This document shows, piece by piece, positions 1 to 32,000 of a DNA stretch of 32,000 bases; the stretch's first letter is position 1; each line of letters opens with the position of its first letter. Source of the DNA: Candidatus Heimdallarchaeota archaeon. Its GTDB lineage: Archaea; Asgardarchaeota; Heimdallarchaeia; Heimdallarchaeales; Kariarchaeaceae. Made by a program: the position numbers and the translations under genes. The notes below the pieces were generated by a model. The model was not told the origin of the DNA, ran no database searches, and saw only the letters and a program-made list of their open reading frames with translations. The stretch covers positions 637,119-669,118 of the forward strand of contig JASBSB010000006.1 in assembly GCA_030149205.1 (NCBI GenBank). The letters run 5' to 3'.

Positions 1-313
1 AATTGGAAATTGTTAGTGAAGATACTAAATCTATGTCAATTCGATCTGAATTATTTAAACCCATAATTTCCAAAGATTTAGTCTTTGCTACCTTCAGGTT
101 AATTATTTGGTTTATGTTTTTATAGACCTTTATTGATGTGCCAGCAAATAATTCAGGTATAATCAAATCTGGAATTTTGTTTTCAACAAAACTAAACCGA
201 CGTAGATCCAATGTTAGTGTATTTTTGACCTTTTTCACTAAACTTTCAATGGGAGGGTTACTTCCAATTAGTAATAGTTTTGATTCAAGTAGAAAGTCCC
301 CAATAGGTTCCAC
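1..313 (-). CDS. Hypothetical protein, 5' part only (runs off the window start)
   Basis: Hand translation of the minus strand from GTG at 313 (in-frame TAA just upstream at 319-317) is open for 104 codons to the window edge: MEPIGDFLLESKLLLIGSNPPIESLVKKVKNTLTLDLRRFSFVENK... It is absent from the ORF track; the + strand ORF 138..320 is its antisense shadow. Confidence 0.6.
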   Translation of the reverse strand, partial: MEPIGDFLLESKLLLIGSNPPIESLVKKVKNTLTLDLRRFSFVENKIPDLIIPELFAGTSIKVYKNINQIINLKVAKTKSLEIMGLNNSDRIDIDLVSSLTISN

Positions 314-445
314 ATATTAAATTATGACTCAATAATATAAAGATTATCCTTAGCAAATTAAAACTAAAAGTTATCTGATTCAACTTTGAATTATTCAACA
401 CATTTCAACTTTAAAGGGGTTTAATGGGAGAGATTCAAAACAATC

Positions 446-453
446 TTTAAATG
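446..453 (+). promoter_or_regulatory. Candidate TATA box for the tRNA-Val transcript
   Basis: TTTAAATG ending 21 nt upstream of the tRNA 5' end, preceded by A-rich CAAAACAATC (BRE-like). Confidence 0.4.
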
Positions 454-474
454 ATTTTCATAGAAATCAAATTA

Positions 475-548
475 GGAACCATGGTCTAGCTTGGTATGAC
501 GTTGCCTTCACACGGCAAAGATCACGAGTTCAAATCTCGTTGGTTCCA
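475..548 (+). tRNA. tRNA-Val (anticodon CAC), intronless, CCA not encoded
   Basis: Complete cloverleaf. Acceptor stem GGAACCA(475-481)/TGGTTCC(541-547), discriminator A548. D-arm GTCT-AGCTTGGTA-TGAC. Anticodon stem TTGCC/GGCAA with loop TT-CAC-AC (CAC at 509-511). T-stem ACGAG/CTCGT with loop TTCAAAT. Confidence 0.96.
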
Positions 549-1385
549 TTGAAGTTTAGAGAGGAAGTAAGCCTTTATCTAAAAGAAGCTTACTCTCTTT
601 CAGAAAACACAATCAAAGGTTTCGGAATCCCAAAAGGGTTTCAAAGAACTGGTTCAATATTGATTTTACGATCAAACCATAAATTAGACGAAAGAATTGG
701 TGAAGCTTGTCTAAACATATATTCATGGACAACTGGGGTTTTTCAACATGTTTCGACTCAGACTGAGGGGAGAATACCAAAATTAATCTACTTGGCAGGT
801 CAAAGAAACACAGAAACCATACATATTGAAAACGGAGTAAAATATGTTTTAGACATTGAGAAAATTACGTTTTCCCAAGGTAACTCAAACCTTCGAAAAA
901 GATTAATAAATGAGGTTAATGATGGAGAAAATCTATTGGACATGTTTGCTGCAGTTGGTAATTTGAGTTTACAACCAATTCTATATAAAACAATAAACTT
1001 TCATTTGATTGAAAAACAACCTTACACGTACAAATTTCTTTTGAAAACACTGAAAATTAATGATGTAACCAGAGGAATTACCCAAAACATAGACTGTAGA
1101 GACATTACAATTAAAAATTGGGCAGACAGAATATTTATGGGATATCATGATGTGAATGAAGAGCATTTAACTTCTGCACTTAAAGCGTTAAAACAAAATG
1201 GAATAATTCACTTACATCCTCTCGTGAAAAACCATGATGTATCTGAATGGATTGAGTATTACTCTAAAATCATAGAAGCGAATAATTACAGTATAATAGA
1301 CGTAACAAGTTACACAGTCAAGAAATTTTCACCAGGATTAGAACATACGGAAATTCAATTCAAAGTTTCTTCTATCAAGGCTTAG
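549..1385 (+). CDS. taw2: Trm5/Taw2 (TYW2)-family SAM-dependent tRNA-modifying enzyme, most like Taw2 aminocarboxypropyltransferase
   Basis: Motifs HIENGVKYVLDIEKITFSQGN, DMFAAVGNLSL (SAM motif I), WADRIFMGY, GIIHLH and VKKFSPGLEH match the Met-10+/Trm5/Taw2 family. The track start (TTG 540) lies inside the tRNA. The next in-frame TTG is 549 and no in-frame ATG occurs in the N-terminal region. Confidence 0.75.
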   Translation: MKFREEVSLYLKEAYSLSENTIKGFGIPKGFQRTGSILILRSNHKLDERIGEACLNIYSWTTGVFQHVSTQTEGRIPKLIYLAGQRNTETIHIENGVKYVLDIEKITFSQGNSNLRKRLINEVNDGENLLDMFAAVGNLSLQPILYKTINFHLIEKQPYTYKFLLKTLKINDVTRGITQNIDCRDITIKNWADRIFMGYHDVNEEHLTSALKALKQNGIIHLHPLVKNHDVSEWIEYYSKIIEANNYSIIDVTSYTVKKFSPGLEHTEIQFKVSSIKA

Positions 1386-3153
1386 GAATGATTTGTTGAA
1401 CTATCTTTTGCAGTTCTGAACGAATGGGTTTTAGATCATGTATTCCGGATTTAGTGAGAGGAGATAAAACATTTAACTTTAAAGTTTGATTGACTATTCG
1501 ATTTAAACTTAAGTTAGCTGCAATTAAATTTCCTCTAAACACATAGATGAAAAGAAAGTCTGTCCCCTTTTTGTTCTCCGTTGTGAAAAACAGCTGCTTT
1601 GAAATTATTGTAAATTCACCATGCTGAATTAACTTTAAGTGTTGTTCATTCTTAAATATCTCTCTTCCAAAATCATTGAAGGCTCGAATAAAATTTCCAA
1701 TGAGCTTATCTGTATCACGACCAATGGGACTCTGAGAATATTGCAAATCAAAAATAACGCTCCCACCTGCATCGACTAGTATCACAAATATTGGTTTCTC
1801 AGTAAATAGTTGATCTGGGTGAACAAATAATCTTACAAAATCAAATGCCTGGTTAATTTGAAGAGTCCCTATTTCGAATTTTATGTTGCTATAATCTTTA
1901 TCTTGGGAGCTTAATAATTCCAACTGATTTTCAATAATTGGGCGAAGATAAGCAATATTATTTTTATTAGCTATCTTATTAGCTTCATTTACACTTTGGA
2001 TTGCATCTTTAAAAGACCCATCAATTAGATTAACCTTACTTTTAAGAATCAACGCTTGAATTGCAAAATCATAGGAATTATAGTTTATAGAACTCCTGTA
2101 AAGATTGTTAGCTGTGTCAATTATTTGAGAGATAGATTCTTGGGTTTGAAATAAAATATAATTCAACAACAATATCTCTGCTTTCGCAAAACTGGCTTTT
2201 ACCTGATACTGAAAAATTGTTCGATCATCTTCAATAAGGTCTACTAAGATTTGGTGTGCCTCTAAGATTTTAAAAAGATCTTTCTGTTCTTTTAACAACA
2301 AGGCACGAGTATAGTTATACCGAGTTATCGTGCTTGGATCCTTAAATTTGATTGCCAAATCATTAAATTTTTTAAGTTGTAATTCTGCTTTTTCAAATTC
2401 TTCTGAATTAATTAAAAATTCAATGTATGATGAATAGGCCCACCCTAGATAGTAGGCATTTTCAAGTTCAGTAAGCAAGCTTATAGACTTCTCAAAATCT
2501 TGGATAGCTAAGTCTTTCATTCCAATTTTCCAATAACAACTTGCAGAGTTCTCAAGTACACTAGCAAGGTAATTCAGATATGATTCTTTCTCAAAATACT
2601 CCTTTGCAGGGGTCAGATATTCCAAGGCTGATTTGTAATCACCTTTTGTCATTAGAAAATAACCAATATTATCATAACAAAGAAACACCCAAGCCTTATC
2701 CCCAATCGACTCGAAGGCACTTATTGCAATTTTATAATGCTTAATACCCTCAGAATACATTCCTGCAATAAAATAGTAAAGGCCATAGGCTTTGTTCAGA
2801 AGAGCTAATAAAAATGATTTTTCCATTGGATGAAGTTCATCGGATTTTGTGTTAATTAATTCTTCAAGTAATAAAAGTTGGTTATACACTTTAGGTTTAG
2901 ACCCACCACGTAGAGTGACATCGATTTTAAATGCCAAAGCAAAGAGATATTCTGGGGACGGAGGTTCATCTTCCAAACCAAAAAACATATCAATAGCAGT
3001 ATTAGCCTTAGTGAACTGCCCTTGCATTGAATGATAAATTATTTTGAGTAAGAGAGCTTTAGAAAGAGGGAAATCAAATGAATCGATTATAGATTCATCA
3101 ACTTCATTTCTTAGAAATCTCTTAAATAAACCTCTTTCTAACTTATCAAACAT
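1375..3153 (-). CDS. TPR-repeat protein with C-terminal longin-like domain
   Basis: Several TPR/SNAP-like helical repeats (YDNIGYFLMTKGDYKSALEYL; LENSASCYWKIGMKDLAIQDFEKSI). The C-terminal ~130 aa show a beta-beta-alpha-beta-beta-beta-alpha pattern (IFVILVDAGGSVIF; LIGNFIRAFNDFGREIF; LKLIQHGEFTII; FLFIYVF). Convergent 11-nt overlap with taw2. Confidence 0.7.
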   Translation of the reverse strand: MFDKLERGLFKRFLRNEVDESIIDSFDFPLSKALLLKIIYHSMQGQFTKANTAIDMFFGLEDEPPSPEYLFALAFKIDVTLRGGSKPKVYNQLLLLEELINTKSDELHPMEKSFLLALLNKAYGLYYFIAGMYSEGIKHYKIAISAFESIGDKAWVFLCYDNIGYFLMTKGDYKSALEYLTPAKEYFEKESYLNYLASVLENSASCYWKIGMKDLAIQDFEKSISLLTELENAYYLGWAYSSYIEFLINSEEFEKAELQLKKFNDLAIKFKDPSTITRYNYTRALLLKEQKDLFKILEAHQILVDLIEDDRTIFQYQVKASFAKAEILLLNYILFQTQESISQIIDTANNLYRSSINYNSYDFAIQALILKSKVNLIDGSFKDAIQSVNEANKIANKNNIAYLRPIIENQLELLSSQDKDYSNIKFEIGTLQINQAFDFVRLFVHPDQLFTEKPIFVILVDAGGSVIFDLQYSQSPIGRDTDKLIGNFIRAFNDFGREIFKNEQHLKLIQHGEFTIISKQLFFTTENKKGTDFLFIYVFRGNLIAANLSLNRIVNQTLKLNVLSPLTKSGIHDLKPIRSELQKIVQQIIPKP

Positions 3154-3212
3154 TAAGTTTCCAACAATAATAAATGGTAATGAAAATATTAAACCTTTAT
3201 CTAAAATCTAGT

Positions 3213-4235
3213 CTACCAATGATTGATTATGAAATCCATACCACTTGATAAAATCCCATTAAAATTGCTTGAGTCATGTAATCCTCTTGCTGAGGCAATT
3301 TTATAGTCAAAATATGAAGTTGCTGTTGATTCATACCAGTAATAATATTTGAACCAACTTATCTTGTCATTGACCTTAACATTATCACTGTAAACTGCGC
3401 TGTGATAAGGAATAAAATCAACAGTGATTCCCATAACAGTGATGTATGAGGCTACTGGATGATAGATCGTGTTCACAGTAGCACCACCCCATCCGATAGA
3501 CCACCTACCTTCACCATTGCTTAGTGCAAAAGCAGCTGTTGTCATTGGGCCAATTACGTTTGCTTTAAACCATGATCCTTTTTCCACACTTTGTAACCAA
3601 CCATAATGTTGATTATAAAGGTCTGAGCCATGATACATTTGCTGTCCTGCGGGTGTAATTGTGAAGAAATCAAATAATAATCCACTTAACCAAGACACAT
3701 AACCAGAAATGTAGACTCCATAATGAGGAGAATCTAAAGTGATAAAAATGTCCACACCCATGTTAGAGTTTTCTTGGACAAACATTGTTCTTGCAACTAT
3801 ACCACCCATGGATGCACCAGCTACTGCCAATCTATAATTTCCTGTGAAATACCCATCTAAATATCTGATGAAATCAGCCAAATTTTGAGCTTGCTGACCT
3901 AACCAAAGGTCTCCGTCGACATAATCAAATATGATGACATCAAACCCCTTACTGGTCATTGTGTTAATTAATGAGCTATACTGTGAAATTGCAGTATCTG
4001 TGGTGAATGAATTATCTGGATCGAAACCTAACAATACAATCACTGGTTTGTCTAATGCACCAGCAATCCTCCATTCAGTAATATATCCTGAATGTCCGTT
4101 TACACTTCTCTTTTCATAATGGAAATTTGTAACTGTGTATCCAAAGACAGAACTCAAATTAGTTCCACCAATTACAAATATCAAAAGGAAAACAGAAATA
4201 GCGAATACTTTTAGAGTATTTTTTCGTGCTTTCAT
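3213..4235 (-). CDS. Secreted alpha/beta-hydrolase (lipase/PGAP1-like)
   Basis: Basic plus hydrophobic N-terminal signal peptide, oxyanion region VLLGFDP, nucleophile elbow GASMGG, ITLDSPHYG motif, candidate catalytic His in GLHDS near the C-terminus. Confidence 0.75.
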   Translation of the reverse strand: MKARKNTLKVFAISVFLLIFVIGGTNLSSVFGYTVTNFHYEKRSVNGHSGYITEWRIAGALDKPVIVLLGFDPDNSFTTDTAISQYSSLINTMTSKGFDVIIFDYVDGDLWLGQQAQNLADFIRYLDGYFTGNYRLAVAGASMGGIVARTMFVQENSNMGVDIFITLDSPHYGVYISGYVSWLSGLLFDFFTITPAGQQMYHGSDLYNQHYGWLQSVEKGSWFKANVIGPMTTAAFALSNGEGRWSIGWGGATVNTIYHPVASYITVMGITVDFIPYHSAVYSDNVKVNDKISWFKYYYWYESTATSYFDYKIASARGLHDSSNFNGILSSGMDFIINHW

Positions 4236-4514
4236 ATATAATCTCGTACCCTATTGGGCAGGTTATTTCTAATATTTTGGTTTAAAAAGTTAACGAAAGA
4301 CACATGCACATTACGATTTTCGATACTCATCAAAGTTGAGAATAGAAACCCTATATTACCAAAAAAATCATTTTAAAATATAATAGAAACTTTTGTGGTT
4401 CGATTTTCTTCAGTCTCAAAATTGTTCTTCATTAATAAAATAGGGATTCTTTGGGGTATTAAATGAGAAAGTGTCACCTCTTACAATACGAATTGAAACT
4501 ATATTTGTTCGAAG

Positions 4515-5786
4515 TTATCCCAAACTAATAGACTCTTCGAACTCTTCAGTAAATTCATCGGTTGGGATCGAATCATCAACTGACCTGAACCTTGTTACAG
4601 TAAAAACGAAAAGAAGTGTTGAAATAATATAGAGTGTAGAGGTAATGAGAAATGATTCTATATAACCGTAGAGATCAATCAAATTGCCACTTACTGGGGA
4701 AAATACGGTCCAACCTACCCACCTGAATGTACTTAACCAAGCACCTCCTGTGGCACGGATCTTTTCCTCAATATATGACAAAAAGGATGCCTGAACAATA
4801 GGTGAACTCATATTGGCAAACATACCTCGAAGAATGTAGAATATGCTTGCTGTAATTAAGTTTGTAGATATCACTAATCCAATCAATGAGAATACAGATA
4901 ACATTGAGGTTACTAAATAGACCTTAGTTGGATTAAATTTTCGGGTTAAGAAAGGTGTTGTCTGTGTTGCTATCCCCATTGCAAGATTTAAAATTAAGAC
5001 TAATACGGAGATTTGTGCAGGTTGAGCACCAAGTGACTTAAGGAAGGGGGGAAGATATGGTAAGGTTGCACCAGCCCCAGCACCAGACATTAAATTCACC
5101 AAGGTAAATAGAATAAACGGGACTACAGCAGCTGAGGTATAAAGAATTTTGACTTGAGCCTTAAAATTAACTTGAGAATCCATATCTTCCTTTGTTTCTT
5201 TTCGAATTTGAACAAAAAACAATACAAAAAATAACAAGCCACCGGTGGTCAGAACTACAAAAACTGGGAAAAAGATAGATGACAGATTTTGTGAAGAGTA
5301 CGATGAAGTGTTATAAAACCAGAAAGCTGAAATCCCTGCACCGATAGCAGGTGGAATCATCCAAGTTGTACTAAAGAGGGCAAACGCTGTGATCCTACTG
5401 TTCCCCTTATTCTGTGCTAAGATTGCTGCACCAGGTCCACTCATTGCTGCTTGTGAGATACCCGCAATTAAATAAAAGTTATAAACACCTTGCTGAGTTT
5501 GATTAAACATAATCATTGGACCTGCTATTAAAGCACTGAGTCCACTGAATCCAACAATCTTCGATAACCCCAGTCGTGTTGCAAACAACGCAAGGGGAAA
5601 AGAAAGTATAGCAACAATCAGAAATCTTGCTGCTAAAATTGACCCAACCTCTTGATAAGACGACCCAAGAAGCTTCAGATATATTGATATTGTAGGATCA
5701 AGAATCCCCATTGCCAGATTTGTGACTGAAGCACCAAAAATAACTACATATGAGAATGGAGTCAACCCTTTGTAGGATTCAAACAT
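4515..5786 (-). CDS. Major facilitator superfamily transporter
   Basis: 423 aa with ~12 hydrophobic segments in two halves. Degenerate motif A in both halves (ALFATRLGLSK; PFLTRKFNPTK) and SGNLIDLYGY near the C-terminus. Confidence 0.85.
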   Translation of the reverse strand: MFESYKGLTPFSYVVIFGASVTNLAMGILDPTISIYLKLLGSSYQEVGSILAARFLIVAILSFPLALFATRLGLSKIVGFSGLSALIAGPMIMFNQTQQGVYNFYLIAGISQAAMSGPGAAILAQNKGNSRITAFALFSTTWMIPPAIGAGISAFWFYNTSSYSSQNLSSIFFPVFVVLTTGGLLFFVLFFVQIRKETKEDMDSQVNFKAQVKILYTSAAVVPFILFTLVNLMSGAGAGATLPYLPPFLKSLGAQPAQISVLVLILNLAMGIATQTTPFLTRKFNPTKVYLVTSMLSVFSLIGLVISTNLITASIFYILRGMFANMSSPIVQASFLSYIEEKIRATGGAWLSTFRWVGWTVFSPVSGNLIDLYGYIESFLITSTLYIISTLLFVFTVTRFRSVDDSIPTDEFTEEFEESISLG

Positions 5787-5889
5787 TAGTTAGATCAATT
5801 ATTTTGCTTTTTCAACCTTTAGTCATATCCTGATAACAAAAGGAAAATTGATGATTACTGGAAAAACTTCAAAGCCTTGTGAATCAATG

Positions 5890-7272
5890 CTAATTTGCAG
5901 GAACTTCCATTGAGGTCTCTTCAACTGAAACAAAGCTGTCGATATTTTCAGCTGCTTTTTTAGCTGCTGCTATGGCTTCAATAGCGGTTTTAGGACCAGT
6001 TACATCGTCTCCTGCTGCAAAAACACCATATACCGAAGTCATATAGGTCTCCGGATCTACTTCGAAAGTGTGCCACTTACTTAAAACAAAGTTTTGTTCA
6101 CTGAGATAATCAAATTCTGGTTCTTGAGAAATAGCCTCAATCACAGTATCACAGGGGATTATATACTCTGAACCTTGAATTGGGATGGGACGTCTTCTAC
6201 CACTTTCGTCTGGTTCACCAAGCTCCATTTTAATTACTTCAATCCCTGTTACTTTACCATCCATCCCAATAATTTTGGTTGGATTTCGTAAATATTCGAT
6301 CTTTATACCTTCTTCCTCGGTTGCTTCTATTTCCTCCTTAGCAGCTGGCATCTCTGCTTTTGTTCTACGATAAATTATTTCTGAAGTAGAACCTAACCTT
6401 AGTGAAACTCTTACTGCATCAATTGCCACATCACCACCACCAATAACAACGACGTGTTTCCCTATTGAGGTAATTTCTCTAAGTGCCACATTTCTAAGAA
6501 AATCTATAGCATGAACTACACCCTCTAGGTCTTCACCGGGTATATTCATATATTTTGGTTTGTGAGCTCCATGACCAATAAAAATCGCATCATATCCTAA
6601 TGAAAATAAATCATCAATTTTTATGTCAACACCAAAGTTAACTCCCGTTTTAAAAATTACTCCAATAGACTCAAGCTTCCTAATCTCTGATTCCAACAAA
6701 GAATTCTTTAGCCGGTATTCTGGGATACCCACAGCCAACATTCCTCCCAACAATTGAAATTTTTCGAAAACAGTTATTGAGTGACCTCTTAAGGCCAAAT
6801 CATGAGCTACGGTTAAGCCTGCCGGACCAGCTCCTATAACTGCAATCTTCTTCCCTGATGGAGTGGTAGGGTTCAATGTTTTTTCATTGTGATCTGCTAA
6901 AAATCGTTTTATTGTAACAATCTGAATTGGTTCCCCTTTTTTCCCAACCACACAAGCATCCTGACAAAACGCAGGACAGATTCTATTGAATGAGGAAGGA
7001 AAGCAATAAAAATCATTTACAATCTTCGCAGCACCCTCTGGATTCCTTTCCTTTAAGTTCACCATCATATCTCGGATGTCAAAATGAGCTGGACAGGCAT
7101 CCTCACATTTTGGTTTTCCACAAGTCAAGCACCTATCAGCTTCAGAATACACCTCTTCTTCAGTTAAATAACCTAAGTTAACCTCATCAAAGTTTGACAC
7201 CCTCTGTTCAACAGGCAAAAAATGTTTTGGCACTGCCTCTCTTCTTCTTTTTTTCTTTTCAGTAGTTGACAT
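5890..7272 (-). CDS. NAD(P)H-dependent Fe-S flavoprotein, GltD / SudA / NfnB family
   Basis: N-terminal Fe-S motifs CLTCGKPKCEDACPAH and RICPAFCQDAC, FAD motif VIGAGPAGL, GGMLAVGIPEYRL, NAD(P) motif VIGGGDVAIDA, GVFAAGD. Start reassigned to ATG 7272 (MSTTEKKKRR); the track's 20-aa extension has no family resemblance. Confidence 0.88.
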   Translation of the reverse strand: MSTTEKKKRRREAVPKHFLPVEQRVSNFDEVNLGYLTEEEVYSEADRCLTCGKPKCEDACPAHFDIRDMMVNLKERNPEGAAKIVNDFYCFPSSFNRICPAFCQDACVVGKKGEPIQIVTIKRFLADHNEKTLNPTTPSGKKIAVIGAGPAGLTVAHDLALRGHSITVFEKFQLLGGMLAVGIPEYRLKNSLLESEIRKLESIGVIFKTGVNFGVDIKIDDLFSLGYDAIFIGHGAHKPKYMNIPGEDLEGVVHAIDFLRNVALREITSIGKHVVVIGGGDVAIDAVRVSLRLGSTSEIIYRRTKAEMPAAKEEIEATEEEGIKIEYLRNPTKIIGMDGKVTGIEVIKMELGEPDESGRRRPIPIQGSEYIIPCDTVIEAISQEPEFDYLSEQNFVLSKWHTFEVDPETYMTSVYGVFAAGDDVTGPKTAIEAIAAAKKAAENIDSFVSVEETSMEVPAN

Positions 7273-7665
7273 AAATCTCACCCAATGGTGTTTTAATTTA
7301 CTAAATATAGTATATAACCACAAAGGTGCCATTCGAAACTTGAAGTATCAATAAACTTGATGTTAGTAATTTTTTCTATTTTCGTACTAGATTATATTTT
7401 GGGAATTATTTTTTTAATATGTTCAAATTTCGAACGTATTTCTCAATAAAGACTGTAAAAATGTGAAAATAATGCGATATAATATATCATTTATGCAAAA
7501 ACACAAGATATAATACGATTACTGAAAAAATTATTACGAAAAAATATAAATTTCAATAGAAGTTCGGGTAATTTCATATTATTTATTTCGAATATAAATG
7601 AATTATTGCATGGTTTTCCTATAAAACCCAATTGAAACCAAATTAAATTTCCAAGAATTTAGTTT

Positions 7666-8082
7666 TCATAAACCGTGAATATAGAGTGGTTTGATCATAA
7701 AGATTATGCGTTTTTCTCCCTCTGGAAGTGGATAAACCTCTCGATTCATATACCTTTTTGCTAATTTATCAATGTGAGGAACTGAAATCTCTTGATCATT
7801 TATCTGATCCACTACTTCCCCTTGCACTGATACATACTCATAAGGATCATTTGGGTTCAAAATAGCTAATGCGACTCTGTTATTCTTCAATACATTGTTG
7901 AATTTCTTTCTCCCAGGAGCAGTATTGAAAGAGAACATGCCAGTCTCTTTATCAAAATCGAACCAAATTGGGGTAAGTTGTGGAAATCCATTTTCATTAA
8001 CTGTTGCTAACATAGCCACGTAGGGTTGAGAGAGAAATTCAAAATATTTTGGGGGGATATTTGTTGGGTTTTTTAATCTCAT
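7666..8082 (-). CDS. PPOX-class (pyridoxamine 5'-phosphate oxidase-like) putative F420-dependent oxidoreductase
   Basis: AMLATVNENGFPQLTPIWF, FNTAPGRKKFNNVLKNNRVALAI, YEYVSVQGEV, IDKLAKRY. TATA-like TTTATCAT 21 nt upstream on the minus strand. Confidence 0.85.
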   Translation of the reverse strand: MRLKNPTNIPPKYFEFLSQPYVAMLATVNENGFPQLTPIWFDFDKETGMFSFNTAPGRKKFNNVLKNNRVALAILNPNDPYEYVSVQGEVVDQINDQEISVPHIDKLAKRYMNREVYPLPEGEKRIIFMIKPLYIHGL

Positions 8083-8190
8083 TAATTACCAATTTGTCAA
8101 TCTATGATAAATCTATGCTTTTTTCTATTTGACCTTTGATTTTAAGCATCAGAAAAGCAGCTTTTTAAGTCACAAAATCAGTATAAGTTT

Positions 8191-8655
8191 ATGATTACCC
8201 ATATTACAAAAGATGAAGTTGAAGCTATCATCATGAGTGAATATGGTATTTACTTAAGCCTAAATCCCAAAGGTTACTTCTTTTTGTTTCAAAAAAGAGA
8301 AAGAAACGAAATTTATTGGTGCGATAATCCCATAATGTTGGATCAGTCCCTCTCAATTTCTAAAATAACATCAGTAGGGTTGATGCTTTGTTATTATTCA
8401 GAGAAAGAAAAAGGGTTCATCCCCCAAATTATTGAAGTTCTTCATCCAGAATATCCAATGATACCTATCACATCCTTAAAAGTGGCAACTGAAGTAACAA
8501 ATCATAAAGAAATTAGCATGAGTGTACTTGAGATCTTTGAGAACAAACAGGTAATCCTAACTTACAAAGACCGACCAATTGGGTTTGGCATGTGTCAACA
8601 ATCTAAGTTCAAACCGGTTATAGATGTTGGATGGTACCTCAGAGAGGGTGACTAA
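8191..8655 (+). CDS. Nip7-like PUA-domain ribosome biogenesis protein
   Basis: C-terminal VILTYKDRPIGFG...VIDVGWYLREGD resembles the Nip7/RsmF-type PUA C-terminus (D-x-G-x-Y-L-R). TATA TTTTTAAG at 8162-8169, 21 nt before the ATG. Confidence 0.6.
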   Translation: MITHITKDEVEAIIMSEYGIYLSLNPKGYFFLFQKRERNEIYWCDNPIMLDQSLSISKITSVGLMLCYYSEKEKGFIPQIIEVLHPEYPMIPITSLKVATEVTNHKEISMSVLEIFENKQVILTYKDRPIGFGMCQQSKFKPVIDVGWYLREGD

Positions 8656-9377
8656 TTAAGGGTCTTAACCCACTCTTTGAAGTAGTTATCAAACAGGATA
8701 AGGGAAAGGTCTCTATTTGACCTAAAATCATCTAACTTTTTTACTGAGTATTTAGTTATCATCTTACTGAGATTTTGTTGGAGATTTGATTTTACCAAAT
8801 ATTGAAGGTTATATAATACTGCCAAACCCTCTTTATTGATATTAAATTCTTTAGGCAGTTCTTCATCAGTTACCTCAAAGTAGAAAAAGTTGTTCTTTTT
8901 TCTCAGGCTCTTGGCAATTCCTGTCCATGCTCCACAATAAAATTGTAATTCATTAATTTGAAAGGAAAGGTACTGATCTTGTGATTCAACAGTAATTTCA
9001 CCAAGATTGTTTACAATTGCCAGTCGTAATACTCCTTTCAGGTAGCTGCGAATTAAGTTGTTTTTCGTTAAAATAAATACTGTTACTTCCTTACCAATTA
9101 CAGGCTGAATATTTGCCAAAGTGGTTGAATAATATGATTCAGTTTCCTCACTTATAAGATCAAAATAATCAACCCTCCGGGCTGCCCCCTTTCCATCAAT
9201 CTTTACAACCAGACTATGATCTTTATGTAGAAGGGAAAATGAATGCAACCCTGATCCCTGATCTATTGAATACTTCACATCGGGGTCAGAGTAATCAACA
9301 GATATCTGTTCTGTCTTCTTACATCTTTCACAGTAGACTTGGATGCTTACGATGGACGTAGAAATTTCACCCACCAT
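8652..9377 (-). CDS. Hypothetical protein with N-terminal CxxC...HxDH putative zinc-binding domain
   Basis: VYCERCKK...GLHSFSLLHKDHSLVVKIDGKGAARRV. The rest has no recognisable motif. Convergent 4-nt overlap with the Nip7-like gene. Confidence 0.65.
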   Translation of the reverse strand: MVGEISTSIVSIQVYCERCKKTEQISVDYSDPDVKYSIDQGSGLHSFSLLHKDHSLVVKIDGKGAARRVDYFDLISEETESYYSTTLANIQPVIGKEVTVFILTKNNLIRSYLKGVLRLAIVNNLGEITVESQDQYLSFQINELQFYCGAWTGIAKSLRKKNNFFYFEVTDEELPKEFNINKEGLAVLYNLQYLVKSNLQQNLSKMITKYSVKKLDDFRSNRDLSLILFDNYFKEWVKTLN

Positions 9378-9560
9378 TAAAGGTGTTTTTGTACTTATTA
9401 AATTATTTAGTATTATTTTACTTAATTCAGAAGATAAACTTGTAAGATTAGTGTATAATTCTATATTTTAAATCACAGTTTTCTTTTCTCACGAAAATAG
9501 CTTTGAAAATTTGAGGCAGCACTATTATACACGGTTAATCGAATTTATCTTAGATCATCA

Positions 9561-11315
9561 ATGTTATTAGGAACAACATTTGGATTGTTGTTTGCAATAA
9601 TAACTGGCATCACTTTTGTCGTGTCAGCCTATACAAATTGGTCGCTAACGGTTGGAGCCGTGGTTATAAGTCCAGCAATAATAGGTCTTGTATTAGCAGC
9701 TCTTTTTTTAACCATCCAATTCTTGGTTTCACCATGGATAATGGATCTTCAGTTGTCTTGGCTCTATAAAATTCATTGGGGTAACTTAGAAGTTCTACCT
9801 CCTGAAATGGCTGAAGCACTCCAGGGTGCAATGAATAAACATGGTTTTACCCTGGCAAAGATTGGAATAATTGAGGATGAGACCCCTAATGCTTTTACCT
9901 ATGGAAGATTTACAAAAAACGCAAGAATGGTTTTTACAAGAGGAATAATCACTCTTTTAGACCCTGAAGAGCGTGTTGCAGTTCTTGAACATGAGGTAGG
10001 CCATATAGTCAACAAAGATTTCATCTTTATGACATTGGCCCAAGCAATTCCACTCTTGTTGTATATGACTTATATTACCTCAAGGGAGGCAGGAGCACAG
10101 ATGGCAAGAACATCGGATAATAACACCGCAAAGGGAATTGGTGCTGCATTTATAGGTGTCGCTGTGTTAAGTTTTATTTTTTACTGGTTGTCTGAATATT
10201 TTGTTTACCTCTTATCTCGAACAAGAGAATACCTTGCAGATCATTTCAGTGTTTTTAACACGAACAATCCGAATGCACTCTCCTCTGCTCTCGTGAAAGT
10301 TGCATATGGATTGGTTCTTGCTGATGCAAATATCAAAAGAAGATTGAATGAAACTAAAGGTGATTCAAAGGAAAATAAAAAAGAAATCACACAGATGAAA
10401 CGTAAACAAAACTTTTGGAAGGGAATGAAGGCCATGGGATTGGCTGATTCTAATACTGCAAGTAGCCTCGTAATGCAGGCATATGCTCGTTCACCAGAAG
10501 TTTCAGCCGATGCTGTTGCTGCTGCAGCTACCTGGGATTTAAGTACACCTTGGGCAAAGGTTGTGGAATTAACTAGCACACATCCATTGACCGGAAAGAG
10601 GCTTGTAAATATTGATTCACTTGCAATTGAGCTTAATCTCCCTCAAAAATATCCTGCCTTAGGGTCTGTAAAACCAGAAGAATCTTTGTGGGATGATTTT
10701 CTAATTGATATCTTTGTAATGTTTGCATCCTCGATTCTCTCATTAATTTTACTAGCAGGGATAGGAGCATTATCAACATTCTTCACCATTGGAAACCCAT
10801 TCATTGGAGCAGGCGTGGGTGTGATTATTTTTACATTCCTGTACTATTGGAAGACGAACCTAACCTACCCTAACCTGAAAAATTGGGATAACCCTTCTGT
10901 CTCCAAGAACACTGTCTTTGAGGCTGTTAGTTCAGTAGAAAGAGATGGATACATAAAAGCGTCACCAGTGAGATCTAAACCAATTGTCCTTGAAGGAGTA
11001 ATTATTGGAAAAGGAAATCCTGGGTATATGTTTTCTGAGGATTTTGTTATCCGTGATGAATCTGGCATTATGAAACTTGACATACGATCGATTTTAGGAG
11101 GACTTGGTAATTTTATCAGCTCATTCAAAGTTGGATCATACATCGAGCAGAAAGCCAGAGTAGTAGGATGGTACCAGAGATCCATGATGCCTTATGTTAT
11201 AGTCAACAAAGTCTACCTAGAGGATGGAAGAGTTGTTAAAATAAGACAAAGAGGATTACATCAATTCTATGTAGGATTATTACTCGCAATTGGCTTAGTT
11301 TTATTAGTATTATAA
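9561..11315 (+). CDS. htpX: HtpX-family (M48) membrane zinc metalloprotease, long form with C-terminal OB-fold-like extension
   Basis: PNAFTYG, zinc motif HEVGH, SRTREYLAD, ALSSALVK, STHPLTGKRL. Extra TM helices and a beta-rich C-terminal domain (IVLEGVIIG...DFVIRDESGIMKL...RVVGWYQR). Confidence 0.85.
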   Translation: MLLGTTFGLLFAIITGITFVVSAYTNWSLTVGAVVISPAIIGLVLAALFLTIQFLVSPWIMDLQLSWLYKIHWGNLEVLPPEMAEALQGAMNKHGFTLAKIGIIEDETPNAFTYGRFTKNARMVFTRGIITLLDPEERVAVLEHEVGHIVNKDFIFMTLAQAIPLLLYMTYITSREAGAQMARTSDNNTAKGIGAAFIGVAVLSFIFYWLSEYFVYLLSRTREYLADHFSVFNTNNPNALSSALVKVAYGLVLADANIKRRLNETKGDSKENKKEITQMKRKQNFWKGMKAMGLADSNTASSLVMQAYARSPEVSADAVAAAATWDLSTPWAKVVELTSTHPLTGKRLVNIDSLAIELNLPQKYPALGSVKPEESLWDDFLIDIFVMFASSILSLILLAGIGALSTFFTIGNPFIGAGVGVIIFTFLYYWKTNLTYPNLKNWDNPSVSKNTVFEAVSSVERDGYIKASPVRSKPIVLEGVIIGKGNPGYMFSEDFVIRDESGIMKLDIRSILGGLGNFISSFKVGSYIEQKARVVGWYQRSMMPYVIVNKVYLEDGRVVKIRQRGLHQFYVGLLLAIGLVLLVL

Positions 11316-11389
11316 ATTTGTTTACAATAAAATTATTCAAAAAAAAATGGTTCAATTATTAAGGAAAAAGGGAAAAAACATCATTCGGA

Positions 11390-11959
11390 TTAGTTTTTAA
11401 CTAATCTTCCCTGTAAATAGAAATCGACATAAGAACCAATTTCAATAGAGGGAAGTGTTTCATCTGGAATAATATTTTTTAGTATAACAGAATACAGTAT
11501 TGAACCAAGGAGAGATAAAATTGTTCGAAATGGTAACTCTTTCTTTAAAACACCAGTATTTTGGTACTTCGATATTATCTTTGAAAAGTGAGTGAAATAT
11601 GTTAGTGGTTCCTGTAATAATTCTTTTAAATTTGGATTATGAGAGATTTCTAAAAAAATATGAAAGAAAAAATATCCAAATTTAATAGCAGATTTCTGAT
11701 AAACCAAAACTATGTTTGTCAGATCCTTCTTGACATCTCCAGAGTAATCTGGTAATTTACTAAAATGAGAATTTTTCACTGCATAAGAAATTGATTGTTT
11801 GACTAATTGGGTCTTGCTCCCAAATCTGCGAAACAGAGTGACTTCACTGATATTTGCAGATTTTGCAATTTTTTTAGTGGTTGCACCCTGATACCCACTT
11901 AATCCTATCAATTTGATAACAGAGTTAAAAACTGCTTCATCCTTAACTATTTTTGGCAC
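11390..11959 (-). CDS. TetR/AcrR-family transcriptional regulator
   Basis: N-terminal HTH GYQGATTKKIAKSANISEVTLFRRFGSKTQL; 189 aa; GTG start; divergent from the GAP/dikinase operon. Confidence 0.92.
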   Translation of the reverse strand: MPKIVKDEAVFNSVIKLIGLSGYQGATTKKIAKSANISEVTLFRRFGSKTQLVKQSISYAVKNSHFSKLPDYSGDVKKDLTNIVLVYQKSAIKFGYFFFHIFLEISHNPNLKELLQEPLTYFTHFSKIISKYQNTGVLKKELPFRTILSLLGSILYSVILKNIIPDETLPSIEIGSYVDFYLQGRLVKN

Positions 11960-11992
11960 TACCTAAACAATTGAGCGATCATTGATATAGGT

Positions 11993-12022
11993 TTTTGTTA
12001 ATGCAAGTACATGCTAACAAAA
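11993..12022. promoter_or_regulatory. Inverted repeat 1 in the tetR/gap intergenic region (candidate operator)
   Basis: TTTTGTTA(11993-12000)-ATGCAAGTACATGC-TAACAAAA(12015-12022): perfect 8-bp arms; the spacer resembles the core of the second palindrome. Confidence 0.5.
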
Positions 12023-12038
12023 GATTTTTATTTAGTTA

Positions 12039-12058
12039 ATGTAAGTAAGTACTTACAT
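12039..12058. promoter_or_regulatory. Inverted repeat 2, candidate TetR operator
   Basis: ATGTAAGT(12039-12046)-AAGT-ACTTACAT(12051-12058): perfect 8-4-8 palindrome immediately upstream of the GGAGG Shine-Dalgarno (12062-12066) of the gap-like gene. Confidence 0.7.
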
Positions 12059-12073
12059 AAAGGAGGATATTAA

Positions 12074-12745
12074 TTGGTAAATAGTCTAATTTTGCAATCC
12101 ATCGGATTAGCATTCACAGGGTTGGTTTCATTGGGGTCAATAACAATTGTTCTTCTGCTCATACTCTCTAAGGATGGTTTTTACAAGGGTCTCGGGTACA
12201 CCTTGGGTTATTTTTTAGGATATGTGTTAATTGGAAACATTTTGATCGTTTTAAGTCTGTTTCTTCCTGTAAATTTTACTAATCAAGTAAATTCGACTAT
12301 ACCCATATTCTTGTTGGCTCTAGGAACACTTCTTCTATTCTTAGGATTAAGAAATTTGAGAAGAGGGCCAAAGACATCTAAAGAGAACAAAGGATTTCTT
12401 TCTTCCTTAGATGGATTTAATTCTAGAAAGTCTTTCATGTTAGGAGCTGCAATCACTGTGATCAATGTTAAAAACCTTGCACTTTATATGACAGCAATGT
12501 CTGGGATAATCCTAGTTCAGGTTGATATACTTGACAAAATTTTACTAACATTCCTCATTTCAATCATCTTTTGTATTGGTGTGTTTTTTCCAGTATTGAT
12601 CTATCTAATGTTTCCAGAAAGTTCTGAAGTTAAACTTACTAGCTTTAAGGCATATTTAGATACACATAGTCACAAACTATCTATTTACCTTCCAATCTTC
12701 TTCTCTTTCTTGCTTATATTTAAAGGAGTTACAGATCTACTATGA
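12074..12745 (+). CDS. GAP/Sap-family (LysE translocator superfamily) integral membrane export protein
   Basis: 223 aa, ~6 TM helices, N-terminal SLGSITIVLLLILS, central INVKNLAL (NPKN-like) motif. TTG start with SD GGAGG. ATGA overlap with the next gene. Confidence 0.7.
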   Translation: MVNSLILQSIGLAFTGLVSLGSITIVLLLILSKDGFYKGLGYTLGYFLGYVLIGNILIVLSLFLPVNFTNQVNSTIPIFLLALGTLLLFLGLRNLRRGPKTSKENKGFLSSLDGFNSRKSFMLGAAITVINVKNLALYMTAMSGIILVQVDILDKILLTFLISIIFCIGVFFPVLIYLMFPESSEVKLTSFKAYLDTHSHKLSIYLPIFFSFLLIFKGVTDLL

Positions 12746-15408
12746 CAACAAAGTTACCATTAGTTTTAGATTTCGACCAAATCAGGTCAAAAGATTTACC
12801 ACTCGTAGGTGGAAAAGGAGCAAATTTGGGAGAAATGACTTACGCGGGATTTCCTGTTCCACCGGGTTTCTGCATAACAACCCTAGCTTACGATAATTTC
12901 ATAGCAACCTCTGATCAATCCACTAGGATCTTTGATATTCTTAGTGACCTCTCTGTAGATAATTTAGATAAAATTAGAGAGGCAGGAAAAGAGGTTCGTG
13001 ATTTGCTTAATATGGCATCATTTAGAGAAGAATTGCAATCTCCATTGCTAGAAGCCTGGAGGAGGTTAGGTTCTGAGCAAGTTTATGCCATACGATCAAG
13101 TGCAACAGCAGAGGATCTCCCAAATGCATCATTTGCAGGACAACAAGATACGTACCTAAATGTCATTGGTCAAGAACAGTTTTTGGAGTCAGTTAAAAAA
13201 TGCTGGATATCTTTATTTACAGATAGAGCAATACTTTATCGAATAAAAAACAATTTTCCCCATGATAAGGTCAAATTAAGTGTGGTTGTACAAAAGATGA
13301 TAAAATCCGAAAGATCGGGGATAATGTTCACTGCAAACCCTGTGACGGGGCATCGTCACACAATTCTGATTAATGCTAGCTATGGGCTTGGAGAAGCACT
13401 TGTGAGTGGTTTGGTTAATCCGGATACTTACGAGTTTGATAAAAGAAAAACTCAGATTGTTGATGTGAAAATTTCCGACAAGAAGATTGGAATCTACCCC
13501 CTTAAAGATGGGGGAACGAAAGAGGTAGAACTATCTGAGGAGTTGCGAAACAAGCAGGTGTTATCTGATGAGGAAATATTACAACTGGGATTGCTTGGTG
13601 TAAAAATAGAAGAATATTATAAGTCCCCCCAGGACATTGAATGGGCATCTGAATCGCAAAATTTGTACATTGTACAATCTAGGCCGATCACATCCCTATA
13701 TCCTATAGATGGGTTAAAATACCCTGAAGGCACTCTGGGGATATTTTTTAGCTTTGGACATCAGCAAAACATGCTCCGAGCCATGACCCCAATGAGTTTG
13801 TCTTCAATCACCACCTTTCTTCCAGTGGGTCATACTGAAAGCAAATATGAATCAGATTATGTCAGAATTAGTGGAGATAGGGCATTTTTAGATATAACAA
13901 CAATGCTTAGACACCGAATTTTAAAGAAGATTGTATTGAGGGTGACTGGGCAAATGGATGCATTAGCCCCAAAATCTATCCAGATTCTTATGAAAAGACC
14001 AGAATTTAAAAAATCTCCTCGAGCAAAAATTCCAATTTCTACAGCCTTTCGAGGAATAAAACTTATCTTAAGAGTGGTCAACGATATTTTCAGGAAAAAC
14101 CTCTCAGGGTTTGTTGATAAAACCAATAGGGATATAGACATATTCCTCGATGAAGTTAGAGAAGAGATGAAAGGCTTACAGCCAGATATTAACCTTCTAA
14201 ATTTGTGTGAGCAATATTTACAGAAAACACCCTCTTTCATGTTGAATTTTGTTCCTGAAGCATTTGCTGGGATTGCGTCAACTAAGATCCTTGAGGGATA
14301 TAGCAGGAAATGGTTAGATGACGCTACAGCAGGAAATATCAGTCTTGGGATAAGGGGTAATGTGGTTAATGAAATGAATTATGCAATTGGAGATCTTGCT
14401 GATTTGCTTCGTGAATCACCCGAACTTTCGCGTTCAATTGAGACCCTCAATAATGACCCTTTTGATTGGTTAAATTCATTAGAATCCATCCAAGGAGGTC
14501 ATGAGTTTCTAAATGCATGGCAAGAATTTATAGAAAGCTATGGTGCTCGTGGCCCTTCTGAACTAGATATATATAAGCCTAGATGGTGGGAAGATCCTCT
14601 TCCAGTATTGAATGTGATTCGAGAATATATGAAAAAAGAGAAGGGAAGCCACAGAAAACAGGAAGCAGAATTTATTCAATTACGAGAACAGGCATTTGAT
14701 GAATTACTACTAAAAGCATCTAAGGGAATTCGAGGGAGATTTCGAAGAAGAAGGTATAGAAGACTCTATTTTGTAATGACTGAGGTTGGAGGAATGAGGG
14801 AACACCATAAATTTATGATGATCCGTTTAATTTCGTTAGTGAAAAAATCACTTCTTCGAATTGGAAATAGCCTTGTAGAATCAGGAAAATTAAAGGAAAT
14901 CGACGATCTTTGGTTTTTAAAATGGGGAGAATTGGTTCAGGTACTTGAAGGTTCAACTATTGATCGAAATGAAGAAATTAAGCAGAGAAAAATAGATTAC
15001 AACAGGTATCAAAGCTTGATTCCACCAGCTATCATTAGTAGTGACGGAGAATCACCAGAAGTTAACTATGAAATTGCAGATGCCCCTGAAGGTGCATTAC
15101 TTGGAAATCCTGTTTCTGGAGGAGTAATTGAAGGGATAGCTCACGTCATTAGAGATCCAACAACAGAATCACTGAAAATGGATGAGGTTTTGGTTGCTGA
15201 ATTCACCGACCCGGGTTGGACTCCATTATTTATCAATGCAAAAGGTTTGATACTTGAAATTGGTGGTGCTTTAACCCACGGTGCCGTAGTTGCAAGGGAG
15301 TATGGCATACCTGCTGTAGTAGGTGTAAAGAATGCAACGTCCCTCATTAAAACAGGACAAAAGGTTCGAGTGGATGGAAATACAGGAATAGTTGAAATTT
15401 TGGAATAA
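12742..15408 (+). CDS. Rifampin phosphotransferase (RPH)-like PEP-utilizing dikinase
   Basis: N-terminal ATP-grasp domain (VGGKGANLG, AIRSSATAEDLPNASFAGQQDTYLN, PQDIEW, VQSRPIT), central substrate domain with SFGHQQNM and GMREHHKF, C-terminal swivel phospho-His domain GGALTHGAVVAREYGIPAVVG (His846). It lacks the pyruvate-binding TIM barrel of true PEP synthase. Confidence 0.85.
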   Translation: MTTKLPLVLDFDQIRSKDLPLVGGKGANLGEMTYAGFPVPPGFCITTLAYDNFIATSDQSTRIFDILSDLSVDNLDKIREAGKEVRDLLNMASFREELQSPLLEAWRRLGSEQVYAIRSSATAEDLPNASFAGQQDTYLNVIGQEQFLESVKKCWISLFTDRAILYRIKNNFPHDKVKLSVVVQKMIKSERSGIMFTANPVTGHRHTILINASYGLGEALVSGLVNPDTYEFDKRKTQIVDVKISDKKIGIYPLKDGGTKEVELSEELRNKQVLSDEEILQLGLLGVKIEEYYKSPQDIEWASESQNLYIVQSRPITSLYPIDGLKYPEGTLGIFFSFGHQQNMLRAMTPMSLSSITTFLPVGHTESKYESDYVRISGDRAFLDITTMLRHRILKKIVLRVTGQMDALAPKSIQILMKRPEFKKSPRAKIPISTAFRGIKLILRVVNDIFRKNLSGFVDKTNRDIDIFLDEVREEMKGLQPDINLLNLCEQYLQKTPSFMLNFVPEAFAGIASTKILEGYSRKWLDDATAGNISLGIRGNVVNEMNYAIGDLADLLRESPELSRSIETLNNDPFDWLNSLESIQGGHEFLNAWQEFIESYGARGPSELDIYKPRWWEDPLPVLNVIREYMKKEKGSHRKQEAEFIQLREQAFDELLLKASKGIRGRFRRRRYRRLYFVMTEVGGMREHHKFMMIRLISLVKKSLLRIGNSLVESGKLKEIDDLWFLKWGELVQVLEGSTIDRNEEIKQRKIDYNRYQSLIPPAIISSDGESPEVNYEIADAPEGALLGNPVSGGVIEGIAHVIRDPTTESLKMDEVLVAEFTDPGWTPLFINAKGLILEIGGALTHGAVVAREYGIPAVVGVKNATSLIKTGQKVRVDGNTGIVEILE

Positions 15409-15549
15409 GGGGTTAACACTTGCTGTTTGCATTAGGGACATATTCAAAAATAAAATTACATTGTGGTTAGGTCCGAATTCAAACAAAACAGGTGCAAATT
15501 CACAGTTTATTCCAAATAGACATTTAATCATTTTGCCTGAGTTGAACTT

Positions 15550-17808
15550 ATGGGCAAGTTTGTGGATTTTCTAATGAACCTCAGCCAAAAATGGATTTTC
15601 TGGAAAATACAGGTCAAAGTTCAATACTGGTTGAATACTCCACTTAAAATCAGATGGTGGGAGGAACTTAAACTCAAAGGTCCTATTAAAATAAATTCAA
15701 ATGAGACTATAGAATTTAGAGATGGAACAGTTTTATCTACAGTCTACAAACAGGATGTACTAAAATTACAATTGTCAAAGACAGAAAATCCACCTTTGTT
15801 AGTCTATTCATTTTTGGAAACGTTAAATCTCGCTGAAATCAAACACAATTCTGTTTCACAAATATTTAAGGAGGAAAGAAAGGGTAGAGACTTAAAATTT
15901 GAAATACAACAGACAGAGGAACAAATTCTTCTAGTAAACAGATATCAATCAATAAACTTGAGAATAGAAAAAACCAATAGATACACCAAGCTGATCTTTT
16001 CATTTGATTTCAATAGGGTATTTGGTTTAGGAGACAAAATACAAGATTTAAAAAGAAAGGGGGAATTTACCTTTTGGAACCTTGATAATCCACACTATAA
16101 TGACATGACAGATAACCTTTACCAAAGCCACCCTAATGCTATTATTCAATCACCTGAGACATGGATAAATCTCATTGTTGATTACCCTGGCTATCAAAAG
16201 TGGACAATTAACTCTGACAGTATTCAAATTATCATTCAATCAAGAGATTTCACAGTCTATCTTTCAGCTGCTCTGGAACTGAAATCCCTGTACCAAAAAA
16301 TGACAACTATTGTTGGAACATTTGATTTACCACCAGTATGGGCAATAGGTTATCAACAGTCCCGCTGGAGCTATCCAGATCATAACAGTATTGTCGAACT
16401 TGATAAAAAATTTGAAGAACACAATATTCCTTGTGATGTATTTTATCTCGATATTGATTATATGGATAGTTATAAATGCTTTACCATAAACAGAGACAAT
16501 TTTCCGGACTTAAGAAACCTGTCCCTAAAAATAGAACCGAGAAAGATTGTGACGATAATTGATCCTGGAATTAAGAAAGAAGAGGGGTATGAGATATATG
16601 AAACAGGTGTTTCAAAGGGATACTTCCTCAGACAAAAGAAGGATGGATACTATTCTGGGGTGGTATGGCCTGGAATTTGTAACTTTCCAGATTTTTTGGA
16701 CGATGGATTACTTGATTGGTGGTTTAATAATAATTTAATTTTACTTAATCAAGGAGTAGCAGGAATTTGGAACGATATGAATGAACCATCCATATTCTCA
16801 ATGAGAAGAACTTTCCCTAGCGATGTATCTCATACAGTGAAAAACATCTCCCACCAAAAGGTTCACAACATCTATGGATTGATGATGTCGAGGGCAACCA
16901 ACCTTGCTATAAGGAAAGCAAGTAAGAATCGTCCATTTGTGCTTACTCGATCATCATACCTTGGAGGGCAGAATTTTGCATGGATGTGGACTGGGGACAA
17001 CTCTTCATCATGGGATCACCTGAGATGGAGTGTCAAACAAATCATCTCAATGAATTTAACTGGTTACGTGTTATGTGGGGCAGATGTTGGTGGGTTTTCA
17101 GGAAATTGTAATTCAAAGCTTCTTCAAAGATGGACACAGCTTGGTGTTTTCTACCCGTTCTTTAGAAATCATTCAGCTCTTGGAACAATTGCACAAGAAC
17201 CTTGGAAGTTTGATAATACAACCCTCCAAATAACTAAAAAAGCAATAGAACTAAGATATGAACTGGCTTTTTACATTTACACCTGTTTTTATCTGGCTCA
17301 ACTAGGAGTTGAACCTATCATTCAGCCATTATTTATGCAGTATTCGACCACAGAATGTTTTGACCCTGAATTTTGTGAAACACAGTTTTTCTTCGGTTCT
17401 AACCTGTTAATTACTCCATTATTGAGTGATGAAAACAATAGAAGGGTGTACTTACCTCCAGGAATGTGGTATGATTATTATACTGGACAAAAACTTGAAG
17501 GTGGACAAATTATGGATATAACTGTTCAGGATGATCAAATTCCAATTTATATAAGGGAAAACACTGTATTACCTATTTCAACTAATATTGGAAGAACCAT
17601 GGAAGAGACATTGAAAAATGATTTTACAATTAGATTGTTTGGTAACAATCCTAAAGGAATGATATATTTTGATGGACTGAATCATCAAAACCTTTCTGAG
17701 TATTGCCTTGTTCAGTTTAAGAACCTCGAGTTTGAATTACTGAACTTTGGATTCACATTAAACAAAACTGGAGAAAATAGTTTCAAATTTGAAAAATCCA
17801 AAAATTGA
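15550..17808 (+). CDS. Glycoside hydrolase family 31 alpha-glucosidase-like enzyme
   Basis: GYQQSRWSY, YLDIDYMD, nucleophile motif GIWNDMNEP, HNIYGLMM, WTGDN acid/base motif, GADVGGF, RWTQLG..YPFFRNH. Confidence 0.92.
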   Translation: MGKFVDFLMNLSQKWIFWKIQVKVQYWLNTPLKIRWWEELKLKGPIKINSNETIEFRDGTVLSTVYKQDVLKLQLSKTENPPLLVYSFLETLNLAEIKHNSVSQIFKEERKGRDLKFEIQQTEEQILLVNRYQSINLRIEKTNRYTKLIFSFDFNRVFGLGDKIQDLKRKGEFTFWNLDNPHYNDMTDNLYQSHPNAIIQSPETWINLIVDYPGYQKWTINSDSIQIIIQSRDFTVYLSAALELKSLYQKMTTIVGTFDLPPVWAIGYQQSRWSYPDHNSIVELDKKFEEHNIPCDVFYLDIDYMDSYKCFTINRDNFPDLRNLSLKIEPRKIVTIIDPGIKKEEGYEIYETGVSKGYFLRQKKDGYYSGVVWPGICNFPDFLDDGLLDWWFNNNLILLNQGVAGIWNDMNEPSIFSMRRTFPSDVSHTVKNISHQKVHNIYGLMMSRATNLAIRKASKNRPFVLTRSSYLGGQNFAWMWTGDNSSSWDHLRWSVKQIISMNLTGYVLCGADVGGFSGNCNSKLLQRWTQLGVFYPFFRNHSALGTIAQEPWKFDNTTLQITKKAIELRYELAFYIYTCFYLAQLGVEPIIQPLFMQYSTTECFDPEFCETQFFFGSNLLITPLLSDENNRRVYLPPGMWYDYYTGQKLEGGQIMDITVQDDQIPIYIRENTVLPISTNIGRTMEETLKNDFTIRLFGNNPKGMIYFDGLNHQNLSEYCLVQFKNLEFELLNFGFTLNKTGENSFKFEKSKN

Positions 17809-18238
17809 CTCACTGATACACAGAAAACAACAAAGGTATTATTTCATAAAATTAGTTTTCAATCGGTTTAAGATGAAATACAGGAATTGAAGAAATTGAA
17901 TGAAACAAAGAACAATATTTCAATGGATTAAACTTAATTAACTCTGGTATGTTAAATACACCATCTGGGAAACAAGAATATGCATAAGATTTTAAGAAAA
18001 GATTCAGTCATTTTTTATAATTTTTTAAAACTTATTTAAATTGAAGAAATAACATATCACCTAAGGGCTATCAATTTTGGTCAATCTGACCATTTAAAAT
18101 AGACAGTTGCTATACTTAATAATTTTTAGTTAATTTTATTATATTTCCTATAAATTAAGAAATTAAGGAAATTAAATTTAGTCCACAATTTAATATAAAT
18201 AGAAATGTTATATAAGTATCATAGCCTTAAGTAGTATA

Positions 18239-18964
18239 ATGAAAAGCCTTAAACTTAACAATTTTAAACATCTAGAAGCCGAATATATCTCTTTGATTGT
18301 TAAAGCTGTTTCAATTCTATTTCTCATTACACAATTTTATATTATTTATGCCAATCGATCCATAATAAATGCTAAATCAGTCGGATGGTCGTTATTTAAA
18401 CCAAATTTTGTAATTTCACTTTGGAGTTCGATTTTATATTTTGGGGTGATGGTATTTTATCTCGCCATATACACTTACACACTTAAGGAAATTTCCAATC
18501 GAATAAAATCAGATATACTTAAAGGATACATGTTGTTCAATTTGGTATTCATGTTTCCCCTTCTCTCACTCACATTAGCAATAGCTAATCAATCAAATAT
18601 AGGTACTACTCTCTCTGGAGTATTGTTTGTGATGGTTTTGGGATTAGGAGTATTGGGTATGATTTTCTCACTTGCTATGGTAGCATCTTCGACTATTACA
18701 AAAAATAGCCCTAATTTGTCAAAATATTTCATATTCTCTCCTCTCCTGACCGGACCAGTCTATATTATTCTATCAATAATCCTTGTAATTCTACTTGATA
18801 CTAATGTTTTCCTTGGGTTTGGGTTGATTATCCTAATAAACTACCTTCTCATCAGAAAATTAATGAAATTTCCAAAAGCTTTCGACGATCTATTGATTGA
18901 TCTTGAGATTCAGCTTGTTAATAGGATCGAAAGTCAAGACCTTTATCCAACTGCAAATTTCTAA
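18239..18964 (+). CDS. Hypothetical multi-pass membrane protein
   Basis: 241 aa with ~6 hydrophobic segments; TATA TTATATAA (18208-18215) 23 nt before the ATG; no family motif recognised. Confidence 0.65.
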   Translation: MKSLKLNNFKHLEAEYISLIVKAVSILFLITQFYIIYANRSIINAKSVGWSLFKPNFVISLWSSILYFGVMVFYLAIYTYTLKEISNRIKSDILKGYMLFNLVFMFPLLSLTLAIANQSNIGTTLSGVLFVMVLGLGVLGMIFSLAMVASSTITKNSPNLSKYFIFSPLLTGPVYIILSIILVILLDTNVFLGFGLIILINYLLIRKLMKFPKAFDDLLIDLEIQLVNRIESQDLYPTANF

Positions 18965-18997
18965 GAATTCAATAAAATCAAGATCAATTAATAAATA

Positions 18998-20464
18998 TTA
19001 AACGCTATTCAAAAACTTTGGAGGTGTTCTGTGTAAAGTTTGTTGCTCATAGGCATAAGCAACTTTAATTAACTTGTAATCAGTAAACGGCAACCCTAGA
19101 AAACTGACCCCCGTGGGTAGCCCCTGTATATAGCCAGCTGGGACGGTGATAGAAGGAAAACCAGAGACAGCCGCATAAAAGGTTGAAGAACCCCCAGAGC
19201 AATCACCGTTGACATAATCAATTAACCATGCTGGATTTCCAGATGGAAAAATAATTGCATCCAATGAGTTGGTTTCAAAAGTATCAGATATGTTGCTTCG
19301 TAACTCATCGTAGCGAATCATTGCTTCTTTGTACGACTCTGATTCAAATCCTTGGCTTTCTAACGCCATAGAAAAAAATTCTTGTCCAAAATAAGGCATA
19401 ACCAATTCCTGGTTCCTTTCATTAAATTTGATTAAGGATTGGATACTATTTACACCAGTGGGAACCTCTACATGTTCAAGGTATTTTTTTAGATCCTCTT
19501 TGTAATCAGTGACAAGAACCTCTAATTCGTTCAAGGAACCTTCTGGAAGCTGTATTTCGACAGGATCAATTAAGACCCCTCCAGCTTTTTCAATGTCTGT
19601 TAATGCTTGTCCCATAAGTTTATCGACTTTGGGAGCACCTCCAAATGATGATCGTAATACTCCTAACCTTTTGTCTCGTAAACCTTCAGTAGAGAGTTCA
19701 TCAAGAAAATCTGAGGAAGAAAATTTATTATGCTGAGTCACTGGGTCAGACTCATCATTCCCGGATATCGCGTGAAGAAGTATTCCCGCATCTTTTACCG
19801 TTCTTGCCATTGGGCCTGCTGTGTCCTGTGTATGTGAGATGGGGATGATACCAGATCTGCTTACTAAACCCATTGTTGGTTTGACACCCACTATTCCATT
19901 GATCTGGGAAGGACAGATAATTGAACCATCAGTTTCTGTACCTACAGCTACCGTGCAAAGGTTAGCTGCAACAGCAACAGCTGACCCAGAACTTGAACCA
20001 CAGGGAGTTCTATCTAAAGCATAGGGATTTCGGGTTTGACCTCCGCGTGATGACCAGCCACTGATAGATTTTTGTCCCCTTAAATTTGCCCACTCACTTA
20101 AGTTGGCCTTGGCAAGAATTACTGCACCAGCTTCCCGTAATTTCTTCACAATGAAAGCATCTTGCTTAGGATAATGACCCACCAAAGCCAGAGAGCCAGC
20201 AGTAGTCATCATTTGATCTCTGGTATCAATGTTATCCTTAAGTACCAAAGGTATACCATGAAGCAAGCCCCTCTTCTTACCAGCCTTTCTTTCTTCATCT
20301 AGAGCCTTAGCTATTGACACAGCATCTGGATTAACTTCTAAAATTGCGTTAGTCATTTTATCTATTTTTTGGATCTGCTCTAAGTAGAGTTTGACGAGTT
20401 TTTCAGAAGACAGTTCACCAGAATCCATCAACACTTGAAGTTCTGATATTGTGTACTCTTTCAT
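18998..20464 (-). CDS. Amidase-signature family amidase
   Basis: LHGIPLVLKDNI (catalytic Lys), TPCGSSSGSAVAVA, GTETDGSIICPS (Ser-cisSer-Lys triad region), FPSITVPAG. Confidence 0.93.
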   Translation of the reverse strand: MKEYTISELQVLMDSGELSSEKLVKLYLEQIQKIDKMTNAILEVNPDAVSIAKALDEERKAGKKRGLLHGIPLVLKDNIDTRDQMMTTAGSLALVGHYPKQDAFIVKKLREAGAVILAKANLSEWANLRGQKSISGWSSRGGQTRNPYALDRTPCGSSSGSAVAVAANLCTVAVGTETDGSIICPSQINGIVGVKPTMGLVSRSGIIPISHTQDTAGPMARTVKDAGILLHAISGNDESDPVTQHNKFSSSDFLDELSTEGLRDKRLGVLRSSFGGAPKVDKLMGQALTDIEKAGGVLIDPVEIQLPEGSLNELEVLVTDYKEDLKKYLEHVEVPTGVNSIQSLIKFNERNQELVMPYFGQEFFSMALESQGFESESYKEAMIRYDELRSNISDTFETNSLDAIIFPSGNPAWLIDYVNGDCSGGSSTFYAAVSGFPSITVPAGYIQGLPTGVSFLGLPFTDYKLIKVAYAYEQQTLHRTPPKFLNSV

Positions 20465-20668
20465 TGAAAATTGATAAAAAGACAGTTTAAAAATTTTTGT
20501 GAAACACTATTTCAAGATAGCAAGAAAAGATATTTGGCGAATTTATGAAGTTGAATTAAGATTTTATGATGGTTAAATTACCGGCTTTAACAAATACCAA
20601 AAATATAACCATGAATTGTTATTAGGGGATTTATAGATTATTATTAAAGGAACAAATAAATGAAATTT

Positions 20669-21991
20669 CTAAAGCTTTTCATATACCTCTTTTAAGAGAC
20701 TATATGCTTCTTCCCTGGTCTCTCCCCAAACTATTAACCCATCCTGATGACCAAGGAGACAGACAGGTTTGGTGAGTTTAGGACTATCAGTGTACACTTT
20801 TTGTATGGCTCTAGCCATTTCTGGTGTCCCATAAGGAACCTCCTTGGGAGTTGTCAACATGTTAAACTCGGAGTACCTGTCCCACATATCCTCATAGTGA
20901 ACATGTATTACACAGTTTACCTCTGGAGCAACATCATAGATTGCCGCATGAGTCATTGATTCAGAGGAGGGTTTTAATGGACCCTTAGAAATAACACGAT
21001 TATTCGCTACATCAAAATCCATTACCAGACAGTAGTCTTCAAAATTGGTTTTATCAAGGTGTCCCGTTTGAGTGCCAGAGACAAAAAACTGTCCATCATC
21101 AGTGTAACGCTCACTTATGTTGCCAAACCCTATATTAGGCGTTCTGGAATGATCGGCTGGATAAACCCCAATCAGGTTCATTTTATGTAGTTTATCTCTA
21201 AGCTTTATCATCTCATCAAGGTATCCCGGTGAAATTTTTAAATTCTTTTTGTGATACTGCAACTCATACTTAATTACTCCATCCAGAGGTTCTGAATTGA
21301 ACTCTTTTAAAACTTCAAAAATTTCTGAAAACTGTGTTATACTATGCTTTGCAGAATGTTCTTTATTTCCTTCTATTTCAACTAATATACCTTCCATTCC
21401 AAGAAACTCTGTCACCTCAATATCATGCTCCCAACTGTCTCCCACCATTATCGCTTCGAATGGTTTAACATCTAGTCTGTCTAGGGCATGAAGATAAATA
21501 TGGGGATGAGGTTTCTCTTTGCCTGCCTCCTCACTGGTGATGACCACTTCAAAGAAATTGTCCAAATTCAATCTATGGAGTTTTCTAAATTGTATTTCTG
21601 ATGACATATTTGTTATTATCCCAAGTTTATAGTAAGAATCTTTTAACTGTTGTAACGTTTCAACGACCCCATCAAATGGTTTAATGCTCCTGAGAAAAGC
21701 ATCCCAATACCTTTGTGTCAATTCAGCTATATGAAAAGGCTTTGAGGATTTATAATATTCCTCTACCATGGCTTGAAAGTATAACACTCTTGAATGACTT
21801 CCAGAGGTTCCCTCTAAGAATCTTTTTACCCTTTGTCTTCCATTTTTATATCGGCGAATAAAGTCAGGATAAGACTCATTGGTTAAAACCTGCCAATAAT
21901 CATATGCCCCTCTCAGTCCCTCCTCGTGTGAGGTGCTATAGGAATATAATGTACCATCCAAATCAAAAAAGATGGTTGTGATTTTATGCAT
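20669..21991 (-). CDS. Fusion: HAD-superfamily hydrolase (N-terminal) + class II aldolase/adducin domain (C-terminal)
   Basis: HAD motifs FFDLDGTL, IITN, KEKP, VGDSWEHD in aa ~1-230. The aldolase II domain from ~aa 238 has DGVIKY, GFGNISER, SGTQTG, PSSESMTHAAIY, VIHVH, YGTPEMA, LLGHQDG. Single uninterrupted ORF. Confidence 0.85.
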   Translation of the reverse strand: MHKITTIFFDLDGTLYSYSTSHEEGLRGAYDYWQVLTNESYPDFIRRYKNGRQRVKRFLEGTSGSHSRVLYFQAMVEEYYKSSKPFHIAELTQRYWDAFLRSIKPFDGVVETLQQLKDSYYKLGIITNMSSEIQFRKLHRLNLDNFFEVVITSEEAGKEKPHPHIYLHALDRLDVKPFEAIMVGDSWEHDIEVTEFLGMEGILVEIEGNKEHSAKHSITQFSEIFEVLKEFNSEPLDGVIKYELQYHKKNLKISPGYLDEMIKLRDKLHKMNLIGVYPADHSRTPNIGFGNISERYTDDGQFFVSGTQTGHLDKTNFEDYCLVMDFDVANNRVISKGPLKPSSESMTHAAIYDVAPEVNCVIHVHYEDMWDRYSEFNMLTTPKEVPYGTPEMARAIQKVYTDSPKLTKPVCLLGHQDGLIVWGETREEAYSLLKEVYEKL

Positions 21992-22101
21992 ATTAACAGT
22001 TTAGAAAGCAAGTTCTATAAAGTTTAAATTAGGGATTATTCATAATTTAGAAAAATTTGACATTTGAATACCAAATTTAAAGCAAATTAAATCAGATGAA
22101 A

Positions 22102-22806
22102 CTAAATTCCAAGGTAGGCCTCTCTTATGTGTTTGTTTCCTTCAAGCTCCTTTGCATTGCCACTGAGTGCAATCCTCCCTTGCTCTATCACATAACCTTT
22201 ATCAATTATCTCTAATACCCTATGAACGTGCTGTTCAGAGATTAATATTGTGACTCCCTCCTCATTGATTCGTTTAAATGCGTTAAAAATATCATCAACT
22301 ATGATTGGGGCTAAACCCAAGGATGGTTCATCCAATATTAGAAGACTGGGGTCGGACATAAGCCCTCTCCCGATTGCTAACATTTGTTGCTGTCCACCAC
22401 TTAAGGTTCTAGCCTGCTGATTAAGTCTTTCTTCAAGTATTGGAAACAGTGTTAGCACACGATTCAGTGATTCTTTTCTCTTAGATTTTGCTCTTTTCTG
22501 GTAAGAACCTAGCAAGAGATTGTCCTTCACAGACATGTCCGGAAACAGCTTTCTACCCTCTGGAACTAACGAAATGCCTAATTCTACCCTTTTTGCAGGA
22601 TTCAGGTTTGTGACTTCAACCTCATTATACAATATTGATCCCTCAAATGGTGAAACCAACCCTGCGATTGATGCAAAGGTACTGGTTTTTCCAGCTCCAT
22701 TTGGCCCAAGCAGACCAACAACAGAGCCCTTAGGGATTTCTAAATCTAATCCCCAGATCACTTGTATTTTTCCATATTTAACCTGTAGATTGCTAATTTT
22801 CAACAT
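22102..22806 (-). CDS. livF: Branched-chain amino acid ABC transporter ATP-binding protein LivF
   Basis: GPNGAGKT, VPEGRKLF, LSGGQQQMLAIGRGL, LDEPSLGLAP. Start reassigned to ATG 22806 (MLKISNLQV), with SD GGAGGT 8 nt upstream and a 14-nt overlap with the upstream gene. Confidence 0.92.
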   Translation of the reverse strand: MLKISNLQVKYGKIQVIWGLDLEIPKGSVVGLLGPNGAGKTSTFASIAGLVSPFEGSILYNEVEVTNLNPAKRVELGISLVPEGRKLFPDMSVKDNLLLGSYQKRAKSKRKESLNRVLTLFPILEERLNQQARTLSGGQQQMLAIGRGLMSDPSLLILDEPSLGLAPIIVDDIFNAFKRINEEGVTILISEQHVHRVLEIIDKGYVIEQGRIALSGNAKELEGNKHIREAYLGI

Positions 22807-24826
22807 ATTTTGATACCTCCGAGGCTGTTGATCCCAGATATGCATTGATCACAGCTGCATTCTTAGAAATCTCCTTGGGACTCCCGTCTGCAATGAGTTT
22901 TCCAAGATCCAAAACTGCGATTCTGTCAGATATACTCATTACGGCCTTCATTACGTGTTCAACAAAGACTATTGTTTTCCCTCGCTCGTTTCGAATCCTT
23001 CGAATTATATTCATAAGCTCCTCGGTTTCAGAGGGATTGAGACCTGCAATAATTTCATCAAGAAGAATCACATCGGGATCAGCTGCTAAAACTCTAGCGA
23101 GCTCTAGTTTCTTCTGCTCGTTTATCACCAGATTTGAAACTTTTTGATGGGCTAATTGTTCTAGACCTATGAATTCTAATGCTTCAACTGAAATAGATAA
23201 CCCATCTGTATAACTAACACTCTCTCTTCGACCGTTAAATGCACTTGCAAGTACATTTTCCATTACAGTCAAGTTGGGAAACACGTGAACTAACTGAAAA
23301 GTCCGGGCGATTCCCAATTTTATTGACTTATGAAATGGGATACCTGTTATAACCTTCTGATTAAGCAGAACTGTTCCTGAGGTAGGTTTGTAGTACCCCG
23401 AAATAATGTTAAACAACGTTGTCTTTCCAGCACCATTTGGACCAATCAACCCCAGTAATTCATTTTTGTAGACATTAAGAGTCACATCATCAACTGCATT
23501 AATTCCACCGAATTGTTTGTGGATGTTTAGAACTTCTAGAATTAAAGGTGGTTCTTTACCTGGTTTATTTATACCAATGGTTGGTTCTTTACCTGCTTTA
23601 TTTATATCAATGGTTTCAGATTTCGCAATCTCAGTTTCTTTCCAAGAAGGATACAGTTGTCGTTTGTTACCAATCTTTACAGAGTCTTTATCAATAATGG
23701 ACTCTTCTGCTACCCAACCCTTATCATGAAAGTAACCCATAATTCCTTTGGGAAGATATAGAATTGCCAAAATAAATATTAAGCCATAAATAATTATATA
23801 ACCAGAGCTGAAATCTAACTTGAGACCAAAAAGACTGATAGAGACCCCTGCTAACATCTGAGTCAATAAGACATCAAGGGGAGAAAGTAATATTGCTCCT
23901 ATAACAGGTCCAAAGACACTTGCTCCTCCACCAATGAAGGTGATAATTATCATTTGTACTGTCAAGGCAGTTGGGAATGTTTGATCTGGAGTGACCACAA
24001 ATAAAATTGTGATATTAAACGCCCCAACAATCCCGGCTATAAAGGCAGAAATAATAAATGCAGTTAATTTGGTGTATAATACATTGATACCAATTGACGA
24101 GGCTCCTTCAGGACTCTCTTTTATGGCCCTAAGACTTAACCCCAACCTACTGTATGATACATAATGGGTGATAATGAAGGCTAATATTGAAGCTACAAGC
24201 ATAAGATAATAACCAGCAATATAAATATCTCCAAATTCACTCAAGATTTTTCCTGTTGATATACCCTGACCTCCTCCAGTAAAGTCTGAGAAGTAGGAAA
24301 TCACCTGTTGAGTGATTGTGGCGATAGCAAGCATTGCAACTGCAAAGTATGCCCCTCTAAGTCTCAAGATGGGAAAACCAATAATCAACCCATAAAGGGC
24401 TGCAATGACACCTCCCATTAAGAAGGCTAACCATAAATTTAAACCATAATTCACATAGGTGATGGCAGCAGCATAACCTCCAATCCCAAAGAAGACAACA
24501 TGCCCGAAATCCACCTCTCCTCCATAACCCCCAATTATATTGTAACTCTCTCCCAGTGCAATAAAGAAGAAGATAAATCTAAATGTCTGTAATAATCCAC
24601 CGGTGTTCGGTAGAAGAGGGAGAGCAACTGAAATAACAACAAAAAACACTCCAATCAAACCAAGGGGGGATGCTAATAACTCTATCATTTTTTTGGTGCC
24701 CATACCAAAGATGAGTTCATTAAAAAAGCTGTAAAGAGGATTTGATCCTTTATACTGCCACTTTTGTTCAGAAGGCTGCTCAGTTTCAGTTGGTATATTT
24801 TTATCACTTGTCGACATAATTAGCAT
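22793..24826 (-). CDS. livMG: Fused LivM permease - LivG ATP-binding protein
   Basis: The N-terminal half has LivM motifs (GYGGEVDFGH, LRLRGAYFAV, GLSLRAIKES, GGGASVFGP). The C-terminal half is a LivG ATPase (FGGINAV, GPNGAGKTT, LLDEIIAGL, VEHVM). Alternative start ATG 24817. Confidence 0.9.
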   Translation of the reverse strand: MLIMSTSDKNIPTETEQPSEQKWQYKGSNPLYSFFNELIFGMGTKKMIELLASPLGLIGVFFVVISVALPLLPNTGGLLQTFRFIFFFIALGESYNIIGGYGGEVDFGHVVFFGIGGYAAAITYVNYGLNLWLAFLMGGVIAALYGLIIGFPILRLRGAYFAVAMLAIATITQQVISYFSDFTGGGQGISTGKILSEFGDIYIAGYYLMLVASILAFIITHYVSYSRLGLSLRAIKESPEGASSIGINVLYTKLTAFIISAFIAGIVGAFNITILFVVTPDQTFPTALTVQMIIITFIGGGASVFGPVIGAILLSPLDVLLTQMLAGVSISLFGLKLDFSSGYIIIYGLIFILAILYLPKGIMGYFHDKGWVAEESIIDKDSVKIGNKRQLYPSWKETEIAKSETIDINKAGKEPTIGINKPGKEPPLILEVLNIHKQFGGINAVDDVTLNVYKNELLGLIGPNGAGKTTLFNIISGYYKPTSGTVLLNQKVITGIPFHKSIKLGIARTFQLVHVFPNLTVMENVLASAFNGRRESVSYTDGLSISVEALEFIGLEQLAHQKVSNLVINEQKKLELARVLAADPDVILLDEIIAGLNPSETEELMNIIRRIRNERGKTIVFVEHVMKAVMSISDRIAVLDLGKLIADGSPKEISKNAAVINAYLGSTASEVSKYVEN
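23550..23615. repeat. In-frame 33-bp tandem duplication in the LivM-LivG linker
   Basis: GGTTCTTTACCTGGTTTATTTATACCAATGGTT (23550-23582) and GGTTCTTTACCTGCTTTATTTATATCAATGGTT (23583-23615) are 31/33 identical and encode TIDINKAGKEP-TIGINKPGKEP. Confidence 0.95.
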
Positions 24827-25699
24827 CTACTCCAATAATTTCCCAAAGAGTCCTGTTGGTTTGAATAGGATAAATAAGATCATAATTAAAAACCCCATAG
24901 CTGTCTCTAATCCTTGTGCGTATACTGAGGTGAAATTTTGAGCTGTTAAGATAAAAATCCCAGCTAAGATTAAACCTTTGATTGAACCTAAACCTGCTAA
25001 CACCGTAATAACAAAACTAATCCCTAGATAGCTAGATTCTCCAACCCCTGGATCAAAGCTGTATAGAACTGCCACAATATTCCCAGATACTCCAGCAAGG
25101 AACGCACTTATGAACATGGCAATCAGATAAATTCTCTGAGGGTTTATACCCATTAATATTGCTGCGTCCTTATCCTGTGCGATTGCTCGAATTGCTCTGC
25201 CAATATCTGTTTTCTCTAATAGTAAAAATACCAACAAGATGAGAATGAGTGCAATGAAAAACCCGTAAATTGCACCCCAACGTACAGTAGCAGACCCAAT
25301 TAAGATGGATTTCTCACTGTAAAAACTATTTACGACCCTGAGATTACCTGTAAAGAGGATATACATTGACCCCGACAGTACTATGGAAACTCCAAATGCT
25401 AGTACTAGTGATGTCAAATGGTCACGTCCAACAATTCTGTTATACAACAACAGTTGAATAATAACACCAATTAACCCAACAACCAATCCAGATGGTATCA
25501 AATATAGTGATGGATCCCCATGGAATGTGTTGAACATATAATATGTAACATATGCACCTATGACAATAAATTCACCGTGTGCAACATTAATAATTCTGGA
25601 AACACCCCAAATCAAGGATAAGCCCATCGCAATTAATGAGTAAATTGTCCCAATGATTATTCCCAACAAAATTAAGTTAAAGATAATATCCAAATTCAC
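24827..25699 (-). CDS. livH: Branched-chain amino acid ABC transporter permease LivH
   Basis: GLSLIWGVSRIINVAHGEF, GRAIRAIAQDKDAAILMGINP, LAGLGSIKG, FKPTGLFG; GTG start. Confidence 0.92.
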   Translation of the reverse strand: MNLDIIFNLILLGIIIGTIYSLIAMGLSLIWGVSRIINVAHGEFIVIGAYVTYYMFNTFHGDPSLYLIPSGLVVGLIGVIIQLLLYNRIVGRDHLTSLVLAFGVSIVLSGSMYILFTGNLRVVNSFYSEKSILIGSATVRWGAIYGFFIALILILLVFLLLEKTDIGRAIRAIAQDKDAAILMGINPQRIYLIAMFISAFLAGVSGNIVAVLYSFDPGVGESSYLGISFVITVLAGLGSIKGLILAGIFILTAQNFTSVYAQGLETAMGFLIMILFILFKPTGLFGKLLE

Positions 25700-25818
25700 A
25701 TAAATGCTGAAATAACTATAGTAAATAAGCTTAATGTATATCGATACAAAAAATTGATATAATTTAGGAAATTAATTTAAATTTTCTAAAGTGTTTTGTT
25801 ATGTTTTAGGAAAACCAA

Positions 25819-27057
25819 TTACATTGGGAATACAATATTTGCGGTTTTATATGCTAATGGGTATACTGTTTCTACTACCCCATTTTGAACCTGAGTCATA
25901 AAGCCTGAACCAGTTATTAACCCAGTGGATGTGAAAGAGACTGTACCCCATACAGTTTTTATATTGAGTTTTGTAAGAGTGTCTCTGACCTTTAATCCAT
26001 CTGTGAATGTTCCGGCCTTCTCAATTGCTGCCTTTAACACATAAACTGCAGAATATCCACCGGCTGCATGATATGCAGGTGTTTCATTATTATGGAGCTG
26101 TTTATAGCTTTTAACAAAATTTGTTATACCTGGAGCCTGTGCTTCTGGAATATTTGGTACCCATTGTGCAAATCCCAATACATGATTTGCCTTTGCCCCC
26201 AATTCTGTTGCAAAAGCAGACTCTGCTGGACCAACGGTTCCAAATATTGCTTTTGGAGTCAAACTCTGAGCTGAAACCTGTTTGACGACCTCTGCTGCAT
26301 CTGCATAATGTCCCACAGTGACGATTAAGTCTGCACCTCCAGCAGATTTAAGAAGACCCATATCAGTCCCAACTGCATTAAGATCACCTGAGGAATATTT
26401 GTATGCCTTGTTATTAACCAGAGTAATTCCAGCATTTTTTAGATAAGTCTCAACTGCGGGTTCCACAGACAATGGGAATGATGAATCTTCTAAAAAGATA
26501 GCTGCTGTCTTTATTTGCTTTACATTGGTAGACTCATTTAACCATTGGAAAAGTGGTTGACTATATAATGAGGCTTTTCTGTATAACCCAAAGGTATATT
26601 TGTATCCTTGAGTATAAATACTATCAGATGCACCTCCTGCTTGTATAAATGGAATTTTTGCAGCTTCTGCCTTCGGGGCAACTGCCTTGACAATTCCACT
26701 ACTGTAGGGCCCTAAGAGAATGTTCACCTTATCATTGTTTATTAAGGTATCATAAAGCTGTCCAGCCTTTGTAGCACTACTCTGATCATCGTAAACGATC
26801 AGTTTAATGTTATATCTTGTGTTTCCGATGACGACTCCAGATCCATTGTTGATCTCGTTAACTGCCATCTTGTATCCATTCAAAACACGAAGACCCTCTG
26901 TTTGGTATTTTCCTGTCATTGAAACCGTGGCACCGACTTTAATAACCACATCACTGGTTTTTATCTGTGTGGAGTTCCAATACAAATACCCACCTAGGGC
27001 ACCTCCTGCAAGTACGATAACAATAATTGCTGCTAAATATCCTTTGCTAATTGCCAT
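25819..27057 (-). CDS. Membrane-anchored amino acid ABC transporter substrate-binding protein (LivJ/LivK-like)
   Basis: N-terminal TM anchor, VGATVSMTGKY, YDDQSS, LLGPYSS, YHAAGGYSAVYVLKAAIEKAG; first gene of the liv cluster. Confidence 0.88.
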   Translation of the reverse strand: MAISKGYLAAIIVIVLAGGALGGYLYWNSTQIKTSDVVIKVGATVSMTGKYQTEGLRVLNGYKMAVNEINNGSGVVIGNTRYNIKLIVYDDQSSATKAGQLYDTLINNDKVNILLGPYSSGIVKAVAPKAEAAKIPFIQAGGASDSIYTQGYKYTFGLYRKASLYSQPLFQWLNESTNVKQIKTAAIFLEDSSFPLSVEPAVETYLKNAGITLVNNKAYKYSSGDLNAVGTDMGLLKSAGGADLIVTVGHYADAAEVVKQVSAQSLTPKAIFGTVGPAESAFATELGAKANHVLGFAQWVPNIPEAQAPGITNFVKSYKQLHNNETPAYHAAGGYSAVYVLKAAIEKAGTFTDGLKVRDTLTKLNIKTVWGTVSFTSTGLITGSGFMTQVQNGVVETVYPLAYKTANIVFPM

Positions 27058-27077
27058 TTTCTATTTCCTGACTCAAT

Positions 27078-27109
27078 TCCGAATTTCAACGATTATTCTG
27101 AAATTCGGA
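27078..27109. promoter_or_regulatory. Perfect 11-bp inverted repeat just upstream of the liv substrate-binding gene
   Basis: TCCGAATTTCA(27078-27088)-ACGATTATTC-TGAAATTCGGA(27099-27109), 20 nt from the ATG at 27057. Confidence 0.7.
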
Positions 27110-27642
27110 CAAAGTTTGTGAGCTGAAGCCACTATAATTTTATATTTTAAAGAATATCGGAGAGAAAAATATACTAATGATATTAAATTTACATTGCGAC
27201 TAAAATCCCATCATTTTTTAGACATTTGCACAATTTTCGAAGTAAATCTCAATTAAAATAGAGTTTATAACAATTTAACTATATTTATAAGATATGAGTT
27301 ATTAAAATAGCTATAAATATATTCGAATTATCTCTAACGGGTAATCAAAAAAGAATATTTACATGTACAATCATTGATTGCATATAGTAGAGCTTAAACG
27401 CAAAGGTATACTTTACCCACCAATACTGTCCTGAAATAATAGTAACATCAAAGACGAAATTAAGCAAAAAAATTGAAATTTAAATAATGAGGATTTAGTT
27501 AAAATAGACAAATGATTTTAAAAATAGGAACTTATCATTAAAATGAATGAGATAATGAGTAAATATTAGATGAAACATTATAATTTCACAGAAATTTAGA
27601 ACTAAACTCTAGTTTAAAATACTTAGGAATTCATATCCAATC

Positions 27643-28389
27643 ATGAATTCGAAAGAAGTTTTTAGGGCAGTTTGGAGGAAATTACGAGAAGATATCCTAG
27701 TTGTGCTTTTTATAGTACTCCTTATTGTCTCAGCCGCCTATTTCATCGAACTGGTCTTAGGATGGTTTAAACTCTCTGACCTTCCCAATGTGAAAAAATC
27801 ACTCTCTGCTCAAAGGTGGTTAGACACAGCTAAGGATTCAGATAATGATGGGATTCCAGATGTAATGGAGATGACCCCTAGGGGTAAACCTGTGAATGTT
27901 CCAGGTTATGGCATTGTGGGAACTGGGACTGGAACCAATCCTTACAATCCAGACACCGATTTTGATGGCTTTCCAGATAATGCTGAGATGAAAATTGGAT
28001 CGAACCCTAACAATTTTTGGGATCCAGGATTTCTATGGATTCTTTGGACCATATTCTTTGCATTCGTGATTTACAAACTTTTTATTGAGAAACCTGACAG
28101 ACTCCGAGAATATCAACTTAATGAAGATATTATCACTGGAGGAGGTGTTGCAGGAAAGAAAGGTAAATTTGCCTATGGAGGTGCATCAAATCCATTTGAG
28201 AAATCAGTTTCAGCCATGACAGCTGAAGAGAAAAAACAACTCATTGAAAGTGATCCGAGATTTGCAGATTTGAAGGTAGGGGAGATGACACATAAAAAAA
28301 GAAAATTCCCCGTTTGGGCAAAAACACTAGTACAATTTCTTATAATTACAGTTATTGTATTAGGAGGATTTCTTATCTTTCGCCATTAA
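27643..28389 (+). CDS. Membrane protein with thrombospondin type-3-like DxDxDG calcium-binding repeats
   Basis: DSDNDGIPDVME and NPYNPDTDFDGFPDNAE..GSNP lie between TM1 (~aa 19-41) and TM2 (~aa 131-148); a third TM is at the C-terminus. TATA TTTAAAAT (27613-27620) 22 nt before the ATG. Confidence 0.75.
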   Translation: MNSKEVFRAVWRKLREDILVVLFIVLLIVSAAYFIELVLGWFKLSDLPNVKKSLSAQRWLDTAKDSDNDGIPDVMEMTPRGKPVNVPGYGIVGTGTGTNPYNPDTDFDGFPDNAEMKIGSNPNNFWDPGFLWILWTIFFAFVIYKLFIEKPDRLREYQLNEDIITGGGVAGKKGKFAYGGASNPFEKSVSAMTAEEKKQLIESDPRFADLKVGEMTHKKRKFPVWAKTLVQFLIITVIVLGGFLIFRH

Positions 28390-29216
28390 TGATCAAAATC
28401 TTCAATAATGATAATTTTATTTGATTTTGATTAATCCTCCTATTAACTTTCATCTTTATGATTGTGGAAGCAATTGTTGGTTACATCGCTAATTCACACA
28501 CTTTGATTGCAGATGCTGGACATTTGTTAAATGATGTCATCTCTATATTTCTAGCCTTGGTAGCTATTTTTCTGAGTAAATTTAAAAGCACATCAAAACT
28601 AACATTTGGGTATAAAAGGGTGGGAGTTCTATCTGGATTGATAAACGGTATTTCGTTGCTCACAATATAGTATTTAATTATTAGGGAGGCAATTAGTAGA
28701 TTAAGAAATCTAGAGGGTCTCGAGATCCAAGGAGCATTAGTTATGGTGGTTGCATTTGTTGGTTTATTTGTGAATTTAGTTGGAATATACCTCCTACCCC
28801 CAGAAAAAGAAGGCAGTCTTAATATTGAAGGTGTATATCAACATGTTGTAGGGGATGCTTTTGGATCTGTTGTGGCGTTAATTGCAGATATTGGAATTTT
28901 ACTTTTCAATGCATTTTGGCTTGATGTGGTCGCTAGTTTGATTGTTGCTTTACTCATAGTCAAGAGTGGATTATCCATAACAATAAGGTCGCTAAATATT
29001 TTAATTCAAGCAAGCCCGAAGGGGATTGATTTAGAGAACATAAAAAAGGATACATTAGCATTGGATGGAGTTAATGAAATTCATGATTTCCATGCTTGGA
29101 GGGTCACCAATGGAATGGATGTTTTAACTGCACATATATTAGAAAATACAATGACGAGCCAAAGAAGTTTATCATCGATGCATCTTTTGATTATATTATG
29201 TGAGTTGTTGTGGTAA
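28389..29216 (+). pseudogene. Disrupted cation diffusion facilitator (CzcD/ZitB-like) gene
   Basis: One reading frame from ATG 28389 (overlapping the upstream TAA) through IADAGHLLND, TFGYKR, YQHVVGDAFGS, DVVASLIVA, HDFHAWRVT. It is interrupted by in-frame TGA 28422-24, TGA 28428-30 and TAG 28668-70. The C-terminal domain appears truncated after LTAHIL. Confidence 0.8.
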
Positions 29217-29240
29217 AGTAAGGAGTAATCAATAATAAAG

Positions 29241-29271
29241 TTTAATATATTGACATATCTCGATACATCGA
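29241..29271 (+). promoter_or_regulatory. Promoter/operator of the ArsR-family repressor
   Basis: TATA-like TTTAATAT (29241-29248) preceded by a purine-rich BRE-like tract; 5-2-5 palindrome TCGAT-AC-ATCGA (29260-29271) between the TATA and ATG 29271. Confidence 0.5.
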
Positions 29272-29603
29272 TGGAAAAAATCCAAGTTGATGCAATGACA
29301 TTGAGATCAAAGTTATTTAGAGGGTTTGCCGATGAGACAAGGCTTTCAATTCTCAGATTATTAATGAATGGTAACAAAAACGTTAACGAAATAGTTAAAA
29401 CACTAAATTTACCCCAATCAACCGTGTCTTCGCATTTATCTTGCTTAAAAGATTGTAATCTGGTAACCTCACAAAAAATTGGTAGATCTCGTCAGTATTA
29501 TTTGACGTCTGCTGTAATATCAGAAATCCTGCAAAATGTAGATCAATTATTGCAAATCTGTTATTCGGAAATTTATGAATGTGTAAATTATCTGGAGGAA
29601 TAA
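29271..29603 (+). CDS. ArsR/SmtB-family metal-sensing repressor, CmtR-like
   Basis: KLFRGFADETRLSIL, HTH QSTVSSHLSCLKDCNLV with Cys58/Cys62 and a C-terminal Cys104 (YECVNY), the spacing of the CmtR alpha4C metal site. Start reassigned to ATG 29271. Confidence 0.85.
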   Translation: MEKIQVDAMTLRSKLFRGFADETRLSILRLLMNGNKNVNEIVKTLNLPQSTVSSHLSCLKDCNLVTSQKIGRSRQYYLTSAVISEILQNVDQLLQICYSEIYECVNYLEE

Positions 29604-29605
29604 AT

Positions 29606-31522
29606 ATGGCTGATAACGATATTTCATCATATGAAATCCCAATTCCGTGGAATCGAATATTAGGTTCAGTAATTGCATTTATTTCTCTTATTGCATTATA
29701 TCTTTTACCTCTGGAATTTACTCCAAAATTACTAATTTATTTAATAGGATCAATTATAGGTGGATGGTTTTTTTATTTGGAATCTTTTGAAACTTTAATT
29801 CAGAAGAAAAAGATCTCAATTGACATGTTGATGACCCTTGCAATTGTCGGCTCTGCTTATCTCGGGGCATTTGAAGAGTCATTAACTATTGTGTTCTTGT
29901 ATTCTATCACTGAAACCTTAGAATCTTATTCCAAAACTCGTACTCGTATAACAATTAAATCACTGATGAAGCTAGTACCCACAACTGCAGTTAAATTTGA
30001 AAATGGCACCGAAATTACAGTCAAAGTAGATAATATAAAAGTTAATGATATTTTATTGATTACACCAGGAGATAGTATACCGGTTGATGGAATTATCTAC
30101 GAAGGTACTGCAAGCATTGATGAATCTTCAATTACTGGAGAATCTATACCTATACTAAAACTGGAACAAGATAGGGTTTCTGGAGGCACTATTTGCCAGG
30201 ATGGGGTTGTTAAAATTAAGGTGACAAAAACCCTTTCTGAAAGTACCGTTTCGAAAATAATTTCTCTTGTGGAAGAAGCACAAGACAAAAAGACGCCAAC
30301 ACAGCTCATTGTGTCAAAATTCACACGTAGATATAATCCCTTCATTATTGTCATGGTGATTCTTGTTTTTATAATCCCAGTTGGAATGGGGGCAAATGTC
30401 GATCGTCAATTACAATTAGTAATTACCCTTATAGTTGCCTCAGCCCCCTGTGCATTGGCAATTGCCACCCCAGTAAGCGTGTCTGCTGCATTGGGTAGTG
30501 CTGGTAAAAAAGGAATTATGGTCAAAGGGGGTACATATTTACAGACCCTTGGTGAGGTAAATGCGGTTGCATTTGACAAGACTGGTACTTTAACATACGG
30601 TATTCCAATGTTTTCGTCAATTACTTTGTATGCAGATATGAGTGAAGAAGAGTCTTTCATGATTGCAAGTTCGATTGAAAAATATGCAAATCATCCTCTG
30701 GCAAAATCAATCATGAATGAAAATCACAGAAGAAACTTAGAATTATATCCTGTCAAAGATTTTACAAGTAGTCCTGGTGGTGGGGTCTCTGGAACAATTA
30801 ATAACAAAACCTATTTTATTGGAAATTTGAAATTTCTGGAAACGAACATTTCAAGAACAGTGATTGTTAAACAAGATAACGAATCAGGAAATGATAAAAT
30901 AGTTTCATTTCTATTTGATGAGAGCAACCTAATTGCTGCATTCTCTTTTGAGGACAAAATTAAACCGGAATCAGTCAAAGCAGTATCAAAATTACATACA
31001 AAGGGAATTGAAGTCTTTATGTTGACGGGCGATAAGAGGTCTATTGCCAAGATAATAGGAAATCAATTGGGAATAAAACAAAGTAATATTTTTTCAGAAT
31101 TAACCCCTCAGATGAAAATGAATAAAATAGAAGAATTACAGGAGAATTTCAAATTAGCGATGGTCGGAGATGGGATAAATGATGCTCCTGCTCTTGCCTT
31201 GGCTGATTTAGGAGTTGCTATGGGATCTGCAGGGACAGGTGTTGCACTTGAAACTGCAGACATTGCAATTATGAGTGATAATCTTGAAAATTTAGTTGAA
31301 TCAATTCAATATGGAAAAAAAATGAAACGTATTATCCTCCAAAATATAGTTTTTTCATCATTTATATTGTTCGGGTTAATTATTGCTGTATTGTTGGGAG
31401 TCATCGATCTTTATATGACAATTTTTATTCATGAGGGCTCAGAGGTATTAATTGTAGGGAACGCATTTAGGTTGCTTTCTGATTTTAACATAAAATCATT
31501 TTTGAAATTTTTTAGGAAGTGA
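29606..31522 (+). CDS. Heavy-metal P1B-type ATPase (P1B-4-like, APC + HEGS signature, no N-terminal HMA domain)
   Basis: ITGES, ASAPCALAIATP, DKTGT, NHPLA, MLTGD, VGDGINDAPALA, IHEGSE. Start reassigned to ATG 29606 with SD GGAGG at 29594-29598. Confidence 0.92.
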   Translation: MADNDISSYEIPIPWNRILGSVIAFISLIALYLLPLEFTPKLLIYLIGSIIGGWFFYLESFETLIQKKKISIDMLMTLAIVGSAYLGAFEESLTIVFLYSITETLESYSKTRTRITIKSLMKLVPTTAVKFENGTEITVKVDNIKVNDILLITPGDSIPVDGIIYEGTASIDESSITGESIPILKLEQDRVSGGTICQDGVVKIKVTKTLSESTVSKIISLVEEAQDKKTPTQLIVSKFTRRYNPFIIVMVILVFIIPVGMGANVDRQLQLVITLIVASAPCALAIATPVSVSAALGSAGKKGIMVKGGTYLQTLGEVNAVAFDKTGTLTYGIPMFSSITLYADMSEEESFMIASSIEKYANHPLAKSIMNENHRRNLELYPVKDFTSSPGGGVSGTINNKTYFIGNLKFLETNISRTVIVKQDNESGNDKIVSFLFDESNLIAAFSFEDKIKPESVKAVSKLHTKGIEVFMLTGDKRSIAKIIGNQLGIKQSNIFSELTPQMKMNKIEELQENFKLAMVGDGINDAPALALADLGVAMGSAGTGVALETADIAIMSDNLENLVESIQYGKKMKRIILQNIVFSSFILFGLIIAVLLGVIDLYMTIFIHEGSEVLIVGNAFRLLSDFNIKSFLKFFRK

Positions 31523-31851
31523 TCAATGATCGAGGCTAGCCTGTCTCAAGTTTAGATGATTGTTTTAGTAAAATTGAGGATTGACAGTAGTCAATCTGCA
31601 ATATTCTTGACTTTTCAAACAATCATTTTAGGAATTTTTTCCTCAACGTTCCCATCCCAAATCTCACATACGAATGGACTATATTCAGAATGTATGATCT
31701 TTATCATCGATTCTAAGCTTGTCCCAAAACTCCTGGATCAGGCATTGAGCTCTCAGGCTCAATGGATGAAAGATTTTCAGATGAGAGAGAGCCTCGCCTG
31801 AGATTCGGCTAGAATCGAACTAGATATATAGTAGAGGGTCAGAGCTGACTA

Positions 31852-32000
31852 GTGCCTCAAACACAGGTCATTGACCCCCATGTACTGTCCGAATTTCTCA
31901 TCTTAAATCAAGATTTCCTTCGTCCCAAGTTCCCAGACGCAAAAAGAACCTCAAAACTGGGCAGACCAAGAATTGGTCTGAGATGGGTGCTGGCCGCCAT
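31852..32000 (+). mobile_element. 5' end of a probable IS5-family transposase (runs off the window end)
   Basis: Hand translation from GTG 31852 gives (M)PQTQVIDPHVLSEFLILNQDFLRPKFPDAKRTSKLGRPRIGLRWVLAA..., resembling the IS5/IS427-type N-terminus (xxPLLP...GRPR...RxVLxAI). A hand count gives ~47% GC over 31741-32000 versus ~25% in a 60-nt sample of the ATPase tail. ATATATA lies 21 nt upstream. Confidence 0.6.

Follow-up and report, generated by a model that had tools for sequence, protein, structure and literature searches.

A tRNA-Val(CAC) gene joined without spacer to the start codon of a taw2-type gene in a Heimdallarchaeota genome: a candidate case of tRNA punctuation

How can a protein-coding gene be expressed when its start codon directly follows the last base of a tRNA gene? 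This question is raised by a locus of a Candidatus Heimdallarchaeota archaeon, which lies in a window of 32,000 nucleotides (the whole stretch of DNA that was analysed) at one end of a contig of 669 kb in a metagenome-type assembly (3.3 Mb, 12 contigs, 93.5% complete), which its named homologs assign to Candidatus Kariarchaeaceae. An earlier sequence-only reading had proposed that the tRNA gene and the taw2-type gene behind it are co-transcribed, that RNase Z cleavage after the discriminator base releases a leaderless taw2 mRNA, and that, by this layout, tRNA processing and the expression of a tRNA modifier would be linked. Here we weigh these proposals against profile searches, ortholog alignments, promoter scans and a comparison with related genomes. 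The features of the locus are collected in Table 1.

Table 1. Features of the tRNA-Val(CAC)/taw2 locus, with positions in the window.
Feature	Position	Strand	Evidence and remarks
BRE/TATA promoter element AACAATCTTTAAATGA	439..454	+	genome-trained PWM, 9.0 bits
tRNA-Val(CAC)	475..548	+	ARAGORN; Rfam RF00005; CCA not encoded; discriminator A548
Second in-frame TTG	540..542	+	inside the tRNA (nt 65-67), base-paired in T-stem/acceptor stem
Predicted RNase Z cleavage site	548..549	+	after A548; inferred from tRNase Z specificity (PMC4326828, PMC1920247)
taw2-type gene, 278 aa + stop	549..1385	+	TTG start 549-551; Pfam, NCBIfam, PDB, ortholog alignment
Stable hairpin, 13 bp interrupted	559..601	+	+11..+53 of the taw2 ORF

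Anatomy of the junction and identity of the downstream gene

The tRNA, the only one that ARAGORN detects in the window, carries the anticodon CAC and matches Rfam RF00005 over the full model (1-71; 65.3 bits, E 2.8e-13, gathering score 29), with an acceptor stem GGAACCA/TGGTTCC and a discriminator, A73, that corresponds to A548. It is the only copy detected in the genome-wide tRNA lists, and a blastn search of the genome returned no second tRNA-Val(CAC). The acceptor stem is GGAACCA here versus GGGCTCG in relatives, a difference that may or may not reflect remodelling by the fusion, since the other tRNA-Val genes of this genome differ from the same-genus copies too. After A548 the taw2 frame begins at once with its TTG codon, the spacer being 0 nt, as the letters had suggested and as ARAGORN, Rfam and the ORF frame confirm. 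The 3' end of the tRNA thus lies against the start codon with no room for a promoter or a Shine-Dalgarno (SD) sequence, which is the abutment that characterises tRNA punctuation, and the predicted cut would generate both the 3' end of the tRNA and an mRNA 5'-phosphate end at U549.

The placement of the start codon deserves attention, since the reading frame of taw2 is open upstream into the tRNA, where a second TTG is found, and no in-frame ATG occurs until about residue 133 of the ORF. Alignment of about 35 orthologs, drawn from 40 relatives and a collection of 5.8 billion proteins, revealed N-termini of the type M/V-[KR]-F-[KR]-[ED] that match TTG549-K-F-R-E-E residue for residue; same-genus orthologs begin M/V-P-x-F-R-E, and some orthologs start with GTG or TTG themselves. 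Moreover, the Pyrococcus Taw2 protein PH0793 (PDB) is also 278 aa long and colinear (query 27-273 corresponding to chain 26-275), and the public gene call (P0001, 278 aa) begins at 549. Together with PH0793, the ortholog alignment advised by the sequence-only reading thus pins the N-terminus to 549, within about three residues. Although the alignment by itself is compatible with a start at TTG540, this codon is an unlikely start because it has no upstream SD and is buried in the T-stem/acceptor stem. The last six tRNA bases (GTT CCA, 543-548) read as Val-Pro in the taw2 frame and resemble the way in which same-genus orthologs begin (GTG-CCN, V/M-P), a likeness that may be a coincidence or a microhomology trace of a rearrangement that formed the junction.

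Taw2 moves the aminocarboxypropyl group of S-adenosylmethionine (SAM) onto imG-14 of tRNA-Phe, whereas the neighbour here is tRNA-Val(CAC), as had been pointed out and as our annotation upholds. The product of the gene matches PF02475 (TRM5-TYW2_MTfase; 114.8 bits, 5e-33, cut-off 28) and reaches 25.2 bits with PF25133 (TYW2_N_2), just below the cut-off of 27.7, so that it presents the TRM5/TYW2 fold and the TYW2 N-terminal domain without the D1 domain of Trm5b, as expected for a Taw2 protein of about 250-280 aa. Its matches to characterised Taw2 proteins outrank those to Trm5b and Trm5a, both among PDB entries (124.7 bits for PH0793 and 111.8 for MJ1557 versus 85 and 72 for Trm5b and 34 for Trm5a) and among NCBIfam models (133 and 126 bits for Taw2 versus 106 for Trm5b), even though the equivalog cut-offs of the Taw2 models, which were built on Pyrococcus and methanogen sequences, were not reached (133 versus 550 and 126 versus 350 bits). 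The only other PF02475 protein of the genome is Trm5b-like (345 aa, 209 bits), and this protein is accompanied by the wyosine partners Taw1 (Wyosine_form, 32.8 bits) and Taw3 (TYW3, 88.1 bits). From these profile matches, the gene is predicted to complete the wyosine pathway as its sole Taw2-type member and to catalyse aminocarboxypropyl transfer to tRNA-Phe. It also looks functional, because the ORF is intact, all clade-wide motifs are retained, and the Trm5b-like protein, Taw1 and Taw3 are present.

Two further observations concern the gene itself. The SAM-binding motif I (window positions 933-962, residues 129-138) reads DMFAAVGNLS versus DMFAGIGHLS in Pyrococcus Taw2, and an Ala (or Cys/Ser) replaces the first Gly of the GxG of this motif in all Heimdall orthologs (P0002-P0037). 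Besides, the 3' end of taw2 overlaps by 11 nt (1375-1385) the 3' end of a convergent gene that encodes a TPR protein of 592 aa (1375-3153, minus strand).

Signals for transcription, processing and translation

Given that a bacterial-type promoter and terminator scan is uninformative for an archaeon, we used instead a BRE/TATA position weight matrix (PWM) trained on the genome's own leaderless genes; its consensus is CAAAAACTTTAAATAG and its modal offset 36 nt. The element upstream of the tRNA ranks in the top 0.03% of the background, and transcription from it is predicted to begin at G475, where the tRNA itself begins; it is the one strong plus-strand match near the locus and the sole promoter ahead of the tRNA-taw2 unit. 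The upstream gene, which is divergent (GTG at 313, minus strand), served as a control: it has an element of 9.0 bits at 333-348 with a predicted start at 312, and this gene probably has a leaderless, GTG-initiated mRNA. No PWM score above 3 was found across 441-710 and none above -1.2 bits across 460-559, while the positions suited to transcription starting at 544-554 scored from -15 to -35 (background median -20, 99th percentile +1.8).

These scores bear on the possibility that a cryptic promoter within the tRNA gene gives rise to a primary taw2 transcript, independently of processing. Promoters within coding regions and operons are reported to be common in archaea (PMC2710873), and the T-loop (TTCAAAT), as the most A/T-rich part of the tRNA, would be the obvious candidate; but the T-loop reaches only -4.3 bits and would have transcription begin near 558, past the start codon, the matrix maximum over 460-559 and the values for starts at 544-554 are those given above, and U549 is a poor initiating nucleotide (PMC7531240). 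We consider this possibility very unlikely. The sequence-only reading had itself named a promoter inside the tRNA as one outcome that would speak against it, and the scan shows nothing promoter-like there.

The search for translation and termination signals was equally negative at this locus. The 3' end of the 16S rRNA (GGAUCACCUCCU) matches an SD-like motif that peaks at -14 to -10 in the genome, and none of GGAGG, GAGG or GGUG occurs ahead of 549 or 540. The claim that taw2 has no promoter or SD of its own downstream of the tRNA is hence borne out by both the PWM and the motif scans. The tRNA is not followed by an oligo-T terminator, and a T4 run first appears 116 nt downstream; the other tRNAs of this genome have such a run within 40 nt in 16 of 21 cases, the tRNAs of relatives have it within 10 nt in 59% of 80, and the tRNA-Val(CAC) genes of four relatives (G001, G003, G005 and G011) are followed immediately by T5-T6. 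As far as can be predicted from these scans, the tRNA promoter is the only visible route to taw2 transcription, the gene's own TATA box and SD both being missing.

A start codon without leader would be nothing unusual for this genome. In a set of 1688 ORFs, each with an upstream stop that tightly limits where the start can lie, a TATA-like hexamer is most frequent 28-30 nt ahead of the start codons, which defines a leaderless class. The hexamer lies 25-31 nt upstream of 29% of the constrained ATG starts, 33-45% of the GTG starts and 21% of the TTG starts, with control offsets giving about 8-12% (full sets) or 5-10% (stricter subsets), and only 8% of the constrained GTG starts genome-wide have an SD. 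Because the hexamer is enriched at the leaderless distance before ATG, GTG and TTG alike, leaderless initiation is predicted to be common in the genome, non-AUG codons included.

The processing side is also represented. A candidate RNase Z, near full length, is encoded at C4:260656-261525 (254 bits), and CCA is encoded by none of the detected tRNA genes. A nucleotidyltransferase of the class II bacterial/eukaryotic type was found at C7:81449-81868 (minus strand; PF01743, 111.8 bits, within a 538-aa ORF), no match to the archaeal class I CCA-adding enzyme was obtained in the genome with PF09249 or TIGR03671, and four archaeal control genomes showed the reverse pattern. Rfam and ARAGORN together detect 22-23 tRNA genes here versus 23-43 in more fragmented relatives; many of the detected genes carry introns, and further ones may be unusually interrupted or missed.

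The anatomy of the junction, with its single promoter and no other signals, is thus embedded in a genome that has the enzymes and the leaderless habit. These computed signals are best fitted by the co-transcription and the RNase Z-released leaderless mRNA put forward in the sequence-only reading, which we retain as a prediction and regard as modestly probable. tRNA-Val(CAC) and taw2 would form a single transcription unit driven by the BRE/TATA element, transcription would begin at or beside G475, and RNA polymerase would read through into taw2 because no oligo-T terminator lies behind the tRNA. RNase Z would cut after A548, as required for a tRNA gene without CCA, making the tRNA fit for CCA addition, and the same cut would yield an RNA beginning 5'-P-UUG AAG UUU (5'-P-UUGAAGUUU...). 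Co-transcription and the use of this cleavage product as an mRNA are predicted steps, and so is the last one, in which the ribosome would translate the released RNA as a leaderless message.

Several points count against this model. Among start codons UUG tends to be the weakest, and leaderless mRNAs with a 5'-monophosphate are not known to be translated in archaea. In addition, the first 60 nt of the taw2 ORF, which include the hairpin, fold with -15.4 kcal/mol, a value stabler than 98.9% of the 1688 ORF 5' ends, with z = -1.4 against shuffled sequences for the hairpin. The alignment places the hairpin in a stretch of roughly ten codons that is missing from most orthologs. The structure could hamper ribosome loading, which would count against the model, and it could also guard the 5'-phosphate end, attenuate read-through or be due to chance. 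Furthermore, some RNase Z enzymes, as in plant mitochondria, cut one nucleotide past the discriminator (PMC1920247), and such a cut at this junction would deprive the start codon of its U. In favour of the model, a review states that UUG is shunned at primary leaderless starts with a 0-nt leader, probably via the start preference of RNA polymerase (PMC7531240), so that a 5'-terminal UUG is more in keeping with processing than with transcription initiation.

The same co-transcription anatomy would also hold if taw2 were translated from unprocessed or partly processed read-through RNA at an internal UUG549 or UUG540, the RNase Z cut being then irrelevant or even destructive. Such an origin of the protein, which we rate as quite unlikely, gains from the in-frame position of TTG540 and from the Val-Pro at 543-548 that is shared in kind with the V/M-P N-termini of same-genus orthologs. 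However, neither codon is preceded by an SD-like motif, which the genome's SD genes show at -14..-10, UUG540 is paired within a well-folding tRNA, and the uncut precursors should be short-lived, since the cut at 548 is needed for a functional tRNA.

Rarity and origin of the arrangement

The conservation of the tRNA-Val/taw2 junction in related genomes, a check that had been suggested along with the original proposal, was not confirmed: the junction is absent in every relative examined, those of the same genus included. No tRNA was found within 1.5-2 kb of taw2 at 29 orthologs from the 40 relatives or at four of the closest database homologs, and none of the about 35 ortholog loci has a tRNA beside taw2. 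Within the genome itself the tRNA/start-codon junction concerns one of 22 tRNAs, and same-strand ORFs starting between -12 and +6 of a tRNA end were found neither at the other 21 nor at any of 80 distinct tRNAs sampled in 11 relatives of the family, 64 of these tRNAs being from the same genus. With one case in 22 here and none in 80 among the relatives, no systematic use of tRNA punctuation was found across the genome or the clade.

In the relatives, taw2 is neighboured by MT10, endA, PUA and NAC genes and is provided with a separate promoter, and an oligo-T terminator belongs to their tRNA-Val(CAC). In the present genome, MT10 and endA lie 14 kb upstream of taw2, the PUA and NAC genes are about 145 kb away, and the flanking genes share no synteny with the taw2 loci of the relatives. 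The displacement of the ancestral neighbours MT10 and endA by 14 kb points to a local rearrangement, which would have set taw2 directly behind the tRNA while displacing both the terminator of the tRNA and the promoter of taw2 itself. The layout therefore looks like a lineage-specific local rearrangement that captured a tRNA promoter rather than a conserved regulatory design. The notion that it ties the expression of the modifier to tRNA processing is not supported, because the junction is absent in relatives, where taw2 has its own signals, and because the substrate of Taw2 is tRNA-Phe, not tRNA-Val; confined as it is to this one lineage, the arrangement indicates no conserved regulatory circuit. 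The closest Taw2 homolog found among the 5.8 billion proteins is 54% identical, too distant to date the junction or to gauge selection on it or its conservation in a near relative, and the layout is a single instance. We also considered an integrative element as the origin of the junction and rejected it, as no att-like duplicate of the 3' half of the tRNA occurs in the genome.

The occurrence of the layout in this genome only raises a more sceptical explanation, namely that the junction stems from a recent rearrangement or from misassembly and that taw2, deprived of working signals, is silent or barely expressed and decaying. The ancestral neighbours 14 kb off, the metagenome-type assembly in 12 contigs, and the hairpin and UUG start, both of which point to weak expression, would agree with it. 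Yet an ORF of 278 codons that keeps every clade-conserved motif in a genome of 35% G+C is unlike decay, the gene is the only one of Taw2 type while Taw1, Taw3 and Trm5b are retained, and the join lies deep within the 669-kb contig, exactly on the start codon supported by orthology, with no repeat or att-like tRNA duplicate to mislead an assembler. We judge this explanation unlikely, and the reading in which RNase Z frees a taw2 message from a common transcript is the one compared below with known systems.

Comparison with known systems

The tRNA punctuation of animal mitochondrial transcripts was reportedly described by Ojala, Montoya and Attardi in 1981. As in animal mitochondria, the tRNA abuts a coding sequence and its excision would leave an mRNA that starts at the start codon. 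In those organelles, however, the arrangement organises the genome and is experimentally established, while here it concerns one of 22 tRNAs, involves a UUG start and is predicted from the sequence, and its host is a cellular archaeal genome of 3.3 Mb with ordinary promoters elsewhere. Mitochondrial leaderless mRNAs with processed 5'-phosphate ends are also mentioned in the literature on leaderless translation (PMC7531240). Plant mitochondria offer a further parallel, since their tRNAs and t-elements define mRNA 5' ends (PMC1920247) through an RNase Z cut at or next to the discriminator, as predicted for taw2; they differ in that they are organellar, in that most of their mRNAs keep long leaders and in that RNase Z may cut one nucleotide beyond the discriminator.

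Within the archaea, the tRNase Z of Haloferax volcanii makes the 5' end of 5S rRNA at a tRNA-like element, the haloarchaeal t-element ahead of the rRNA (Hoelzle et al. 2008/2012, cited in PMC4326828), and releases an engineered crRNA with a 5'-phosphate in vivo (PMC4326828). The taw2 junction resembles the t-element in that an archaeal tRNase Z cut on the 3' side of a tRNA-shaped RNA would set a downstream 5'-phosphate end. The t-element is, in contrast, a tRNA look-alike from which an rRNA or an engineered crRNA is released, whereas the present locus carries a real and probably essential tRNA from which the mRNA of a nuclear-type cellular gene would be released.

A limited literature search turned up no report of a free-living prokaryote in which RNase Z generates a leaderless mRNA. 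We tentatively suggest, giving it slightly less than an even chance, that this Asgard cell makes a leaderless UUG mRNA with a 5'-monophosphate by tRNase Z cleavage of a real tRNA, and that the hairpin may hold the message back or make it more stable, little enzyme then being made in spite of a strong tRNA promoter. Transcription initiation would hardly make such a 5' end. If this is true, mitochondrion-style tRNA punctuation would have arisen independently in a free-living archaeon, and archaeal leaderless initiation would require neither a 5'-triphosphate nor AUG. Confirmation at the RNA level would imply that RNA processing, besides transcription initiation, can make a translatable leaderless mRNA in archaea, that a 5'-monophosphate UUG end suffices for initiation, and that a gene deprived of its promoter by a rearrangement can be rescued simply by landing flush against a tRNA.

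A related arrangement is known in Thermococcus kodakarensis, where a tRNA-Lys is co-transcribed within the 159-nt 5'UTR of TK0306 (PMC4247193). As predicted for taw2, one promoter and one primary transcript serve an archaeal tRNA and a protein-coding gene; unlike TK0306, in which a leader is left between the tRNA and the start codon, the spacer at taw2 is zero, so that only exact processing would give a translatable end. The present genome may contain a second tRNA-mRNA co-transcript, with a leader (C2:491968-492516, minus strand): a tRNA at C2:492427-492516 (minus strand) is followed about 100 nt further on by a NAC gene on the same strand, and no T4 run occurs for 212 nt.

Follow-up and report, generated by a model that had tools for sequence, protein, structure and literature searches.

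A three-gene cassette with an RPH-like dikinase and a Gap/Sap membrane protein in a Heimdall archaeon: a candidate detoxification unit of bacterial origin

A cassette of three genes, encoding a TetR-type repressor, a small membrane protein of the SfLAP (Gap/Sap) family and a dikinase resembling rifampin phosphotransferase (RPH), is present in an archaeon of the Heimdall (Asgard) lineage (Candidatus Heimdallarchaeota archaeon). We propose that it is probably a self-contained, horizontally mobile and inducible unit for the detoxification of an exogenous lipophilic, hydroxylated compound other than a rifamycin, and that it originates from bacteria, most likely from Chloroflexota. This proposal is based on the observed gene content and linkage, the conservation of operators and catalytic residues, the distinctness of the dikinase from true RPHs and its nested position in the phylogeny. 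The window, i.e. the whole stretch of DNA that was analysed, comprises 32,000 nt. A divergent tetR, two palindromes, a Gap/Sap gene, an ATGA overlap and an 888-aa enzyme had been pointed out in a previous sequence-only reading of the window, and all of them were located where that reading had placed them. The features are as follows:

11390-11959, minus strand: tetR-family repressor gene (189 aa, GTG start, N-terminus MPK like in bacterial homologues)
12002-12019, no strand: O1, distal degenerate putative operator, TGCAAGTACATGCTAACA (TGCAAGT-ACAT-GCTAACA), on the tetR side of the intergenic region
12025-12034, plus strand: TATA-like A/T-rich box, TTTTTATTTA, between the operators, read from the sequence
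12040-12057, no strand: O2, proximal perfect 18-bp putative operator, TGTAAGT-AAGT-ACTTACA, matching the motif TGTWAGT-N4-ACTWACA
12061-12066, plus strand: Shine-Dalgarno-like AGGAGG, 8 nt before the TTG start of the SfLAP gene, read from the sequence
12074-12745, plus strand: Gap/Sap gene (SfLAP, PF11139; LysE superfamily; 223 aa, TTG start, six TM helices)
12742-15408, plus strand: dikinase gene (888 aa, single chain)
12742-13698, plus strand: ATP-grasp domain of the dikinase, aa 1-319 (PPDK_N, E 1e-105, residues 20-318)
13699-15102, plus strand: central substrate-binding domain, aa 320-787 (full-length alignment with the RIF-binding domain of RPH-Lm, 25% identity)
15103-15408, plus strand: swivel phosphohistidine domain, aa 788-888 (PF00391, E 4.6e-24; PEP-utilizers, residues 814-882)

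The domain order of the dikinase had been likened to that of RPH, and this was borne out. As in the Listeria enzyme (RPH-Lm; PDB 5HV1, 5FBS and 5FBT; profile NF041857), the ATP-grasp domain (PPDK_N) comes first, followed by the central domain and the C-terminal swivel domain with its His, while a PEP/pyruvate TIM barrel (PF02896) was not found in the Pfam profile search. The ATP-grasp domain is 50% identical to that of RPH-Lm, with K25, R118, T137 and E300 conserved. The HQQ and R-E motifs, also noticed beforehand, indeed match those of RPH: H340-Q341-Q342 and R686-E687-x-x-K690 align with H335-Q336-Q337 and R666-E667-K670 of RPH-Lm, and T845-H846 with T824-H825, H846 being at the phospho-His position. 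The complete catalytic set of RPH (Lys22, Arg117, Thr136, Gln337, Arg666, Glu667, Lys670 and His825), the roles of which were determined by mutagenesis of RPH-Lm (PMC4844700), corresponds to K25, R118, T137, Q342, R686, E687, K690 and H846. Among the 35 clade members there is no variation at the ATP-site residues, HQQ, R-E-x-x-K or the phospho-His. Given the domain order, the alignment and these identical residues, kinase activity is predicted, and the expected chemistry would be that of RPH: ATP + substrate-OH -> AMP + Pi + substrate-phosphate. Both an RPH-type central domain and R-E-x-x-K, which define the RPH family in the broad sense (Stogios 2016; PF27448 Rph_4th), are present, and PF27448 is precomputed for the identical protein P0001 and for all listed homologues of the dikinase. 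As judged from sequence, the dikinase is a member of the already known RPH-family small-molecule dikinases.

The automatic annotation name is PEP synthase PpsA. The ATP-grasp and swivel domains of PpsA are homologous to those of the dikinase, but we rejected the name because of the missing TIM barrel and the C-terminal instead of central position of the His. With TIGR01418 the dikinase reaches 445.5 bits against a cut-off of 739.75, in two separate stretches, the better one covering residues 7-318. That "phosphoenolpyruvate synthase" is a misnomer for the family was already noted (PMC4844700).

The close relationship to RPH raises the possibility of a genuine rifamycin (ansamycin) phosphotransferase operon. 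The dikinase would then be a divergent RPH, SfLAP would export rifamycin or phospho-rifamycin, and the archaeal copy would be a passenger or would guard a target other than RNA polymerase. The alignment with the Listeria RPH structures (5HV1) is end-to-end (E 1e-177), the phosphotransfer motifs (HQQ, R-E, K and phospho-His) are identical, and most carriers of the cassette are bacteria with a rifamycin-sensitive polymerase. In addition, Stogios et al. predicted that some homologues outside clade A, including haloarchaeal ones, act on rifamycins (PMC4844700). However, a phylogeny check set beforehand placed the dikinase outside the bona fide RPHs: in a tree based on a quick search only, its clade is separate from the annotated or validated RPHs (SH-aLRT 99 versus 100). 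Its identity to RPH-Lm is 37.5-37.8%, while clade A is defined by >42% (PMC4844700), and in the central domain the identity drops to 25%, compared with 54% between the Listeria and Streptomyces RPHs. With 711.6 bits, the dikinase misses the cut-off of the RPH equivalog NF041857 (999) by approximately 290 bits; other members of its clade score 690-760 bits and the reference RPHs, at 1448-1601 bits, lie 450-600 bits above the cut-off.

Comparison of the pocket, which had also been proposed on the basis of the sequence, revealed that most of the rifampin contacts have changed, whereas the residues for phosphotransfer have been preserved. The positions compared were Y351, T354, P356, A357, M359, V368, L387, L478, F479, M673 and T523, and the alignment is uncertain around RPH residues 356-359. 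The dikinase has I at Y351, F at T354, L at V368, T at L387 and M at F479, L478 falls into a gap, and M673 is the only rifampin contact kept. T523 is replaced by V in 35/35 clade members, and T354 is likewise replaced throughout the clade; both residues are invariant in RPHs. Several pocket positions, for example those of V368 and F479, are still hydrophobic yet unlike RPH. Based on this hydrophobicity and the full-length homology, the substrate may be a rifamycin or another ansamycin. On the other hand, a distant-clade homologue from C. difficile gave no resistance, and homology alone is thus insufficient (PMC4844700). The cassette is also intact in five divergent archaeal genomes. It is kept there although archaeal RNA polymerase is insensitive to rifamycins. 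Altogether, we regard a rifamycin phosphotransferase operon as unlikely and favour a detoxification unit, the substrate of which is presumably an exogenous lipophilic, hydroxylated molecule and not a rifamycin.

The conservation of the cassette had been considered decisive for its interpretation as a system, and the tetR-gap-dikinase triplet indeed recurs in many genomes and phyla. We compiled 47 loci, which belong mostly to Chloroflexota, with some Actinomycetota, Bacteroidota and Spirochaetota and the five archaeal genomes. In 29 of them (this window counted) the SfLAP and dikinase genes overlap by 4 nt (ATGA/GTGA, here at 12742-12745), confirming the linkage of gap and dikinase across several phyla. 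Each close SfLAP homologue looked up is encoded directly upstream of an RPH-like dikinase. Among 42 contig loci found by SfLAP alignment, the dikinase starts at or near the SfLAP stop in approximately 30, and most of the remaining loci are located at a contig edge or harbour distant SfLAPs of Myxococcota. Starting from the dikinase side, the linkage was seen for the proteins P0094 and P0008 and for all three clade-level dikinases in a class sample of 201 genomes. The dikinase is in every case accompanied by an SfLAP gene, which is missing from the rph loci fetched from Listeria, Bacillus, Streptomyces and Aulosira. Apart from tetR, SfLAP and the dikinase, no gene recurs across the 47 loci, which argues for a self-contained module; recurring catabolic or biosynthetic neighbours were not found in them, nor were linked MmpL transporter or glycolipid biosynthesis genes.

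The assignment of the membrane protein to the Gap/Sap family relies on its PF11139 score (77.8 bits, cut-off 35), six TM helices and a hydrophilic loop between helices 3 and 4. In line with this, the AF2 model (pLDDT 77) predicts helices and a low-confidence basic central loop at approximately residues 98-116. Members of the family also match DsbD_2, LysE and TerC. The LysE exporter superfamily includes Gap/Sap, and the partner in M. tuberculosis is a membrane-interface enzyme; characterised Gap/Sap proteins aid lipid transport alongside an MmpL pump, while transport by them alone was not demonstrated (PMC3318749). We infer that SfLAP acts in export, with its substrate probably moving outwards. 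Sap-chp1 (rv3821-rv3822) of M. tuberculosis and Gap of M. smegmatis have PF11139, six helices and the hydrophilic central loop in common with SfLAP, and sap-chp1 is likewise an operon with an enzyme for a hydrophobic molecule at the membrane (PMC3318749). They differ in that the partner here is a soluble dikinase and not an acyltransferase, in that neither MmpL nor lipid-synthesis genes are located nearby, and in their mycobacterial hosts.

By analogy to sap-chp1 and sulfolipid-1, the dikinase could phosphorylate an endogenous membrane lipid or metabolite, which Gap/Sap would send to the surface. The action of Gap/Sap proteins on envelope glycolipids, next to an enzyme of the membrane interface (PMC3318749), and the hydrophobic pocket of the dikinase would fit this. 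However, the distribution of the cassette is patchy (3/201 genomes in the Chloroflexota class sample and 3/201 in the archaeal phylum sample), its carriers belong to phyla and domains with fundamentally different lipids, no MmpL or biosynthetic gene accompanies it, and a presumably ligand-responsive repressor and its operator travel with it. Modification of an endogenous product therefore seems quite improbable to us. Since the cassette spans phyla with unrelated envelopes and lipids, archaea included, an exogenous substrate is the better candidate.

Besides detoxification, there are precedents for RPH-family dikinases in catabolism or biosynthesis. PigC and RedH act in biosynthesis, and TetR-family regulators commonly control catabolic operons. 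PpsAB, CreHI and HpeHI serve catabolism; together with MarK they share with the dikinase the swivel-His mechanism and a homologous substrate domain, and they add the phosphate to a hydroxyl group on a small hydrophobic compound (PMC12167813). They differ in consisting of two polypeptides with approximately 20% identity to RPH and in belonging to catabolic pathways. Identity with these two-component phenolic dikinases was rejected, since the enzyme is a single 888-aa chain without conserved catabolic neighbours.

Nevertheless, the cassette could serve uptake and activation: SfLAP would import a phenolic or hydroxylated compound, which the dikinase would trap or activate by phosphorylation, like phenylphosphate synthase, CreHI and HpeHI. 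Phosphorylation of phenolics as the first step of their catabolism is known from characterised enzymes related to RPH in the substrate and swivel domains (PMC12167813, PMC12624787), and a TetR regulator would be in place here as well. We consider this very doubtful, since genes for a carboxylase, a phosphatase or other catabolic enzymes do not recur beside the cassette in the 47 loci, the two-component kinases are only approximately 20% identical to RPH (PMC12167813) whereas the single-chain dikinase is much closer to it, and the LysE superfamily contains mainly exporters (PMC3318749).

The regulatory region is in agreement with the proposed inducible detoxification unit. The predicted tetR product contains the N-terminal HTH domain PF00440 (TetR_N; E 2.9e-10, 40.2 bits, cut-off 24), and a palindromic putative operator is located near the predicted divergent promoter, as expected for the TetR family. 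The protein is 35-45% identical to the TetRs encoded divergently upstream of SfLAP in approximately 19 other loci; some loci have a different type of TetR or no recognisable regulator. The operator motif TGTWAGT-N4-ACTWACA was derived from bacterial loci. It is found upstream of SfLAP in 18 bacterial and archaeal loci, with 9 matches in the remaining ~490 kb, which corresponds to a more than 100-fold enrichment (47 loci). O2 is the sole perfect match in the 3.3-Mb genome. Because of the bacterial derivation of the motif, this uniqueness and the enrichment, the palindromes are more than chance. O1 has two mismatches to the motif, and a further site in the corresponding place exists in the loci L036, L050, L051, L055, L057, L068, L076 and L085. 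All archaeal copies harbour a similar A/T-rich box immediately 5' of the proximal operator, and the TATA-like box probably represents the archaeal promoter of the SfLAP-dikinase operon.

We propose the following mode of action for the cassette. Without ligand, a TetR dimer would occupy the 18-bp palindromes. O2 would cover the predicted transcription start, a short distance 3' of the TATA-like box, and O1 would adjoin the tetR promoter, so that both divergent units would be repressed. An exogenous lipophilic compound would bind TetR and free it from the DNA, and the translationally coupled genes would yield SfLAP and dikinase in a fixed ratio. As in RPH, His846 on the swivel domain would attack ATP, held by the ATP-grasp domain, at its beta-phosphate, resulting in AMP and Pi. 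The swivel domain would then move over to the central domain. There, R686, E687, K690 and Q341-Q342 would position the phosphoryl group so that a hydroxyl of the hydrophobic substrate could accept it. Finally, the six-helix Gap/Sap protein would carry the drug or the anionic phospho-product out of the cell.

A similar logic is known from the mph(A)-mrx-mphR cluster, which combines an antibiotic kinase with a hydrophobic membrane protein and a drug-sensing repressor in one small mobile unit. MphR belongs to the TetR family and Mrx is a membrane protein. The protein families are otherwise unrelated: Mph(A) is an APH-type enzyme which uses GTP or ATP directly and is not a phosphohistidine dikinase, Mrx is not a Gap/Sap protein, and the gene order differs. 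The complete cluster gives resistance, while mph(A) alone does not (PMC9009942).

In the tree, the archaeal dikinases group together in a single clade within the Chloroflexota sequences, a position suggesting transfer from bacteria to archaea. Judging by these sequence relationships, the cassette is a bacterial module, found mostly in Chloroflexota, which was acquired by Heimdallarchaeia and is not an archaeal invention. The branches of the three genes of the window are unusually long (0.81, 1.99 and 1.5 versus medians of 0.26, 0.26 and 0.42), for which low-GC composition or relaxed constraint may be responsible.

The cassette, carried by a Heimdall-group Asgard archaeon, consists of a divergent tetR gene, a gene for a Gap/Sap membrane protein of the LysE superfamily (SfLAP) and a gene for a dikinase resembling rifampin phosphotransferase (RPH). 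The ORF list and Pfam scans recovered the genes that the sequence-only reading had picked out, namely tetR, the Gap/Sap gene and that of the 888-aa enzyme; the palindromes and the ATGA overlap are likewise present. The features are located in the window as follows:

11390-11959, minus strand: tetR (PF00440 in the Pfam scan)
12025-12034: TATA-like box TTTTTATTTA, read from the sequence
12074-12745, plus strand: Gap/Sap (SfLAP) gene, 223 aa (PF11139; 77.8 bits, cut-off 35)
12742-15408, plus strand: dikinase gene, 888 aa (PPDK_N ATP-grasp domain, residues 20-318; swivel phosphohistidine domain, residues 814-882)

The TTG start codon of the Gap/Sap gene is located 8 nt after AGGAGG, and the ATG of the dikinase gene shares an ATGA with the SfLAP stop codon. 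The Pfam scan revealed no PEP/pyruvate TIM barrel in the dikinase, so that its domain order is that of RPH and not that of PEP synthase. A Foldseek search of the PDB with the SfLAP model gave zero matches at E <= 0.001, and thus no solved relative supports or orients a transport mechanism. The TetR protein gave weak PDB matches only, mostly based on the HTH and without a clue to the ligand. The sequencing-run search listed DNA data (a sediment metagenome, which is probably the source, and a hydrothermal vent metagenome) and no RNA data.

The triplet is strongly conserved. The set of closest SfLAP homologues is small (8), and all four that were examined lie directly upstream of an RPH-like dikinase gene, with a TetR gene beside them in three cases. 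All three genes are likewise present at two further top dikinase matches, P0094 (from a Heimdallarchaeota MAG) and P0008. Scanning genomes with the SfLAP alignment yielded 42 loci, mostly in Chloroflexota (Anaerolineae, Promineifilaceae, Caldilineae and Ardenticatenaceae), the others being in Acidimicrobiales, another Actinomycetota MAG, one Bacteroidetes MAG, three Spirochaetota, several Myxococcota and two archaeal congeners. At approximately 30 of the 42 the start of the dikinase gene coincides with the SfLAP stop codon or is next to it; the loci without a dikinase are mostly at contig edges or harbor the most distant SfLAPs (Myxococcota). Starting from the enzyme, only three of the 201 genomes in a class sample around one Chloroflexota carrier encode a dikinase of this clade, each time next to SfLAP. 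The overlap of 4 nt (ATGA or GTGA) is present in 29 of the 47 compared loci, window included, and clustering of all ORFs from these loci showed that only SfLAP, dikinase and TetR recur, while the rest is variable. An absence of such linkage elsewhere, by which the sequence-only reading would have been refuted, was not observed. At three bacterial MAG loci (L054, L057 and L066) the reading frame of the linked dikinase is interrupted, as seen from split tblastn matches or an early stop, which may reflect errors of long-read MAG assembly or real decay.

A second form of the cassette was detected at L038:7001-10265, at L039:3117-7050 and on one JGI contig. Here a co-directional regulator gene (TetR on the JGI contig, a 217-aa ORF in L039) is followed by SfLAP, a gap of approximately 112-130 nt and a dikinase of 827-828 aa, which belongs to a very distant clade of the RPH family. 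SfLAP thus partners with at least two dikinase lineages, a hint that the partnership is a general one.

The intergenic region between tetR and SfLAP comprises 114 bp and contains the perfect 18-bp palindrome TGTAAGT-AAGT-ACTTACA at 12040-12057 and a degenerate copy of it at 12002-12019. By-eye alignment of tetR-SfLAP intergenic regions gave the operator consensus TGTWAGT-N4-ACTWACA. When up to two mismatches are allowed, 18 loci have this motif no more than 320 nt upstream of SfLAP, compared to nine matches in the remaining approximately 490 kb, four of which are operators beside more distant tetR genes. In the bacterial loci a TTGACT -35 box shares bases with the first operator site, and a TATnAT -10 box precedes the second. 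The five archaeal copies retain the operator but have an A/T-rich TATA-like box just 5' of the proximal site. The perfect palindrome of the window would cover the predicted transcription start. From the behaviour of the TetR family we infer that these sites are bound by the repressor, which would be ligand-responsive, and the DNA which we put forward as its target is TGTAAGTAAGTACTTACA. The perfect motif occurs once in the 3.3-Mb genome. The only other place within one mismatch, G000:C4:139771-139788 (TGTTAGTATTTTCTTACA), is probably due to chance, since controls with the reversed pattern gave five such matches per strand.

To assess whether the enzyme is an RPH, we compared it with the Listeria RPH structures 5HV1 and 5FBS, with which it can be aligned from end to end (E 1e-177). 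The phosphotransfer residues of the Listeria enzyme (RPH-Lm) were established via structure and mutagenesis [PMC4844700]. When mapped onto the window protein, both the ATP site (K25, R118, T137 and E300) and the other phosphotransfer residues (H340-Q341-Q342, R686-E687-x-x-K690 and T845-H846) are complete, and all are invariant or nearly so across 35 members of its clade. The correspondence of the HQQ and R-E motifs to those of RPH, which had been proposed from the sequence alone, is therefore correct. These residues would also fit a divergent true RPH, a reading that we consider unlikely. Identity to RPH-Lm is 50% in the ATP-grasp domain and 54% in the swivel domain, but only 25% in the substrate domain, for which the Listeria and Streptomyces RPHs share 54%. 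Of the residues invariant in the reference RPHs, T354 is replaced by F, L or I and T523 by V (in 35 of 35 members), L478 aligns to a gap, and V368, Y351 and L387 are variable. The pocket positions stay hydrophobic. NF041857 is the NCBI equivalog model for RPH and has a cut-off of 999; on it, the score is 711.6 for the window protein and 690-760 for members of its clade, compared to 1448-1601 for annotated RPHs of Listeria, B. cereus, Streptomyces and Aulosira. The overall identity of the window protein to RPH-Lm (37.5-37.8%) does not reach the >42% that the validated clade A has [PMC4844700]. A quick IQ-TREE analysis (LG+C20) separates the reference RPHs (SH-aLRT 100) from the relatives of the window dikinase (SH-aLRT 99), each as a clade of its own. 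Nesting among bona fide RPHs, which would have spoken for a transferred resistance gene, was thus not observed.

The broad subfamily model NF004878 (PRK06241.1-3) was considered as a clade-specific one, since the window protein narrowly passes it (951.9 against 945). True RPHs also pass, however (970-1076), and part of the clade falls below the cut-off (932-943); the model is thus unspecific and its name, phosphoenolpyruvate synthase, a misnomer. The same name is carried by a true RPH on the Bacillus cereus plasmid pMRY14-0075_1 (L079, 144-4773; 1481 bits on NF041857), which is flanked by genes for a macrolide glycosyltransferase and a TetR-family regulator. A plasmid of the haloarchaeon Haladaptatus pallidirubidus (L080, 2358-5685) harbors an RPH-like gene 37% identical to that of the window, which with 737 bits on NF041857 is also not called RPH; a co-directional TetR/AcrR gene overlaps its start and SfLAP is absent. 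The host genome itself encodes a second dikinase of RPH architecture (884 aa, G000:C7:374410-377025, corresponding to L002:1465-4119; 33-34% identical to that of the window). It has no SfLAP gene upstream and belongs to a separate, long-branched clade, together with homologues that two further Asgard genomes (G166 and G083) encode.

The four archaeal sequences in the dikinase tree group together (SH-aLRT 100) and lie several nodes inside the Chloroflexota sequences, RPH and the other clades being outside. This topology favours a single transfer from bacteria to archaea, which divergence would then have followed. Other genes of the congeners, GH31 at 47% being one example, have diverged to a similar degree. 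Resolution is poor in the SfLAP and TetR trees, where the window sequences are on long branches, and both are compatible with the dikinase tree. In a 201-genome sample of the archaeal phylum, SfLAP was detected in three genomes, which belong to the same genus; dikinases that resemble RPH but fall into other clades are common there. With a GC content of 31-39%, the cassette does not differ from the window, so that the acquisition is not a recent one. The copies in the window are on long branches, which could result from composition or relaxed constraint. In the empty-site and synteny search, the congener relatives of the flanking M48 peptidase (29% identical) and GH31 protein (47%) were found on other contigs. 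A tblastn search of PLSDB plasmids yielded no homologue at clade level (all at 39% identity or less), and therefore no evidence for carriage on plasmids.

Based on these observations, we consider an inducible, self-contained detoxification unit to be the best-supported reading and a reasonably probable one. TetR would sense a lipophilic exogenous compound, the dikinase would phosphorylate a hydroxyl of this compound through the swivel-His mechanism of RPH, and the Gap/Sap protein would remove the drug or the phospho-product. An exogenous substrate other than a rifamycin is suggested by the diverged pocket, by the lack of every mark of RPH membership except architecture and catalytic residues, by the patchy distribution across phyla and domains, and by retention of the cassette in archaea, whose RNA polymerase is insensitive to rifamycins. 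The separate clade and the conserved linkage leave standing the earlier interpretation of a lipophilic, non-rifamycin ligand. It is tempting to go further and to speculate, although we think it rather doubtful, that the two proteins are an obligate pair and as such a hitherto undescribed mechanism of resistance, in which the kinase phosphate-tags a natural product that partitions into membranes and the partner specifically exports it, the target being toxic to bacteria and archaea. Toxicity to both domains would explain why Heimdallarchaeia kept a bacterial cassette and rebuilt the promoter around the original operator.

The same genes could instead serve the uptake and activation of a growth substrate, as do the phenolic dikinases, but catabolic neighbours are missing and we regard such a module as improbable. 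Equally improbable is modification of an endogenous lipid as in sap-chp1, since both the distribution and the lack of MmpL and biosynthetic genes contradict it. Closest in logic to the proposed detoxification unit is mph(A)-mrx-mphR [PMC9009942]. The enzyme belongs to the known family of RPH-type small-molecule dikinases, the diversity of which was already foreseen [PMC4844700]; what distinguishes it there is the conserved membrane partner and the conserved repressor and operator. In the literature searched we found no description of the SfLAP-dikinase pairing or of its repressor and operator.

The cassette is of interest for several reasons. Relatives of RPH abound and are regularly given the wrong name, phosphoenolpyruvate synthase, and few have an assigned substrate. 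This clade offers three experimental handles in a dedicated repressor, a defined 18-bp operator and an apparently obligate membrane partner; the ligand of the repressor should equal the substrate or inducer. Its discovery would reveal a new antibiotic- or xenobiotic-inactivating kinase and give Gap/Sap proteins a function outside mycobacteria. Further, the archaeal copies show neatly how a bacterial regulator and its operator were left intact while the surrounding promoter turned archaeal, and the TetR-operator pair could become a sensor part. To the specialist the cassette will not be startling, but it opens a practicable way to a new class of substrates and is a neat example of regulation transplanted between domains.

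Two neighbouring genes deserve mention. Directly 3' of the cassette and outside the conserved unit, a GH31 alpha-glucosidase-like gene (15550-17808, plus strand, 752 aa) scores 416 on the MalA model against a cut-off of 800 and has an N-terminal extension of approximately 100 aa. The M48 peptidase gene (9561-11315, plus strand) encodes an unusually long protein of 584 aa, and its Pfam match covers residues 85-353 on a model of 186 positions, which implies a large insertion.
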